DNA from: Candidatus Gottesmanbacteria bacterium | Lineage (GTDB): Bacteria; Patescibacteriota; Microgenomatia; UBA10105; UBA927 | Assembly: GCA_963711735.1 (NCBI GenBank) | Contig: CAVQFA010000005.1 | Coordinates: forward strand, 269,778 to 333,777 | Length of the DNA: 64,000 bases | Direction of reading: 5' to 3' | In this document: positions 1 through 64,000 of the stretch, one piece after another | How positions within the stretch are numbered: position 1 is the first letter of the stretch | Layout: every line of letters begins with the position of its first letter | Notes under the pieces: generated by a model | Seen by the model: only the letters and a program-made list of their open reading frames with translations | The model's database searches: none | Told to the model about the DNA's origin: nothing | Position numbers and translations under genes: made by a program

Positions 1-9675: not shown

Positions 9676-9870
9676 ATGGATACTCCGGATACACGCGCGG
9701 GATCACCCATAACTGTTACTGAGGATAAACCGTTAGGTAAAACTACAATTGTTGTCGGATCGTCCGGTCAGATATATATAAACATAAGAACTGTAGATCG
9801 TTATCTCGAAGAACGCGATGAATTAGTAGATTTAACTCCCGGTGTATATAACCAACCATATGAGGATTAA
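9676..9870 (+). CDS. Hypothetical small protein (64 aa; the longer ORF begins at 9625)
   Basis: RBS aaaggagaag 6 nt upstream of the ATG at 9676. No recognisable motif. Confidence 0.3.
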   Translation: MDTPDTRAGSPITVTEDKPLGKTTIVVGSSGQIYINIRTVDRYLEERDELVDLTPGVYNQPYED

Positions 9871-9926
9871 AATATTATTATGTAAATATCCGTATTGCAT
9901 AATATTGTAGAGATAATATTGTATGC

Positions 9927-10727
9927 ATGAAAAAACAGAATAAACGTCATATCTCAGCAAAAGCTCCGGTTATAGGTGGTAAACAGTACCATATAGCATG
10001 CGGTCCGGAGGACGTTGCTAAATCAGTTCTTCTTCCCGGTGATCCGGAACGGGTCGGGAAAATTACCTCCCTCTGGGAGAGTGCAAAAGAAATTGCATCA
10101 CATCGCGAGTATCATACTATGACCGGAAAATATAAAGGCGTTCCGATTACATGCACATCAACAGGCATAGGTTCACCGTCTCTGGGGATTGCAGTAGAGG
10201 AGCTTTCAAGAATCGGTGTAGACACATTTATCCGTGTGGGAACATGCGGGGCCCTTCAAAAAGACATGAAAATTGGCGATGTAGTCATTTCTACCGGTGC
10301 TGTCCGGTTTGACGGTGCATCGAAAGATTATGTTACACCGGAGTATCCCGCGATTGCACATTATCAGGTTGTGGAGGCGCTTATTCAGTCAGCCAAAGAC
10401 CTGCAAATCCCGTATCACGTTGGGATTACCGCATCTGCAGATTCGTTTTACTGCGGACAGGGGAGACCGGGGTATAATGGATACCTTCCGAGTTTCAAAG
10501 AACACATCCTTTCTGATATGGTGAAAGCAGGTGTGAAGAATTTTGAAATGGAGGTATCCTGTCTCCTGACTCTCACGTCACTTTTTGGTAAACGCGGAGG
10601 TGCAGTATGCGTCGTTATTGCCAACCGGGTAACTGATGAATTTGAAATAACTGATGAATTTGAAAAACGTCCCGGATTGATTGCGTCACAGGCTATAGTA
10701 AATCTTTATAAGAAATATTCCGGCTGA
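9927..10727 (+). CDS. deoD: Purine nucleoside phosphorylase / uridine phosphorylase, family 1 (DeoD-type)
   Basis: LLPGDPERVGKI, TGIGSPSLGIAVEEL and VGTCGAL motifs of the PNP/UDP-1 family. Confidence 0.75.
   Translation: MKKQNKRHISAKAPVIGGKQYHIACGPEDVAKSVLLPGDPERVGKITSLWESAKEIASHREYHTMTGKYKGVPITCTSTGIGSPSLGIAVEELSRIGVDTFIRVGTCGALQKDMKIGDVVISTGAVRFDGASKDYVTPEYPAIAHYQVVEALIQSAKDLQIPYHVGITASADSFYCGQGRPGYNGYLPSFKEHILSDMVKAGVKNFEMEVSCLLTLTSLFGKRGGAVCVVIANRVTDEFEITDEFEKRPGLIASQAIVNLYKKYSG
10631..10666 (+). repeat. In-frame 18-bp tandem duplication inside the PNP gene
   Basis: aactgatgaatttgaaat followed by aactgatgaatttgaaaa, encoding TDEFEI-TDEFEK near the C-terminus. Confidence 0.8.
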
Positions 10728-10784
10728 ATATTTTTCAATAATTTGAGTACTTGACTGCATATACTATTTTGGTACGATTGTAAA

Positions 10785-10815
10785 AAGCGCTCGCTTTTGG
10801 AGCGCTTCGTTGTTT
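10785..10815 (+). terminator. Rho-independent terminator-like hairpin between PNP and guaB
   Basis: aagcgctc gcttttg gagcgctt is an 8-bp stem, followed by cgttgtttta. It ends about 20 nt before the guaB RBS. Confidence 0.4.
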
Positions 10816-10838
10816 TATAGGGGTTGAAGGAGGGTCCT

Positions 10839-11966
10839 ATGAAAAGCAAACAATCCGTTATCGAAAACAAAATAGTCCGTCATGAAGCGCTTACTTTTGA
10901 CGATATTCTCCTTCTCCCTAACTACACGGACATTAAACGCCAGGACGTGGATTTAACGAGTGTTCTTCACCCGAGATTAATACTGAGACTTCCGATAATT
11001 TCCTCTCCCATGGATACGGTAACCGAGGCAGATATGGCAATAGCACTTGCCAGAGCCGGAGGACTTGGGGTTATACACCGGAATATGCCAATAGAAAAGC
11101 AGGCAGAAATGGTGGTACATGTCAAACAGGCAAACAGGGAAAAACCATTACTCGTTGCTGCCGCTGTCGGTGTCGGAACGGATTTCGAAGACAGGGTGAA
11201 AATTTTACTAAAAGCAAAAACTGATTGTATATGCGTTGACAGCAGCCATGGTCATTCACATTTTGTCATTGAAGCCGTGAGATATATAGGAAAGACATTT
11301 CCTGACACCGTAATTATGGCCGGGAATATCGCAACGTATGACGGAGCAAAAGCACTCATGAAAGCAGGAGCACATATACTTCGTGTCGGTATGGGACCGG
11401 GTAGTATCTGTACCACGAGGATTGTAACCGGTATGGGTGTTCCGCAGATAAGTGCATTGTCTGCAGTCGTTCGCGCTACAGACGGATCCGATGTAACGGT
11501 GGTTGCCGATGGAGGGATTAAACAGATGGGAGATATCGCCAAAGCTATTGCATTCGGAGCAAACGCAGTCATGATGGGATCCTTGTTTGCCCGTTTTGAC
11601 GAGTCTCCTGGCGAAAAAGTAGAAGTGAACGGAAAGACGTATAAAACATACAGGGGTATGGGATCTGTTTCTGCCATGAAAAAAGGAGGGGCAGAACGGT
11701 ACGGACAATCACGGAATACGGATACAAAAAAATTAATCGCAGAAGGTGTAGAAGGATTGGTTGAATATGAAGGTAGCGTGAATGATTATCTTGATCAGAT
11801 TATAGGGAGTTTACGCTCCTCATTTTATTATATGGGTGCAAAAACTATGCCTGAATATTTTGAAACTACCCGCGCAATAAAAATATCAAACGCAGGGCTT
11901 ATAGAATCCCATCCGCACAGTATCATGCTTACCGATACGGGGGGAAATTACAATATGAAAAGGTAA
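10839..11966 (+). CDS. guaB: IMP dehydrogenase, a short form without the CBS subdomain
   Basis: Active-site loop GSICTTR and the IGGG..GD motifs. RBS gaaggaggg precedes the ATG at 10839. guaA lies immediately downstream. Confidence 0.75.
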   Translation: MKSKQSVIENKIVRHEALTFDDILLLPNYTDIKRQDVDLTSVLHPRLILRLPIISSPMDTVTEADMAIALARAGGLGVIHRNMPIEKQAEMVVHVKQANREKPLLVAAAVGVGTDFEDRVKILLKAKTDCICVDSSHGHSHFVIEAVRYIGKTFPDTVIMAGNIATYDGAKALMKAGAHILRVGMGPGSICTTRIVTGMGVPQISALSAVVRATDGSDVTVVADGGIKQMGDIAKAIAFGANAVMMGSLFARFDESPGEKVEVNGKTYKTYRGMGSVSAMKKGGAERYGQSRNTDTKKLIAEGVEGLVEYEGSVNDYLDQIIGSLRSSFYYMGAKTMPEYFETTRAIKISNAGLIESHPHSIMLTDTGGNYNMKR

Positions 11967-11971
11967 ATACT

Positions 11972-13489
11972 ATGATAGTTATTATTGATTTCGGTTCCCA
12001 AACTGCTCATCTTATTTCCCGTAGACTTTCCGATATGAGTGTTGATTCCAAACTCGTGGATCCTCAGGACGCATTGAAAGAAATTACGGATAATCATGCG
12101 GAAGGAATTATTTTATCCGGAGGGCCGGCCTCTGTATTCGAATCGGGTGCTCCGACAATCGATAAATCCGTTTTCGATCTTAAAATACCGGTCCTCGGTA
12201 TCTGTTATGGATGGCAATTAATGGCGTATTTATTACAAGGACATGTAGAGGCGGGCAGAAAGGAATACGGACCGAAAAAGCTTACCATTTGTGAATTCTC
12301 CGATTTTTTTTACGGTTTACCGGATGAAACGCAGGTATTTGAATCCCATGGTACGACGGTATATGAATTACCTCCCGGTTTTGAGGTAACCGGTTCGACT
12401 GACGCTGATGCTAATGCCGCCGTCAAAAATTCCGATAAAAAATTCTTTGGTGTCCAGTTTCATCCCGAAGTCCAGCATACCCGACACGGAAAACAGATGC
12501 TAAAAAATTTTGTCACACGGATCTGTAATGTTGGAATTAAGCCGAAATCTATCGATACCGATGGTATGATTGCAGAAATTAAGGCAAAAGTCGGAAAGAG
12601 CAGAGTGATCGGTGCCTTCTCCGGAGGAACGGATTCATCGGTTGCAGGTACTCTGGTAGCCCGTGCCATCGGAAAACGATTTATCCCGGTTTACATAGAT
12701 AGCGGCCTGGTACGAGATGAGGCAACCCAGCGGGTACATACAATATTCCCTAAAATTCTTGGTGTTCCGATACGTATTGTGGACGCGAGGAAAGAATTCC
12801 TTACCGCGCTTAAAGGAGTGACGGATCCGGAGCAGAAAAGAAAGGTCATCGGAAGGATGTATATCGAACTGTTCGATAGAGTCGCAAGTGAATATCCGGA
12901 TGCCGTCTTCCTTCTTCAGGGTACGACGTATGCGGACTTTATCCATTCCAAAGGCTCCAAAAGATCAGCACTCATTAAAAGCCACCATAATGTCGGTGGG
13001 TTACCGGAAAACATGAAACTGAAACTCCTCGAACCAATCCGATATTATTACACCGATCAGGTCCGGAAAATCGGTCTCAAACTTGGTCTTCCGAAAAATA
13101 TTGTTTTCCAGCAGCCGTTCCCGGGACCGGGTCATGCAGTGCGTATAATCGGAGAGATAACGGAAATGCGTCTTTCAAAACAGAAACTCGCCGATGCTAT
13201 TGTGGTTGAAGAGTTGAAGAAAGTTGGCTGGTACGAAAAAGTTTTTCAGTGTTGGTCTGTTTTAACCGGTCTAAAAAGTACTGCAGTCAAGGGCGATGAA
13301 CGGGCATATGCGGAAGTGATTGCAGTCAGAATTATTTCGACGAAAGATCGGATGAGTGTCGATTGGGTGTATTTACCCAAGCACGTCTACGCTGCCATTT
13401 CAACCAGAATCGTAAATGAGGTTCCGGATGTATCCCGCGTCGTCTACGATATCACCACGAAACCTCCGGCAACGATGGAGTGGGAGTGA
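11972..13489 (+). CDS. guaA: GMP synthase (glutamine-hydrolysing)
   Basis: An N-terminal GATase domain, an ATP-PPase SGGTDSSV motif and a C-terminal dimerisation domain ending ...PPATMEWE. Confidence 0.9.
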   Translation: MIVIIDFGSQTAHLISRRLSDMSVDSKLVDPQDALKEITDNHAEGIILSGGPASVFESGAPTIDKSVFDLKIPVLGICYGWQLMAYLLQGHVEAGRKEYGPKKLTICEFSDFFYGLPDETQVFESHGTTVYELPPGFEVTGSTDADANAAVKNSDKKFFGVQFHPEVQHTRHGKQMLKNFVTRICNVGIKPKSIDTDGMIAEIKAKVGKSRVIGAFSGGTDSSVAGTLVARAIGKRFIPVYIDSGLVRDEATQRVHTIFPKILGVPIRIVDARKEFLTALKGVTDPEQKRKVIGRMYIELFDRVASEYPDAVFLLQGTTYADFIHSKGSKRSALIKSHHNVGGLPENMKLKLLEPIRYYYTDQVRKIGLKLGLPKNIVFQQPFPGPGHAVRIIGEITEMRLSKQKLADAIVVEELKKVGWYEKVFQCWSVLTGLKSTAVKGDERAYAEVIAVRIISTKDRMSVDWVYLPKHVYAAISTRIVNEVPDVSRVVYDITTKPPATMEWE

Positions 13490-13570
13490 CTCTAACTTAT
13501 TTTCAGAACGATCGGGAAAGAATTCAAGCTCGTGTAGCCGGACCGTTTGAAAATTTTGTGAATATTTCTA

Positions 13571-14482
13571 TTACTCCCGAATTATCTGCATTAACAGTTT
13601 CAATTTTTCTACAGAACCTGTAAATTCCCCATGAACATTTTCAAGAACAAAATCCGCTTTGTGTGGCGCAAACCACAGATCCATCACTGCATCCGCAGAT
13701 CGTTCAATTGGATCATCATTCGGGCGAAGATAAAATATTCTCTGGATTTGCTCCCTCATATTCAATCCGGAATAAATGATAAAAAGTTTATATGCTGGTA
13801 TTTCGGAATGCGATTTATGAAGCCATTGAATGATGCTATCCTGACCGGAACTATTTACGACGCAGAAAAGAAACGGAGGTTGTCTGTTGATTGCCTCCTC
13901 TATTATTTTAATATTAGTGCCGTATCTACCTTCGAATGAACCTGTTTCGATAAAGGGATTAGGTTTAACTTTTTTAAGTATTTCCATTTGTTCTTCGGTA
14001 ATGTGAACATACTGTCCGGAGAATACGCCATTAATTTGGGGTTTATCATGCAGCCGAATTTCTGCAATAGGTTTATCTGATGGTCTCAGATGATTAGCTT
14101 TAATTGTCGGAATTAATACACTATATGGAGGAGTATCAGTTTCTTCTCCCCACAATAAACTGTTGACAGCCATAGTCAATACTGTTTTTCCTCCTGCGGT
14201 AGGTGCATCCGGAAGGAGAAGAATGGTAGGTGCCGCTGATGCAATACCCAGATTTTTACGTTTGTATGCAATCGCTCGATCATCATCTACGATCGGATAA
14301 AAGTCACGCCACTTATTACTGAGGTTAAATAATAAACCCAGAGATAATGGCTCATTCGATTCCAAAAGACGGTTAAAAAAGGCGATGCACGGTCTTGATT
14401 TGCATACTAAGTGCGACCGAATCTGATCAATCGTGTCTGCCGGTAAAGACGGGTATTCGGAGATAAGTTCTGGTGATCCCAT
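13571..14482 (-). CDS. Hypothetical P-loop protein with an internal Walker A motif
   Basis: 303 aa. PDAPTAGGKT lies about 90 aa from the N-terminus. I see no confident family match. Confidence 0.4.
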   Translation of the reverse strand: MGSPELISEYPSLPADTIDQIRSHLVCKSRPCIAFFNRLLESNEPLSLGLLFNLSNKWRDFYPIVDDDRAIAYKRKNLGIASAAPTILLLPDAPTAGGKTVLTMAVNSLLWGEETDTPPYSVLIPTIKANHLRPSDKPIAEIRLHDKPQINGVFSGQYVHITEEQMEILKKVKPNPFIETGSFEGRYGTNIKIIEEAINRQPPFLFCVVNSSGQDSIIQWLHKSHSEIPAYKLFIIYSGLNMREQIQRIFYLRPNDDPIERSADAVMDLWFAPHKADFVLENVHGEFTGSVEKLKLLMQIIRE

Positions 14483-14529
14483 ATTTTCACGTTATTATGC
14501 GCTTTTTACTCGAAATTTAGATAAAAGGA

Positions 14530-14575
14530 CAGTATCGAAACGAATAGTATCAAATTTATCCTGTAGTATCAATTT
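14530..14575. promoter_or_regulatory. Three direct repeats of AGTATC(G/A)A in a divergent promoter region; candidate operator
   Basis: cagtatcgaaa (14530-40), tagtatcaaat (14545-55) and tagtatcaatt (14564-74). They sit between the divergent genes starting at 14482 (-) and 14604 (+). Confidence 0.35.
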
Positions 14576-14603
14576 TTGAAGCTATTTGATAGAATAATCG
14601 ATC

Positions 14604-14975
14604 ATGTCAGTCGGAAAAGAACAAATAATCATTTGCGGACCGGATGTTGTTGAAATTAACGGAAAAAGAATAAGCAGAAATGATTTTGGTATCGGTCGTT
14701 TAGGTGATGACGCGTGGTTAATGATCAGTGCAGGAACAATGTGTGCAGCTATTATTGATGGACAACAATGTAATTCTTTTGGTATAGAAACGATCGATTT
14801 TGATGTGATTGGTGACCCTGACATTCTTCCTGATTGTGGCCCGGAACACAGAAGAATAATAGAACAAATTATTACAGATGAGCTAGCTCAGCAAGAATCG
14901 GTCAACTGTGTTTGGCCGCAATGGATTTCGGAAGAACATCTTCAAGATAATCCGGGTATTTATATTTTATCTTGA
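14604..14975 (+). CDS. Hypothetical protein
   Basis: 123-aa ORF with no recognisable motif, divergent from the P-loop gene. Confidence 0.35.
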   Translation: MSVGKEQIIICGPDVVEINGKRISRNDFGIGRLGDDAWLMISAGTMCAAIIDGQQCNSFGIETIDFDVIGDPDILPDCGPEHRRIIEQIITDELAQQESVNCVWPQWISEEHLQDNPGIYILS

Positions 14976-15017
14976 GTACAATATTATTTTTATAATGTCT
15001 GAAATTATGAACTTACT

Positions 15018-15968
15018 ATGACTCCGGATAATCATCCATCCGATTCGGGCAATTGTCCGGAATTAAATGAATACGACACTACCGGTTTTTCTGCGGTGGT
15101 TTTGTGCACCGCGGCAGGATCATTGAAATACCGGGGTATGGCCCAAAAAGTACACTTCATGGGTCTGCCATATGAGCGTATCGGTTCTGCATCAGCGCAT
15201 ACCATTCAGGAAGGTAAATATAATGAGGCTCTTTCAAACCGTCCCGATCTCGTTGCCGCAGTCAAATGTCTGCAGATAGTCACAAGGTATCCCGGTATTA
15301 TCGACGGGTTGTTCGGGGAAGTATGTGCAAATGATATCCGTTCATATCCGGTTGCGTTTATTGCCAACGATATTATGCTTGATTTACGCCGGGCAGACGG
15401 TTCCTGGAAGGCATTACAAAAACCATCCGAATCAGCATCACGGGATGAATTGGTAGAATCACTTCACTTGTATTTAACGGGTAAGCAATACTCGTGTGAC
15501 GGTGTAACGGAAGGGAGATTCCGTTGCGGTGCAGCATGTGCGGTGGTGCTTCCTGATGGCAGCATCCGCGGAATTGCAGGAACAATGAAGCTTTATTTCT
15601 GGTTTCATACATTTACACCTTCGGAAATATCTGAGTATGTAGAAGCAAATGAAACCCGGTTATCATCGACCAATTTTGGGCTTCATTGGGAACAACCTTT
15701 ACTTTCCAGCCATATCCGGTCCATAAACGGTGTGGAAAGGACTGAAGATGATTTCCCCTACATAACGCAATATTTTCAAAGTTTTATCCTTGGAGAACTT
15801 CCCGGATTACCGTCTCTGCTGCAATCGGCAGACATATACAGGCAAAAGCACTCTCACGGTCAGATTACTCCGGAGGTTAAAAAATGTATGCGTGGTTTGC
15901 TTAAAGAGAATGGGAAACCACTTCATGTTTCTGATGCAGAGTGGGGTGCCTGGAATGTCGGTATGTAG
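15018..15968 (+). CDS. Hypothetical protein
   Basis: 316-aa ORF in the same orientation as 14604-14975. No confident family assignment. Confidence 0.4.
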   Translation: MTPDNHPSDSGNCPELNEYDTTGFSAVVLCTAAGSLKYRGMAQKVHFMGLPYERIGSASAHTIQEGKYNEALSNRPDLVAAVKCLQIVTRYPGIIDGLFGEVCANDIRSYPVAFIANDIMLDLRRADGSWKALQKPSESASRDELVESLHLYLTGKQYSCDGVTEGRFRCGAACAVVLPDGSIRGIAGTMKLYFWFHTFTPSEISEYVEANETRLSSTNFGLHWEQPLLSSHIRSINGVERTEDDFPYITQYFQSFILGELPGLPSLLQSADIYRQKHSHGQITPEVKKCMRGLLKENGKPLHVSDAEWGAWNVGM

Positions 15969-16037
15969 GACGGAGTGGAGGATTTATATACATATTAAGT
16001 ATTTGCCTTTGACCTCGGTATCAATTATTATGAACGC

Positions 16038-17354
16038 ATGATCCTGAAGAATATTGATCCCGAGGTATGCACACTTATATCCCGTGAAGAGAATCGTCAG
16101 AAAGACGTGCTTGAAATGATCCCCTCGGAAAACTATACCTCCCGGGCAGTCATGGAAGCTCTCGGATCGGTCTTCACGAATAAGTATTCTGAAGGATATC
16201 CGGGGAAACGATACTATCAGGGAAATGCAATAGCAGATGAAGTAGAGATGCTTGCGCAGGAGCGGGCTAAAAAACTCTTTCGTGTTCCGTATGTGAATGT
16301 CCAGGCACTATCAGGATCTCCGGCAAATACGGCTGTTTATATGGCGCTTCTTGAGTATAAAGATTCCATTATGGGCATGTCACTTCGTTCCGGTGGGCAT
16401 CTGACTCACGGTGCTCCGCACACATTCTCGAGTAAATTCTTTTCTGCAGTTAATTATGAGTTGGGTAACGACAGTCTCCTTGATTACGTTTCAATAGAAG
16501 AGATGGCCTTGAAGGTGAAACCGAAGATAATCGTATGCGGGTTTACTGCATACCCCCGGAGGATTGATTTCAGGAGATTCGGGGAAATTGCAGAAAAGGT
16601 AGGTGCGTATCTTCTTGCGGACATTTCCCATATAGCTGGCCTTATCGTAGGCGGAGCTCACGAAAGCCCGGTCCCGTTTGCGCATATCGTAACGACTACG
16701 ACACATAAAACACTTCGCGGTCCGAGAGGAGCTCTCATTATGGTGACCGAAAAGGGAATTGCAAAAGATCCCGATTTACCGAAAAAAATCGATAGCGCAA
16801 TTATCCCCGGATTGCAGGGTGGCCCGCATGACAACCAAACTGCGGCAATAGCCGTTGCTCTCAAAGAAGCAGGGAATCCGTCATTCAAAACTTATGCAAA
16901 ACAAATTGTGAAAAACAGCCAATCTTTGGCGAAAGCACTGATTGCGAACGGTTTTAATCTGGTAAGTGGTGGCACGGACAATCACCTTATTCTTGTTGAT
17001 CTGAGATCCAATGGTGTCAATGGTGCTATAGCGGCACTTGCACTTGAGAAAGCGGGGATTGTTACCAATAAAAACGGTATACCAAATGATCCTATGCCTC
17101 CTTTTTATCCAAGCGGAATCAGGCTCGGTACTCCTGCTATTACGACCCGGGGAATGAAGGAATCGGATATGAGTGCGATCGCACAATGGTTTAAAAAAAC
17201 CATTTCTGAAGTCTCTGAGTATCACATTCCTGACGATAAGGAAAAGAGGATTGAATATATACGGAAATTTCGTACTGAATTAGCATCAAATAAGAATCTC
17301 AAACATATTTCCGATGAAGTTAGATTATTTTGTCGTCGCTTTCCTGTCCCTTAA
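16038..17354 (+). CDS. glyA: Serine hydroxymethyltransferase
   Basis: DPEVCTLISREENRQ, EMIPSENYTS and the PLP-Lys region TTTTHKTLRGPRG. Confidence 0.9.
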   Translation: MILKNIDPEVCTLISREENRQKDVLEMIPSENYTSRAVMEALGSVFTNKYSEGYPGKRYYQGNAIADEVEMLAQERAKKLFRVPYVNVQALSGSPANTAVYMALLEYKDSIMGMSLRSGGHLTHGAPHTFSSKFFSAVNYELGNDSLLDYVSIEEMALKVKPKIIVCGFTAYPRRIDFRRFGEIAEKVGAYLLADISHIAGLIVGGAHESPVPFAHIVTTTTHKTLRGPRGALIMVTEKGIAKDPDLPKKIDSAIIPGLQGGPHDNQTAAIAVALKEAGNPSFKTYAKQIVKNSQSLAKALIANGFNLVSGGTDNHLILVDLRSNGVNGAIAALALEKAGIVTNKNGIPNDPMPPFYPSGIRLGTPAITTRGMKESDMSAIAQWFKKTISEVSEYHIPDDKEKRIEYIRKFRTELASNKNLKHISDEVRLFCRRFPVP

Positions 17355-17407
17355 ATCCGTTTCATACCAAACTTTACACCGTACTATATAGTCGAATGAT
17401 AGAAAGT

Positions 17408-17437
17408 TCGGCTTTGTTCTTTGAAAGCCGAGTTTTT
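17408..17437 (+). terminator. Rho-independent terminator after glyA
   Basis: tcggcttt gttctttg aaagccga hairpin followed by gttttt. Confidence 0.55.
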
Positions 17438-17601
17438 GACTCTGAGAAAGAGACTGTATAAATAGGTTTAAAATATATTCCTATTGTGTTCATAATGTTA
17501 TTTCTGATATACTTCCATCTATTACACACATCCGGATGATATCTTCTTCGGTAAAAACCGCGACCGGATGGAGGAGAAAAAGAAGATACGAAGAAGGTTT
17601 T

Positions 17602-17629
17602 GGCACCGTCGTATCGGTGCTATTTTTTT
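17602..17629 (+). terminator. Hairpin plus U-tract 28 nt upstream of the rpsB start
   Basis: ggcaccg tcgtat cggtgc followed by tattttttt. Confidence 0.35.
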
Positions 17630-17656
17630 GATTGGTAAGTTAGCGAATGCATTCAT

Positions 17657-18538
17657 ATGGCAACAATAACCTTACAGGAACTACTCGAAGCCGGATGTCA
17701 TTTCGGTCATAAATCAGAGCGCTGGTATCCTACAGCGAGTGAATTTATATATACCGAAAAAGACGGTATTCACATTATTGATCTTGCAAAAACCAAGGAA
17801 GCGCTTGAACGGGCGATTGCATTTGTCCGCGATACGGTTGCATCAGGCGGGGAAATTCTTTTTGTTGCCACAAAGAGGCAGGCGAAAGATATCGTAAAAG
17901 AAATGGCAACAGATGCAAAAGCACCGTATTTTACCGAACGGTGGGTCGGAGGGTATCTCACAAACTGGGATTCTATCCGGAAAAATATTGAGAAGGCAAA
18001 TACTATGGCTGTTGATGAAGCATCCGGCGGATGGAAGAAGTTTCCCAAACACGAGCAGGTAAAGCTTGGGAAAATGCTCAAGAAACTGAACATGTTTTAT
18101 GGAGGCGTTCTTGATCTTCATATCATGCCGAAAGCACTCTTTATCATTGATGTCCGAAGGGAAGATCTGGTTGTCCGTGAAGCCCACAGAGTAAATATAC
18201 CGATTGTTGCTGTTGTTGATACCAATTCCGATCCGCGCGGTATTGATTATGTCATTCCCGCTAACGATGATGCTGTCGGTTCCATCAGGCTTATCACAAA
18301 ACTTATAATTTCTGCATATACTGAGGGGAAGAAGATCCGTGAGGTTGAAACGAAAACAGAAGAAGTACCGAAAGCGGAAACTAAAAAAAGTATGGAAAAA
18401 GCTGAGCCTTCACCAAAAGCAGTGAAAGCACCGGTAGCTGATGAAAAAAAGCCGGTGATTAAAGAAAGCATCAAACAGGAAACAGATACCGTAAAAGAAG
18501 CTCCCAAAAAACGCGGTCGTCCGAAAAAAATAAAATAA
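17657..18538 (+). CDS. rpsB: 30S ribosomal protein S2 with a Lys/Glu-rich C-terminal extension of about 60 aa
   Basis: MATITLQELLEAGCHFGHKSERW. The C-terminus ends ...APKKRGRPKKIK, an AT-hook-like GRP motif. Confidence 0.9.
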   Translation: MATITLQELLEAGCHFGHKSERWYPTASEFIYTEKDGIHIIDLAKTKEALERAIAFVRDTVASGGEILFVATKRQAKDIVKEMATDAKAPYFTERWVGGYLTNWDSIRKNIEKANTMAVDEASGGWKKFPKHEQVKLGKMLKKLNMFYGGVLDLHIMPKALFIIDVRREDLVVREAHRVNIPIVAVVDTNSDPRGIDYVIPANDDAVGSIRLITKLIISAYTEGKKIREVETKTEEVPKAETKKSMEKAEPSPKAVKAPVADEKKPVIKESIKQETDTVKEAPKKRGRPKKIK

Positions 18539-18542
18539 TTTT

Positions 18543-19001
18543 ATGAATATATCACTGGACCAGTTAAAAAAACTCCGTGAAGAGACTCAGGCAGGTGTAT
18601 CTGACTGCAGACAGGCTCTTGAGGATGCTGAAGGAGACTTCGCAAAAGCAAAAAAAATTCTCCAAAAGCGGGGAATGGAGAAAGCGGCTAAAAAGGAAGG
18701 TAAAGAGACTTCTGAAGGTGTCATTGAATCATATGTACATGCCAACGGGAAAATCGGCGTACTTCTGGAGCTTAAGTCAGAAACAGATTTCGTATCGCGC
18801 AATGACGAGTTCAAAAAGCTTGCACATGAGATTGCCATGCAGATAGCAGCTATGAACCCGAAAAACGTGAAGACGCTTCTGGCAAGTGCATATATCCGTG
18901 ATGCATCACAGACCATTGAAGAACTCCTCAAGATAACAATTGCAAAAGTCGGAGAAAACATTCAGATTACGCGCTTTATCCGTTACCAGCTAGGGGAATA
19001 A
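18543..19001 (+). CDS. tsf: Elongation factor Ts, a short 152-aa form
   Basis: N-terminal UBA-like LKKLREETQAGVSDCRQALEDAEGDFAKAKKIL. It lies directly downstream of rpsB. Confidence 0.8.
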   Translation: MNISLDQLKKLREETQAGVSDCRQALEDAEGDFAKAKKILQKRGMEKAAKKEGKETSEGVIESYVHANGKIGVLLELKSETDFVSRNDEFKKLAHEIAMQIAAMNPKNVKTLLASAYIRDASQTIEELLKITIAKVGENIQITRFIRYQLGE

Positions 19002-19053
19002 TTCCGTACGTTTCTCACTTCTTGACCTTTTAAGTATCTATACCGTATGATAG

Positions 19054-19623
19054 GTGCTAATGATAGATGCGTTGTACACCAAAACCCGTGACCAGATGAA
19101 AAAGGCGCTTGAGGTTACAGCGACAGATCTGTCTTCGATACGCTCAGGACGCGCAACCCCCGCACTTGTTGAACATCTTATCATTTCCGCATACGACGGT
19201 ACGCAAAAACTCAGACTTATGGAAATGGCAACGATAACGACTCAGGATACGAGAAATATTATTATTACTCCATATGATCCGTCACAAATCCGCGATATTG
19301 AAAAAAGTATACAGGAAGCAAATACCGGACTGACACCCGTTGTTGACGGTGAAGTTGTACGGATTACTATTCCGCAACTGTCGGAAGAACGAAGACGGGA
19401 ATATATCAAACTTGCTCATGCAAAACTTGAAGCGGGGAAAATTATGGTACGTCAGGTACGCCAGGAATCCATGAAAGACCTCAAACATGTCAAAGATGAC
19501 GCACTCATTTCGGAGGATGAAGAGAAAATCGGTGAAAAAAGGGTGCAGGAGCTTACCGATGAAATGATCGCAGAGTTAGAGTCGCTCGGAGCGCGTAAAG
19601 AGGCAGAACTTCTTCAAATTTGA
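19054..19623 (+). CDS. frr: Ribosome recycling factor
   Basis: 189 aa. The TATDLSSIRSGRATPALVEHL and ERRREYIKLAHAKLEAGKI segments are typical of RRF. Confidence 0.85.
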   Translation: MLMIDALYTKTRDQMKKALEVTATDLSSIRSGRATPALVEHLIISAYDGTQKLRLMEMATITTQDTRNIIITPYDPSQIRDIEKSIQEANTGLTPVVDGEVVRITIPQLSEERRREYIKLAHAKLEAGKIMVRQVRQESMKDLKHVKDDALISEDEEKIGEKRVQELTDEMIAELESLGARKEAELLQI

Positions 19624-19667
19624 CCGTTCCAATGTTTATATTCTCTTGGTATACTTGAATACGGATT

Positions 19668-20756
19668 ATGATAGTAACGATTGTTGTTTTTATTTTTATT
19701 CTCTCGGTACTTGTTCTTATCCATGAGCTTGGACATTTCATTGTTGCCCGTATAATTGGTGTTCATGTAGAGGAGTTTGGAATGGGTTTGCCTCCGCGTA
19801 TCTGGGGAAAAAAAATTAAAGATACAGTTTATTCCCTTAATTGGCTTCCGATCGGTGGTTTTGTAAAACTGGCCGGTGAGGATGACGATCAGCCGGATGA
19901 AATGCATAGCAAAGTCAGCAATTCACAGAAGAAATTTTTTTGGGCACGGTCAAAAAAAGAGCGCTCCGTGATTCTCATCGCCGGTGTTACGATGAATTTT
20001 ATCCTTGCTGTTGCCATTACTGCAGGGCTTCTCCTTGACGGAGTAAAAGAACCGTCCGGAAAAGTGAGAGTAGAAGCCGTAACCGCAGGCAGCCCGGCAG
20101 CATCATCAGGTTTGCAACCGGGGGATATTATTACACAAATTATTATCGGCAAGGAAATTATCAAAGTAACAGTACCGAATGATCTTATCAGCACGGTAAA
20201 AAAACATGCCGGAGAATCTGTTATTTTGGACGTTAACAGGGATAATCAGATACTTCCCTTAAACGTTACACCCCGTAAGACACCACCGAAGGGTGAAGGC
20301 CCTCTGGGTGTGACAATAACGGATTTGGAACTTAGAAAATACAGTATATCAGAGGCTCCGTTTATGGCTTTAAAAATAAACGTAGAACGTGCATATCTTA
20401 TGCTTTCCGGAATTATAAGCACCCTGTGGAGTCTGGTAACACTGAAAATGGGGAAAGTGGATGTTGCAGGGCCTATCGGTATAGCCCAGGTGACAGGGGA
20501 AGCTGTTAAATTCGGATTCCGCGCAGTTCTCGAGTTTATGAGCATATTATCACTGAACCTTGCGGTTTTAAACATTCTGCCGATTCCTGCTCTCGACGGC
20601 GGACGGCTTTTGTTCGTATTTTTGGAAAAAATATTGGGCAGACGGATAAAGCCGGCGTTTGAAAAGCAGACGCACCAGATCGGTATGCTTATCTTACTTA
20701 TCCTTGTTCTTCTCGTTTCGTTGAACGATATTCTCCGTATTACACGAGGGGGATAG
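19668..20756 (+). CDS. rseP: Regulated intramembrane proteolysis zinc metalloprotease, site-2 protease
   Basis: HELGHF zinc motif in TM1, a central PDZ domain and the C-terminal LDGG motif. Confidence 0.8.
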   Translation: MIVTIVVFIFILSVLVLIHELGHFIVARIIGVHVEEFGMGLPPRIWGKKIKDTVYSLNWLPIGGFVKLAGEDDDQPDEMHSKVSNSQKKFFWARSKKERSVILIAGVTMNFILAVAITAGLLLDGVKEPSGKVRVEAVTAGSPAASSGLQPGDIITQIIIGKEIIKVTVPNDLISTVKKHAGESVILDVNRDNQILPLNVTPRKTPPKGEGPLGVTITDLELRKYSISEAPFMALKINVERAYLMLSGIISTLWSLVTLKMGKVDVAGPIGIAQVTGEAVKFGFRAVLEFMSILSLNLAVLNILPIPALDGGRLLFVFLEKILGRRIKPAFEKQTHQIGMLILLILVLLVSLNDILRITRGG

Positions 20757-20846
20757 TATCTTAATTCCTGATTCATAAATCTCGATTAAGGGTTTTTCCC
20801 CCTGATACTTTCGTTTGTACCGGCTCATACAGTACAATATGTTTAT

Positions 20847-22565
20847 ATGAAATTTTCCTCTCTTCCTGTCAGGACAAACAGAAATAACGTTTCGTATGAT
20901 TCCAAAAACGCTACACTTCTTATAAAGGCGGGATTTATAGATCAGGTTATGGCAGGTGTTTACACCTTTTTACCTCTTGGTGTTCGGGTACTTGCGAAAA
21001 TCGAACAGATCGTCCGCGAAGAGATGGATAAAATAGGATCAGAACTTCTTATGCCTGCTATTGTTCCAAAGGATTTATGGATAAAAACAGGTCGTTTTGA
21101 CAGCGTGAGTGTACTTCTAAAAGCCGTCGGGGCAAATAAGCTGTCCCAAACGGTTAATAAGGCAGACTATGTCCTCAGTTCCACTCACGAAGAGGTAGTG
21201 ACGCCCCTCATGCAGAAATTTAATACGAGTTACAAGGATTTCCCCTTTGCCGTATATCAGATCCAGACGAAATTCCGTAATGAACCGCGTGCTAAATCAG
21301 GACTTTTGCGATGCCGTGAGTTTCGTATGAAGGATCTATACAGTTTTCATACATCCGAGGAAGATCTCAAAACATTTTACGAAAAAGTGAAAGAAAGCTA
21401 TACGACTATATTTAAACGTCTTGGTCTCGGTAATGATACGTTTATAGTTCTTGCGTCAGGCGGTGATTTTACAAAGGATTTTTCCCACGAATTTCAGACA
21501 CGGTGTGAAACGGGAGAAGATACGATTTTTCGAATTCCTTCAACCGGAGTATGTTACAACAAGGAAGTAGCTCCGTCCATGGCTTGTCCCGCTCATTACA
21601 AACAGGAAGCTCCCGAACCACGACAGGAAATTCATGGACCCGGAATTATAGGTGTGTCCGATATTGCCAAATTTTTAAATCTTCCGGTTGAACAAATGAC
21701 AAAAACACTTATCTATGAAACGGATGATAAGCAAATTGTCGCAGCAGCAGTCCGCGGCGGATACGACATAAATGAAGAAAAATTGAAAAAAGTTCTTGGT
21801 GCAAAGTCAGTTCAGCTTGCATCACCGGAGGTAGTTAAAAAAGCCACAGGTGCATCAATTGGCTATATCGGGATTCTCAATCTTCCGAAAAGTATCCGTG
21901 TTGTCATGGATGAATCTGTCTATGGAAGGGTAAATTTCGAAACCGGAGCAAACCGTGATAACTACCATACCATAAATGTGAATTTCGATCGTGACATAGT
22001 TAAACCGGATACGTTTTATGATATCAAAACCGCCAAACAGGGTGACTGTAATCCGGAAACCAAAGAAACATACGAAGTATTTCAGGGATCAGAAGTAGGA
22101 AACATATTTCCCTTAAACACGAAATTTACGAAAGCATTCGGCTACACATTCATTGATTCGGACGGCACTCAAAAACCGATATTCATGGGATCGTATGGTA
22201 TCGGCACGTCACGTCTCATGGGTGTTATTGCAGAAAAATCAAGCGATGAGAACGGTCTTGTGTGGAATGATGCGGTTGCACCTTTTACCGTTCATCTGGT
22301 TTCCCTGAAAGGTTCTGAAAATCATGGTCAGGAAGTATATGACACGCTTCAAAATGAAAGCATCGAAGTCCTTTGGGACGACCGCGATGTTTCTGCAGGA
22401 GTTAAATTTTCTGACGCCGATCTGATTGGTATTCCGTACCGTCTCGTCGTATCTCTCAAAACCGGAGATAAGATTGAAGTGAAAAGCCGGAGTGAGAAAG
22501 AACCAATGCTTATTGATCTTCACGCATTCATCAAACGCATCAGAGAAGCATACGTTTCATCGTGA
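20847..22565 (+). CDS. proS: Prolyl-tRNA synthetase, bacterial type with an editing insertion
   Basis: 572 aa with class II motifs (FRNEPRAKSGLLRCREFRMKD), an INS-like central domain and a C-terminal anticodon-binding domain. Confidence 0.9.
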   Translation: MKFSSLPVRTNRNNVSYDSKNATLLIKAGFIDQVMAGVYTFLPLGVRVLAKIEQIVREEMDKIGSELLMPAIVPKDLWIKTGRFDSVSVLLKAVGANKLSQTVNKADYVLSSTHEEVVTPLMQKFNTSYKDFPFAVYQIQTKFRNEPRAKSGLLRCREFRMKDLYSFHTSEEDLKTFYEKVKESYTTIFKRLGLGNDTFIVLASGGDFTKDFSHEFQTRCETGEDTIFRIPSTGVCYNKEVAPSMACPAHYKQEAPEPRQEIHGPGIIGVSDIAKFLNLPVEQMTKTLIYETDDKQIVAAAVRGGYDINEEKLKKVLGAKSVQLASPEVVKKATGASIGYIGILNLPKSIRVVMDESVYGRVNFETGANRDNYHTINVNFDRDIVKPDTFYDIKTAKQGDCNPETKETYEVFQGSEVGNIFPLNTKFTKAFGYTFIDSDGTQKPIFMGSYGIGTSRLMGVIAEKSSDENGLVWNDAVAPFTVHLVSLKGSENHGQEVYDTLQNESIEVLWDDRDVSAGVKFSDADLIGIPYRLVVSLKTGDKIEVKSRSEKEPMLIDLHAFIKRIREAYVSS

Positions 22566-22596
22566 TTCAGGAAACATCGTCAATCCGGACTTTTGT

Positions 22597-23661
22597 ATGA
22601 AATCAGTTACCGTATCAGCACCATGTAAAGTCCATCTTCTCGGAGAACACACAGTTGTATACGGTAAACCTGCTATTCTTGCAGCTGTTGGTAAACGATT
22701 AACCGTTAATGCAACGGTTTTGGATAAACCTATTGTACGGATTCGCTCAGGATCTATTCCCTGTACAGAAGTACGCCTTGATGAAACTATAAAACAAGCC
22801 CGGAATGCCCGGATTATATGGAAGAAATTTTCCAAAACGAAAGATATCAAACTTCTTACGAACATAACCTCAGAAATTGTTGCGTATCCCTTAATTTGTG
22901 TCGGAGAAACGATTCTGTCACTCAAATATCCCGGGAAAAACGGAATAAGCATCGAAATCTCTTCTGATATTCCGATAGGCGGAGGACTCGGATCAAGTGC
23001 AGCAATTCCTGTCTCCATTGCTGCTTCACTCATGCAGCTTATGCATGGAAGGATGGATTTGGAACGTATAAACGGAATTGCCTATGTGTGCGAAAAAATC
23101 CGTCACGGGACGCCATCAGGCGGAGATAATGCAACAGTGACATACGGCGGACTCGTCTGGTATCAGAAAGAATCCGAAATTTTAAATGTAATTAAACCGA
23201 TTCCGTTTGATATACCGGATAACGTGAAAAAAAGTGTGCTTTTTATCAACTCAGGTAAACCGAAAGAATCAACAGGAGAGATGGTGTCTTTGGTGCGTTT
23301 GATGTATGATTCACAAAAGCAGAAAGTTCAGAAAATATTGGATAACCAGGAAAAATTAGTAATGGATATACTTCCTGCGATAAAATCAGGGGATATCAAT
23401 GCATGTATTTCTATAATCCGGAAAGGTGAAGCAAATCTTGAAAAGCTCGGCGTTTGTTCACCGAAAGTTTCGCGATTTATCCGTGAGATAGAACTAGCGG
23501 GAGGAGCAGCAAAGATCTGCGGTGGTGGCGGAAAAGCTAACGGAACCGGTATAGTACTTGCAATTCATCCGCATAAGGAAAAACTGAAGGATATTTTAGA
23601 TAATTCAGGATATCCGTTTTTTGAGGCAGAATTAGGGGTTGAGGGTGTTCAGGTATTATAA
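22597..23661 (+). CDS. mvk: Mevalonate kinase (GHMP kinase)
   Basis: SAPCKVHLLGEHTVVYGKPAILAAV N-terminal motif and the GHMP motif PIGGGLGSSAA. The true ATG is at 22597; the ORF-track start at 22492 overlaps proS. Confidence 0.75.
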   Translation: MKSVTVSAPCKVHLLGEHTVVYGKPAILAAVGKRLTVNATVLDKPIVRIRSGSIPCTEVRLDETIKQARNARIIWKKFSKTKDIKLLTNITSEIVAYPLICVGETILSLKYPGKNGISIEISSDIPIGGGLGSSAAIPVSIAASLMQLMHGRMDLERINGIAYVCEKIRHGTPSGGDNATVTYGGLVWYQKESEILNVIKPIPFDIPDNVKKSVLFINSGKPKESTGEMVSLVRLMYDSQKQKVQKILDNQEKLVMDILPAIKSGDINACISIIRKGEANLEKLGVCSPKVSRFIREIELAGGAAKICGGGGKANGTGIVLAIHPHKEKLKDILDNSGYPFFEAELGVEGVQVL

Positions 23662-23671
23662 ATTACATTAT

Positions 23672-25156
23672 ATGAAAAAAAATATAACAGTATCTGCACC
23701 TGGTAAGCTCATGCTTTTTGGCGAACATTCAGTGGTTTACGGATATCCGTGTCTTGCAACCGCAGTAGGTGAGCGTATGCAGGCAACAATTGAAACCATC
23801 CCGGAATCACAATTTGTTTTGGATGCACCGGATATAAATATATCAAAGTATACTAAGCCTATAAAAGATCTTGGAAAAGGGGATATTCCGGGTTGTGTAC
23901 GTTTTGTGGAAATTGCCGTACATAATTTTCATTCGAAGAATCCGTTACAAAGCGGAATTCATATATCTACATCATCCACATTTTCCCATGAATTCGGATT
24001 CGGAACATCTTCAGCTTCTACAGTATGCACTATCAAAGCACTTAGCCAAATTACAGGTCAAAATTTAGATAATAAGCAGATGTTTGATCTTGCATACAAA
24101 ACAATACTGGATGTTCAAAAAAAAGGATCAGGTTTTGATGTTGCAGTATCCGTATACGGAGGAACAATATATTATTCGCAAAGCGGAAAACATATTGAAC
24201 AAATTCCGTTTGCGATTGGGAGAGATGCAGTTTTTATTGTCGGATATACGGGTGTAAAAGCCGACACATGTAGTCTTGTCCGGCAGGTTGCTGAGAAAAA
24301 AGAAAAATATCCGGAGAAGGTGGAGAGAATTTTTACAGCAATTACTAAGTTAGTAGAAGATGCAAAAATTGCTCTTATAAATCATGATTGGGATCGACTC
24401 GGAACATATATGAATTTCAATCAGGAATATCTCCGGGATCTGGGTGTCAGCACAGAAAAACTCGAAACACTTATATCAGCTGCCAAATCCGAAGGGGCTT
24501 ATGGCGCAAAACTTTCCGGGGCCGGCGGAGGTGACTGCATGATTGCCATAGCTCCGGTACATAAAAAAGAAGCTGTAGAAAAGGCAATTCAGACGGCAGG
24601 TGGAATTGTTATTCCTGTTTGTCCCAACGCCGAAGGAGTCCGCACAGAAACATCAGATGATCCTAAAGAACAATTTATTGTAGTTGATGAAATGGATAAT
24701 GTCTTAGACTATAAAACACGTCATGCGTGTCATCACGATGCGCATCTGATCCATCGTGTCATCGGAGTTCATATATTCAACACAAACGGAGATATTCTGC
24801 TTCAGAAACGGTCATCAACCAAAGACCTGGGAGCGGGTTTATGGGGTTCATCGTGTGCGGGTCATGTTCTGAAAGGTGAAACATATGAAAACGCGGCAAA
24901 GCGTGAGCTTCTTGAGGAATTAGGAGTATCTCATGAAATTGCTCCGGTAAAGAAAATTATCGTGAGGGACAAGGAAGAAACAGAGATGGCGATGATCTAT
25001 ACCGCTACATCAGATGGTCCGTTTCATCCGGATCCGCAGGAAGTAGATGAAGTACGGTTTTTTACCAAAGACCAGATACTCCATGGTATGCTGAAGGGGA
25101 CGTTACGACTGACAAACTGCACAATAGAGAGCCTAAAAGCTATACATTATTTATAA
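23672..25156 (+). CDS. Fusion protein of an N-terminal GHMP kinase (probable phosphomevalonate kinase) and a C-terminal Nudix-type isopentenyl-diphosphate isomerase (IDI type 1)
   Basis: The N-terminus has [17 protein letters not shown] and [13 protein letters not shown] motifs. The C-terminal roughly 160 aa have [21 protein letters not shown]...[29 protein letters not shown], matching the IDI-1 Cys/Glu signature. Confidence 0.65.
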
Positions 25157-25166
25157 GGGTGAACGT

Positions 25167-26148
25167 ATGAAAGCAACAGCGAAAGCTCCGTCAAATATTG
25201 CATTTATCAAATATTGGGGAAAGAAAGATGAGACATTGAGACTTCCGGAAAACGGGAGCATATCCGTGAATTTATCCGGCATGGACAACGAACAACGACG
25301 GTTGAGTTTTCGTCCGGGTATGAAGGAGGACGAAATCCTGTATAACGACAAGAGTGAGAGTACGGCAGAAAATAGGGCAATAGTTCATCTGGATCGCATC
25401 GGAAATTAGCCGATATAGGTGAAAAAGCAAAAGTGTTACAAATAGCAATTTTCCTCACTCGACCGGACTTTCCTCATCCGCATCGGGTTTTGCAGCATTA
25501 ACTGTAGCCGGTTGCCGCGCAGCGGGATTAGATCTGAACGAAAAAGATTTGTCTATCCTTGCGCGCCAGGGATCGGGGAGTGCATGCCGTTCCATTCCAG
25601 ATGGGTTTGTGGAATGGCTAGACGGCAATACCAGCAATGAATCATTTGCTGTTTCGATCTACCCTCCGTCTTATTGGCCGGATTTGATTGATATCGTTGT
25701 TATTGTTACAACCGATAAAAAAGAAATATCGACAACAGAAGGAATGAAAGGAATGCGGAAAAGTCCGTTTTACCAGACTCGTTTGAGAGGTATGAAAGAT
25801 AAAATCCGTTTGTGTAAAGAAGCATTGAAAACAAAAGACTTAGAGAAACTTGGGGAACTTTCAGAAGCTGAAGCACTTGAAATGCATGCGGTCATGATAA
25901 GTCAGCGTCCTGCACTTCTCTATTGGACAAAAGGAACACTGCATCTTATGAAATCCGTTCAAAAATGGCGATACGGGGGATTACCGTGCTATTTCACCAT
26001 TAACACCGGACAGAATGTACACATTTTAACAACAAAAGATCACGAAAAGGAAATTCAGGAAAAACTCAAAAACATTGAAGATGTAAATCGTATCATAATC
26101 AACTCACCCTCGGATGGAGCTCATACCCTCAAAACTCATTTGTTTTAA
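25167..26148 (+). pseudogene. mvd: Diphosphomevalonate decarboxylase interrupted by two -1 frameshifts, possibly sequencing errors
   Basis: Frame 0 gives [31 protein letters not shown]...HLDRIGN then a stop. Frame 2 gives [16 protein letters not shown]. Frame 1 gives NSNFPHSTGLSSSASGFAALTVA...ARQGSGSACRS through to the end. All three pieces are collinear with MVD. Confidence 0.6.
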
Positions 26149-26181
26149 TCCCGGTTCCGGATTCATAGTATAATACGTTTT

Positions 26182-27006
26182 ATGAAAACAATTGTGACGC
26201 ATATAGGACCCGATTTGGATGCAATCACTGCCATATGGCTCGTAAAGACAAGATTTCCCGGATGGCAGGAAGCAGCACTTGCGTTCGTTCCGGCAGGGGA
26301 AACACTCGGCAAACTTCCTCCCGATGATAATCCTGAGGTTATACATGTTGATACGGGATTTGGAAAATATGATCACCATCAGGTGGATGATAATACATGT
26401 GCGTCTATTCGGGTATATAAAGAAATTAAAAGCATATCCTCATCAGATCCGGCGCTTGAGCGGCTGATTACAGTTGTAAATGACATCGATCATTTCCGTG
26501 AGGCATTTTTTCCGAACCCCACATCAGACTATTGGGATTTTGGACTGGTGGCATCCATTGACGGATGGAGACTTCTGTATCCTGACGATCCGACCATTGT
26601 CGTCCATTATGGGATGGATGCTTTAGACGGAATTTATAAAACATTTCAAAATAAAATCTGGGCAGAGGAAGAGTTGACAATAAAGGGCGTGGAATTTGAA
26701 ACAAAATGGGGAAAAGGCATAGGAGTGGAGACAACAAACGATGAAGTTGTACATCTGGGGCAAAAAAAGGGTTACGTTCTGGTTATCCGTAAAGATCCAA
26801 AGAAACATTACTTAAGGGTAAAGGCTCTCCCGCAGCCCAATATTGATTTGTCAGACGCATTTGACAGTATGAAAGCAAAAGATCCTGATGCCACGTGGTT
26901 TCTTCATGTTTCAAAACATATGATACTGAACGGTTCGTCAAAAAATCCGAGCATGCGCCCGACGAAACTTACAATAGATGAAATAATTTCTATTCTGAAA
27001 GAGTGA
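26182..27006 (+). CDS. DHH-family phosphoesterase
   Basis: Motif I HIGPDLDAITA and motif III YDHHQ. Confidence 0.5.
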   Translation: MKTIVTHIGPDLDAITAIWLVKTRFPGWQEAALAFVPAGETLGKLPPDDNPEVIHVDTGFGKYDHHQVDDNTCASIRVYKEIKSISSSDPALERLITVVNDIDHFREAFFPNPTSDYWDFGLVASIDGWRLLYPDDPTIVVHYGMDALDGIYKTFQNKIWAEEELTIKGVEFETKWGKGIGVETTNDEVVHLGQKKGYVLVIRKDPKKHYLRVKALPQPNIDLSDAFDSMKAKDPDATWFLHVSKHMILNGSSKNPSMRPTKLTIDEIISILKE

Positions 27007-27107
27007 GTATAGGGAAGGTCGCGTTTATAAAAATAGTCACGCGATACAAAAGGACGTAATCATCTATATCTTAGAGGTATAAATGAACAGCCCTTTAGGA
27101 GGTACGT

Positions 27108-27593
27108 ATGAAAACTCATATTATTGACGTATACAATCCCGAATCCAAAAATGTTATTTTCGGTCAATCACATTTTATAAAAACAGTGGAAGATATCCAT
27201 GAACTCCTGATTTCTTCCGTTCCGGATATATCTTTTGGATTAGCTTTTTGTGAAGCATCCGGTGCGAGACTCATACGGTCAAGCGGTACGGACAGAGGGT
27301 TAATCAAACTTGCAGAGAAAAATGCCCAAATCGTTGGTGCAGGACATACGTTTATAATATTTCTCGGAAATGCCTACCCGATTAACGTTTTAAATAATAT
27401 TAAACTTTGTCCGGAAGTAGTCCGGATTTTTGCAGCAACATCAAATCCATTGCAGGTAGTAGTCGGAGAAACTTCTCAGGGAAAGGGAGTTTTGGGTGTT
27501 ATAGATGGTGGGTCTCCTCTGGGTATGGAAAACGAGAATGACCGGAAGGAACGGACAAAATTTCTTCGGAAAATAGGTTATAAACTTTCCTAA
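27108..27593 (+). CDS. Conserved 161-aa protein, tentatively resembling the archaeal adenosine-specific kinase family
   Basis: Segments [26 protein letters not shown] and [14 protein letters not shown]. The family assignment is from memory and uncertain. Confidence 0.3.
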
Positions 27594-27749
27594 CACACAC
27601 ATGATATAATGCTACAAGTAGAAATAACACCTTAGAGCTTTTTTGAAATGTTATTCTAAAAAGTTTAGCTTTTCATTACAGGCTCTTTTAAAGCTGTTGT
27701 ATGATCATTCACAACAGTCGTTTAAGGTAGGGAGGTGTTTGTATTTATT

Positions 27750-27947
27750 ATGGTATTTGTTAAAGCACAGCCCGGGGATACATCAGATTCGCTCATCCGC
27801 AAATTTACGCGAAAGGTTCTTACGGAAGGAATTCTACAGGATTTGAAAAAAAGAGAATTTTATCAAAAACCTGCTGAAATCAAAAAAGAACAGAAGCGGG
27901 AGCTTGTCAGACGCCTCAGGCACGCTAACCGGTCATCGTATAAATAG
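27750..27947 (+). CDS. rpsU: 30S ribosomal protein S21
   Basis: MVFVKAQPGDTSDSLIRKFTRKVLTEGILQDLKKREFYQKP. RBS aaggtagggagg precedes the ATG at 27750. Confidence 0.75.
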   Translation: MVFVKAQPGDTSDSLIRKFTRKVLTEGILQDLKKREFYQKPAEIKKEQKRELVRRLRHANRSSYK

Positions 27948-27955
27948 GATCATAT

Positions 27956-28405
27956 ATGCTTTTCGATTCAATAAAAGCGGATATTAATTTATCGCTCAAA
28001 AAAGGTGATAAAGTACGGGTTGACACACTCAGGTTCCTCGATAGTGCTTGTAGATATGCGGCTATCGCAAAGTATGGAGCAGATTGGGAAAGCAAGGTAA
28101 CTGATACAGATGTTTTGGATGCCGTAAAAAAGCAGGTGAAAACACATCGGGAATCAATCAAAGCTTTCACGGAGGGTGGACGTACTGATCTTGCTAACTC
28201 TGAAAAAGCTCAACTTACTATACTCGAATCATTTCTTCCGCCTGAAATATCCGATGATGATCTGAAGAAAATCCTGGCCCCGATTGTCCAATTAAGTGAG
28301 GATAATTTCGGAAAACTCATGGGTCGGGCGATGTCGGCCGTGGGAAATCGTGCAGACGGAGGACGCGTATCAGCAATTCTGAAAGATCTGCTTGCCCATA
28401 AATGA
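27956..28405 (+). CDS. GatB/YqeY-domain protein
   Basis: 149 aa in the conserved position directly after rpsU. Confidence 0.65.
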   Translation: MLFDSIKADINLSLKKGDKVRVDTLRFLDSACRYAAIAKYGADWESKVTDTDVLDAVKKQVKTHRESIKAFTEGGRTDLANSEKAQLTILESFLPPEISDDDLKKILAPIVQLSEDNFGKLMGRAMSAVGNRADGGRVSAILKDLLAHK

Positions 28406-28463
28406 CCGGTAAAATCTATACCATGAGGTCTTCAAATTTTCACATGGTTGATATTTTCTTACT

Positions 28464-28859
28464 ATGATAACAGTGTTAATTCAATCAGAATCGCATTACC
28501 CTGTTTCCCGGGAAAAAATCCGTGATGCTGTAATTACAGCTCTTGAAAAAAAAGTGAAAAGCGATACGGAAGTGAGTGTCAGTATTATAGGTGACCGTCT
28601 CATGAAGCAATTAAATACAACATATCGTAAATTGAATAAAACGACTGACGTGCTTTCATTTCCCCAACAGGAATCCGACGTTTCGCATACGGCATTTATC
28701 TCTCCCCCTGACAATATACTGCGTTTAGGAGATATTGTTATATCCTATCCGCAGGCGGTTTTAGAAGCACAGGAAACAGACAAATTAGTAGATGATATTG
28801 TGGTAGAGCTTGCTCTTCACGGTCTTGATCACCTTCTGGGTATACACCATCCTGAATAA
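28464..28859 (+). CDS. ybeY: rRNA maturation endoribonuclease YbeY
   Basis: C-terminal metal-binding motif ALHGLDHLLGIHH. Confidence 0.75.
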   Translation: MITVLIQSESHYPVSREKIRDAVITALEKKVKSDTEVSVSIIGDRLMKQLNTTYRKLNKTTDVLSFPQQESDVSHTAFISPPDNILRLGDIVISYPQAVLEAQETDKLVDDIVVELALHGLDHLLGIHHPE

Positions 28860-28947
28860 ACGTTTTTAAAAGATCTGGAAAACATTCCCGGTATATTTTT
28901 GAATCTTGAATCTTGTCATAGACAGACGCACGTTGTACAGTAATACC

Positions 28948-30375
28948 ATGTCATTCTACCGCACATACCGTCCTCAACGTATAGAGGATTTGGACAATGT
29001 AAACGCACGAAAACAGATTTCCGATCTGCTATCGCAGAATGTTTCCGATTTACCTCATGCATATTTGTTCTGCGGACAGCGCGGTATCGGTAAAACCACA
29101 TCAGCACGGCTCGTTGCTAAGTTGTTTAATTGTACGAAACGTGTGAAAGGAAAAGGTCCATGCGGATCGTGTGATCAATGCGTAAGCATTCAAACAGGCA
29201 CGAATCTTGATGTTATAGAAATGGATGCCGCTTCTAACCGGAGAATAGATGAAATCAGAACACTCCGTGAACGTGTAGGACTCACCCCGTCTGTCGCAAA
29301 ATATACAGTTTACATTATTGATGAAGTACACATGCTGACAACCGAAGCATTTAATGCGCTTCTTAAGACTTTGGAAGAGCCACCTTCACACGTGATTTTT
29401 ATTTTGGCAACAACAGATCCTCAAAAGGTACCTCAAACCATACAATCCCGATGCCTCATAATTTCGTTTTCGCGTGCAACGGATCGTGAATTGACCGGTG
29501 TTATAGAGAAAATTGCGAAGATTGAGAAATTATCCATTGATACGGATGCGTGTGATCTTATCGTGTCCTATGCAGACGGATCATTCCGGGATGCAGTAAA
29601 GGCGCTTGAACAGGCATCCCTGTCGGGATCTCCCATAACGGCGCAGTCCGTGCGTGAATCATTAGCGCTTGGTGAAAAGAAATATGTAACCGAATTTGTA
29701 CGTCACTTGCATGACGGTTCAGTAAAAGTTCTTTTTGAGGATATCAATAATACGAAAGAAGCCGGTATAGACATGAAAATGTTTATAACAGACGTCCTGA
29801 TGAATCTCAAAGAGAGGCTCATTTATTTGGCCGGATCAGGTGATTCTTCAGAGACATCTTTAAACCAATGTAAACGGGAAATAACCATATTTACAAGGGC
29901 ATTTGCGGAAATGAAATATAATCCGGTAACCGAGCTTCCCCTTATGACTGCTGTTGTTGATTGTATACAGGAGAATTCAGACTTTCATACGGTATCTCCT
30001 CCTGATACGTCTCAGAAAAACACTGCATCCGGTATCAAAGCGGATCAGCGTAATTCTGATCAATCATCCGCGTCAGATATATCTATATCCGCTGCTCAGG
30101 AGACGTCATCTTTAGGGATCGTCACTATGGAAAAAGTCACCGAGTGTTGGAAAGATATTATCGAAGAATGTAAGCCATTTAATCATTCTATTGCCGGAGT
30201 ATTACGTTCTGCTAAACCGTATTCTGTCGAACACGGTATAGTTACTATCGCAGCAAATTATAAGTTTCACCAGGAAAAGCTGTCGGAACCAAAAGTAAAA
30301 GATATTATTGTTCAGGTAATAAAGAAATTGTTCGGTGAGAAAGTAAAAGTAGAGATAGTATTAGGAAAAAAATAA
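28948..30375 (+). CDS. dnaX: DNA polymerase III subunit gamma/tau
   Basis: YRPQRIEDL...GQRGIGKTTSARLVAKLFNC, a zinc module (CGSCDQC), DEVHMLT box II and sensor motifs. Confidence 0.85.
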   Translation: MSFYRTYRPQRIEDLDNVNARKQISDLLSQNVSDLPHAYLFCGQRGIGKTTSARLVAKLFNCTKRVKGKGPCGSCDQCVSIQTGTNLDVIEMDAASNRRIDEIRTLRERVGLTPSVAKYTVYIIDEVHMLTTEAFNALLKTLEEPPSHVIFILATTDPQKVPQTIQSRCLIISFSRATDRELTGVIEKIAKIEKLSIDTDACDLIVSYADGSFRDAVKALEQASLSGSPITAQSVRESLALGEKKYVTEFVRHLHDGSVKVLFEDINNTKEAGIDMKMFITDVLMNLKERLIYLAGSGDSSETSLNQCKREITIFTRAFAEMKYNPVTELPLMTAVVDCIQENSDFHTVSPPDTSQKNTASGIKADQRNSDQSSASDISISAAQETSSLGIVTMEKVTECWKDIIEECKPFNHSIAGVLRSAKPYSVEHGIVTIAANYKFHQEKLSEPKVKDIIVQVIKKLFGEKVKVEIVLGKK

Positions 30376-30513
30376 CAATTATTTATATTCAAAACATATT
30401 GAATATTTTAATAGCTTACAACCTACAACGAATAACATTTTCGTATACGCATTGCCAAAACATAACAACCTCTGTAGAATTGGTATGTGATTGTAAGAAT
30501 GAGGAGGTAGTAT

Positions 30514-30777
30514 ATGATAAATCCATTTAAAATGCTCGGTGATGTAAACGCGATGCGGAAACAGGCTGCAGCTATACAGGCGGCTTTGAAAGAAGTCACT
30601 GTCGAAGGCAGAGACGGTATGAACCGCGTATCTATGACCGGTAATCAGGATGTCATTGATGTGGAAGTAAATGGTGTTCGTGACGATTCCATGAAACGTG
30701 CCATTCAGGATGCCATTAAACGCAGCCAGCAGGTCGCAGCAACCAAATTGCAGGAAATTTCCAAAGACATGCAGTAA
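30514..30777 (+). CDS. ybaB: Nucleoid-associated protein YbaB/EbfC
   Basis: 87 aa in the conserved dnaX-ybaB-recR neighbourhood. Confidence 0.8.
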   Translation: MINPFKMLGDVNAMRKQAAAIQAALKEVTVEGRDGMNRVSMTGNQDVIDVEVNGVRDDSMKRAIQDAIKRSQQVAATKLQEISKDMQ

Positions 30778-30800
30778 ACATTACCGATTCATGAATCAGA

Positions 30801-31817
30801 ATGGTACATAATACTCTCATCGTGACAGGTACCCTCGGGTACGATTACATCATGAATTTTCCCGGACGGTTTGCCGACCGCATCATGCCGGACAAAATTC
30901 ATTCCCTTTCATTATCCTTTCTCGTTGATAAACTGACAAGGCAATTTGGCGGAACTGCAGGAAACATCGCATACAGTTTGAAACTGCTCGGTATAAATCC
31001 GGTAACTCTTGCTCCTGTGGGAAATGACTTTGACCGGTATACTGATTTTCTGAAAAAACACAAGATTGATATATCCTGCATTGACACACACCCGGATGTG
31101 TCTACCAGTTCATACTTTGTGATGACGGATAGAGAAGATAATCAGATCGGATCGTTTTACCTTGGTGCTACAAAATATGCCAAGCAATTGTCCATACGTT
31201 CGTGTATACCGCGTACATCCGGAACGAAATCCGTATTTGCAGTTCTTGCACCGACAGAACCGGAAGCGATGGTTAAATACGTGAAAGAATGCCGGTCATC
31301 AGACTTACGGTATTTATACGACCCGGCGTTCCAGATCGGAAATTTTTCCCCATCCGATCTGAAAGCGGGAATTGCAGGTGCAACGATTCTCATTGGGAAC
31401 GATTACGAAATCGCGTTAATCGAAAAGAAATTGGATATCTCACATGAGGAACTTATTCTTGCAGTTCCGATACTCATAACGACACTAGGGTCGAAAGGAT
31501 CCGTCATAGAAACTCAAAAAGAATCCATACACATAAAACCCGCAAAAGCCAAAAATGTAAACGATCCGACAGGAGCAGGGGATGCCTATAGGGCGGGATT
31601 TCTGGCCGGATATGTGCGAATGCTTCAGAAAAATAAATCAGGTAAAGGTCCGCTTCTGACAGATGAAGAACTTATTTTTTGCGGACAGATGGGATCAGTC
31701 GCTGCAGTTTATACGGTAGAAAAGTACGGGACCGTAACACATACGTATACGCCTCTTGCATTCCGGACCCGTTTTAAAGAAAATTATGGAGACTCGAAGT
31801 ATTTGCGGTTGTTATAA
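30801..31817 (+). CDS. PfkB-family sugar/nucleoside kinase, plausibly adenosine kinase
   Basis: GG motif (FGGTAGNIAYSL) and DPTGAGDAYRAGFLAGY anion-hole motif. ahcY lies two genes downstream. Confidence 0.6.
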   Translation: MVHNTLIVTGTLGYDYIMNFPGRFADRIMPDKIHSLSLSFLVDKLTRQFGGTAGNIAYSLKLLGINPVTLAPVGNDFDRYTDFLKKHKIDISCIDTHPDVSTSSYFVMTDREDNQIGSFYLGATKYAKQLSIRSCIPRTSGTKSVFAVLAPTEPEAMVKYVKECRSSDLRYLYDPAFQIGNFSPSDLKAGIAGATILIGNDYEIALIEKKLDISHEELILAVPILITTLGSKGSVIETQKESIHIKPAKAKNVNDPTGAGDAYRAGFLAGYVRMLQKNKSGKGPLLTDEELIFCGQMGSVAAVYTVEKYGTVTHTYTPLAFRTRFKENYGDSKYLRLL

Positions 31818-31857
31818 TATAACTCATAACGTACAACATACAACTTACAACTAATAT

Positions 31858-33751
<1,894 letters not shown>

Positions 33752-33771
33752 CCGTATTTCATTCAGAACAT

Positions 33772-34296
33772 ATGCAATTACATGAACTAATCGGCAGAGT
33801 TGTACAGAATTCGCGTACAGATATCGAGAAATCTATAAAGAAGCGGAAAGCACTAAGCAGTATTAAAAATGGACATGCGAGTTTAGATGATTGTATCGAC
33901 GTTTGTGTTTTAACGACATTGTTTGAATGGCATGGTGAAAAAAATAAATCATTCCGTCAGCGCTGGGCAGATTCTTTTATCAGTCTGTATACCGGTATCA
34001 ATCAGGAGGAACAAACGAAAAAGGATAATATAAAGACTATATGCGAACGAATGGAGCCGCAAGTATTTGTAAAAGCACTGGATGCATTATATGAATCCGG
34101 TTACCGCATATCTGAAACACCGTGTGTATATGATTTTACGGAGCAATATTACAATCATACAGGTTCAGATACCCAAAGAGATGATTTTCGGAAATGGATA
34201 CAATACACGTCATGTATTCCTAATAATTTAAAGACTCATTTTGGGTGTGTTGTAACAAAGAATAAAACACCTGCGTTTCTTTATAAAGCTATATGA
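33772..34296 (+). CDS. Hypothetical protein
   Basis: 174-aa ORF with no recognisable motif. Confidence 0.3.
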   Translation: MQLHELIGRVVQNSRTDIEKSIKKRKALSSIKNGHASLDDCIDVCVLTTLFEWHGEKNKSFRQRWADSFISLYTGINQEEQTKKDNIKTICERMEPQVFVKALDALYESGYRISETPCVYDFTEQYYNHTGSDTQRDDFRKWIQYTSCIPNNLKTHFGCVVTKNKTPAFLYKAI

Positions 34297-35492
34297 AACA
34301 AGTATCGGAAAGAATACAGAATGTTCCGGCATCTCCGATCCGTAAGCTTGTCCCTTATGCAATTGAGGCAAAAAAACAGGGTGTGCATGTGTATCATCTC
34401 AATATTGGTGATCCGGATATACCGACTCCGGAGCCCATGCTGTCAGTTTTGAAAAACTGGAAAGTCAATCCTGTCGGATACGATCAGTCTCAGGGAAATC
34501 CGGAATTTATCGGGAGTCTCCTGGGGTACTACCATAAACTCGGATATACGTTTTTGGAAAAGGGTCATATTCAATCAACTCTCGGTGGGTCAGAAGCCAT
34601 TTCCATGGCGATGTTTGCCACATGCGAAGCAGGGGACGAGATTATCGTTTTTGAACCTTTTTATACCAATTACAATTCCTACGCAGTTGTAACCGGAGTA
34701 AAGCTTGTGCCCATACCAACGTCAATTCAAAACGGATTTCATCTTCCGCTTCAAAAAGAAATTGAAAAGAAAATTACGAAAAAAACGCGGGCAATTCTTT
34801 TCTGTAATCCATCAAATCCTACAGGGACTGTCTATACCAAAGAAGAGGTGGAAATGCTCGCCGGCATCGCACAAAAACATTCACTTTTTCTTCTGTCAGA
34901 TGAAGTGTACCGTGAATATACGTATGACGGGCGGAAACATGTATCACTTTTTTCTTATATGGAAGACAATCCCGAAAGGGCAATAGTTCTTGACAGCATG
35001 TCGAAGCGCTATTCTCTCTGTGGTGCGAGAGTCGGAGCTCTTGTTACTCTCAACAAAGACATTCTTGCCGGTGTGCTTCGCATGGCACAAGGACGGTTAT
35101 CTGCAGGCCTTATAGACCAACTTGTCGCTTCCGAATTAACTGAAGTAACGGATGATTATCTGTACAAAGTACATCAGGAATATAATAAGCGGCGTGATGT
35201 GTTATACAAAGGTTTAAAAACCATACCGGGAGTGATTGTTCCTAAACCGGAAGGAGCATTTTATGCGATTGTTGGACTGCCTGTAGATGATGCGGAGAAA
35301 TTCTGCCGATGGCTGCTGACAGATTTTCGGGACAGGAATGAAACAGTTATGTTTGCACCGGCATCAGGATTTTATGCTACACCGGGGCTTGGAACAAAGG
35401 AAGTGCGTATCGCGTATGTATTAAATGTAAAAGCCCTGAAACGTTCCATTGATATCCTTTCCAAAGCCCTGAATGAATATCGTAATTCGTAA
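34293..35492 (+). CDS. Class I/II PLP-dependent aminotransferase (aspartate aminotransferase-like)
   Basis: SMSKRYSLCGARVG PLP-Lys motif. 399 aa. Confidence 0.8.
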   Translation: MKQVSERIQNVPASPIRKLVPYAIEAKKQGVHVYHLNIGDPDIPTPEPMLSVLKNWKVNPVGYDQSQGNPEFIGSLLGYYHKLGYTFLEKGHIQSTLGGSEAISMAMFATCEAGDEIIVFEPFYTNYNSYAVVTGVKLVPIPTSIQNGFHLPLQKEIEKKITKKTRAILFCNPSNPTGTVYTKEEVEMLAGIAQKHSLFLLSDEVYREYTYDGRKHVSLFSYMEDNPERAIVLDSMSKRYSLCGARVGALVTLNKDILAGVLRMAQGRLSAGLIDQLVASELTEVTDDYLYKVHQEYNKRRDVLYKGLKTIPGVIVPKPEGAFYAIVGLPVDDAEKFCRWLLTDFRDRNETVMFAPASGFYATPGLGTKEVRIAYVLNVKALKRSIDILSKALNEYRNS

Positions 35493-35519
35493 ATCATATA
35501 TCGGTACTTATCGTACTTT

Positions 35520-36227
35520 ATGAAACTTATTCTTTTTGATATTGACGGTACGCTTATCTATCACGTCGGTCAGCGTATCAATGTAGGATATCCCAGATTT
35601 AAACTCGCTATCAAACGCGTATTCGGTTTGGACGTCGATATAGATACCTCCGTTAATTACAACGGATGGGTAGACCGGCAGATAACCTGGCATAATGTTC
35701 ATATGCATGGTATCGGGAAAAAAGAATTTGACGGGAAATTTTCACAAATAGCAAAGGAATTACACACGATCACCATTCAACAGGCAAAAGAAAAAGGACG
35801 TTTATATGCAGCGATAGATCCGGCCGTTGTTCTGGCAAAAAATGTTGCACATAATTCCGAATATGCAATCGGTATAATTACGGGAAATGTCAAACGGGTT
35901 GCTTTATGGAAACTTGAACACGCGGGGATTCACGGAATATTTTCGTTTGGGGTCTATGGTGACGAAGCGGATGACAGAATTTCCTTAGCAAAAACCGTAT
36001 TTGTTAAAGCTGAGTCATTTTTCAAGGTTGTGTTTCATCCTGAGGATATTTACGTTATCGGAGATGCGATTGGTGATATCCGCTGCGGAAAAGCAATCGG
36101 TGCACGGACGATTATTGTCATGACCGGAGGTCACAGTACGAAAGAGGAATTACTTCTTGAGAAACCTGATCTTCTCGTTGATACACTGGAAGACCCGCGG
36201 GTGAAAAAACTCTTAGGTTTAACGTAG
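35520..36227 (+). CDS. HAD-superfamily hydrolase
   Basis: LFDIDGTL motif I and GDAIGD motif IV. Confidence 0.6.
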   Translation: MKLILFDIDGTLIYHVGQRINVGYPRFKLAIKRVFGLDVDIDTSVNYNGWVDRQITWHNVHMHGIGKKEFDGKFSQIAKELHTITIQQAKEKGRLYAAIDPAVVLAKNVAHNSEYAIGIITGNVKRVALWKLEHAGIHGIFSFGVYGDEADDRISLAKTVFVKAESFFKVVFHPEDIYVIGDAIGDIRCGKAIGARTIIVMTGGHSTKEELLLEKPDLLVDTLEDPRVKKLLGLT

Positions 36228-36314
36228 TACGTTTTTCTGATATAGTGATACATATTTCAACAGTATGCGTATTGTGCATATAAGCACTTATGTTTCTGCG
36301 TTTATAATATAAAA

Positions 36315-36935
36315 ATGAATATTTTGCCGAAATCCATATCCCGTGTCATAGAATCGTTCCAAAAACTTCCCGGTATCGGTCCGAAATCCGCAACACGGCT
36401 TGCTTTTTATCTTCTTCATGTACCGCAGGAAGACCTGGATAATTTTTCCGGGGCTGTAAAAAATTTAAAATCCGCAACAGTACTTTGTACACTCTGCAGA
36501 AACGTATCGGAGCAGGATCCATGCGCAATATGTGCCAGTCCTTCGCGGAACAAAGAAATTATCTGTGTCGTTGAGCAGCCAACCGATGTTCTTTCAATCG
36601 AAAGAACAGGGAAATATAACGGCATATACCACGTGCTTCATGGGGCTATCGATCCGCTCAATAACATCGGTCCGGATGAAATATATATTGCAGATTTGCT
36701 GAAACGCATCACACATTCCTCTTTATCCATAAAAGAAATAATATTAGCAACAAATCCCAACATGGAAGGGGAAGCAACAGCAATGTATGTTACAAAACAA
36801 ATTTCCAATCTCAAAACTAAAAACGTAAACATGATCATTACTCGTCTTGCCCATGGTCTTCCCATCGGCGCGGATATAGAATATGCGGACGAGGTGACCC
36901 TGACGCGTGCACTTGAAGGCAGAAGGCAATTTTAA
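36315..36935 (+). CDS. recR: Recombination protein RecR
   Basis: HhH LPGIGPKSATRLAFYLL, a C4 zinc finger CTLCRNVSEQDPCAIC, and Toprim/Walker B segments. Confidence 0.85.
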   Translation: MNILPKSISRVIESFQKLPGIGPKSATRLAFYLLHVPQEDLDNFSGAVKNLKSATVLCTLCRNVSEQDPCAICASPSRNKEIICVVEQPTDVLSIERTGKYNGIYHVLHGAIDPLNNIGPDEIYIADLLKRITHSSLSIKEIILATNPNMEGEATAMYVTKQISNLKTKNVNMIITRLAHGLPIGADIEYADEVTLTRALEGRRQF

Positions 36936-36973
36936 CGACGCAAAATTTATTCATTGCACATTGCACATGATAT

Positions 36974-37273
36974 ATGGTTAAAAAATCCCAATTAGAGAAA
37001 GTACTAAAAACCATACCTGATCCTGAGCTCGGAATTTCCGTATGGGATTTGGGCCTAATTTACGGTGTTACGATTGACAGACAAAACAGAGTTACCGTCC
37101 GTATGACGCTAACTTCCATCGGTTGTCCTTTGTTCTCGCTCATATCCGATCCCATTAAGGAGAAGATTGAAAACATAAAGGGTGTCAAATCAGTATACGT
37201 AGAACTAACGTTTGATCCTCCGTGGTCAATTGACCGCATGAGCAAGTCAGCCCGTCTCCAACTCGGCATGTGA
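36974..37273 (+). CDS. DUF59 (MIP18/SufT-like) Fe-S assembly protein
   Basis: IPDPELGISVWDLGLIYGV and the conserved Cys in TSIGCP. Confidence 0.6.
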   Translation: MVKKSQLEKVLKTIPDPELGISVWDLGLIYGVTIDRQNRVTVRMTLTSIGCPLFSLISDPIKEKIENIKGVKSVYVELTFDPPWSIDRMSKSARLQLGM

Positions 37274-37312
37274 TAACTACCATAGAAATCTGAAGTAACG
37301 TATCATAGAGAT

Positions 37313-37807
37313 ATGGCAACGCGAACGACACTTGCCGGTCAGGTTATCGGATCCTTTGAGGATATCGGCAAAGATGTAGTAAAACAGACCATGAAACTTC
37401 CGTCCGATATCGTCGGATCTGCACTTGAATCGCTCGGATCTTCAGGCACGAATAAAGGTCAACCGGGCCAGCAAAAAAATAAACAGTTAGTAGGCCTTTA
37501 TGACGCAAGAGAACCTCATAAAGAAGACGAGTGGGATAAGATACATCAAACCAAAGATACTCAGGTAAAACAGGCAATAGCACGGTCAGCATTGGAAGCG
37601 CTGACGAAACGTCCGCGGGAGAAAGAGGAGCGGGTATGGGATAAAAATATGAAGGAGAATGAGCAAAAAAAATTGATTAAGTTACATCAGGAACAGGCAC
37701 AATCAACGCTTCCGCTGATGTCACAGAAACAAACCCGGGGAGATCTTTATGGTCTGAAAGCCAAACGCAGTCCGGGTGAAATCGGCAAAAATGTGAAAAC
37801 CGACTGA
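37313..37807 (+). CDS. Hypothetical charged protein
   Basis: 164-aa ORF, Lys/Glu/Gln-rich, no motif. Confidence 0.3.
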   Translation: MATRTTLAGQVIGSFEDIGKDVVKQTMKLPSDIVGSALESLGSSGTNKGQPGQQKNKQLVGLYDAREPHKEDEWDKIHQTKDTQVKQAIARSALEALTKRPREKEERVWDKNMKENEQKKLIKLHQEQAQSTLPLMSQKQTRGDLYGLKAKRSPGEIGKNVKTD

Positions 37808-37865
37808 TTCAGGGGATTCATACTTCACAACACGGCGTTGGTGATGGATAATTGAACTGAAAACT

Positions 37866-39314
37866 ATGTTACATTTGTATAATACTCTGACAAGGACACT
37901 CGAAGAATTTATTCCTCTTGAGAAAGGAAAAGTACGCTTCTATCATTGTGGTCCTACCGTATATTGGACTCAGCACATAGGTAACTTACGCGGAATGACC
38001 ATGGGTGATCTCGTCGTCCGTATATTGAAACGGTTCGGTTATGATGTAACATTTATCCGCAACTATACGGATGTAGGACATCTTACAAGCGATGCAGATA
38101 CCGGTGAAGATAAAATGGAAAAAGGTGCGAAACGCGAAGGACTGACTCCGGACGAAATAGCTGAGAAATATATACGCATTTTTGAGAACGACGTAAAATC
38201 CATCAATCTCACGGAACCATCATATAAACCCCGTCCGTCTAAACTTATACCTGAGATTATTGATATGGTCCAAATTCTGATGGATAAAGGATTCGCATAT
38301 ATGACGGATCTGGCAGTGTACTTCGACGTATCAAAATTTTCCAAGTACACGGAATTATCGCGTCATAATCTCGATAAGGAACGGAAAGGATCCGGAAAGG
38401 GTGAGGCAGATGATCCGGGTAAGAAGCATTTTACGGACTTTGCATTATGGGTATTTCAGGCAGGTGCGCATGCCAAAGCACTGCAGACATGGGAAACCCC
38501 GTTTTATTCCGCACTCGTGAAAAACGGCAGGGGATTTCCCGGTTGGCATATCGAGTGTTCCGTAATGGCAAAAAAGTATCTCGGCGATACGATTGACATT
38601 CATATGGGCGGCGTCGAACATATACCCATACATCATACCAATGAAATTGCTCAGAGCGAATCAGCAAACGGAGTTCCTTTTGTCCGGTATTGGCTCCATA
38701 ACGAACACCTTATCGTCAATAACGAAAAAATGGCTAAATCGGCAGGAACAGGCATGAGTCTGGATGAGGTACGGAAAAAAGGATTTGATCCTTTAGCGCT
38801 CCGGTACTTTTACCTGCAGGCACATTACCGCACCAGACAAAACTTTTCCTGGGAGGCGCTTTCTGCTTCGCAAAATGCCCTGCAAACCCTGCGGTCGTAT
38901 ATAGGTGCATGGAAGAATGAGAAGGAGCGAAGCGTGCTTTCCCAGGACAAACTCGCAAAAACAGATTCATACAGAAATGCATTTGATGAAGCACTTCTCG
39001 ATGATTTTAACGTTCCGAAAGCACTTGCCGTAAGCTGGGAAATGGTAAAATCCAATATTCCGTCGATTGATAAATATGACTCTCTGATGGATTTTGATGA
39101 TGTGCTTGGACTTCGTTTGTCTGATGTTCAGACGACCAAAATGGAAAAAATATCAGAAGATTTACCGGATGATATAAAAGCACTGATAGGGAAGCGTGAT
39201 GAAGCCCGGATGCAGAAGAAGTGGGATGTGTCGGATGCATACCGTAAGGAAATTGAAAATAAAGGGTTTACAGTGAAAGATACGCCGGAGGGGACGTTTA
39301 TTTCCGGGAAATAA
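37866..39314 (+). CDS. cysS: Cysteinyl-tRNA synthetase
   Basis: HIGH-type motif (CGPTVYWTQHIGNLRG), KMAKSAG (KMSKS), and conserved zinc-ligand Cys residues. Confidence 0.9.
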   Translation: MLHLYNTLTRTLEEFIPLEKGKVRFYHCGPTVYWTQHIGNLRGMTMGDLVVRILKRFGYDVTFIRNYTDVGHLTSDADTGEDKMEKGAKREGLTPDEIAEKYIRIFENDVKSINLTEPSYKPRPSKLIPEIIDMVQILMDKGFAYMTDLAVYFDVSKFSKYTELSRHNLDKERKGSGKGEADDPGKKHFTDFALWVFQAGAHAKALQTWETPFYSALVKNGRGFPGWHIECSVMAKKYLGDTIDIHMGGVEHIPIHHTNEIAQSESANGVPFVRYWLHNEHLIVNNEKMAKSAGTGMSLDEVRKKGFDPLALRYFYLQAHYRTRQNFSWEALSASQNALQTLRSYIGAWKNEKERSVLSQDKLAKTDSYRNAFDEALLDDFNVPKALAVSWEMVKSNIPSIDKYDSLMDFDDVLGLRLSDVQTTKMEKISEDLPDDIKALIGKRDEARMQKKWDVSDAYRKEIENKGFTVKDTPEGTFISGK

Positions 39315-39319
39315 TCGTT

Positions 39320-39694
39320 TTATCGTTTGCTGATTCCGATTGCAGAGACCGATTTCGTACTGATTTGGAATGACGAGGGAACAGCTTCAATTCTAACTTG
39401 TGTTCCGGAAGGGTAGGATGCAGGATTGAAACTCGCCGGAACTGCCACTGACCACCCGTCACCGAGCGTCCGTGTACCATCCGAAAAAGAGATATTATCC
39501 ACGATGAGTCTCGATTCTGCATCATTGTATGAATTGACGCGTCCTAAAAAGGTCATTGTGGCTACTTTACTTGCACGTGCCCTCGTATCAGTCCGGCTTG
39601 TTTTCGTCTTATCAAGGATAGTCGTTATGATAATTGCGATCATTATAAATGCGATGCTGCCAATCAGAAGAAAAAATCCGCTTTTATCTTTCAT
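39320..39694 (-). CDS. Hypothetical membrane-anchored or secreted protein
   Basis: N-terminal TM helix FFLLIGSIAFIMIAIIITTIL. It lies downstream of, and on the same strand as, the sensor kinase. Confidence 0.35.
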   Translation of the reverse strand: MKDKSGFFLLIGSIAFIMIAIIITTILDKTKTSRTDTRARASKVATMTFLGRVNSYNDAESRLIVDNISFSDGTRTLGDGWSVAVPASFNPASYPSGTQVRIEAVPSSFQISTKSVSAIGISKR

Positions 39695-39757
39695 ATATTC
39701 TTATTGAACCACCCCTTCAGCTTGTTGTCAAGCTTCGTGTACTGTATTTTTAAGTTT

Positions 39758-41473
39758 TCAGGAAAGGGGGGCGAGAGGAAGTGTAAGAAGAAATACGGAA
39801 CCTACACCCAAATCACTTTTTTCGAGAATTAAATCTCCGCCCATCGCAAGCGCAAATTGTTTCGATATGAAAAGTCCCATGCCTGTGCTTTTCGATGACG
39901 TCAATGTCCTTGCTGCACCGACCTGTTGGAATTTTTTGAATAAAAGATGCTGATCATCGATGCTTACACCCGGACCCGTATCAGCTACCCGTATTTCCAG
40001 CCGATTACCGTTTGTATTTTCAGATACGGTGATATCTCCCTGCGTTGTGTATTTTATGGCGTTGCCTATGAGGTTTGCTAATATTTCCTGTGTTTTTGTT
40101 TTGTCAGCAAAAATTTTTACCTGTCTTGTGCTGTTTGCCGTAAACGTGAGACTTAGCTTTTTTTCCTTGACCTGTGATTGATAAGAGTTAACTATATCGC
40201 GAAGAAACGGTGAAGAATCAAATGCCTCCTTATTTATTGTTAATCTGCCCTGTTCAATCCGTGAAATATTTAAGAGTTCATTGACAAGGCCGATGAGCGA
40301 AATTGCTGATTGTTTCATGCTTACGATCATCTCTTTCACCTGATCTTTGGGAGTCGTATCGAGAGTGTTTTCCAAAAATTCTGACACGGTTCGTATTGTC
40401 GTTAATGGCGCACGCAAATCATGAATGATTCCCGAGAAGAAAGCTTTTTCGCCGGTTTCTTTCCGGTAGTTTTCTTCCTGTGTTTCCATAAGAATGACTA
40501 TGCCATGTTCAGGATCGGGACCGGTAAAAGGAATAATCATACCGCGTACTGGTATGGGTGAACCCTGTTTACCGGTTATGAATGTCCACGTCGGGAGAGC
40601 CTTTAATTCCCCATTTAAACATCCGATAAGGATATTGGGATCGATTTCACTTTTCTGATTTCTAAACACGAGAATTTCAAGCGCGGATTTATTGATAATA
40701 TCCTGAACACCGTACCCGAGCAGAGATGCGCTTGCTTCATTTGCATAATGAATTATGCCGGATGGATCCAGAAGAAGTATTGCGATAGGCCAATTGGATT
40801 CGATAGTGTGTGCAATACCACTCACAGTGTTAAATTTTTGTATCTGATTTTCAAGATTGGCTGCAGTCATTTCAAGTTTATTTTTTTCCTCCGTAAGCGA
40901 GCGAATGGTTCCTTCCAGATGTGTCATATCAAAAAAATGAAAAGCAATGGTGGATGTGCCTTCAAGAGTGATCGGGGAGTACACTCCATATATGGGTATA
41001 CGATTTCTCGGTCCGATCAGGTACGTGTTTACTGCAGTTTGGGTCGTTGTACCATGCATGCTTTCTGATAACCCTTCGTATGCAGGCGATGAATCTTCGT
41101 GTACCAGTTGGATTGTTTCCGTAAATGGTTTCATTGTATAATCTCCTGGGTTTTCCATTTCCAGAAGTTCACGGGTGTATGTGTTGATGGACATTATATT
41201 TCCGTGAATATTCATAAGTGCAATCCCGATTCGGGCCTGAATTTCACTTTGTGATGTTTGCACACCTCCGTTGGATGAGCCTGAACGGGTGAGAAATTCG
41301 TTCAGTTGATTTCTGATATTTGTAAGCTCGGACATGAGTGATTGAATAGCGGTTTTTTGTTTGGATGACTCTTTTTGAAGGCGGAGGTTATGGGTTTCGA
41401 TAACGAGCGCAATGAAAGCAAAAAGAGCGGTAAAAACGCCGAGAACAATGATGATGATAAATTCTTCGCTCAT
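39758..41473 (-). CDS. Sensor histidine kinase with N-terminal TM helix and PAS domains
   Basis: HisKA H-box GIIHDLRAPLTTI and HATPase_c N, G1 and G2 boxes. No response regulator is adjacent. Confidence 0.8.
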   Translation of the reverse strand: MSEEFIIIIVLGVFTALFAFIALVIETHNLRLQKESSKQKTAIQSLMSELTNIRNQLNEFLTRSGSSNGGVQTSQSEIQARIGIALMNIHGNIMSINTYTRELLEMENPGDYTMKPFTETIQLVHEDSSPAYEGLSESMHGTTTQTAVNTYLIGPRNRIPIYGVYSPITLEGTSTIAFHFFDMTHLEGTIRSLTEEKNKLEMTAANLENQIQKFNTVSGIAHTIESNWPIAILLLDPSGIIHYANEASASLLGYGVQDIINKSALEILVFRNQKSEIDPNILIGCLNGELKALPTWTFITGKQGSPIPVRGMIIPFTGPDPEHGIVILMETQEENYRKETGEKAFFSGIIHDLRAPLTTIRTVSEFLENTLDTTPKDQVKEMIVSMKQSAISLIGLVNELLNISRIEQGRLTINKEAFDSSPFLRDIVNSYQSQVKEKKLSLTFTANSTRQVKIFADKTKTQEILANLIGNAIKYTTQGDITVSENTNGNRLEIRVADTGPGVSIDDQHLLFKKFQQVGAARTLTSSKSTGMGLFISKQFALAMGGDLILEKSDLGVGSVFLLTLPLAPLS

Positions 41474-41611
41474 AGGCAGGCATCCGGGAATAACCGGAAT
41501 ATAACTCTACTGTACAACTTTTCTTTGTGTGCTATCAATACTATATATATCATAAACCATATAAATATCCTCCCTTTATGAACTTTACGGACTTTCTACT
41601 ATACTTACTCT

Positions 41612-42577
41612 ATGACAAAACTATCAAAATCAAACCGTTTCTCCTGGAAAACAATTCCCGTACCATTTGTTATGCTGGCTCCTATGGAAGGAGTTACTGA
41701 TACGGTATTCAGACAAATGATATCGTCAGTTGCACGACCTGATATCATGGTGACTGAGTTTGTAAATGTTGAAGGGTTTTGTTCACGCGGGAAGGCAGCT
41801 ATATCACAATCTTTACTCTTCAGTGATAATGAGAGACCGCTTTTGGTACAACTTTGGGGTATACATCCTGAAAATTTTGCAGATGCAGCATATGAAGTAA
41901 AAGAAGCCGGTTTTGACGGTATTGATATAAATATGGGATGCCCTCAGCGTGATGTTATAAAAAACGGAGCATGCGGCGCTCTTATAAAGACTCCAAAAAA
42001 AGCAGAAAACATTATTCGTGCAATACGGGATGCAGTTCCTGATATGCCTTTATCGGTAAAAACGAGAATCGGTTTCGATACGGTTCAAACGGAAGAATGG
42101 ATTTCATTTCTCTTATCCATGCCTATAGACTCACTGATCATACACGGCAGAACCGTACGGGAGATGTCCAAAACTCCTGCCCACTGGGATGAGATACAAA
42201 AAGCAGTGCATCTTCGTAATTCGCTTAGATCCAAAATCATTATCGTCGGAAATGGCGATGTGAAAAACAGAGACGATGCGATTCTGAAAGCCCGCACGTA
42301 TGGTACAGACGGTATCATGATCGGACGCGGGGTTTTTCATGACATTTATGCATTTGCATCGCATACACAAAAGCAAAAAGAGACAAAAAAAATGCTTCTC
42401 GGTTTACTTCGGAAACATCTGGAGTTTCACCAATCTGTATGGGGAGAAAACAAATCATATCAGACACTTAAGAAGTTCTTTAAAACGTACGTCCGGGATT
42501 TTAAAGGTGCGACAGAACTCCGTATGAAACTGATGGGAACACAATCCGTAAAAGAAGCACTGACATTATTACCGTAA
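41612..42577 (+). CDS. dus: tRNA-dihydrouridine synthase
   Basis: VMLAPMEGVTD, FDGIDINMGCP and a catalytic-Cys region. Confidence 0.8.
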   Translation: MTKLSKSNRFSWKTIPVPFVMLAPMEGVTDTVFRQMISSVARPDIMVTEFVNVEGFCSRGKAAISQSLLFSDNERPLLVQLWGIHPENFADAAYEVKEAGFDGIDINMGCPQRDVIKNGACGALIKTPKKAENIIRAIRDAVPDMPLSVKTRIGFDTVQTEEWISFLLSMPIDSLIIHGRTVREMSKTPAHWDEIQKAVHLRNSLRSKIIIVGNGDVKNRDDAILKARTYGTDGIMIGRGVFHDIYAFASHTQKQKETKKMLLGLLRKHLEFHQSVWGENKSYQTLKKFFKTYVRDFKGATELRMKLMGTQSVKEALTLLP

Positions 42578-42581
42578 AATT

Positions 42582-43157
42582 ATGAATATGGATAACACAA
42601 ATCGTAAACAGCAAATCCGTAAAGAAATGAAAGAAATAGGAACACGCATCGAAAAACAGAAAAAAATACAGGCAGATACAATCATTTCGGAAAAACTTCT
42701 TATGGTAAAAGAGGTTCAGTCAGCAGATTCTATATGTGTGTATGCATCTACTCCGGATGAGGTGGAAACAAGAAACACCATTGTGTCGTTTCTTTCATAC
42801 GGGAAAAAAATAGCTGTACCGCGTATCGGGAAGTCACGCTCCTTAGAATTATGTGTAATACAATCATTGGATGAACTTGTATGCGGGCGTTATGGTATTA
42901 TGGAACCTCAGGATAACTCTTTAAAGATTCATCCCGATTCTATAGATGTTTTTATCATACCGGTCGTTGCATGTGATAGAAACGGGTATAGACTTGGACG
43001 GGGGATGGGGTATTACGATGTTCTGTTATCGAAATCTGAAGGATACAGGATAGCATTGTCGTATGCGTGTCAGATACTCACGGGAATTCCGCACGAATCA
43101 CATGACATACGCATGGATATGATTATAAGTGAAAAAGATACATTGATATTCCCATAG
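42582..43157 (+). CDS. 5-formyltetrahydrofolate cyclo-ligase
   Basis: 191 aa with IIPVVACDRNGYRLGRGMGYYD. Confidence 0.7.
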   Translation: MNMDNTNRKQQIRKEMKEIGTRIEKQKKIQADTIISEKLLMVKEVQSADSICVYASTPDEVETRNTIVSFLSYGKKIAVPRIGKSRSLELCVIQSLDELVCGRYGIMEPQDNSLKIHPDSIDVFIIPVVACDRNGYRLGRGMGYYDVLLSKSEGYRIALSYACQILTGIPHESHDIRMDMIISEKDTLIFP

Positions 43158-43199
43158 GAAGATTTTACAATCACCATTATCTGAAATAAGGAGGAATCT

Positions 43200-44165
43200 A
43201 TGCCATCGAAAAAAATATCCGCTCATACTCACCCGGAAAATCAGTATTTAGATCTGATGCAGGATATTATGGATAACGGAGTATGGAAAGTCAGTCACTC
43301 GACGGGTGTAAAGCTTAAAAGCGTATTCGGAAGGATATGTCGTTATGATTTATCAAAAGGATTTCCGCTTCTCACAACAAAAAAAGTATTCAGTCGGGGA
43401 ATAATTCATGAATTATTATGGTTCATATCCGGATCGAGCAATATTAAATATCTTGTGGATAACAATGTGCATATTTGGGATGAATGGGCGTTTAAAAAAT
43501 ATGAATGGGCTGTAAACGAAAACAAGGTAAAACCCCTGACATTTGAAATGTTCATGGAGAAGGCAAAATCCGATTCTTCATTTCTGAAAACATGGGGTGA
43601 GTTAGGTCCGGTGTACGGTGTCCAATGGAGACGTTGGCCGTCAGATCACAGGAAAACGATTGATCAATTAGGGTGGGCTATAGAAAAAATTAAAAAATAC
43701 CCGATGAAGAAACATTATGTCATATCTGCATGGAATGCCGGATGCATATATGAGATGAGCGGAAGCCATGATGCATCGATGGTGATAGCACCCTGCCATA
43801 CCATGTATCACATAAATATTACCGGTGACAAATTATCCCTTCTTCTGTATCAGCGAAGCGCAGACTTATTTTTAGGTGTTCCTTTTAATATTGCATCATA
43901 TGCGTTGTTTACAATGATGCTTGCGCAGGTGACAGGATATAAGGTAGGAGATTTCGTTCATGTGTTCGGTGATGTACATATTTATGAGAATCATTTTGAT
44001 CAATGCAAGGAACAACTGTCCAGAACACCTAAACCATTTCCGGTTATGAAAATTAATCCGATGAAAAAGAACATTGATGATTTTGTCTTCGAAGACTTTG
44101 AGCTGGTCGGATATGATCCGTACCCGCCAATCAAGGGTGACATTACTGTAGTCGGAGGTTTTTAA
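43200..44165 (+). CDS. thyA: Thymidylate synthase (ThyA)
   Basis: Active-site PCH (IAPCHTMYH) and conserved folate-binding segments. A long form of about 320 aa. Confidence 0.85.
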   Translation: MPSKKISAHTHPENQYLDLMQDIMDNGVWKVSHSTGVKLKSVFGRICRYDLSKGFPLLTTKKVFSRGIIHELLWFISGSSNIKYLVDNNVHIWDEWAFKKYEWAVNENKVKPLTFEMFMEKAKSDSSFLKTWGELGPVYGVQWRRWPSDHRKTIDQLGWAIEKIKKYPMKKHYVISAWNAGCIYEMSGSHDASMVIAPCHTMYHINITGDKLSLLLYQRSADLFLGVPFNIASYALFTMMLAQVTGYKVGDFVHVFGDVHIYENHFDQCKEQLSRTPKPFPVMKINPMKKNIDDFVFEDFELVGYDPYPPIKGDITVVGGF

Positions 44166-44173
44166 AATTTCTT

Positions 44174-44653
44174 ATGCTTTCTCTTATTGCGATAATCGGA
44201 AAAAACCGTGAGATCGGAAAAAATAACAAACTCATATTTCACCTGCCGGAAGATCTGGCACGCTTCCGTATCATTACGAAAGGTCATCCGGTCATAATGG
44301 GCAGAAAGACGTATGAATCCATTCTGCACCCGCTTCCCGAGAGGACAAATATCGTCATTTCTTCCAATTCTTCGTTTAAAGCAGACGGAGTAATAACGGT
44401 TATGTCACTTGAACAGGCATTGGACAGGGCGAAATACGAAACAGGAAGTGATGAAATTTTTGTGATAGGGGGAGCGTCGGTATACTCACAGGCAATATCG
44501 CAGGCACAGAGACTGTATTTAACTGTTGTTGATGCAGATGCTCCTGATGCGGATGCATTTTTCCCCGAATATAAAAAGTTCCGGAAAATTATCTCCAGGG
44601 AAAAGCATGAAAAGACTGTCCCTCCGTTTGAATATCTGACTCTCGAACGGTGA
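44174..44653 (+). CDS. folA: Dihydrofolate reductase
   Basis: LIAIIGKNREIGKNNKLIFHLPEDLARF and VIMGRKTYESI. Directly downstream of thyA. Confidence 0.8.
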   Translation: MLSLIAIIGKNREIGKNNKLIFHLPEDLARFRIITKGHPVIMGRKTYESILHPLPERTNIVISSNSSFKADGVITVMSLEQALDRAKYETGSDEIFVIGGASVYSQAISQAQRLYLTVVDADAPDADAFFPEYKKFRKIISREKHEKTVPPFEYLTLER

Positions 44654-44689
44654 TATTAATTCTTTCACATCCGTTTATATTTGACAGTC

Positions 44690-45622
44690 CTATTTAAAGA
44701 GATCAGACATAGGAACGCTATTTTTTACGATATCTGTTAATGGAGGTAAATTCCATGATTTTTCAATCGTACGAAGAAGAGAATAATGATTATACGGGTG
44801 AGAAGATGTGTAATTATTTTTTACCAATCGACCCGCAAAAACAGTTAGTACATGATTTTTTCCGTAACGTTCAGCCTCATCCCACGTTAAAATAAGAAGA
44901 GAATTTTGTTCCCTAAATGATTCCGAATTTAATATTATTGGTATTTCCCGGGCTAACCAGGAATCACCTTTATCAATTCCGCAAAAGTGCATATCGTGGC
45001 ATAGATTAGGGCTGATCCAGATAAAATCAGGTGTTGATGATACATATTTTATGTCATTTTGAAGTTCTGCATACGGAACTATGTCATGACACCTGATGTT
45101 GTTGGCAACAATATCTTTGAAATTTATAAATGAGTTAAATTTTGGCGTATATGGATATAATTTTCCTAAGAAACACGGAGAGGGCAGGGATTCAAAGTAT
45201 GCTTTCCATGTTTTATGTGAATTTTCCATCTGGTCAATGAGATTTTTTTTTGATATTAAACAGGTGGTACAATTTGTTGTCATTCCGTACGTGGATCCGC
45301 TGATGAGCGCAATGTAGTTCGGAAGACTCGGATGCCTTATGGAATAATAATTTTTTGCCTGACTGTACTGTTTGATCAGGGAATTGATATATGGAGCATT
45401 TTTATTATTTACAATTTCTTCATACGACTTGTTTTCCATAACGATCAGTACAATATGATCAAAGTACGGAACTTTCTGCTTTGAATATCCGGTAACTGAA
45501 AATTTTGTTATGTCTGCAAGCATATTCAGCACAACGGAATTGTTTAACGGATATACCCGACTGAATAAAATAAATACAAATATGATAAACAATGCTGTCG
45601 TAATCTGAAGATGTAATCCCAT
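44690..45622 (-). CDS. Phosphoesterase-family protein (phospholipase C / acid phosphatase AcpA-like), secreted
   Basis: N-terminal TM/signal segment and HIVLIVMENKSY. Confidence 0.55.
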   Translation of the reverse strand: MGLHLQITTALFIIFVFILFSRVYPLNNSVVLNMLADITKFSVTGYSKQKVPYFDHIVLIVMENKSYEEIVNNKNAPYINSLIKQYSQAKNYYSIRHPSLPNYIALISGSTYGMTTNCTTCLISKKNLIDQMENSHKTWKAYFESLPSPCFLGKLYPYTPKFNSFINFKDIVANNIRCHDIVPYAELQNDIKYVSSTPDFIWISPNLCHDMHFCGIDKGDSWLAREIPIILNSESFREQNSLLILTWDEAERYGKNHVLTVFAGRLVKNNYTSSHPYNHYSLLRTIEKSWNLPPLTDIVKNSVPMSDLFK

Positions 45623-45699
45623 TGATGCAGATTATATCTTTGTATCTGTGTGGTTACAAATTTTTTGTCTTCTAATACAATAAATGACAAAACAATTTT

Positions 45700-46380
45700 A
45701 TGAACGGTAAAGAATGGCTCAGGGATACGTTTACATTACTTACATTGCAGGGATCATCACGCCTGCATACGAAACCTCCGGATTCGTATGTTGAACATAT
45801 GGAAGGAAAGTTAGCAGTAATACTCATTCCCGGACTTTATGAACGTTCAGGTTTATTAAGCAGAGTCGGCAAGGTGGTTTCCGAGAGAGGTCATGATGTA
45901 TGGACAGTTCCGGAGTTAGGAGAAAATCTGTCTGACGTAGATACTTCGATTAAAAAAATTATACGAGTCATTCATTTAAATCATCTTTTGCACCCCATTG
46001 CGATAGGACATAGCTACGGAGGGATAGTAGCGTATGAAATGTTACGTCTTGGATTCACATACGGATCGATTGCAATTGCTGCTCCGTTTTCCGGTTCGGA
46101 CGTTGCCAAACGCTTTCCATTATCACGGTCAATCCGGGAAATGACCCCACAAAGCCAAACAATACAGGAAATACGGAAAAACAGTGGCGAAATTCCCAAA
46201 AATATGGTTTCTATTTTTCCCGAATCAGACAATTTTATTCCGAACGGTAGTTATCTGGAAGGCGCTGAAAATATCGAAATTTACGAAAGCGGTCATCATA
46301 ATATTTTAAAACATGCTGATGTAAGGGGAGCAATAATAAGGAAATTGGAACTCTGGGAAGAAGAAAGATATTCGATTTAA
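45700..46380 (+). CDS. Alpha/beta-hydrolase fold esterase
   Basis: GHSYGG nucleophile elbow. Confidence 0.5.
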   Translation: MNGKEWLRDTFTLLTLQGSSRLHTKPPDSYVEHMEGKLAVILIPGLYERSGLLSRVGKVVSERGHDVWTVPELGENLSDVDTSIKKIIRVIHLNHLLHPIAIGHSYGGIVAYEMLRLGFTYGSIAIAAPFSGSDVAKRFPLSRSIREMTPQSQTIQEIRKNSGEIPKNMVSIFPESDNFIPNGSYLEGAENIEIYESGHHNILKHADVRGAIIRKLELWEEERYSI

Positions 46381-46431
46381 TTTAATCTGTGTTAAAATTC
46401 TCTCATACGTTTCTTGCCGGAGATAAAATAT

Positions 46432-47508
46432 ATGAATCTGAGAATCGGGATAGTTGGCTTACCGAATGCTGGCAAATCAACTTTATTTAATGCACTACTG
46501 AAAAAACAGGTGGCGGATGCAGCACCGTATCCGTTTTGTACCATAGAACCGAATGTCGGTATCGTTCCCGTTCCTGATGCGCGTTTAATCAGACTTGCCG
46601 AAATTACGAAAGAGGAAAATACCATGGATTCTCTGCCTCCCGTCATTCCTGCAGTTGTTGAATTTGTCGATATAGCAGGGCTTGTAAAAGGTGCATCAAA
46701 GGGAGAAGGTTTAGGAAATAAATTTTTGTCACATATCCGTGAGGTCAATATCATCTGTCATGTTATCCGCGAGTTTACGGATGATAATGTGGTACACACC
46801 TCCGGTACTCTGGATGCCAAACGCGATAAAGAGATTATCGAAACTGAGCTTATACTTGCGGACCTTCAGACTCTTGATAAACAGTCAGAACCACGCGGAG
46901 TTAAAGATTCAGAAGTACAGAAGAAATGGGGTTTGATTCTCAAACTGAAAGAAGGACTCAATTCCGGTAAAAATGCCCGTGAAGTTATTCCGGATGAAGA
47001 AGACAGATTGCTCATTTCGGATTTACACTTATTATCCATGAAACCGGTTTTAGACGTATATAACGTATCGGAAAATAAGCTTACAACGTACAACCTGCAA
47101 CCTTCTGCAGAAAATATGTATATTTCAGCAAAAATCGAATCAGAAATTTCGTCCCTTCCCGAAAACGAACAGAAAGAGTATTTATCTACTTTAGGTTTAG
47201 AGGAATCGGGGTTAGACCGCTTGATCCGGAAAACATATGACATGCTCGGACTTATCTCCTTTCTGACATGCGGGGTGAAGGAAGTACGCGCCTGGACTAT
47301 TTCAAAAGGTATAACCGCTCAAGAGGCATCCGGTGTCATACACACTGATTTTGAAAAAAAGTTTATAAAAGCGGATATCATCGGTTTTGAACAATTTATC
47401 CGGATAAAAGGCTGGAAAAATGCACGGACCAACGGACTGGTTCGTCAGGAAGGCCGGGGGTATCACATGCAGGATGGGGAAGTGGTGGAGTTTAAAATAG
47501 GGTCTTAA
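46432..47508 (+). CDS. ychF: Ribosome-binding ATPase YchF
   Basis: MNLRIGIVGLPNAGKSTLFNAL and a C-terminal TGS domain (WTISKGITAQEASGVIHTDFEKKFIKADII). Confidence 0.85.
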   Translation: MNLRIGIVGLPNAGKSTLFNALLKKQVADAAPYPFCTIEPNVGIVPVPDARLIRLAEITKEENTMDSLPPVIPAVVEFVDIAGLVKGASKGEGLGNKFLSHIREVNIICHVIREFTDDNVVHTSGTLDAKRDKEIIETELILADLQTLDKQSEPRGVKDSEVQKKWGLILKLKEGLNSGKNAREVIPDEEDRLLISDLHLLSMKPVLDVYNVSENKLTTYNLQPSAENMYISAKIESEISSLPENEQKEYLSTLGLEESGLDRLIRKTYDMLGLISFLTCGVKEVRAWTISKGITAQEASGVIHTDFEKKFIKADIIGFEQFIRIKGWKNARTNGLVRQEGRGYHMQDGEVVEFKIGS

Positions 47509-47557
47509 ATACACAGCTTCTTGCGGCTTTAATGGCTTTTTGCTATGATGAGGACCT

Positions 47558-47845
47558 ATGAAGACGTACAGAATGATGGTTATTCTCCGGACAGACGCAA
47601 CAGATGCGGGGGATGATAAAAAAGTCAAAAGTATCGTAGAAAAAATGCTTGCAGATACGGACGGGAAGATAACGGATATTGATATGATGGGTAAACGATC
47701 ATTAAGTTATCCGATCGTTAAACAAAAAGAAGGTATATATCTGGATGTAACGGTGGGCTCTGCTTCTCTGAAGGTCGGAGACATCCAAAAAACAGCAAAA
47801 CTTATGCCCGAGGTATTGAGATTTCTCGTTACTCTGAAAGAATAG
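47558..47845 (+). CDS. rpsF: 30S ribosomal protein S6
   Basis: 95 aa. It is followed by ssb and rpsR, the canonical operon order. Confidence 0.7.
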   Translation: MKTYRMMVILRTDATDAGDDKKVKSIVEKMLADTDGKITDIDMMGKRSLSYPIVKQKEGIYLDVTVGSASLKVGDIQKTAKLMPEVLRFLVTLKE

Positions 47846-47850
47846 AAAAC

Positions 47851-48387
47851 ATGTCATCACGAAGTTTAAACAAAGTACAGCTTATAGGAAACCTGACACG
47901 CGATCCGGAACTCAGGTATACTCCGACAGGCGCTGCTGTTTGCACTATCGGTCTTGCAACCAACAGAAGTTGGACCACGGAATCAGGAGAAAAGAAAGAA
48001 GAGACGGAATTTCACCGCGTTGTCGCCTGGAATAAACTCGCGGAACTATGCAGTCAGCTTCTGACAAAAGGCAGAAAAATATATGTCGAAGGAAGACTGA
48101 GAACAAATGCCTGGCAGACAGCGGACGGTCAACAGCGGAATACAACAGAAGTCGTCATAGAGGATATGATACTGCTTGATTCTAAGCGTCCGGTCGCTGC
48201 AACCGAAGGCGAATCTTCTGATGCACCACACACATTTCAACCAGCACAATCGCAAAGCGTACCTGCTGCAACCAGCCCGAAAACATCTGCTGTAGCAGAT
48301 GATACCCAGGGTGTTTCAAAACAAACACCTGCAAACACTCCTGAACCGATGAACGAAGATGTTAATCCTGACGATATACCTTTTTAA
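47851..48387 (+). CDS. ssb: Single-stranded DNA-binding protein
   Basis: OB fold VQLIGNLTRDPELRYTPTG and the acidic C-terminal tip DDIPF. Confidence 0.85.
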   Translation: MSSRSLNKVQLIGNLTRDPELRYTPTGAAVCTIGLATNRSWTTESGEKKEETEFHRVVAWNKLAELCSQLLTKGRKIYVEGRLRTNAWQTADGQQRNTTEVVIEDMILLDSKRPVAATEGESSDAPHTFQPAQSQSVPAATSPKTSAVADDTQGVSKQTPANTPEPMNEDVNPDDIPF

Positions 48388-48398
48388 AGGAGATATTT

Positions 48399-48644
48399 AT
48401 GATGAAACGATCATTCAGAAATCAAGTACGATTGCGTCCGGTCCCTACTGACTGTCCATTTTGCCATCATGACACCAAGCCCGACTATACGAACCCGGGT
48501 TCCATAACACAGTATATTACGGAACGGGGAAAAATATTGGGACGGGCACGTACGGGACTCTGCAACAAACATCAGATTGTCCTGAAGAGGGAGATGAAAC
48601 GAGCACGATTTATGGCGCTCATTCCTTATATCGTCCGGACATGA
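48399..48644 (+). CDS. rpsR: 30S ribosomal protein S18
   Basis: ITERGKILGRARTGLCNKHQIVLKREMKRARFMALIPY. Confidence 0.75.
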   Translation: MMKRSFRNQVRLRPVPTDCPFCHHDTKPDYTNPGSITQYITERGKILGRARTGLCNKHQIVLKREMKRARFMALIPYIVRT

Positions 48645-48702
48645 AGTCCATTTTTATCAACAGTATTCGTTAAATATTATAAATTTATTAAATAATCTAA
48701 CA

Positions 48703-49986
48703 ATGTCTTCTCTGCCATTTTCAAAATTTCGGACATTCATTATCATATGTGCCCTTGTGCTTCTGTCCGGTGGTATTGGGTACAGACTCGGGGAAAAACA
48801 TACATCTCTTTCGGGTGGTCCTTCGTCCCTTATTGTAAATACGGCAACACCATCAAACACCGGCGTTGATTTCTCGCTTTTTTGGGACGTATGGAATAGG
48901 GTCAAGCGTGATTATATCGAAGCCGATACGATAGACCCTCAGAACATGGTTTATGGAGCCATATCCGGCATGGTCGAGTCGTTGGGTGATCCGTATTCCG
49001 TCTTTCTTCCTCCGAAGGAAAACAAGAGTTTTAAAGAAGATTTAAGCGGTGCGTTTGAAGGAATCGGGGCACAGCTTGGTATGAAAGATGCCCACATCAT
49101 AGTTGTTGCACCTTTAACAGGAAGTCCGGCGGAGAAACAGGGGATTCACGCGGGTGATTGGATATTAAAGGTAAATGATGAGGATACGCTTAATTGGACC
49201 GTTGAACAGGCTGTTTCCAAGATCCGCGGACCTAAAGGGACGAAAGTTACATTATCAATTCTGCATGAAAATAACGGTAATGAACCGGTAGATATAACCA
49301 TAGTTCGTGAAACAATAACTGTGCCGGCAATTATTTCATGGGTAAAAAAACCATCGGATATAAAAGAAATTTCAGGACTCAGCGAAAAAAATCGAATAAC
49401 AGGAAACGGATCTGTCGCATACATACACCTCACCCGTTTCGGCGATAGGCTGTCTTCAGAATGGCAGGATGCACTGAATTCACTTGAATCAGCAGGAAAA
49501 AGCCAAACAGTACGCGGATATATTTTAGACCTTCGGAATAACCCGGGAGGGTACCTGGACGGTTCTGTCTATATTGCGGGTGAATTTCTCAAAAACGGAA
49601 TAGTTGTTACACAACAAAATTCCGACGGAAGCAAAGAGGATTACCCTGTAAACAGGACAGGAAGACTTACGGATACTCCGCTAATTGTTCTTATTAACAA
49701 AGGCAGTGCATCAGCATCAGAAATCGTTGCAGGGGCTCTGAAAGATCACAAAAGGGCAACAATCGTCGGAGAAACCTCTTTCGGAAAAGGGTCTGTACAG
49801 ACACCCGAAGACTTACCGGGTGGTTCAGGACTTCATATTACGACCGGCAAATGGCTAGGTCCTAACGGTGAATGGATTTCAAAGAAAGGTATCGTTCCTG
49901 ATATTGAAGTAAAACTTGATGCTGCTGATGACGTTGCAAGTCGTGATGCTCAACTTGCAAAAGCCATAGAACTTCTTTTAAAATAA
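48703..49986 (+). CDS. ctpA: Carboxyl-terminal processing protease (S41 family)
   Basis: N-terminal TM segment, a PDZ domain, S41 motifs (ILDLRNNPGGYL, GSASASEI) and catalytic Lys in TSFGKGSVQ. Confidence 0.8.
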   Translation: MSSLPFSKFRTFIIICALVLLSGGIGYRLGEKHTSLSGGPSSLIVNTATPSNTGVDFSLFWDVWNRVKRDYIEADTIDPQNMVYGAISGMVESLGDPYSVFLPPKENKSFKEDLSGAFEGIGAQLGMKDAHIIVVAPLTGSPAEKQGIHAGDWILKVNDEDTLNWTVEQAVSKIRGPKGTKVTLSILHENNGNEPVDITIVRETITVPAIISWVKKPSDIKEISGLSEKNRITGNGSVAYIHLTRFGDRLSSEWQDALNSLESAGKSQTVRGYILDLRNNPGGYLDGSVYIAGEFLKNGIVVTQQNSDGSKEDYPVNRTGRLTDTPLIVLINKGSASASEIVAGALKDHKRATIVGETSFGKGSVQTPEDLPGGSGLHITTGKWLGPNGEWISKKGIVPDIEVKLDAADDVASRDAQLAKAIELLLK

Positions 49987-50013
49987 AAAACATCCCGGTA
50001 CCAAGGAGCACAT

Positions 50014-51186
50014 ATGAAGATAAATAAAACAGTTATTCTTCTGGCGTTCGGCATACTTATTCTTGCAGGGTTGGTTAATTCAAATATATTCGGACTCAAC
50101 TGGAAATTTTTGGAAAAATATGTCACGGTGAAACTACCCGGATCTTCCGTTGTGAATCCTGTTCCGTTTTCAGAAAAAGTGAAAGTTGCTACGGAGGAAT
50201 CCGTAGTCATTACGGTTGTAGAAAAAGCAAGTCCCGCGGTCGTTACAATCGGAATTACGGCAACGAGAAATACAGGTAATTTCTTTCAGGTGGATCCGTT
50301 TGACTTCTTTAGCCCGTTTCAGCAAATTCCGGGAGGAGAGGAAAAAATTGATCAGGATATAGGTTCAGGATTTATTATATCTTCTGATGGGCTCATTGTG
50401 ACAAATAAACATGTAGTGAGCGAAACAGATGCATCATACAGAGTCATAGCCAAAGATGATAAAACATATTCAGTAGAGAAAATCTATCGTGATCCCACAA
50501 ACGACCTGGCAATTCTGAAAATCGCCGCATCCGGTCTTCCGACTGTTGAACTTGGTGATTCGTCTAAAATAAAAGTAGGTCAGATGGCGATAGCAATCGG
50601 TACAGCTCTCGGGGAATTCCGTTCGACTGTGACAACGGGCGTTATATCCGGAATGGGCAGAGGTATAACTGCAGGAAGCCTTTTTGAAGGGTATGCGGAA
50701 CGGCTCGATAATGTCATACAAACAGATGCAGCTATTAATCCCGGAAATTCGGGCGGCCCGCTCCTCAATTCAGCCGGTCAGGTCATCGGAATAAATACGG
50801 CTGTATCATCAGAAGGCCAGAATATCGGATTTGCACTTCCCATCAATGTTGTGAAGGATGCGGTCGATAATTTCAATAAAACCGGCCAGTTCAACAGGCC
50901 ATATCTGGGTGTACGGTATAAAATCGTAACGAAGGATGTTGCAATTCTCAACGATGTTCCTGAAGGAGCGTATATAATTGAAGTAGTTACGGGCAGTCCC
51001 GCAGAGAAAGCGGGATTAAAGGTAGGGGACATTATCATAAATATTGACAGTAAAAGGCTGAAGGGTGAAAACGCAGAACTCGGAAAAACCATAGGGACGA
51101 AGAAAGCCGGAGATATAATAAAACTTATTATCTGGAGAAGCGGAAAAGAACAGACTGTTCCGGTTACACTTGGTACTCAGGGGTAA
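50014..51186 (+). CDS. htrA: HtrA/DegP-family serine protease with a C-terminal PDZ domain
   Basis: Catalytic triad context (TNKHVV, DLAILKI, GNSGGPLLN). Confidence 0.8.
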   Translation: MKINKTVILLAFGILILAGLVNSNIFGLNWKFLEKYVTVKLPGSSVVNPVPFSEKVKVATEESVVITVVEKASPAVVTIGITATRNTGNFFQVDPFDFFSPFQQIPGGEEKIDQDIGSGFIISSDGLIVTNKHVVSETDASYRVIAKDDKTYSVEKIYRDPTNDLAILKIAASGLPTVELGDSSKIKVGQMAIAIGTALGEFRSTVTTGVISGMGRGITAGSLFEGYAERLDNVIQTDAAINPGNSGGPLLNSAGQVIGINTAVSSEGQNIGFALPINVVKDAVDNFNKTGQFNRPYLGVRYKIVTKDVAILNDVPEGAYIIEVVTGSPAEKAGLKVGDIIINIDSKRLKGENAELGKTIGTKKAGDIIKLIIWRSGKEQTVPVTLGTQG

Positions 51187-51197
51187 TGTGATACGTT

Positions 51198-51896
51198 TTA
51201 TACTTCAGAAGCCATAAGCGCATCGCTTACTTTGTGCAGTTTTCCGTTTACGATATCATCAAGGTTATGCCATGATTTGTTTATCCGGTGGTCGGTAACC
51301 CTGTTTTGCGGAAAGTTATAGGTTCGGATTTTTTCTGCTCTCATACCCCGACCGATAATGCTTCGTGCCGCTCCGACCGTTTGGGCATTTTTTACCTCTT
51401 CCTGTTCCCAGAGTTTTGCACGGAGCATGGACAATGCAACCGCCCGGTTCTGGAACTGATCTCTTTCAGTCTGGCAGGCCACAACAATACCTGATGGTTT
51501 ATGCCGGAGACGTACAGCTGATGATACTTTATTGACGTTTTGTCCTCCGTGTCCGCCTGAACGGAAAAAGTCCCATTCCAAATCTTCGTTTCGTACCATA
51601 ACGTCATTTTCCGGTATCTCAGGAAGAACAGCTACCGTTGCCGTTGATGTGTGAATTCTTCCTGATCTTTCAGTTGTCGGTATCCGTTGTACTCTGTGGG
51701 TTCCTGCTTCATACTGGAGTCTTGTAAATGCATCAGTTCCTTTGATCCTCACTGCATTTTCCGATACTTCTTCAACTTTCCAACCGAGGATATTCGCATA
51801 TCTGGTATACATACGCATAAGATCCATTGCCCAGATTTTCGCTTCATCACCACCCGGTCCTGCACGAAATTCAAGAATTGCGACATTGGAATTCAT
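51198..51896 (-). CDS. prfA: Peptide chain release factor 1 homologue lacking N-terminal domain 1 (about 232 aa rather than about 360)
   Basis: It begins at the domain-2 region (NVAILEFRAGPGGDEA). It has the PxT-type tripeptide context (RIPTTERSGRIHTS) and GGQ (SGGHGGQNVNK). A TTG six codons upstream gives the ORF-track coordinate 51902. Confidence 0.7.
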   Translation of the reverse strand: MNSNVAILEFRAGPGGDEAKIWAMDLMRMYTRYANILGWKVEEVSENAVRIKGTDAFTRLQYEAGTHRVQRIPTTERSGRIHTSTATVAVLPEIPENDVMVRNEDLEWDFFRSGGHGGQNVNKVSSAVRLRHKPSGIVVACQTERDQFQNRAVALSMLRAKLWEQEEVKNAQTVGAARSIIGRGMRAEKIRTYNFPQNRVTDHRINKSWHNLDDIVNGKLHKVSDALMASEV

Positions 51897-51912
51897 ATTC
51901 AATTATTAGTCT

Positions 51913-52221
51913 TTATCTTAAAGATGAAAGCATGTCTTTGAGGCTCTTCTGCTGGCGAATGGCTTCTTCTTTGTCTTTTTTCTTCTTTTTCTTGTCAACC
52001 AGTGCTTTTTTCTGGGAATCGCCGAATTGTTTCATCTTCTGGAATTTTTCAACCCGTCCGAGCGCATCGACAAACTTCATCTCTCCGGTAAAAAACGGAT
52101 GGCATTTGGCACAAACATCCACTTTTATCGTTTGCTTCGTGGCACCCACCGTAAACGTATTACCGCAGGCACACGTAACAATTGCATCACTGAACCACTG
52201 AGGATGGATGGATTTCTTCAT
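51913..52221 (-). CDS. rpmE: 50S ribosomal protein L31 with a Lys-rich C-terminal extension of about 30 aa
   Basis: [47 protein letters not shown] followed by ...[32 protein letters not shown]. The ORF-track extension upstream to 52461 has no homology. Confidence 0.75.
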
Positions 52222-52262
52222 AAGGTCACTATTATACCATGCATACTTATGTGAGAAAAGAC

Positions 52263-53177
52263 CTACAATAATCTTCTGAATGGATGGTAATGCAGCCTGC
52301 CTTCCGCAATAAATATTCCCGAGAAGATAAGGACTGCTCCGAGAAGAAACATAGGTGAAATGCGTTCGTTCAGCAGGATAAATCCGAGTATTGTTCCGAT
52401 AATCGGATCGATGTAGGTAAACATCGTAGCATCCGTTGCCTGAATTTTTGATAATCCCCATGCAAATAATCCGTACCCGAGAACAGAAGAGAATAACGCC
52501 CCGTATGCAATTCCTATATACCCGTATGTATTGATTTGCTGGTAAAGAAGCGGTGTCTGTATAACCTCGAAAATAGCAAGCGGCAGAAATGTGAGTGAAC
52601 CGATGAGAAATGCCCAGAAAGTAAATAATGTCGGATTATATTTCTGAAGTACTTTTCTGCCGATGAGAGTCTGTCCGACAGCTCCGAGCGTTGCGACAGC
52701 GAGAAATATATTGCCTAAAACAGAACCATCTATCCCTTTTTCGAGGATCGGTTCAATGATAATTATGATAATGCCTATGCTTCCGGCGATCATACCGATA
52801 AATTTTTTCCTGACAAACGGTTCATTCAGAAATATAATTGCAAGCAGCATTGTGACTATCGGAGCACCTGATGCGATAATAGGAGCATTGATGGAAAGAG
52901 TGTGTTTGAGTCCCTCGAAAAAAAAGATAATATTTACGGTTATTCCTGACAGGGCATAGAGGAGAAGTGACTTTCCGTCTTTTTTAAGAAGTTCGCCCGG
53001 TTTGGCAACATGCGGTCCGAAAACTGTCAGAAGAATGAGAGCTCCGAGGAAAAATCTCCAGAACGCAAGTGTAAACGGCGGGATATTGGTAAGAGAGAGC
53101 TTGAAAATAGGTGCCGCAGCTCCCCAAATCATATTTGCGATGATAAGAGCCAAAACTGCTTTTCGGACAGACTTCAT
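52263..53177 (-). CDS. DMT-superfamily (EamA-like) transporter
   Basis: 304 aa, about 10 predicted TM helices with duplicated EamA halves. Confidence 0.7.
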
Positions 53178-53270
53178 ATTGTTTCTTTCAAATTATTGCT
53201 TTGAAATAAATAAAAGCTAAGCTTTATTTATACCCGTAACATAATAGCCTAGCTTTTTTCCGTTGATCAA

Positions 53271-54483
53271 TTATGTTTTCGACAATCTCCGGACTATATC
53301 GTCAACTGACATCTCTTCCTGTGTTTTGTTTTTCATATCCTTGAGCTTTACAACACCTTTTGCAACTTCCTGTGGTCCCTGAATAACAACAAACGGTATG
53401 CCTTTCCGGTCGGCATATTTCAGTTGCTTGTCGAGCTTGTCATCCGAAGGGTATATATCGGTATTTATGCCGTTTGAACGTAATTTTGCCGTAATTTCGA
53501 GTGATTTTTCCCATAATGATGAGTCAAATACGGTAACAAGTACATTTCCCGATGTCGTAAGCGGTGGGGTAAGTCCAAGTGTATCCAATGCTTCCAGTGT
53601 TCGGTCAAATCCGAGACCAAAGCCAGTCCCTCCGATATCCCTGCCGGCAAGTTTTTGGAGAAGTCCGTCGTATCTCTCACCACCCAATACAGAAAGGTTT
53701 CCCGCGTCCGGTATTTCAATTTCCCAGATAGGACCCATTGAGTAGGAAAACGAGCGTGCAATTGTCGGATCAAACCGGTACCAATCTTCTGGGAAACCGT
53801 ATGATTTAAGGTATGCAAGGATTATTTCAACTTCCTCATTTGGTTTAAGGTTTTTAACGTAAGACAAGTATTCTTTTGCCTTATCAGTACTGATCCCTTT
53901 TCCATCCATTTCCTTCAGTACACCTTCATCACCGATCTTTTTGATCTTGTCGATAGAAACAATTGCCTCATACGGGAGGTCTTTCAGCATGGATCTGGAA
54001 CTGATGTTCACGAGGACTTTTGTACATCCAAGTTGACGGTAAATATCAAGTGATAACGCAATGGTTTCCGCATCAGCATCGGGAGTTTTTATTCCGAAAA
54101 TATCAGCATCCACCTGCGTAAATTCACGGTATCTCCCTTTTTGCGGCTTTTCCGCCCGGAACGTGGATTGTATCTGGTACCGTTTAAAAGGGAACACGAT
54201 AGAATTCTGGTTTTGAGCGATAAATCTGCATGTGGGGACGGTCTGGTCATACCGAAGTGCTACATTTCTCCCGCCCTGATCCTCGAATTTGAAAAACAGC
54301 TTTTCATCCTCACCGATAGCACCGGTAAATATTTCCAGAGGTTCAAGAGTCGGCGTTTCCAGAGGCTCATATCCCCACAGCTGGCAGATTTGGGCAATGC
54401 GTTCCCTCAGCCACTTCCGTTTGGCTGCTTCCGGCGGGTGGGAAATCCCGAAAACCCTTGAGTGATTGGTATTTTGTATCCAT
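53271..54483 (-). CDS. hisS: Histidyl-tRNA synthetase; it needs a +1 frameshift near codon 15
   Basis: The ATG at 54483 gives MDTKYQSLKGFRDFPP. The next frame then gives PEAAKRKWLRERIAQICQLWGYEPLETPTLEPLEIF...RPEKPQKGRYREFTQVD...GGERYDGLL. The shift lies in a C-run near 54436-54440. Confidence 0.7.
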
Positions 54484-54687
54484 AATGTTTCAGTCCTTCT
54501 TCGATAGTATCAGTCTGTCTGCTTCCAATCAATACATTTCATTTTACTTAATTAAGTATCCATTTAGAAAGGTATCTGCGTATACTTATTTCGTTTCTTC
54601 TGTTGCATCAAACATTACAATCAAGTATTCCGTTTATTGACATCGTTTGGCAATAACTCTACAACTATACTATAAGGAGAAATTATT

Positions 54688-54969
54688 ATGAAAAAAATGA
54701 GATCGAAAAATAAAACAGGTTCAAACAAAAAACTTTTCCGTTACACACATATACCATCAGGTTACGGAATATTATTCCTTATCGCTATTGGTCTGATTTT
54801 TATATTCGTCGTCATGCGTAACATAAATACTTCACAGGATACGCGTTCAAAAGCAGCGGAGCAATGTAGATTAACATGTTCATGCGGTACATCAGGATGT
54901 TTTATGAATAAATGTTGCGTAGGTAATCCTCAGTGTATGCGATGGAAAGTACCGGCTTGTCCCAGATAA
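54688..54969 (+). CDS. Small membrane-anchored Cys-rich peptide (93 aa)
   Basis: Strong RBS taaggagaaatt, then a basic N-terminus, TM segment GILFLIAIGLIFIFVVM, and a C-terminal tail with 9 Cys in 35 aa (CRLTCSCGTSGCFMNKCCVGNPQCMRWKVPACPR). Confidence 0.4.
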   Translation: MKKMRSKNKTGSNKKLFRYTHIPSGYGILFLIAIGLIFIFVVMRNINTSQDTRSKAAEQCRLTCSCGTSGCFMNKCCVGNPQCMRWKVPACPR

Positions 54970-55244
54970 TTATTAAAAGAATTTAGTTTTATCCGGCTGG
55001 TCTGTATTCTGCTATTTCGTCATGAAGCTATCTAGCTACCCGTGTAACTGTTTAAGTTGACGTTACGGAATTTTTGTAGGTTTAGGTGTTATCTTGGGTG
55101 TTGCGGTAATTTGTGTTTTTATCGTAGGCGAAGCTGATTTGCCGGTCGGTGAAACGGCAGACGGGCTTGCGGTATTTGATTTTTCTAACGATGTTGTTTG
55201 TAGTGCAGGGGTATTAAATTCCAAAAGAACAATGCGTGATGCAC

Positions 55245-55892
55245 TTATTTGTTTATCATCCTCGCATCGGAAAATCCTGTAGCAGTGATTACGGAACCTT
55301 TTATAAGTTTGGAAAATCCGATTTTCGTCAGTTCTTTTCCGTTTTGCGTCCATTGTGATGTTTTTGTTGATGTTTCGTAATCAAGCGTATATTCTGTCCC
55401 GTCAAGCGCCTGTACTGTAAGTGTATATGTTTTTGCGTTTACATTGGTTATTTCTCCCGTTATTCTCACAGGTCTGGAACCCTGGATAAACACGACGCTT
55501 GGTTTGAGAACATCGAGAGTCGTATCGTATTCCCCGAAAATGACGACATAATCATTTTTTGATAGATCTTCTGTTGTGAGCATTGTACGTTTCCCTTTGA
55601 GATATTGCACAACCTTTACTTCATCAGGAAGCTCAAGCTTCAGTTCTTTCGTGGATGTTTCAACGGTGATGGATGCCACGGAGACTGTCTTTATGGTGCC
55701 CTCTGACACCCGAAGTTCAAAATGTGTAAGTTCCGCAGCTTTTGTAGCGAGCCTTTCCTTAATATCATCGATTTTTTTCTGTAAAATTGCAGCTGTTGGT
55801 GAGGGTGTTGCACTCGTAGCGGCATAGAGCTTTGAAGTACTTCCGGAGGCGACAAGCAGTAAAACGATGAAAGTTATAATAAAATATTTCAT
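55245..55892 (-). CDS. Hypothetical secreted protein
   Basis: Signal-peptide-like N-terminus MKYFIITFIVLLLVASGSTSKLYA, starting at an internal Met of the ORF 55245-55940. Confidence 0.35.
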   Translation of the reverse strand: MKYFIITFIVLLLVASGSTSKLYAATSATPSPTAAILQKKIDDIKERLATKAAELTHFELRVSEGTIKTVSVASITVETSTKELKLELPDEVKVVQYLKGKRTMLTTEDLSKNDYVVIFGEYDTTLDVLKPSVVFIQGSRPVRITGEITNVNAKTYTLTVQALDGTEYTLDYETSTKTSQWTQNGKELTKIGFSKLIKGSVITATGFSDARMINK

Positions 55893-55896
55893 AATG

Positions 55897-56397
55897 TTAT
55901 AGTTTTTCTTCTGTAAAGTAGACGCGGATACGCTTCTCATTGACTACACCGCTTGTTAGTTCACTCACGAGTATGTCGTTGACTCCCTCAGACAGACTGA
56001 TGTTTCCCGCGAATGTACCTTTGTTTGATACGGTTGTTATTGTTTCATCAGAAGGGCCGCCGATAACCATGGTATTTCCGGGTTTGGCTGTACCGCTCAC
56101 CAGAATGGTTGCAGATTGTGCTATAGAACCATCAATAGGACTTTGAATGGAGAAAGTAATAGTATTATTGGATTTTTGCACGTTACTTTCCGGTATTTTG
56201 TTCGGTGTTTTTCCGGACATAAATGAAAGTAGAGAAGGAAGATGGAAGTCGATTTTGGGAAATTTTTTAAGAACACCGGGGCCTGCCAGAATTCCGGTGG
56301 TTATGAGTAATCCGACTACAAAGCCTATAATAGTAGCAAAAAACGCATCTTTATTCACAGTGTTGCTTAGCATAAACAAATCTGTTATAAAATGCAA
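55897..56397 (-). CDS. Hypothetical membrane-anchored protein
   Basis: N-terminal TM helix FFATIIGFVVGLLITTGILAG. Likely co-transcribed with the downstream secreted protein. Confidence 0.35.
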   Translation of the reverse strand: MHFITDLFMLSNTVNKDAFFATIIGFVVGLLITTGILAGPGVLKKFPKIDFHLPSLLSFMSGKTPNKIPESNVQKSNNTITFSIQSPIDGSIAQSATILVSGTAKPGNTMVIGGPSDETITTVSNKGTFAGNISLSEGVNDILVSELTSGVVNEKRIRVYFTEEKL

Positions 56398-56410
56398 GGC
56401 AGGTACCTTT

Positions 56411-57058
56411 ATGGAAATTAAATATTTTGGTCATTCATCGTTTTTATGCAAAGGGAAAACTACAACGGTTATCACGGATCCGTATGATCCCGAAATGATC
56501 GGACTTAAATTTCCCAAGCATATAACGTCCGATATTGTAACCGTTTCTCACGATCATCCTGATCATAATGCCGTACATCTTGTAGAAGGGCAGCCGTTTG
56601 TTATCCACGGACCGGGTGAGTATGAGATAAAAGGTGTCAGTATCATCGGTATGAAAACATATCATGATGAGGTAAAAGGAGCAAACAGGGGAGCAAATAC
56701 CGTTTATCGCATAGAAATGGACAATCTTGTCATTGTTCATCTCGGGGATCTTGGTGTCATGCTCGATACGAAGGAAATTGATGATCTGGACGGTGTTGAC
56801 ATTCTTATGATTCCCGTCGGAGGGGAGTATACGATCAAAGTGCATGATGTACAGGCAATAATTTCGGAAATAGAACCGTCGATTCTCATACCCATGCATT
56901 TCAACAGACCGGATTTAAATTCGAAAACATTCGGAAAACTTACCGATCTATCCGCATTTCTTAAAGAATCAGGAAAAGAAGATGTCCAACCTGTTTCCAA
57001 ACTTTCAATTACGAAAGACAAGCTTCCGCAGGAAATGCAAATCGTCCTATTCGAATAA
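56411..57058 (+). CDS. Metallo-beta-lactamase-fold metal-dependent hydrolase (UPF0173-like)
   Basis: MEIKYFGHSSF..., HDHPDH and the downstream His/Asp ligands. The ORF-track start at 56147 is antisense-extended; the ATG at 56411 is the plausible start. Confidence 0.6.
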   Translation: MEIKYFGHSSFLCKGKTTTVITDPYDPEMIGLKFPKHITSDIVTVSHDHPDHNAVHLVEGQPFVIHGPGEYEIKGVSIIGMKTYHDEVKGANRGANTVYRIEMDNLVIVHLGDLGVMLDTKEIDDLDGVDILMIPVGGEYTIKVHDVQAIISEIEPSILIPMHFNRPDLNSKTFGKLTDLSAFLKESGKEDVQPVSKLSITKDKLPQEMQIVLFE

Positions 57059-57104
57059 GCGAAGAATTATAACAGTATAGTTATAAACAACGTATTGGAT
57101 TTAT

Positions 57105-58463
57105 ATGCAGAATCCCAGGATACCTCCGCATGATGAAACAGCCGAGCAATCGGTCCTCGGTGCGATTCTTATCGATAAAGATGCTATTGTTGATGTGTCT
57201 GAGTTTCTTAAGCCCCAACATTTTTATAAGGAATCGTACGGAACTATATACGACTCCATGCTTGCTTTGTATGAAGCTCATGAGCCCATTGATGTTGTAA
57301 CTGTTACGGCAGAATTAAAAAAAGAGGGTAATCTGAAAGAAGTCGGTGGAGCACATGCGGTAAATGAACTTCTCACGATTGTGCCGACAAGTGCACATGC
57401 CAAACAGTACGCACGCATTATAAAAGAGCTGTATACCAAACGGATGCTTATCCATACAGCTGCTACGATTACTGAGCTTGCATTTACTGAAAAAGGCGAA
57501 GCAGAAGATATTCTCGATAAAGCCGAACAGGAAATTTTTGCAATTGCCCAGCACGCAACGAAACGGGATTTTATTCCTATAAAAGATGCTCTCGCTTCAT
57601 CGTTTGACAGGCTGGATGAACTGCATAAACAATCAGGAGGTTTACGCGGGGTTCCTACGGGATTTTCAGAACTTGATTTTAAATTAGCCGGTCTTCAGAA
57701 TTCCAATCTTATAATTCTTGCTGCACGTCCCGGAACCGGAAAAACTGCCATGATTCTGAATATTGCACAATTCGCAGGAGTTCACGAAAAAATTCCGGTC
57801 GGAATTTTTTCACTCGAAATGAGCAAAGAGGAACTTGTTGACAGACTTCTCGTATCACAGGCGGATATTGATGCATGGAGACTGAAAACCGGTAAACTTT
57901 CTGACGATGATTTTACCCGGCTTTCTGATGCTATGGGGGAACTTGCGGAAGCTCCGATATATATCGATGATACTCCGGGTTTGTCAGTCATGGAAATGCG
58001 TACCAAAGCGAGACGTCTTCAGGTAGAACACGATATCCGGCTTGTCATTATAGACTATCTGCAGCTTGCCGATCCGGGCAGGAGATATGATAATAGGGTG
58101 CAGGAAGTTTCCATAATTTCCCAAAGCATGAAAAATCTTGCCCGTGAATTGAATCTTCCGGTTCTTGTGTGTTCACAATTGTCGCGTGCTGTAGAATCCA
58201 GAGGATCAAAAATACCTGAACTGTCGGATTTACGTGAATCAGGTTCTATTGAACAGGATGCAGATGTAGTCATGTTTCTCTACAGAGAGGATTCTGATCA
58301 GACGCAGTGGGGTGAGCAAATACCAACTAAACTTCGGATCGCAAAACACAGAAACGGACCTTTGGCTGAGATTGATATGATATTCCGCGGCGACAGAATA
58401 CGTTTTTATGGCGTCGAACGGGCCCGCACGGATGAGTCTCCCGCACTTCCCAGTAGCAGTTAA
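57105..58463 (+). CDS. dnaB: Replicative DNA helicase DnaB
   Basis: N-terminal PHDETAEQSVLGAIL, Walker A ARPGTGKT, and H2, H3 and H4 motifs. Confidence 0.9.
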   Translation: MQNPRIPPHDETAEQSVLGAILIDKDAIVDVSEFLKPQHFYKESYGTIYDSMLALYEAHEPIDVVTVTAELKKEGNLKEVGGAHAVNELLTIVPTSAHAKQYARIIKELYTKRMLIHTAATITELAFTEKGEAEDILDKAEQEIFAIAQHATKRDFIPIKDALASSFDRLDELHKQSGGLRGVPTGFSELDFKLAGLQNSNLIILAARPGTGKTAMILNIAQFAGVHEKIPVGIFSLEMSKEELVDRLLVSQADIDAWRLKTGKLSDDDFTRLSDAMGELAEAPIYIDDTPGLSVMEMRTKARRLQVEHDIRLVIIDYLQLADPGRRYDNRVQEVSIISQSMKNLARELNLPVLVCSQLSRAVESRGSKIPELSDLRESGSIEQDADVVMFLYREDSDQTQWGEQIPTKLRIAKHRNGPLAEIDMIFRGDRIRFYGVERARTDESPALPSSS

Positions 58464-58500
58464 CATTCCCGTTGCAGTACAATATAACCTAAGCACTCAG

Positions 58501-58536
58501 GGCCAGGTGGCGGAATTGGTTGACCTGCCTCGCATT
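58501..58536 (+). other. 5' fragment of a tRNA-Leu-like gene (acceptor 5' strand plus D-arm only)
   Basis: GGCCAGG TG GCGG AATTGGTTGAC CTGC, then non-tRNA sequence. Its acceptor strand could pair with CTTGGCC at 58697-58703. Confidence 0.4.
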
Positions 58537-58622
58537 GCCATGGTGTTGGAATTGGTAGACAAGCTGGTCTCAAAAACCAGTGGACATAAAAGTCCGTGTG
58601 GGTTCGATTCCCACCCATGGCA
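58537..58622 (+). tRNA. tRNA-Leu (anticodon CAA), class II with a long variable arm; no encoded CCA
   Basis: Manual fold. Acceptor GCCATGG/CCATGGC, D-arm TTG-AATTGGTAG-ACAA, anticodon stem CTGGT/ACCAG with loop CTCAAAA, 17-nt variable arm, T-arm GTGGG-TTCGATT-CCCAC, discriminator A. Confidence 0.8.
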
Positions 58623-58630
58623 CAATTGTC

Positions 58631-58704
58631 GGCAAGGCGGGCGCGCAGGTCTCAAAAACCTGTGAAGCTAACACTTCGTGAGGGTTCGATTCCCTCCTTG
58701 GCCA
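58631..58704 (+). other. Degenerate tRNA-Leu(CAA)-like copy lacking the D-loop (probable tRNA pseudogene)
   Basis: GGCAAGG CG GGCGCGC, then an intact anticodon arm (CAGGT-CTCAAAA-ACCTG), a variable arm, T-arm GAGGG-TTCGATT-CCCTC and acceptor 3' strand CTTGGCC-A. The 5' acceptor is one C short and about 12 nt of D-loop are missing. Confidence 0.45.
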
Positions 58705-58763
58705 CAAAAGAGTAATAAATATATAGATTTAAGCGTTTTGAGACGTACAGGAAAGGGGACATT

Positions 58764-59729
58764 ATGATGACAATCGGAGAAATTTATAAAAAAGCCATTT
58801 CAATGGCAATAGATGCAGATCCGAGAGGTAAAGCGGGAATAAAAAAACTTCTTGACCGGAGGATGAGTGAATTTAAAGGTCTGGCGGAATCAAAGAAAAA
58901 AGAGTACGATCCCGAGGACTTAACAAATCCATATTCCGATTCCAGGATTTTGATCGGACCGGCAAATATTAAAGTAGATACAGTCCTGACAGGGATCGAT
59001 ATCGGCGCATCAGAAGTGCTTCTCGCTGACCGTCTCAATCAAAAGGGGAATGGAATTGATTTACTCATTTCCCATCATCCTGTAGGCGGACCGCTTGCAT
59101 CCATTCATGAGGTAATGGATTTGCAGATTGACTTGATGGCAAATTACGGCGTACCGATAAATATTGCAGAGGGGATGATGCAGGAAAGGATACATGAAGT
59201 ACAGAGAAGGTTCAGTCCGAGAAACCATAATCAGGCAGTAGATGCAGCAAGGCTTCTTGGATTTCCGCTTATGTGTCTTCATACTGCAACGGATAACCTT
59301 ATATACCGGTTTCTTGAAAATATGTTCGGTCATTCCGAATACGAAACCGTCGGTGATGTCGTTAAGGCACTTAAGGTAATTCCTGAATACCGTGAAGCCA
59401 CCAAAGGGAAAGCCGGTCCTATGATATTTAACGGATCAGAGCTTAATCGGGCAGGCAAAGTTGCACCGCTTGAAATTACAGGAGGAACTGAAGCAAGTCA
59501 AATGGTATATGAAAAACTGGCAATTGCAGGGGTAGGGACAATTATCGGTATGCATGCATCGGAAGAACACAGGAAAGAATGCGCCAAATACCATATAAAT
59601 CTGGTTATTGCCGGACACATCAGTTCAGACAGTCTTGGTATGAATCTTCTGATGGATGAGCTGGAAAAAAAGGGTATAAAAATTATTCCCTGTTCCGGCT
59701 TTATCCGCGTAAAGCGTTCTGCAGCTTAA
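58764..59729 (+). CDS. NIF3-family (DUF34) dinuclear-metal-centre protein
   Basis: LLISHHPVGG motif and C-terminal His ligands (GHISSD). 321 aa with an insertion domain. Confidence 0.7.
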   Translation: MMTIGEIYKKAISMAIDADPRGKAGIKKLLDRRMSEFKGLAESKKKEYDPEDLTNPYSDSRILIGPANIKVDTVLTGIDIGASEVLLADRLNQKGNGIDLLISHHPVGGPLASIHEVMDLQIDLMANYGVPINIAEGMMQERIHEVQRRFSPRNHNQAVDAARLLGFPLMCLHTATDNLIYRFLENMFGHSEYETVGDVVKALKVIPEYREATKGKAGPMIFNGSELNRAGKVAPLEITGGTEASQMVYEKLAIAGVGTIIGMHASEEHRKECAKYHINLVIAGHISSDSLGMNLLMDELEKKGIKIIPCSGFIRVKRSAA

Positions 59730-59778
59730 GACTGCGTTCATATAAATGAGATTCATCCTTGACGCACCCGGGAATCTT

Positions 59779-60258
59779 TTATATACGGGTGTTTAAAAGA
59801 AGAAGGAAGAAGGCAACAGTTGCTATCTGCGTAAAAATACCGGATATAAACCCGGATTTTGTGTGGAATCGGTTTTCAAATTTCATGATATGAAAAGAGA
59901 GGGATGGAAGTAAACTTTTACCATTCATAGTTTCCCCGTCTCCTTTAGCGAAAAACATAAACCACGGTGCCTCAAGAATATCCGGAGCAATCGCCGCGAG
60001 CAGAGAAGGAATGAGTATCCAGCCGGACACGGAATTGTGAAATAATATATAAGCAACCGTCAAACCGCCTGCCATCTCGGTAACTGCGATGAATCCCGTA
60101 AGCCATTTAGGTCGTAATCTCCAGTCCGTACCGAAATCCCAGTGAGGTATGCTGTCGAGAAGAAAGTGTGAAAAAAAAGACAGAGCCGGAGCCATAAACG
60201 GATCGTTTACCCTTTGGGCAATTGCTGCTCCCACGATGGCATGTGACAGTGTTATCAT
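59779..60258 (-). CDS. Membrane-bound metal-dependent hydrolase (DUF457/YdjM-like)
   Basis: N-terminal MITLSHAIVGAAIA and DSIPHWDFGTDW. About 4 TM segments. Confidence 0.45.
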   Translation of the reverse strand: MITLSHAIVGAAIAQRVNDPFMAPALSFFSHFLLDSIPHWDFGTDWRLRPKWLTGFIAVTEMAGGLTVAYILFHNSVSGWILIPSLLAAIAPDILEAPWFMFFAKGDGETMNGKSLLPSLSFHIMKFENRFHTKSGFISGIFTQIATVAFFLLLLNTRI

Positions 60259-60285
60259 ATACGATAGTAGGATAGATTATACTAT

Positions 60286-61578
60286 ATGATTCCGTCCATC
60301 GGTTCATCGGGTATCTTACAGGTACTCAAGCATAAGGGATTTCGGTATTTGTGGAGTGCGCAGGTTTTATCCCAAATTGCCACAAACACGCTTATTTTTG
60401 TTCTTGCGCTCAATATTTACCGGGCAACAGGATCCAATACAGCCGTATCAGCTTTATTTCTTGTATACGCAATCCCGGCCGTTTTGTTTGGCATGATAGC
60501 CGGAACGATTGTGGATAAGCTTGACAGGAGAAAAGTACTGTTTACATGTGACATCGCACGGAGCATTCTCATACTTATTTTCATGATGGCTCCGAATAAT
60601 ATCGCGGTAATATATTATCTGACTTTTTTTCTTGCTCTTATAACCCAGTTTTATGTTCCGTCCGAAGCTCCTGCTATACCGTATCTTGTGGCGGATACGG
60701 AAATTGTGTCAGCGAACAGTTTATTTTCTTTGACGTATTTTTCAAGTCTTGCGATAGGATCGGTTTGTTCCGGACCTCTTATAAAATATTTCGGACCTTC
60801 CGTGGCGTTCGGTATTCTGGCGACATTATTTTTACTTGCAGCACTTTGCGTAACACAAATTCCTAATCACCCCGGTCTTTCAGGGCGGTCCGTACGTCAT
60901 ATTTTTGCAGGACCGTTTTTATTAATTCTCGAAAGGTTGTATAGAAACCTCGTTGAGGGTATACAGTATCTGTCCGAAAGTACGGTCCTGAAAGACGCGT
61001 TAACACTCCTGTTGGGAACACAGATTATGCTTGCGGTTCTTGCGACTCTTGCTCCCGGGTTTGCCGACAGGGTATTGGAAATTGATATAAATGATTCATC
61101 CATTATCGTTATGGGGCCGGCAGTTCTCGGGATATTGCTCGGATCTTTATGGGTGGGAAATAAGGGATATAAGTATGCAGCGGAGCGTTTAATACGGATT
61201 GGTATCATGTCTGCCGGTATCATACTTCTGTCCGTTGCTTTCTTTGTACGGTTGTCACGCGTACCATTATTTGAACAATTCGTACATCATAGTACGGTAA
61301 TAACTATTACGACAATTCTGTTTTTTGCGCTGGGTGTTGCAAACAGTCTTCTTGATGTGCCGGCAAATTCCATTCTGCAAAAAGAGGGAGAAGGGGATAA
61401 ACGGGGCAGGGTATACGGTCTTTTAACAACCGCTGTCGGGGGTATCGGTATTCTTCCTGTTATAAGCGGCGGGATTCTTGCAGATACAATTGGAGTCGGT
61501 AAAGTAGTTTTTATTCTTGCATGCATTATCATTCTGTATGGTTTGCATCGTATACGGTATAGTACAATAACTAAATAA
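60286..61578 (+). CDS. MFS transporter
   Basis: 430 aa, about 12 TM helices, with an MFS motif-A-like loop (GTIVDKLDRRKV). Confidence 0.7.
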   Translation: MIPSIGSSGILQVLKHKGFRYLWSAQVLSQIATNTLIFVLALNIYRATGSNTAVSALFLVYAIPAVLFGMIAGTIVDKLDRRKVLFTCDIARSILILIFMMAPNNIAVIYYLTFFLALITQFYVPSEAPAIPYLVADTEIVSANSLFSLTYFSSLAIGSVCSGPLIKYFGPSVAFGILATLFLLAALCVTQIPNHPGLSGRSVRHIFAGPFLLILERLYRNLVEGIQYLSESTVLKDALTLLLGTQIMLAVLATLAPGFADRVLEIDINDSSIIVMGPAVLGILLGSLWVGNKGYKYAAERLIRIGIMSAGIILLSVAFFVRLSRVPLFEQFVHHSTVITITTILFFALGVANSLLDVPANSILQKEGEGDKRGRVYGLLTTAVGGIGILPVISGGILADTIGVGKVVFILACIIILYGLHRIRYSTITK

Positions 61579-61587
61579 GAGAGTAGT

Positions 61588-62445
61588 ATGTTGCCGATCC
61601 TTTTTACAATTGGTTCAATAAAAATATTCAGTCTTTCCGTGACGCTTGTTATTGCATGGCTCGTTTGGTCCTTTCTGTTCTGGAGGAAAATGAAGGATCT
61701 GGCAGTCGAAGAGGAAAAAGTATTTGACTGCATGTTCTATGCGACAGTTTTCTCCGTTGTACTGTCACGTCTTTTTTATATACTTGTTTTTCCTCAGGAA
61801 TTTACCCAAACGTGGCTTAAGATTGTTGCTATATGGGTAGCACCGGGCATGTCCCTGTATGGAGCAATATTCGGAGGTGTTTTAAGTATCGTTTTTATTG
61901 CATCACGGTTTAAAATCCGTATCGGATACATATTTGATGCGCTGGCATCATCTCTTCCGTATGCGCTCATGATCGGAACAATTGGGTCGTTATTGGATGG
62001 AACGGTTATCGGAAAACCTGCATCTCTGCCGTTTGCCGTATCGTATGTGGGGTATTCATCTCCCAGACATCCGGTTCAAATCTATCAGTTTATAGGTCTA
62101 TTTGTTATCGGAATAATTCTTTATGTGATTTCGAAAAAATCAACACAGGAAAAATGGCGGTATGGTCTTGGCGGCGTTTGGTTTTTTTTCTTATGGAGCT
62201 TGTTATTTTTTGTCCTTGAATTTTTTCGTGATTCTAATATATACTGGGCACACCTCACTCCGTCACAATGGGCGCTTATCATTATATTTTGCGAATCCGT
62301 CGGAGCGATATATATAAAGAGTAGTATTAAATATTCCGTATCCCGTGCATTTAGTCATGTGTTTACAGCATGGAATACACGTATAAAAAAAATATATGAA
62401 TCATCTCAGCGACGATTTCGTAAACAACATACGGATCAGACTTGA
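61588..62445 (+). CDS. lgt: Prolipoprotein diacylglyceryl transferase
   Basis: Multi-TM protein with the Lgt signature region (PASLPFAVSYVGYSSPRHPVQIYQFIG). Confidence 0.65.
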   Translation: MLPILFTIGSIKIFSLSVTLVIAWLVWSFLFWRKMKDLAVEEEKVFDCMFYATVFSVVLSRLFYILVFPQEFTQTWLKIVAIWVAPGMSLYGAIFGGVLSIVFIASRFKIRIGYIFDALASSLPYALMIGTIGSLLDGTVIGKPASLPFAVSYVGYSSPRHPVQIYQFIGLFVIGIILYVISKKSTQEKWRYGLGGVWFFFLWSLLFFVLEFFRDSNIYWAHLTPSQWALIIIFCESVGAIYIKSSIKYSVSRAFSHVFTAWNTRIKKIYESSQRRFRKQHTDQT

Positions 62446-62761
62446 AGAGGAGAAGAAAACACTAACTGCACGTATTGACGAACTAACCAAGCAGGATCCG
62501 TTTTCGGACCCCGAAAGAGTAAACGATAACGCGGCAAATGATGCAGAAGCGAATGAAGAATCCAGTCATGATCGGTTTTCAGCAATGATTACGGAACTTC
62601 ATGATAAGATTTCTGCTATAGATGAAGCATTGGGAGAAATTGCCGAAAAAACATACGGTACATGTAAATCATGCGGATCACCGATACCTGAGGACCGGCT
62701 TATAATCCTGCCGACTGCAGTTTTATGTACTGATTGTGAATCAAAAAAAGGCAACTTATAA
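62396..62761 (+). CDS. DksA/TraR-family C4-type zinc-finger protein
   Basis: CKSCGSPIPEDRLIILPTAVLCTDC four-Cys finger, preceded by a coiled-coil region. It overlaps the lgt 3' end by 50 nt. Confidence 0.6.
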   Translation: MNHLSDDFVNNIRIRLEEEKKTLTARIDELTKQDPFSDPERVNDNAANDAEANEESSHDRFSAMITELHDKISAIDEALGEIAEKTYGTCKSCGSPIPEDRLIILPTAVLCTDCESKKGNL

Positions 62762-62778
62762 ATATTTTTATTCCTGAC

Positions 62779-63504
62779 GTGAAAGCCCTCACAATTCCAA
62801 TCCTCTTTGAAGACGAGTTTTTTATGGCAGTTAACAAACCACCGAATATCGTTGTGAACAGGGCTTTGTCTGTCAAAGAAAAAACAATACAGGACTGGAT
62901 AGAAACGACGCAGACTTTTTTTAGGAAATACAGTTCAACAGACTCCACATCTGAATTTATTGAGCGTTCCGGATTTGTGCACAGGATAGATAAAGAAACA
63001 TCCGGCGTTCTTCTCATTGCTAAAGATCCCGAGTCTTTCCGGATTCTTCAGGAACAATTTAAGGATAGGACAATTCATAAAACGTACCGGGCTATCATTC
63101 ACGGAATTCTCAGTCCTGATAACGGTGAAATTCGTGCGCCGGTAGGACGTTTGCCGTGGAATAAGGAACAGTTCGGCATCGTTCCCGGAGGAAAAGATTC
63201 GGTGACGAAATATACGGTACTTCAGACATTTCGGAATAAACAGACAAACGAAGATTTGTCCTACGTCGAGTTATATCCTGAAACAGGACGTACGCATCAG
63301 ATACGGGTCCATCTCAAATACATATTTCATCCCATTATCGGTGATTATCTCTATGCAGGAAGAAAGGTATCAAAAAGAGACAGAACGTGGGCTCCTCGGA
63401 CAATGCTGCATGCCTATAAAATAGCTTTACATCACCCTCATACCGGCACCCCGCTTGAAATTCAGGCCCCTGTTCCTGATGACATGACTGCTATTCTCTC
63501 CTGA
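62779..63504 (+). CDS. RluA-family pseudouridine synthase
   Basis: Catalytic-Asp motif HRIDKETSGVLLIAKD and the conserved RTHQIRVHL. Confidence 0.8.
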   Translation: MKALTIPILFEDEFFMAVNKPPNIVVNRALSVKEKTIQDWIETTQTFFRKYSSTDSTSEFIERSGFVHRIDKETSGVLLIAKDPESFRILQEQFKDRTIHKTYRAIIHGILSPDNGEIRAPVGRLPWNKEQFGIVPGGKDSVTKYTVLQTFRNKQTNEDLSYVELYPETGRTHQIRVHLKYIFHPIIGDYLYAGRKVSKRDRTWAPRTMLHAYKIALHHPHTGTPLEIQAPVPDDMTAILS

Positions 63505-63516
63505 ATACGGAATCAT

Positions 63517-64000
63517 GTATGATAATAGTATGTCATCATTTTTTCTTCTTGCGACAACATTCGTTATCATCATTTCTGCACTCCTCGGAATACTTCTTTC
63601 CCGTATACTGAAAATTCCTACCGTAGCCGGATATATCGCGGCCGGAATACTATTCGGAATTATTTTTCCGGGATTACGTGCAGAATCTTCAATAGGCATT
63701 ATTGCGGATATCGGTGTTACTTTACTTTTATTCTCACTGGGAATTGAATTTTCACTCAGACGGCTGAAAAAATTACTTCCACAGGCGACGGTTCCGGTAC
63801 TTTTCCAAATTTTTTTAACTGGTACTATCCTGTATGGGATTTGCAGTCTGATAGGTATAACTTTTCCGTTGTCTTTATATATTTCCGGAGCATTCATTTT
63901 TTCTTCAACCGCTATTGTAATCAAAATTCTTGAAGAGGGTGGAGAAACAGAGGCTGTGTGGGCACATACTGCCACAGGATGGCTTCTTGTTCAGGATTTA
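63517..64000 (+). CDS. Monovalent cation:proton antiporter (CPA family), N-terminal part; gene continues beyond the window edge
   Basis: MYDNSMSSFFLLATTFVIIISALLGILLSRILKIPTVAGYIAAGILFG..., typical of Kef/NhaP-type antiporters. The ORF is open to the window end and is not in the ORF track. Confidence 0.55.

What the first reader, a model, noticed from the sequence alone, without database searches (positions are those of the whole stretch)
22597..26148. Compact mevalonate-pathway operon with a GHMP kinase fused to an IDI type 1 (Nudix) domain
Immediately after proS lies a tight operon of mevalonate kinase, a second GHMP kinase whose C-terminus is a Nudix-fold isopentenyl-diphosphate isomerase (Cys/Glu signature WGSSCAGH...[17 protein letters not shown]), and diphosphomevalonate decarboxylase. 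A mevalonate pathway is uncommon in a bacterium, and a kinase-isomerase fusion is not the canonical bacterial arrangement of mvaK1-mvaD-mvaK2-fni. The identity of the second kinase is not determinable by eye. It could be phosphomevalonate kinase, or an alternative-pathway kinase such as isopentenyl-phosphate kinase-like activity.
Basis: partly seen in the sequence, partly recalled or inferred. Interest (0 to 1): 0.55.

Follow-up and report, generated by a model that had tools for sequence, protein, structure and literature searches.

The report
Mevalonate operon with IDI-like Nudix fusion
This is the lower mevalonate-pathway gene cluster typical of Microgenomates-type candidate-phyla-radiation (CPR) bacteria, but the domain fused to its second kinase is not a standard isopentenyl-diphosphate isomerase: it belongs to an uncharacterised sister family that looks built for hydrolysis.

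Summary
The genes are at the stated coordinates: proS, GHMP kinase A (22597-23661), GHMP kinase B fused to a Nudix domain (23672-25156), and a diphosphomevalonate decarboxylase homologue (25167-26148).

1. The decarboxylase frame is broken by two 1-nt deletions, at about 25400 and 25435. hisS in the same window is also frameshifted, so these are probably assembly errors, not decay.
2. The "Cys/Glu signature" is misread. The Cys sits one residue before the catalytic position and is Cys in only 24 of 120 orthologues. The true Cys67 position is never Cys. The quoted string is a perfect hydrolase-type Nudix box. The Tyr104 and Trp161 segments are missing. Both curated IDI models are failed. The IDI metal ligands are kept.
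3. In related CPR operons this domain ("X") is free-standing, or fused behind a canonical IDI-1, so it has a role of its own.

Both kinases score as mevalonate-kinase family. Kinase B carries phosphomevalonate kinase (PMK)-like motifs and is the likelier PMK.

The mevalonate pathway in CPR is already published. The fusion is common there (at least 120 clusters) but I found no description of it. No HMG-CoA reductase, HMG-CoA synthase, thiolase or UppS lies in the window.

The parts
20847..22565 (+). proS (prolyl-tRNA synthetase), the upstream neighbour. Context only.
   Evidence: NCBIfam PRK09194 552 bits, TIGR00409 458 bits.
22597..23661 (+). GHMP kinase A, a mevalonate-kinase-family paralogue (354 aa). 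Likelier to be the mevalonate kinase.
   Evidence: TIGR00549 169.8 bits (cutoff 163.05); all PMK models failed. A profile of 15 orthologues hits only MK structures at the top, at 113-155 bits; S. pneumoniae PMK scores 33. Carries the motif HG(T/N)PSGGDN.
23672..25156 (+). Fusion gene (494 aa plus stop): GHMP kinase B followed by the IDI-like Nudix domain 'X'.
   Evidence: Pfam GHMP_kinases_N, GHMP_kinases_C and NUDIX. 100% identical to database protein P0001. The 120 best clusters share this architecture, and those that carry a source name are labelled Gottesmanbacteria, Microgenomates group or Patescibacteria group.
23672..24658 (+). Kinase B domain. It is MK-like overall but has PMK-type motifs ([15 protein letters not shown]). 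Likelier to be the phosphomevalonate kinase.
   Evidence: TIGR00549 213.7 bits; TIGR01220 PMK 103 bits, below cutoff. Best solved structures are archaeal MKs at 136 bits. Motifs compared with the true PMKs 3GON and 3K17. A PMK HMM scores the kinase B group at 130, archaeal MKs at 93 and kinase A at 87.
24659..25153 (+). Nudix domain 'X': IDI/YfcD-type fold. IDI metal ligands kept, catalytic Cys/Tyr/Trp absent.
24854..24859 (+). Codons Cys395-Ala396. Ala396 occupies the position of the E. coli IDI catalytic Cys67. Cys395 is one residue early and is not conserved.
   Evidence: Alignment with E. coli Idi and human IDI1/IDI2. Column counts over 120 orthologues: Cys67 position A86/G21/S11/T2; Cys395 column A41/V25/C24/S24.
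24860..24928 (+). Canonical Nudix box [23 protein letters not shown] (GX5EX7REUXEEXGU).
   Evidence: Read directly from the sequence. R 119/120 and the three Glu 120/120 across orthologues. IDIs have RRxxYE or RRxxAE at this place (PMC5389931).
25167..26148 (+). Diphosphomevalonate decarboxylase homologue, interrupted by two 1-nt deletions (near 25400 and 25435). Asn replaces the catalytic Asp (FTINTGQN).
   Evidence: Three-frame translations and tblastn. Repaired protein: TIGR01240 255.7 bits, PMD model 164.9 against a cutoff of 475. Best structure is Anaerolinea PMD 6n0x / its mutant 6n0z, with the window carrying the mutant's K and M residues. The Asn variant is shared by L007, L009, L011, L012, L014, L018 and L040.

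Best explanation
The region is the lower mevalonate (MVA) pathway module of a Microgenomates-type CPR bacterium, transcribed with or just after proS.

Two tandem mevalonate-kinase-family kinases most likely perform the two successive phosphorylations. Kinase A would be mevalonate kinase and kinase B phosphomevalonate kinase, at about 60:40 against the reverse assignment. The decarboxylase homologue, which has the diphosphomevalonate decarboxylase (DMD)-type Lys and Met specificity residues, then makes IPP.

The domain fused to kinase B is not a canonical type-1 IDI. It belongs to a large sister family ('X'). X keeps the IDI His3Glu2 metal site and the diphosphate-binding Arg and Lys. It has Ala, Gly or Ser in place of the catalytic Cys. 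It lacks the Tyr104 and Trp161 segments. It carries the complete hydrolase Nudix box, including the Glu of RExxEE where IDI has Arg.

I infer, but have not shown, that X binds a C5 isoprenoid diphosphate (IPP or DMAPP) and hydrolyses it to the monophosphate. That would make it a valve on, or a branch from, the pathway rather than the isomerase. I put this at about 0.45-0.5.

The two frameshifts in the decarboxylase are most likely assembly errors, so the module is probably functional.
For: Operon identity and lineage:
-.
- Related CPR loci show HMGR-HMGS-thiolase-DUF35-kinA-kinB(+/-X)-MDD-UppS.

X is not a canonical IDI:
- Cys67 position never Cys in 120 orthologues; Nudix-box Glu 120/120; H25 115, H32 120, H69 120, E114 119, E116 118 of 120.
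- Tyr104 and Trp161 segments missing.
- IDI equivalog models failed by X domains but passed by canonical domains from the same kind of operon.
- YfcD is the closest structure.

X has its own role:
- Single polypeptides with canonical IDI-1 followed by X sit in CPR MVA operons (L087, L092).
- Free-standing X sits between kinB and MDD (L091) or between kinA and MDD (L089).

Hydrolase leaning:
- IDIs characteristically lack the RExxEE box (PMC5389931).
- Elsewhere X is fused to a HAD phosphatase.

DMD rather than PMD:
- TIGR01240 passed and the PMD model failed.
- K (in YWGKKD) and M (in EGMK) match the 6n0z mutant of Anaerolinea PMD. Mutagenesis of that enzyme is reported to switch PMD to DMD specificity (PMC9254496).
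- The SsoDMD D281N mutant retains DMD activity (PMC9254496).

Frameshifts as artefacts:
- hisS, an essential gene, is also frameshifted in a C-run.
- Both decarboxylase breaks are single missing bases in CC and GG runs.
- The repaired protein has no other lesion and keeps conserved residues across both junctions.
Against: - No assay exists for any member of X, so substrate and chemistry are inferred from sequence alone.
- X retains every IDI metal ligand at 96% or more, which a plain diphosphatase would not obviously need.
- In operons like this one no other IDI is visible within +/-10 kb. None of the 120 best canonical CPR IDI-1 clusters lies on the long contigs that carry fusions. This fits X being the only isomerase there.
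- An IPP/DMAPP diphosphatase fused to a pathway kinase looks wasteful.
- Family X also occurs free-standing in Prevotella and other Bacteroidota, in unrelated gene contexts.
- Kinase assignment is not settled. Kinase B passes the MK model and its best structures are archaeal MKs. The NJ placement of true PMKs flips with the distance correction.
- Some operons show only one of the two kinases (L087, L089).
- The upper pathway and UppS are not in the window, and I could not see the rest of the genome.
Confidence: 0.55

Rival explanations
1. The fused domain is the pathway's IPP:DMAPP isomerase, either a divergent IDI-1 or a Cys-independent variant. The gene would then encode a bifunctional kinase-isomerase that closes the pathway.
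For: - The nearest curated families are the IDI models (86 and 73 bits), scoring above YfcD at 63.
- All five IDI metal ligands and the diphosphate-binding Arg and Lys are conserved.
- The fold belongs to the IDI/YfcD clade.
- In other bacteria a canonical IDI-1 gene sits directly after the MK gene (L025, L028, L031, L046).
- No other IDI is seen near fusion-type operons or on their long contigs.
- Pathway logic: UppS needs FPP, and therefore DMAPP.
- PMC6107057 counts IDI-I as universal in CPR.
Against: - The Cys67 position is never Cys. The Tyr104 and Trp161 segments are absent. The Arg of the IDI box is replaced by the hydrolase Glu in 120/120.
- Both IDI equivalog cutoffs are failed.
- X is fused behind a fully canonical IDI-1 in CPR operons L087 and L092, which would be redundant if X were also an isomerase.
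Confidence: 0.3
2. Reversed kinase roles. Kinase B (the fusion) is the mevalonate kinase, as NCBI and JGI annotate it, and the divergent kinase A is a new MK-derived phosphomevalonate kinase.
For: - Kinase B: TIGR00549 213.7 bits, PRK03926 238.5 bits. Best solved structures are archaeal MKs at 136 bits.
- Its nearest non-CPR genomic relatives are archaeal and Chloroflexi MKs.
- It has the MK-type GEH motif, not the PMK-type GEY.
- With Poisson or uncorrected distances, true PMKs join kinase A in 61-95% of bootstraps.
Against: - Kinase B shares GSGFDVA and SGAGGGDC with the true PMKs 3GON and 3K17. All bona fide archaeal and Chloroflexi MKs have GGGGC or GGGRGG.
- A PMK HMM scores kinase B at 130, archaeal MKs at 93 and kinase A at 87.
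- With Kimura correction, PMKs join the kinase B group in 54-72% of bootstraps. The opposite result is what long-branch attraction would produce.
- Kinase-B-type genes sit next to K-type decarboxylases in CPR, in DPANN archaea and in one Anaerolineae MAG. The DPANN locus L021 also has a separate MK-like gene.
- Kinase A has the rat-MK-like HGNPSGGDN motif.
Confidence: 0.4
3. Decaying relic. The module has lost its upper pathway and UppS, and the decarboxylase is a true pseudogene. The organism would take isoprenoid precursors from a host.
For: - Two uncompensated frameshifts in the decarboxylase.
- Unlike most related loci, the window has no HMGR, HMGS, thiolase, DUF35 or UppS next to the kinases or anywhere in the 64 kb.
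- CPR bacteria have reduced, host-dependent metabolism (PMC6107057 and general knowledge).
Against: - hisS in the same window carries a similar frameshift, so the assembly has indel errors.
- Kinase A and the fusion are intact with all family-invariant residues.
- The repaired decarboxylase has no stop codon or other lesion, and its identity to orthologues is normal at 48-50%.
Confidence: 0.12
4. Alternative route. The decarboxylase is a phosphomevalonate decarboxylase (haloarchaeal/Chloroflexi-type route through isopentenyl phosphate and IP kinase), so only one kinase is a pathway kinase.
For: - The best solved structure is Anaerolinea PMD (6n0x, 267 bits).
- Operons with a single kinase exist (L087, L089).
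- PMC6107057 reports IPK homologues in Microgenomates.
Against: - The window enzyme has the Lys and Met of the DMD-like 6n0z mutant, not the Asn and His of wild-type PMD.
- All CPR orthologues have Lys or Arg at the first site, while the Chloroflexi PMD-type sequences (AthPMD and L081) have Asn.
- The PMD model NF040704 is failed (164.9 against 475), while TIGR01240 is passed.
- No IPK motif in the window or in the CPR loci.
Confidence: 0.1

Closest known systems
CPR (Microgenomates) mevalonate gene cluster, described by Hoshino & Gaucher 2018 (PMC6107057)
   Same: Same lineage and the same enzyme set: two GHMP kinases and a decarboxylase. Relatives have the archaeal-type thiolase/HMGS/DUF35 plus HMGR-I upstream and a cis-prenyltransferase downstream.
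   Different: The window holds only the three lower-pathway genes, placed after proS. The paper mentions fused proteins only as something trimmed before tree-building. It treats the Nudix homologues as IDI-I and does not note the missing catalytic residues.
Type-1 isopentenyl-diphosphate isomerase (E. coli Idi, PDB 1NFS/1HX3; human IDI1, 2DHO)
   Different: No Cys67. The Tyr104 and Trp161 segments are absent. RExxEE stands in place of RRxxYE/RRxxAE. A 5-residue deletion is shared with YfcD. Scores fall below both equivalog cutoffs.
E. coli YfcD (PDB 2FKB), a putative Nudix hydrolase of unknown substrate
   Different: YfcD lacks the equivalents of H25, H69, E114 and E116, which X keeps. The NCBIfam YfcD model is failed (62.6 against 152).
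IPP/DMAPP-hydrolysing Nudix enzymes: M. mazei MM_2582, plant NUDX1/3, E. coli NudB and NudF as used for isoprenol production. This comparison rests on my own knowledge, apart from the NCBIfam model NF041653.
   Same: They are Nudix hydrolases that take a terminal phosphate off C5 isoprenoid diphosphates. They serve as a working analogy for the proposed activity of X.
   Different: Not the same family. NF041653 (Nud_hyd_Meth) scores 45.7 bits against a cutoff of 300. No activity is known for X.
Diphosphomevalonate decarboxylase and phosphomevalonate decarboxylase (Anaerolinea PMD 6N0X and its 6N0Z mutant; E. faecalis MDD 5V2L)
   Same: Full-length homology (272 bits to 6n0z, 202 to 5v2l). All ATP- and substrate-binding motifs are present. 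The Lys and Met are DMD-type.
   Different: The catalytic Asp is Asn (FTINTGQN), as in a CPR subclade. PMC9254496 states that this Asp is conserved in all known decarboxylases of the family, although the SsoDMD D281N mutant stays active. The reading frame is broken twice in this assembly.
ERG8-type phosphomevalonate kinase (S. pneumoniae 3GON; Listeria 3K17) and archaeal mevalonate kinase (M. mazei 6MDE/4HAC)
   Same: Kinase B shares GSGFDVA and SGAGGGDC with the PMKs. It shares GEH and its overall similarity with the MKs.
   Different: Kinase B fails every PMK model and passes the MK model. It behaves as an intermediate between the two families. Kinase A is a separate divergent MK-family clade.

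Membership tests
Type-1 IDI (IPP isomerase) | Score above the curated equivalog cutoffs (NF002995 at 127; TIGR02150 at 105.8) | tested here: not met
   The window domain scores 86.1 and 73.3. Canonical controls score 170/143 (L087 N-half), 147/119 (L014) and 157/153 (L025).
Type-1 IDI (IPP isomerase) | Catalytic Cys (E. coli Cys67; second Cys of NTCCSH) | tested here: not met
   Ala396 in the window. Across 120 orthologues the column is A86/G21/S11/T2. The window's Cys395 is one position early and is Cys in 24/120.
Type-1 IDI (IPP isomerase) | Catalytic Glu116 and the metal ligands His25, His32, His69, Glu114 | tested here: met
   Conserved in 118, 115, 120, 120 and 119 of 120 orthologues respectively.
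Type-1 IDI (IPP isomerase) | Tyr104 and Trp161 (the (S/T)PW motif) lining the carbocation pocket | tested here: not met
   A 5-residue deletion lies where Tyr104 sits, and there is no (S/T)PW motif at the C-terminus. Both features are present in the canonical CPR and bacterial IDI-1 sequences aligned alongside.
Type-1 IDI (IPP isomerase) | Degenerate Nudix box (RRxxYE or RRxxAE) | tested here: not met
   The window has [13 protein letters not shown] is invariant in the family. The IDI box forms are taken from PMC5389931.
Type-1 IDI (IPP isomerase) | IPP to DMAPP isomerase activity | not testable with these tools
   Needs an enzyme assay or complementation.
Nudix pyrophosphohydrolase | Nudix fold and the canonical box GX5EX7REUXEEXGU | tested here: met
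   Pfam PF00293 73 bits. Box at 24860-24928. AF2 model pLDDT 94.7, with Nudix hydrolases and IDIs as all top hits.
Nudix pyrophosphohydrolase | Hydrolysis of a diphosphate substrate | not testable with these tools
   No member of family X has been characterised, as far as the searches showed.
Mevalonate kinase (TIGR00549) | Score above the equivalog cutoff of 163.05, plus the GHMP motifs and the catalytic Asp and Lys | tested here: met
   Kinase A 169.8 bits; kinase B 213.7 bits. PGKxxLxGEH, GxGSS and SGxD motifs are present in both. Because both pass, the model cannot tell which one is the MK.
Phosphomevalonate kinase (ERG8/Gram-positive/archaeal GHMP type) | Score above the cutoffs of TIGR01220 (165.7), TIGR01219 (377) and NF040957 (500) | tested here: not met
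   Kinase B scores 103.3, 28.9 and 88.1. Kinase A scores 53.9, no hit, and 50.7.
Phosphomevalonate kinase (ERG8/Gram-positive/archaeal GHMP type) | PMK-type motifs GS(x)GD(I/L/V)A and SGAGGGDC; motif I GEY | tested here: inconclusive
   Kinase B has GSGFDVA and SGAGGGDC but GEH. Kinase A has none of the three. PMK HMM: kinase B 130, archaeal MK 93, kinase A 87. Tree placement depends on the method.
Diphosphomevalonate decarboxylase (TIGR01240) | Score above the cutoff of 171.35 and DMD-type specificity residues | tested here: met
Lys in YWGKKD and Met in EGMK match the 6n0z mutant.
Diphosphomevalonate decarboxylase (TIGR01240) | Catalytic Asp of the DAGPN loop | tested here: not met
   The window has NTGQN. 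PMC9254496 reports that the SsoDMD D281N mutant keeps DMD activity, so this does not by itself argue against function.
Diphosphomevalonate decarboxylase (TIGR01240) | Uninterrupted reading frame | tested here: not met
   Two -1 frame changes, at about 25400 and 25435. Probably assembly errors, since hisS is affected too.
Phosphomevalonate decarboxylase (NF040704) | Score above the cutoff of 475; Asn and His specificity residues | tested here: not met
   164.9 bits. The window has Lys and Met.

The most novel reading that the evidence does not exclude
Family X is a previously unrecognised enzyme of isoprenoid metabolism. In CPR it is an integral part of the mevalonate pathway, fused to a pathway kinase or to a canonical IDI-1. 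It would be one of two things:
- a dedicated IPP/DMAPP diphosphatase that feeds or regulates an isopentenyl or dimethylallyl monophosphate pool; or
- a third, Cys-independent way of isomerising IPP.

Alongside it, the kinase B clade (CPR, DPANN, one Anaerolineae MAG) would be the living intermediate between mevalonate kinase and phosphomevalonate kinase. The Asn-type decarboxylase would be a natural variant of a residue thought to be invariant.
Probability: 0.35. Interest if true: 0.7.

Novelty: new variant of a known kind. Interest (0 to 1): 0.5.

Why it matters
- Thousands of proteins of family X are labelled 'isopentenyl-diphosphate isomerase' (COG1443-style labels, seen in the JGI names), or are hidden inside genes labelled 'mevalonate kinase'. 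They lack the residues that make IDI-1 an isomerase. If X is a hydrolase, metabolic reconstructions of CPR bacteria that count it as IDI leave those organisms without a known route to DMAPP.
- If X is an isomerase, it works by unknown chemistry.
- The two MK-family kinases and the DMD-like enzyme that sits closest to a PMD bear directly on an open question: how the PMK/DMD route arose from the MK/PMD route. This question is raised in PMC6107057 and PMC9254496.
- From my own knowledge: an IPP/DMAPP-specific diphosphatase would also be useful for isoprenol and prenol production.

Tried and rejected
1. Looking up the source contig through the exact protein P0001 returned nothing on record. The window's genome was also not among the 80 genome-contig loci, so the rest of the genome stayed out of reach.
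2. I tried to detect HMG-CoA reductase on the same 371,484-bp contig by searching with the L007 HMGR and looking for that contig length. All 120 listed hits were 66% identical or more, Daviesbacteria-type, and none matched. Uninformative.
3. The same contig-length trick with a canonical CPR IDI-1 found no match to fusion-bearing long contigs. Only the top 120 of 379 hits were visible, so this is weak evidence.
4. The promoter and terminator scan of 20500-27800 found fewer promoter-like sites than shuffled sequence and no convincing terminator. Not used.
5. The first NJ tree was built on badly trimmed sequences and is discarded. A rerun timed out. The final trees are method-dependent, so I do not rest the kinase assignment on phylogeny.
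6. Literature searches for the fusion, for Gottesmanbacteria or Patescibacteria with mevalonate, and for YfcD found no description of the fusion or of family X. The PMK ternary-complex paper (PMC2913249) is not held.
7. The afdb50 fold library was unavailable.
8. Programmed -1 frameshifting in the decarboxylase was considered and rejected. Neither site has a slippery heptamer, and the two shifts do not compensate each other.
9. A Thermoplasma-type route (M3K/MBD) was considered and rejected. Those models score 33.5 and 53.4 bits against cutoffs of 440 and 560.

Full report
**What is in the sequence**

Between 20847 and 26148 all genes lie on the + strand and are tightly packed.
- proS is at 20847-22565 (PRK09194, 552 bits).
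- After 31 nt comes GHMP kinase A (22597-23661, 354 aa).
- After 10 nt comes a 494-aa gene (ATG 23672, stop 25156). It carries GHMP_kinases_N, GHMP_kinases_C and NUDIX.
- After a further 10 nt comes a decarboxylase homologue that runs to 26148.

The G+C content of the region (0.41-0.425) matches the rest of the window.

**The decarboxylase is not one open reading frame**

It reads in the frame of 25167 up to Ile (atc, 25398-25400). It then reads in the -1 frame for twelve codons ([12 protein letters not shown], 25400-25435). From gtt (25435) to the stop it reads in a further -1 frame.
- tblastn with orthologues covers residues 1-78 and 87-326 in different frames.
- Adding one base at each site (atc[c]gg and gtg[g]tt) restores a 327-aa protein. 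That protein has no other lesion and keeps conserved residues across both junctions (HLDRIRKLA, AKVxTNSNFP). It scores 255.7 bits on TIGR01240, cutoff 171.

The same window has a second broken gene. In hisS (53271-54483, minus strand) the first 16 codons, MDTKYQSLKGFRDFPP, are in a different frame from the rest. The shift falls in the run CCCACCCGCC near 54435. A frameshift at codon 17 of an essential tRNA synthetase is far more likely to be an assembly error than biology. I therefore do not read the decarboxylase frameshifts as decay, but only the raw reads can settle it.

**Lineage and comparative context**

The fusion protein is 100% identical to a database entry from a 371,484-bp contig.
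- The next 119 clusters are 47-59% identical and all have the same GHMP+NUDIX architecture. Where they are named, they come from Candidatus Gottesmanbacteria, the Microgenomates group or the Patescibacteria group, and NCBI and JGI call them 'mevalonate kinase'.
- Related loci show a conserved operon: HMGR, archaeal-type HMGS, thiolase, DUF35, kinase A, kinase B (with or without the Nudix domain), decarboxylase, cis-prenyltransferase (UppS).
[quoted passage not shown] A mevalonate pathway here is therefore expected, not surprising.
- The window differs in holding only the three lower-pathway genes. tblastn with the upper-pathway and UppS proteins of relatives finds none of them in the 64 kb. 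Motif scans for UppS, IPK, trans-prenyltransferase, HMGR, DXS and IspG also find nothing.
- I could not reach the rest of the genome.

**The fused Nudix domain is not a canonical IDI-1**

I aligned it with E. coli Idi (taken from the MG1655 record), human IDI1 and IDI2, E. coli YfcD, and canonical IDI-1 genes from neighbouring loci.
- The window's WGSSCAGH lines up with E. coli WTNSVCGH and human FTNTCCSH. Ala396 therefore occupies the catalytic Cys67 position, and Cys395 lies one residue early.
- Over the 120 orthologues the Cys67 column is A86/G21/S11/T2. The Cys395 column is A41/V25/C24/S24/T5/I1.
- The stretch holding Tyr104 is deleted, as in YfcD. The C-terminal (S/T)PW motif with Trp161 is absent.
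Its Arg is present in 119/120 and its three Glu in 120/120. Srouji et al. (PMC5389931) state that IDIs lack this box, having RRxxYE or RRxxAE instead.
- The domain does keep the IDI-specific metal ligands (H25 115, H32 120, H69 120, E114 119, E116 118 of 120) and the diphosphate-binding Arg and Lys.
- It fails both NCBIfam IDI equivalog models (86.1 against 127; 73.3 against 105.8). Three canonical controls pass them.

**The domain is a family of its own ('X') with its own role**

An exhaustive HMMER search with the domain found 7274 representatives at E<=1e-3 and 1812 at E<=1e-10.
- Most of the top 150 are free-standing proteins of 165-190 aa with the same residue signature.
- Several proteins of about 350 aa are tandems. 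The first domain has every canonical IDI-1 feature (CCSH, RR box, Tyr, SPW). The second domain is X.
- The contexts are CPR MVA operons:
  - L087: HMGR-HMGS-thiolase-DUF35-[IDI::X]-kinase B-decarboxylase-UppS.
  - L092: [IDI::X]-kinase A-kinase B-decarboxylase-...-UppS.
  - L091: ...kinase A-kinase B-X-decarboxylase-UppS, with a 4-nt overlap between kinase B and X.
  - L089...kinase A-X-decarboxylase-UppS.
- Other CPR operons have a free canonical IDI-1 beside the kinases and no X (L013, L014, L016). Others have neither.
- A polypeptide that joins a complete IDI-1 to X argues that X does something other than what IDI-1 does.
- Outside CPR, X occurs free-standing in Prevotella and other Bacteroidota in uninformative contexts. 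It also occurs fused to an IspA/YciB membrane protein, a HAD phosphatase or TfoX_N.

**What X most likely does**

This part is inference. The retained IDI pocket residues suggest a small isoprenoid diphosphate as ligand. The gain or retention of the first Glu of RExxEE, together with the loss of Cys, Tyr and Trp, suggests hydrolysis of the diphosphate rather than allylic isomerisation. From my own knowledge, that Glu is the general base in MutT, and IDI has an Arg at that position. The HAD fusion fits a diphosphate to monophosphate to alcohol logic.

My best guess is an IPP/DMAPP (possibly MVA-5-PP) diphosphatase, at about 0.45-0.5. The main rival, at about 0.3, is that X is a Cys-independent isomerase. 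In its favour:
- The IDI metal site is strictly conserved.
- Fusion-type operons show no other IDI nearby.
- None of the 120 best canonical CPR IDI-1 clusters lies on the long contigs that carry fusions.

Precedents for IPP/DMAPP-hydrolysing Nudix enzymes exist (M. mazei MM_2582, plant NUDX1/3, E. coli NudB; my own knowledge). X is not their orthologue: NF041653 scores 45.7 against a cutoff of 300.

**The two kinases**

Both pass the mevalonate-kinase equivalog TIGR00549 (A 169.8, B 213.7; cutoff 163). Both fail all PMK models.
- Kinase B is closest to archaeal MK structures at 136 bits. Its nearest non-CPR genomic relatives are archaeal and Chloroflexi MKs.
- A 15-sequence profile of kinase A hits only MKs at the top.
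- Motifs point the other way. True PMKs have GEY, GSxGD(L/I)A and SGAGGGDC. These are S. pneumoniae 3GON, Listeria 3K17 and the PMK genes of L025, L028 and L031.
- Kinase B has GEH, GSGFDVA and SGAGGGDC. Every bona fide archaeal or Chloroflexi MK has GGGGC or GGGRGG. Kinase A has the rat-MK-like HGNPSGGDN.
- A PMK HMM scores the kinase B group at a median of 130. Archaeal MKs score 93, kinase A 87 and Chloroflexi MKs 60.
- Kinase-B-type genes sit next to Lys-type decarboxylases in CPR, in DPANN archaea (L019, L021) and in one Anaerolineae MAG (L022). L021 also has a separate MK-like gene.
- Neighbour-joining trees are not decisive. With Kimura correction the PMKs join the kinase B group in 54-72% of bootstraps. 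With Poisson or uncorrected distances they join kinase A in 61-95%, which is the pattern expected from long-branch attraction.

I favour A = MK and B = PMK at about 60:40. On that reading the database name 'mevalonate kinase' for the fusion would be wrong.

**The decarboxylase**

Its best solved relative is Anaerolinea thermophila phosphomevalonate decarboxylase (6n0x; identified as AthPMD in PMC9254496).
- It scores slightly higher against the 6n0z variant. That variant differs from 6n0x by Asn to Lys in YWGNRD and His to Met in GH. The window has Lys and Met at these two sites.
- All CPR orthologues have Lys or Arg at the first site, while the Chloroflexi PMD-type sequences (AthPMD and L081) have Asn.
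- Together with TIGR01240 passed and the PMD model failed, this favours a diphosphomevalonate substrate, which in turn requires a PMK.
- The catalytic Asp of the DAGPN loop is Asn in the window (FTINTGQN) and in a CPR subclade: L007, L009, L011, L012, L014, L018, L040 and the triple fusion P0113.
- PMC9254496 says this Asp is conserved in all DMD, PMD and MBD enzymes. It also says that the SsoDMD D281N mutant keeps DMD activity, whereas the Thr and Val mutants become 3-kinases. The Asn is therefore notable but compatible with function.

**Verdict**

It is wrong about the 'IDI type 1' identity and the Cys/Glu signature.

The MVA pathway in CPR is published. The kinase::X fusion is abundant in databases, but I found no description of it in the accessible literature. 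What remains of interest is the following:
- family X as an unassigned, pathway-embedded enzyme that is widely mislabelled as IDI;
- the MK/PMK-intermediate kinase;
- the Asn-type decarboxylase.

I rate it a new variant of a known kind, with interest 0.5.

Noticed in passing
window 53271-54483 (minus strand), shift near 54435: hisS is frameshifted. The first 16 codons (MDTKYQSLKGFRDFPP) are in a different frame from the remaining ~390 codons. The shift lies in the run CCCACCCGCC. This points to indel errors in the assembly.
   Followed up: yes
window 51198-51902 (minus strand): A release-factor-1-like gene of only 234 aa. Pfam PCRF matches only profile positions 98-194, so the N-terminal domain is missing. 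The gene starts 10 nt after rpmE, leaving no room for the missing part.
   Followed up: partly
window 25990-26010 (FTINTGQN); loci L007, L009, L011, L012, L014, L018, L040; protein P0113: A CPR subclade of the decarboxylase has Asn where the catalytic Asp of DAGPN sits. That residue is described as invariant in decarboxylases of this family.
   Followed up: partly
L025:8651-10915, L028:8603-10900, L031:4510-6774, L046:503-2743: MAGs labelled Calditrichaceae, Calditrichaeota, Planctomycetota and Gammaproteobacteria encode proteins of about 750 aa followed directly by a canonical IDI-1 gene. Pfam, run on L025 only, shows an HMG-CoA reductase::mevalonate kinase fusion.
   Followed up: partly
P0113 (812 aa; metagenome protein): A triple fusion, kinase B::X::decarboxylase, in one polypeptide. 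Its X domain has lost the ExE pair.
   Followed up: no
L087:8001-9047, L092:82-1137 (also P0362, P0363): Tandem proteins with a canonical IDI-1 domain followed by an X domain. L087 and L092 sit inside CPR mevalonate operons. In L087 the tandem takes the place of kinase A.
   Followed up: yes
L089 (whole 10.3-kb contig) and L087: Operons with only one of the two kinases: kinase A only in L089, kinase B only in L087. Either the other kinase is encoded elsewhere, or one kinase suffices.
   Followed up: partly
L001:9562-9996, L002:2440-2874: An extra 144-aa ORF with no Pfam match, inserted between kinase A and the fusion gene in two Gottesmanbacteria-like loci.
   Followed up: partly
window 18543-19001 and 27108-27593: EF-Ts is only 152 aa. 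A PF04008 'adenosine specific kinase' family gene (238 bits) lies two genes downstream of the operon.
   Followed up: no
L001, L003, L087, L089, L091 flanks: CPR mevalonate operons are repeatedly flanked by arrays of small T4SS-pilin-like genes, an ECF-type sigma factor, Yip1, SpoIID and DUF5657. The window's operon is in a different neighbourhood: proS upstream and an unassigned 274-aa gene downstream.
   Followed up: no

Follow-up and report, generated by a model that had tools for sequence, protein, structure and literature searches.

The 64-kb stretch of DNA analysed here (the window), from an ultrasmall bacterium of the CPR (Patescibacteria), encodes a release factor of 232 residues that is, in all likelihood, the housekeeping RF1 of the organism, namely a prfA orthologue whose N-terminal helical domain 1 was lost in evolution. 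Through domain 1, RF1 touches RF3 and the L11/L7-L12 stalk region, and nearly all bacteria have this domain in both RF1 and RF2. A domain-1-less housekeeping RF1 would be a new natural variant of the factor, well supported at the sequence level, and no description of one in CPR bacteria was found in the literature. We further infer an active protein that serves as the sole RF1 of a genome without RF3. For the genome around the gene, the analysis covered the window, which is part of a 371-kb contig, and a stretch of about 20 kb in either of two relatives. The features of the locus are collected in Table 1.

Table 1. Features of the release-factor locus, in window coordinates
Feature	Position	Strand	Basis
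HtrA-like protease gene, convergent, directly downstream of the RF gene	50014..51186	+	Pfam of the identical gene; synteny in L001, L002 and L054
Probable prfA orthologue, 232-aa RF1 (domains 2, 3 and 4; no domain 1)	51198..51896	-	Pfam, NCBIfam, solved RF1 match, AF2 model
GGQ catalytic motif, residues 117-119	51540..51548	-	Sequence; invariant in the family alignment
PxT 'anticodon' tripeptide Pro-Thr-Thr, residues 73-75, within QRIPTTERSGRIHTS	51672..51680	-	Sequence and family alignment
Spacer of 16 nt from the L31 stop to the RF ATG, holding the alternative TTG (51902-51900)	51897..51912	-	Direct sequence reading, ORF list
rpmE for ribosomal protein L31 (102 aa), next to the RF gene on its 5' side	51913..52221	-	Pfam Ribosomal_L31, NCBIfam L31
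Lys-rich C-terminal extension of L31, ~40 aa, ~residues 63-102 (KKKKK ... KSLKEML)	51916..52035	-	Conserved in L001 and L002

Profile searches placed the missing part at the N-terminus. Pfam PCRF was matched at profile positions 98-194 of 194, with positions 1-97 unmatched, and the Pfam RF-1 domain was found complete (positions 3-116 of 116, 127 bits). In the same way, the two NCBIfam prfA models aligned from position 104 of 347 (PRK00591, 324.5 bits) and from position 112 of 361 (TIGR00019, 315 bits), and these scores stay under the respective cut-offs of 400 and 423 because the N-terminal part is missing. The best solved match was the RF1 of T. maritima (1rq0), over residues 85-321, and E. 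coli RF1 was aligned over its residues 111-342. Taken together, the points at which models and structures begin to align imply that the first ~105-110 residues, that is domain 1, are absent. This bears out the first-pass annotation, which had described an RF1 homologue without domain 1 and had proposed profile searches for the PCRF and RF-1 domains as a check. The remaining domains 2, 3 and 4 share 43-48% identity with solved RF1s, relative to which the domain-2 hairpin carries a deletion of about 10 residues. An AF2 model of moderate confidence (pLDDT 67) superposed with TM values of 0.77-0.79 on 1rq0, 1zbt and 6orl, which are compact, free or pre-accommodated forms of RF1.

The likely start of the gene is the ATG, which is used by gene callers and by all close homologues (N-terminus MNxN), and the protein then begins MNSNVAILEFRAGPGGDEA. 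Starting at the alternative TTG, the reading frame would span 51198..51902 on the minus strand and encode 234 aa. The 232-aa form is on record in public assemblies (P0001), and an exact look-up of the 234-aa form returned no record. The distance of 10 nt that had been given at first between the L31 gene and the RF gene is correct when counted from the L31 stop codon (51915-51913) to the TTG, but the spacer to the likely ATG start is 16 nt. Two in-frame TAA codons lie directly 5' of the TTG and the L31 gene is directly upstream, so that there is neither room for domain 1 nor a frameshift that could restore it. Moreover, an HMM of domain 1, trained on 36 full-length RF1s, matched no frame of the window, in agreement with the earlier reading of the upstream frames. 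Neither the window nor any of 53 related loci contained an RF paralogue. A tblastn match at 28004-28264 (E 0.15) was rejected as such a paralogue, being an unrelated 149-aa ORF without GGQ.

Apart from the short length itself, nothing speaks for an artefact, whether a misplaced start, a frameshift, an assembly error or a pseudogene in decay. The identical RF protein with the same neighbours was found on a 6-kb contig of an independent Logan assembly. At least 120 protein clusters match it at 77-84% identity (best 120 listed), all of them 225-253 aa long and some of them named Gottesmanbacteria or Patescibacteria. The same short length, with in-frame stops and L31 upstream, recurs in about 30 GTDB species. 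In addition, comparison with ten orthologues gave dN values of 0.14-0.22 with saturated dS, hence a dN/dS below 0.1. An error upstream of 51896, which the first-pass annotation had named among the points that could overturn its reading, is excluded by the recurrence of the 230-238-aa form in independent assemblies and in dozens of species. By these sequence comparisons an artefact appears effectively refuted, and we give it almost no credence.

The decoding and catalytic elements are those of an ordinary RF1. The PTT tripeptide and the GGQ motif are in place, as had been noted from the sequence alone, the helix-5 tip reads GPGGDEA and the switch-loop region is GRGMRAEKIRTYNFPQNRVTDHR. Across 26 family members, P73, T75, E76 and G79-S84 are invariant, and so are the helix-5 tip GxGGxEA, QRxPxTE, GRIHTS, GGQ and the region GRGxRAEKIRTYNxPQxRxTDHR. 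The prfB model (TIGR00020) scored 212.8 bits against a cut-off of 370, and the position of the RF2 tripeptide SPF is held by PTT. Likewise, PDB matches to RF1s ranged from E 1e-75 to 1e-60 and those to RF2 were 1e-42 or weaker. The PrfH model (TIGR03072) reached 66.4 bits against 166.65 and only over residues 100-190, and ArfB 52 bits against 100 over residues 99-134 only. No RtcB gene was found near the RF gene or in the gene tables of the locus and its relatives, the upstream gene being rpmE. The profile scores and motifs thus support an RF1-type protein, distinct from RF2, PrfH and ArfB, and the original view that the factor is not PrfH-like can be retained.

Two relatives of the protein stand out. 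In a Shapirobacteria MAG (PFLE01000004.1, locus L029, 4001-4699), the 232-aa RF1 has SSHGGHNVQK where all others have GGQNVNK; the GGH may mark a factor without activity or be an error in the sequence of this one MAG. The cluster representative P0121 (477 aa) contains two stretches matched by PCRF and two matched by RF-1: a complete PCRF is followed by about 80 additional residues and by a segment with 53% identity to the RF protein of the window. Insertion, duplication or fusion may account for it.

The genomic position of the gene is that of prfA. Among 50 related GTDB species representatives, rpmE lies directly 5' of the RF gene in 49, at any RF length. Two contigs, of 1.22 Mb and 1.07 Mb, keep HisRS-EamA-L31-RF in this order, with convergent HtrA and CtpA genes after it. 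By increasing coordinate, the window has YchF (46414), SSB (47851), CtpA (48703), HtrA (50014), RF and L31. A related metagenomic contig (L054, 444 kb, apparently a small genome) carries L31 (76 aa), a full-length RF1 of 367 aa and prmC, with HtrA, L9, CtpA, S18, SSB, S6 and YchF on the other strand, and the same RF1 protein was also found on a 1.14-Mb contig. Since this full-length RF1 occupies the same syntenic slot, the window gene can be regarded as the prfA orthologue. It sits in the rpmE-prfA position, and the prmC part of that context is missing: the HtrA gene occupies the slot where prmC is found in relatives with a longer RF1.

It is rather improbable that the gene is instead an accessory paralogue, PrfH-like or of the rescue type, beside a canonical full-length RF1 encoded elsewhere. 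Such a view could draw on the fact that other class-I release factor homologues without domain 1 (PrfH) are accessory factors, on the scores below the prfA equivalog cut-offs and on the partial coverage of the genome by the sequence examined. On the contrary, the gene lies in the ancestral slot with the gene order of the full-length prfA of L054, its PxT and helix-5 residues are of the RF1 and not of the PrfH type, and both the PrfH score and the want of an RtcB neighbour point the same way. RF1s of intermediate length at the same locus indicate the erosion of a single gene. In addition, no short and long RF1 clusters had a longest contig of equal length among the best 120 clusters of two lists, which is a weak argument in the same direction.

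A survey of RF1 length across related lineages, which had been suggested at the outset, showed that domain 1 is graded within Microgenomates. The series was established from ORF bounds relative to upstream stops, alignment, domain-1 HMM coordinates and an NJ tree. Domain 1 is full in the 351-367-aa RF1s of Planctomycetota, of a Saccharimonadales MAG and of L054. Daviesbacteria have RF1s of 301-311 aa that match only positions ~53-99 of the 113 positions of the domain-1 HMM, and a similar half of the domain is present in Collierbacteria (about 332-335 aa), together with the domain-2 deletion. About 17 residues of domain 1 remain in Amesbacteria and L032 (about 256-268 aa), and none in Gottesman-, Shapiro- and Roizmanbacteria and L033 (226-238 aa). 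A 324-aa ORF in L022 was rejected as a longer RF1, since it is a spurious extension through the L31 gene in another frame.

Another search, started from the 250-aa RF1 of L047, revealed a separate large family of RF1s of 243-250 aa, some of them named Nealsonbacteria, Minisyncoccales or Parcubacteria, in which the domain-2 hairpin is kept. Among the best 120 matches listed, these short forms are interleaved with forms of 344-370 aa at 67-72% identity. Hence domain 1 disappeared several times independently in Patescibacteria, the interleaving indicating that the loss in Parcubacteria was an independent one. Some cluster representatives combine a short N-terminus with a C-terminal surplus of 80-180 residues, in part PrmC_N (P0138, P0162, P0164, P0241 and others). 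They look like gene-call fusions or fragments and were not counted as domain-1-less forms.

The lineage names used here rest on records named Gottesman-, Davies-, Shapiro-, Roizman-, Collier- and Amesbacteria. Many GTDB titles are unreliable for taxonomy: many representative MAGs that are clearly Microgenomates bear the title 'uncultured Gammaproteobacteria bacterium', evidently a mislabel, and some Parcubacteria-like MAGs the title 'Saccharibacteria' (records of L004-L008, L010-L013, L015-L017, L026, L027, L033, L034, L038, L042 and L051).

The presence of prmC next to prfA is confined to loci in which at least part of domain 1 survives. It directly follows prfA in all 13 Daviesbacteria loci, in L043, in L048 and in L054/L055, and the loci with prmC downstream of the RF gene are L031, L034-L043, L048, L051, L053 and L054. 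No prmC was found downstream (about 4 kb in most loci) of any of about 35 domain-1-less genes, nor in the 64-kb window, L001 or L002. The PrmC of Daviesbacteria is itself short (about 225-235 aa; L035 4683-5384, L053 4342-5034 and further Daviesbacteria loci), beginning at the methyltransferase domain and lacking the PrmC N-terminal domain.

A wider reading seems possible to us, although we think it less likely than not: large parts of the Patescibacteria, among them Gottesman-, Shapiro-, Roizman- and Amesbacteria as well as many Parcubacteria, may have as their only RF1 a tRNA-sized core without domain 1, this domain having been lost at least three times independently and along with prmC, in genomes that would also be devoid of RF3. 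If so, RF3-coupled recycling, the contact of RF1 with the stalk and perhaps the methylation of GGQ would be dispensable across a major bacterial radiation, and termination in its minimal, possibly ancestral-like form could be studied in these organisms as natural models.

The L31 gene that precedes the release factor, and that is probably co-transcribed with it, has a peculiarity of its own. Pfam Ribosomal_L31 covers residues 1-62 of the protein and the Lys-rich tail follows. The unusual tail described in the first-pass annotation is real, but it measures about 40 aa and not 30, and it is a trait of Microgenomates as a whole: it was found in all Microgenomates loci including Daviesbacteria (L031-L042), with L31 proteins of 100-108 aa (for instance at 9600-9908 in L001 and 9559-9867 in L002). 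On the contrary, it is missing from the loci of Parcubacteria type and from those of Saccharimonadales and Planctomycetota, whose L31 has 73-93 aa. The tail thus occurs beside a half-retained domain 1 in Daviesbacteria, and truncated lineages other than Microgenomates lack it. It does not track the truncation of the release factor, and the link that had been implied between the two finds no support.

The same distribution weighs against the idea that domain 1 is supplied in trans, by a separate small ORF or by this tail. The idea has in its favour that the two genes, 16 nt apart, are probably co-expressed and that the tail is both unusual and conserved. However, in the roughly 400 kb made up by the window and all domain-1-less loci, the domain-1 HMM detected no ORF encoding the domain on its own. 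Besides, L31 is located at the bridge between the central protuberance and the 30S head, a site distant from the L11 stalk region to which domain 1 binds. We consider a supply in trans very unlikely.

The stop codons of the 61 long ORFs of the window were TAA in 38 cases, TGA in 14 and TAG in 9. All three being used, the code is the standard one and RF1 activity is needed for UAG; RF2 is expected to be encoded elsewhere in the genome. The use of TGA, together with the fact that no prfB was seen in the sequence examined, could also suggest a truncated factor with broadened specificity that replaces both RF1 and RF2. Yet the decoding elements (PxT, Q70 and GRIHTS) are ordinary for RF1, the RF1 models score far above the RF2 model, and the sequence covers about 5% of a genome of about 1 Mb, so that the absence of prfB carries no weight. 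Such a replacement appears highly improbable.

With its decoding and catalytic elements intact, the window RF should act as any RF1 does, recognizing UAA and UAG and hydrolysing peptidyl-tRNA, an activity predicted from its residues. The superdomain formed by domains 2 and 4 would use the helix-5 tip, the PxT loop and GRIHTS to read these two codons in the ribosomal A site, and the switch-loop region would support opening of the factor. Domain 3 would then bring GGQ to the peptidyl-transferase centre, leading to hydrolysis of the peptidyl-tRNA. Without domain 1, recycling stimulated by RF3 would not take place and the factor would leave the ribosome spontaneously, followed by RRF-dependent recycling of the subunits; RRF is encoded in the window at 19054-19623. 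It is predicted that prfC is absent from domain-1-less genomes, that factor release is spontaneous or driven by RRF and EF-G, and that the stalk or L11 is possibly altered. For RF2, domain 1 may be retained, since a truncated RF2 performs poorly in E. coli.

That termination here would be independent of RF3 is suggested by the role of domain 1 as the RF3 and stalk domain and by a precedent in E. coli. In the work of Mora et al. (2003), as summarised in PMC1586002, E. coli RF1 without domain 1 kept codon specificity and peptide release in vitro and worked in vivo. There, domain 1 is described as needed only for stimulating nucleotide exchange on RF3, and its deletion abolished this exchange as well as RF3-stimulated recycling. 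According to the same summary, cells can do without prfC, and small genomes lack it.

Given this precedent, a natural loss of domain 1 is moderately surprising. The engineered E. coli protein (PMC1586002) likewise consists of domains 2-4 only, but the window RF is natural, lineage-wide and selected, with an activity that is predicted. The repeated loss of domain 1 in related lineages suggests that this part of RF1 is dispensable in nature. The short RF1s would be a lineage-wide and repeatedly evolved counterpart of the E. coli truncation, and would show that RF1 can do without domain 1 under real selection.

Compared with canonical RF1 (TIGR00019/PRK00591), the window protein shares the PxT, the GGQ, the helix-5 tip and the switch-loop region, with rpmE upstream of the gene as in many bacteria, and it differs by the absence of domain 1 (about 105-110 residues), of about 10 residues of the domain-2 hairpin and of prmC after the gene. 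PrfH (RFH) is also a class-I homologue that naturally lacks domain 1 and keeps the codon-recognition domain and GGQ. However, the recognition residues of PrfH are altered, RtcB is its partner, and horizontal transfer has given it a sporadic distribution, whereas the window RF has RF1-type residues, the genomic context of prfA and vertical inheritance, and matches PrfH over the GGQ domain only. ArfB, ICT1 and C12orf65 have in common with it the GGQ peptidyl-tRNA hydrolase domain, but ArfB-type factors have no codon-recognition domain and end in a basic C-terminal tail, while domains 2 and 4 are complete in the window RF. A survey of release factors from 2019 presented PrfH and ArfB as the forms without the N-terminal domain and did not mention CPR RF1 (PMC6514570).

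The domain-1-less form also has consequences for annotation. NCBI names the relatives 'peptide chain release factor-like protein' or 'PCRF domain-containing protein', and annotators and marker sets based on TIGR00019 miss prfA in such genomes because the domain is lacking. Missed prfA calls affect completeness estimates and functional inventories of CPR genomes, and recognizing the short form is therefore useful for annotation as well as for the study of minimal termination.

Several other features of the window were observed along the way. The EF-Ts gene (18543-19001, plus strand) encodes only 152 aa, with a Pfam EF_TS match restricted to profile positions 1-76 of 204, and this shortened gene adjoins those of S2 (17657-18538) and RRF. 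Directly after tRNA-Leu(CAA) (58537-58623), a second tRNA-like match of Rfam lies at 58631-58704 (plus strand), with 29.6 bits against a cut-off of 29 and no ARAGORN call. Genes for the small and large subunits of a NiFe-hydrogenase (Oxidored_q6, NiFeSe_Hases) were found at 406-888 (minus strand) and, on a Logan contig, just upstream of the window, next to a nucleotide-salvage cluster of dCTP deaminase, dNK, Tmk, TK and PNP. Finally, a mevalonate-pathway-like run at 22492-26148 (plus strand) encodes a diphosphomevalonate decarboxylase-like protein and two GHMP kinases, one with a NUDIX fusion.

Follow-up and report, generated by a model that had tools for sequence, protein, structure and literature searches.

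A tRNA-Leu(CAA) gene nested inside another by a candidate palindromic cassette in a Gottesmanbacteria-like CPR bacterium

Results

Three segments related to tRNA-Leu(CAA) lie within 204 nt on the + strand (58501-58704) of the window, by which we mean the whole 64-kb stretch of DNA that was analysed. All three are present at the coordinates given by a first-pass annotation of this DNA, with boundaries that we have corrected. Across the 64 kb, the only tRNA called by ARAGORN was the inner tRNA-Leu(CAA) at 58537-58623, and the Rfam tRNA model matched the same gene at 58537-58622 with 56.9 bits (gathering score 29 bits). This 86-nt gene, which scores far over threshold, is a canonical cloverleaf with a class II variable arm and discriminator A; it had previously been described as intact and canonical, and it is presumed to be functional. 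Over the region 58400-58800, the Rfam model also matched the downstream flank (58631-58704) at 29.6 bits, marginally over the gathering score and with 13 D-arm positions absent.

The two flanks of this gene were then considered together. In silico removal of 118 nt (58524-58641) joins 58501-58523 to 58642-58704, and ARAGORN called the product as a canonical 86-nt tRNA-Leu(CAA) with every arm intact, including the acceptor stem GGCCAGG/CTTGGCC (one G-U pair), which had been noticed before, and a D stem GCG/CGC. The 5' piece, GGCCAGGTGGCGGAATTGGTTGA, consists of the acceptor 5' strand, positions 8-9, the D-stem 5' strand and the D loop, and pairs with 58697-58703 in the acceptor stem and with 58642-58644 in the D stem. 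The 3' piece, CGCGCAGGTCTCAAAAACCTG...CTTGGCCA, recognized by Rfam and, after rejoining, by ARAGORN, contains the D-stem 3' strand, the CAA anticodon arm, the variable arm, the T arm, the acceptor 3' strand and discriminator A. The inner gene is built on other pairs (acceptor GCCATGG/CCATGGC, D stem TTG/CAA). Since the stem strands of the flanking pieces pair with each other and the inner pairs are different, both pieces are halves of one gene and not parts of the inner gene. These halves are complementary, without overlap or gap. The earlier idea that one tRNA-Leu gene had been split by an insertion bearing a second tRNA-Leu(CAA) was thus borne out, with an insert of 118 nt instead of 117 nt whose ends are ambiguous by 1 nt (a shared C). 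Direct repeats between inner and outer sequences measure 63 nt (78%) and 19 nt (84%), the 19-nt one involving the outer 5' piece, with no others at the locus.

Of the 118 nt of the insert, 86 are tRNA. The remainder comprises a left arm, CCTGCCTCGCATT (58524-58536; consensus CCTGCCCGCAWT), an 8-nt linker read from the sequence, CAATTGTC (58623-58630), which leads from the inner tRNA to the right arm, and the right arm itself, GGCAAGGCGGG (58631-58641; consensus GGCAGGCGGG). These terminal 13 nt and 11 nt are the arms of an imperfect palindrome of about 36 nt, hereafter named element E. Each arm in the window has one extra base compared with the consensus, and the left T pairs with the right A in a 7-bp terminal stem formed with 58635-58641. 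Of the 36-nt tRNA piece proposed at 58501-58536, the part 58501-58523 is tRNA and the part 58524-58536 is the E left arm. Similarly, the degenerate copy proposed at 58631-58704 is tRNA over 58642-58704, and its “corrupted 5' acceptor” (58631-58637) is the E right arm, which resembles an acceptor strand and was taken for one by Rfam. The description of an intact gene between a fragment and a D-loop-deleted copy had to be abandoned, because the supposed acceptor of the third segment is an arm of the palindromic element. Upstream of the locus, overlapping TACAAT and TATAAC sequences (58478-58488, + strand) can be read as a putative -10 region. A scan for consensus promoters called none at 58478-58488. 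In relatives, a TATAAT precedes the 5' end of the tRNA, whether outer or single, by about 9-17 nt.

The host is a CPR bacterium (Gottesmanbacteria/Microgenomates), and relatives of its DnaB at 62-80% identity belong to Candidatus Gottesmanbacteria and other Microgenomates/Patescibacteria. Among the genes neighbouring the locus are those for DnaB, a NIF3-like protein, an MFS transporter, Lgt, a pseudouridine synthase and a HisRS-like ORF. The position of tRNA-Leu(CAA) after dnaB, on the same strand, is a conserved synteny found in the 45 closest loci. The dnaB loci in which ARAGORN called no tRNA-Leu (L040, L057, L062, L065, L068, L073, L075 and L080) contain no hidden interrupted tRNA near dnaB. 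We surveyed the ORFs of at least 200 aa between 22 and 64 kb of the window, together with two shorter ORFs adjoining the locus. The ORFs belong to housekeeping families or have no match, and no integrase, transposase or reverse transcriptase was found among them, which covers 36 kb upstream and 5 kb downstream of the locus and agrees with the earlier statement that no integrase or mobile-element genes lie nearby. There was also no EndA match among these ORFs.

To place the two genes, 69 dnaB-linked tRNA-Leu(CAA) genes were aligned with the two genes of the window and two reconstructed outer genes. The outer gene shares its lineage, and 84-88% identity, with the single gene of the nearest relatives (L002, L004, L005, L007 and L008); its variable arm, GAAGCTAACACTTC, is common to L002, L004 and L005. 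The inner gene, with a TTG/CAA D stem and a GTGGG/CCCAC T stem, is closest to the gene of a distant relative (L063, 86%). Inner and outer genes are 78-84% identical to each other, with different compensated stems. The identities and the shared variable arm in the dnaB-linked alignment indicate that the outer gene is the vertically inherited resident and that the inner gene is an import. Structurally, the outer gene of the window is perfect except for a single D-loop substitution, a T in GGTTGAC where the other 71 aligned sequences have A (GGNA[G/T/A]AC). This T fits a relaxed constraint or, at a distance of 3 nt from the junction, may have come with the insertion.

Element E is GC-rich, 36-40 nt long with variants of 32-33 nt, and starts with CCTG. 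It folds as a hairpin behind a 4-nt 5' tail (z-scores -1.6 to -4.4), and its inner stem varies by compensated changes. At the tRNA-Leu loci of relatives, the motifs CCTGCCCGCAAT on the left and GGCAGGCGGG on the right recur: E arms surround an intact tRNA in L038, and the right arm only is present in L012. A short E, without a tRNA, also occurs within tRNA-Leu fragments, in the sense orientation between positions 9 and 10 in L036, and antisense in the T loop in L034 (once) and L060 (twice). The copies of E in CPR loci are few, and all lie within tRNA genes or fragments. A scan of viral contigs for short E returned 19 stretches, with up to about five copies per contig, on contigs carrying phage genes. 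These 19 stretches contain no tRNAs, and two patterns tried on viral contigs found no E-tRNA cassette. Near-identical 36-mers of E stand in unrelated AT-rich and GC-rich flanks on viral contigs, and in L087 one E is nested inside another. Read by eye, the 36-nt E has no stop codon in any of the six frames. Nearby imperfect direct repeats were seen in some viral E flanks, within repeated phage sequence and in this sense ambiguous.

E combines some of the properties of MITE-like, non-autonomous mobile elements. It is short, with terminal inverted repeats and a hairpin, and its copies are dispersed and nested; target-site duplication is lacking at the tRNA junctions, where taking the insert out gives back the exact tRNA. 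Neither a transposase nor a recombinase was found in about 860 kb of retrieved DNA, and in 861 kb there was no pair of E arms more than 117 nt apart, as expected of an autonomous E. The distribution of its copies suggests that E is mobile.

Cassettes of the same design were sought in metagenomes with the pattern left arm - 45-75 nt - GGTTCRANTCC - 15-45 nt - right arm, leaving the flanks unconstrained. The scan returned 18 “E arm - tRNA - E arm” loci with nine cargo anticodons, a small sample biased towards recent copies, since the pattern accepts arms only in their exact consensus form and T loops only in their canonical form. The cargoes are tRNA-Leu(CAA), Val(TAC), Val(GAC), CAT, Arg(CCT), Arg(TCG), Arg(CCG), Ile(TAT) and Asn(GTT). 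All 18 cassettes lie between the 5' and 3' pieces of another tRNA gene, and the anticodon of the broken gene is that of the cargo in 16 of the 18, the other two (L106 and L115) being tRNA-like with an unreadable anticodon. After removal of the cassette, ARAGORN called a junction-spanning outer tRNA with the cargo anticodon in the window, L103, L107/L114/L116, L108, L110 and L112. For L102 it called the outer 3' part only, also CAA. The cognate match was established by eye on the joined anticodon loop for L100, L101/L117, L104, L109/L113, L111 and L105 (with a 2-nt loop insertion). These comparisons point to eight anticodon classes and about 12 independent events, all apparently cognate, in related bacteria with tiny genomes. 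Given that tRNA genes account for well below 1% of such genomes, the location in tRNA genes and the cognate match are far beyond chance.

The arm-tRNA-arm unit is compact (101-118 nt) and contains no other element DNA, the linkers of the other cassettes being 7-16 nt long and mostly starting with CA. L109, for example, reads CCTGCCCGCAAT-GCTCTGCGC-[tRNA]-GCATAGCGCAG-CAGGCGGG, its short form being CCTGCCCGCAATACTGCGCATAGCGCTGCAGGCGGG. The inner tRNA occupies the apex of the E hairpin, so that one stem-closed module is set within the loop of another. An identical nest was present in three metagenomes (L107, L114 and L116). L107 and L012 are both joined at 32/33 and have cargoes with only 3 differences, and their outer 3' pieces differ by compensated pairs in the variable arm, T stem and acceptor. 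Because these differences are compensated, the two outer genes would have diverged while functional, before being struck, which points to independent insertions in L107 and L012. The window and L038 share the arm-tRNA-linker-arm layout, which lies at a different place in the outer gene of each. The segment CGCGCAG(G/C)TC lies 5' of the cassette in L038 and 3' of it in the window, so the two arrangements cannot be interconverted by mutation. Nests with non-E flanks also exist (L001, L047 and L051); E may therefore be one of several carriers, or may not be the active agent.

Junctions fall in loops or at loop edges, not inside stems, and no bases are duplicated or lost. The D-loop 3' edge, right before the D-stem 3' strand, was used in the window, L102, L112, L051 and L105, and probably in L104 (D-loop position numbers are approximate). 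Within the anticodon loop, junctions were found at 32/33 (L038, L107 and L012), 34/35 (L109, L110 and L113), 35/36 (L103 and L108) and 37/38 (L100, L111 and L117); the short E copies of L034 and L060 give the T-loop junctions. A deletion probably explains why the 5'-only fragment of L056 stops within the anticodon stem. No conserved motif was found in the 4-5 nt flanking about 25 insertions, and a target motif of the IS200/IS605 type was rejected. Since rescue by the cargo would work at any break point, the restriction to loops probably stems from the insertion mechanism itself, and insertion probably acts on a folded single-stranded target, either DNA or RNA.

The outer copies are in various states. 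Deletions affect those of L001, L012, L038, L047 and L113, stem mismatches those of L051 and L107, and a 2-nt anticodon-loop insertion that of L105. Others have received further inserts, such as an extra short E (L102 and L115), an extra 20-nt perfect palindrome (L101, L103 and L117) or other extra hairpins (L051 and L104). In L108, L110 and L112 the cassette is the only damage to the outer gene. Remnants are present in about a fifth of the loci linked to dnaB. In many relatives (L006, L027, L031 and L039) the inner-type lineage stands alone, without remnants or with mere traces, which looks like the end state. In CPR loci, the cargo-less short E was found only in fragments beside an intact gene, and in none of the CPR loci examined was an interrupted tRNA-Leu gene the only copy. 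Taken together, the loci support a series in which a cassette would invade, its cargo replace the resident gene, and the resident gene decay, with the window at an early stage.

Discussion

We consider it likely that the locus arose through a non-autonomous cassette that brings a replacement for the essential tRNA gene it breaks, the outer gene of the window being a young pseudogene. A 118-nt cassette, composed of E with a complete foreign tRNA-Leu(CAA) in place of the hairpin top, would have broken the resident tRNA-Leu(CAA) of a Gottesmanbacteria-like CPR bacterium at the D-loop 3' edge. The whole unit would be transcribed from the resident promoter (putative -10 at 58478-58488). The 13-nt left arm is too short for a separate promoter, and the inner gene is for this reason probably co-transcribed with the outer pieces. 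Ordinary end processing (RNase P and 3' processing) would then free the inner tRNA, which would go on to decode, the outer halves being by-products. Expression and processing of the inner gene, like its functional state and the death of the outer gene, are predicted here from sequence.

The cognate match could arise in two ways. Any tRNA gene may be struck, with only a cognate cargo rescuing the loss of a single-copy essential tRNA, or the cargo itself may direct insertion. Homologous recombination through the outer pieces was rejected: the cassettes of L107 and L012 are nearly identical and their outer flanks differ from 8 nt beyond the 3' junction, and the flank of L038 likewise differs from 3 nt beyond the 5' junction. 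The second way leads to a bolder proposal, which we regard as rather doubtful, namely that the cassette is a new kind of mobile element for which the tRNA cargo serves as the address. The cargo, or its transcript, would guide insertion into the folded, single-stranded cognate gene at loops, without sequence-specific ends or target duplication, in a structure-guided “replace-what-you-break” homing. In a milder version, equally doubtful, the outer gene would remain alive as a processed or nicked split tRNA, the first in bacteria.

A functional outer gene can also be envisaged with the insert as an intervening sequence, in which case two species of tRNA-Leu(CAA) would come from the locus. The inner tRNA would be freed by RNase P and RNase Z, and the halves would be trimmed and ligated (e.g., by RtcB) or persist as a nicked, base-paired split tRNA. 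The perfect cloverleaf obtained once the insert is removed would agree with this, as would a stem-closed insert at a loop edge, where it least disturbs the outer fold, the outer genes of L108, L110 and L112 that are intact save for the cassette, and the tolerance of Patescibacteria for tRNA introns (PMC13011429). We nevertheless find it unlikely. Elsewhere, most outer genes have suffered deletions, mismatches or further inserts, several cassettes break up the anticodon itself (34/35 and 35/36), and the window has a T at an otherwise invariant D-loop A. The antisense short E of L034 and L060 poorly fits an intron acting at the RNA level, the cargo-less short E was never seen in a sole complete gene, and the junctions show neither a bulge-helix-bulge (BHB) motif nor, in Rfam, a group I or other ribozyme. 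Quite improbable, in turn, is a scar left by a prophage or integrative plasmid that used a conventional integrase to enter tRNA-Leu(CAA), brought a tRNA of its own and later shrank by deletion to 118 nt. Such an origin would be in line with tRNA genes being classic integration sites, with the presence of E in phage-like contigs, with an archaeal precedent in which a 1.8-kb recombinase element adjoins a tRNA-Thr fragment (PMC3293823), and with the arrays of 5' or 3' fragments seen in some relatives (L016 and L060). It would have to account for the same compact unit, free of other element DNA, in about 12 independent events, for the lack of attL/attR direct repeats and of any integrase within 36 kb upstream and 5 kb downstream, and for junctions at many positions, always in loops, with no fixed core.

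The first-pass annotation had offered local duplication with deletion, decay of a tandem array or assembly collapse as origins, and none of the three was supported by the comparisons: the inner lineage is foreign and the outer one resident, the insert ends are conserved arms of an element found in many unrelated contigs, and the architecture recurs in independent assemblies. If tRNA-Leu(CAA) had been duplicated locally in tandem and had then undergone deletions, or if a three-gene array had decayed, this would explain the presence of three tRNA-related segments in 204 nt and the 63-nt (78%) and 19-nt (84%) repeats. Such an origin is very improbable given that the flanks are exactly complementary halves without overlap or gap, that inner and outer genes are of different lineages with different compensated stems, and that the junctions bear the arms of an element found elsewhere. 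Least credible is an assembly chimera or collapse of two tRNA-Leu alleles or strains, an origin suggested by the metagenomic source and by the N-gaps in the tRNA-fragment arrays of L016, L019 and L060. The architecture is found in many independent assemblies and projects, including the identical nest of L107, L114 and L116, and a chimera would not make palindromic arms that are conserved and present at each junction. The only other record of the locus, a Logan contig from ERR12037368 that may be built from the same reads, agrees with the window in having 301 nt between dnaB and the gene that follows.

Several known types of insert were compared with the cassette. Rfam scans of 58400-58800, at gathering scores and with E-values up to 10, returned tRNA and weak unrelated hits only, and no known ribozyme or intron family was found in the inserts when the window region and 18 related loci were scanned. 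A group I intron, with a catalytic core (P3-P9) of about 200 nt or more, was rejected on the lack of an Rfam signal, the insert length of 118 nt, and a junction at the boundary between D loop and D-stem 3' strand instead of the anticodon loop. A BHB intron or split tRNA, in which two 3-nt bulges flank a 4-bp helix where exon and intron meet, was rejected as well, as inspection by hand found no BHB at the junctions of the window, L036 and L051 or in the predicted fold of the window, where a plain stem joins the two ends of the insert and no exon-intron helix forms. In a second type of D-loop insert (E2), a resemblance to a hammerhead or k-turn proved superficial. E is not a REP/RAYT system, as the GTAG tetranucleotide of REP is absent from E and no RAYT-like ORF was found among the window ORFs surveyed; nor is it a classical MITE, as there is no target-site duplication.

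Functionally, the cassette would be comparable to integrative elements that restore their target and, structurally, to small palindromic invaders. Like the tRNA-targeting temperate phages, ICEs and pNOB8/SSV-type elements of archaea, it would enter a tRNA gene, preserve the viability of the cell by replacing the displaced sequence and leave fragments beside an intact gene. In archaea, a tRNA-Thr gene of Caldiarchaeum is disrupted by a 1.8-kb recombinase element (PMC3293823). The integrative elements are kilobases long, encode an integrase, use a fixed core near the 3' end, produce an attL/attR duplication and carry a partial tRNA only. In contrast, the cassette measures 101-118 nt, has a complete tRNA as its only gene, lacks the repeat and is joined at many loop positions. 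E itself resembles the Rickettsia palindromic elements, the GC clusters of yeast mitochondria (PMC4478555) and REP, all of them small palindromic invaders, in being short, GC-rich, imperfectly palindromic, multi-copy, set in unrelated flanks and self-nesting. It further shares with REP a 4-nt unpaired 5' tail followed by a hairpin. None of these three is known to have a tRNA gene in its hairpin apex or to be sited specifically in the cognate tRNA gene.

Non-canonical introns and split or permuted tRNAs of archaea also involve inserts in the D loop or anticodon loop, sometimes several per gene, as observed here, and the archaeal models of intron transposition and gene disruption are conceptually close to the cassette. 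The cassette differs from these introns by its bacterial host, the lack of BHB, the antisense E copies, the decaying outer genes and the intact intron-less copy inside or beside them. Group I introns occur in tRNA genes of Patescibacteria (PMC13011429), that is, in the same phylum, where the interrupted genes are likewise missed by annotation tools; unlike the cassette of the window, they are longer than 200 nt, catalytic and confined to the anticodon loop. Homing introns and inteins are similar in concept, as selfish inserts in conserved essential genes that spare the host. The cassette differs in bringing a whole spare gene copy instead of splicing, in having no fixed site and in having no known homing endonuclease. 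In the literature, which we covered incompletely, nothing was found on cognate nested tRNA cassettes beyond the group I introns of Patescibacteria and the archaeal disruption models.

In practice, nests of this kind yield spurious calls of tRNA pseudogenes or “D-armless tRNAs”, and could hide tRNA genes from annotation. If the proposed cassette is real, it would represent a third way for selfish DNA to live in essential genes, by means of a spare gene copy as opposed to splicing of RNA (introns) or protein (inteins). The junctions restricted to loops would imply an insertion machinery that reads nucleic-acid structure and not sequence, and the cassettes would be relevant to the long-standing argument that tRNA disruption, introns and split tRNAs are driven by mobile elements. 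They would also account for the repeated swaps of tRNA-Leu(CAA) lineages at one syntenic site among Microgenomates, and would provide a concrete mechanism for horizontal tRNA gene replacement in genomes with single-copy tRNAs.

tRNA-Leu(CAA) inserts other than E

Among the dnaB-linked loci of relatives, nested or flanking tRNA-Leu(CAA) remnants were found in about 15 of some 68. The carrier was not always E: seven of these loci (L001:4487-4693, L041, L047, L051, L056, L070 and L076) had nested or flanking fragments with other carriers. The carrier of L001 has a perfect 7-bp TCCCGCC/GGCGGGA pairing, that of L047 consists of AT-rich hairpins, and L051 combines a degenerate arm with a 30-nt hairpin at 31/32. 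At L041, the downstream tRNA-Leu(CAA) copy contains at least three inserts, and at L076 an insert of roughly 47 nt lies in the T-loop.

A second type of insert, hereafter named E2, is about 60-75 nt long, forms two hairpins and has the ends TCCC(C)G...CGGGGA. It was detected inside tRNA-Leu(CAA) fragments of three dnaB-linked loci (L016:4860-5415, L019:4588-4647 and L036:4400-4460), between both Gs of the D-loop (GGAATG|GTAGAC). Comparison of L019 with L036 revealed a compensated stem change (TGACAGT/ACTGTCA versus CGACAGT/ACTGTCG). An Rfam search with the E2 insert matched no family. In L016, the intact gene is preceded by at least five tandem 5' fragments, each containing E2. Next to an intact gene, L060 (4579-4942), L016 and L019 have arrays in which tRNA-Leu fragments and spacer are repeated in tandem. 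Runs of N break up all three arrays and probably represent scaffold gaps due to the repeats; the copy numbers of these arrays are unreliable.

A 20-nt palindrome and cassettes that split the anticodon

A perfect 20-nt palindrome, CCTGCCTGCCGGCAGGCAGG, was found within dead outer tRNA pieces at the metagenome loci, namely at L101:1550-1566, where it is partly truncated, and in the outer fragments of L103 and L117. It is also present in the dnaB-linked locus L065 (4435-4454) and in viral contigs (35 stretches, L118-L152, with up to about six copies per contig). It looks like another family of mini-palindromes, with a relationship to E through its CCTGCC/GGCAGG ends. The cassettes of L108 and L103 carry as cargo a tRNA-Ile(TAT) and a tRNA with a CAT anticodon (Met or Ile2), and their cognate broken genes are split at 35/36, within the anticodon itself.

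Other features of the window

Ahead of the next ORF (58764), at a distance of 20 nt, lies the 9-nt stretch TTTTGAGAC (58736-58744). It is perfectly complementary to GTCTCAAAA, which both tRNA copies contain in their anticodon stem-loops. This complementarity could be due to chance or form a pairing site, or TTTTGAGAC could be what is left of a tRNA fragment in inverted orientation.

Three translation-related ORFs of the window, all on the minus strand, are of unusual length: a release-factor-like ORF (51198-51902) of only 234 aa, whose match to PCRF begins at position 98 of the profile; an L31 ORF (51913-52461) whose N terminus is extended by about 80 aa; and a HisRS-like ORF (53271-54197) of 308 aa, in which the N-terminal part of the catalytic domain is apparently missing. 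Mis-called starts, frameshifts or real truncations could account for these lengths.

Nesting and reading frames of E

In the viral stretch L087 (327-395), one E is inserted within another, CCTGCCCGCAATGCTTCGCAA[CCTGCCCGCCAGTGCCAGGCGATGGCAGGCGGG]CGCGAGGCAGGCGGG. The inner E is a 33-nt variant also found seven times in viral loci; a slightly changed version also adjoins the metagenome cassette L102. By inspection, the 36-nt E consensus (e.g., L093:4696-4731, in a viral contig) is free of stops in all six frames, and its length is divisible by three. Some E copies overlap long ORFs in GC-rich phage contigs. E could in principle occupy protein genes in-frame, in the manner of Rickettsia palindromic elements.
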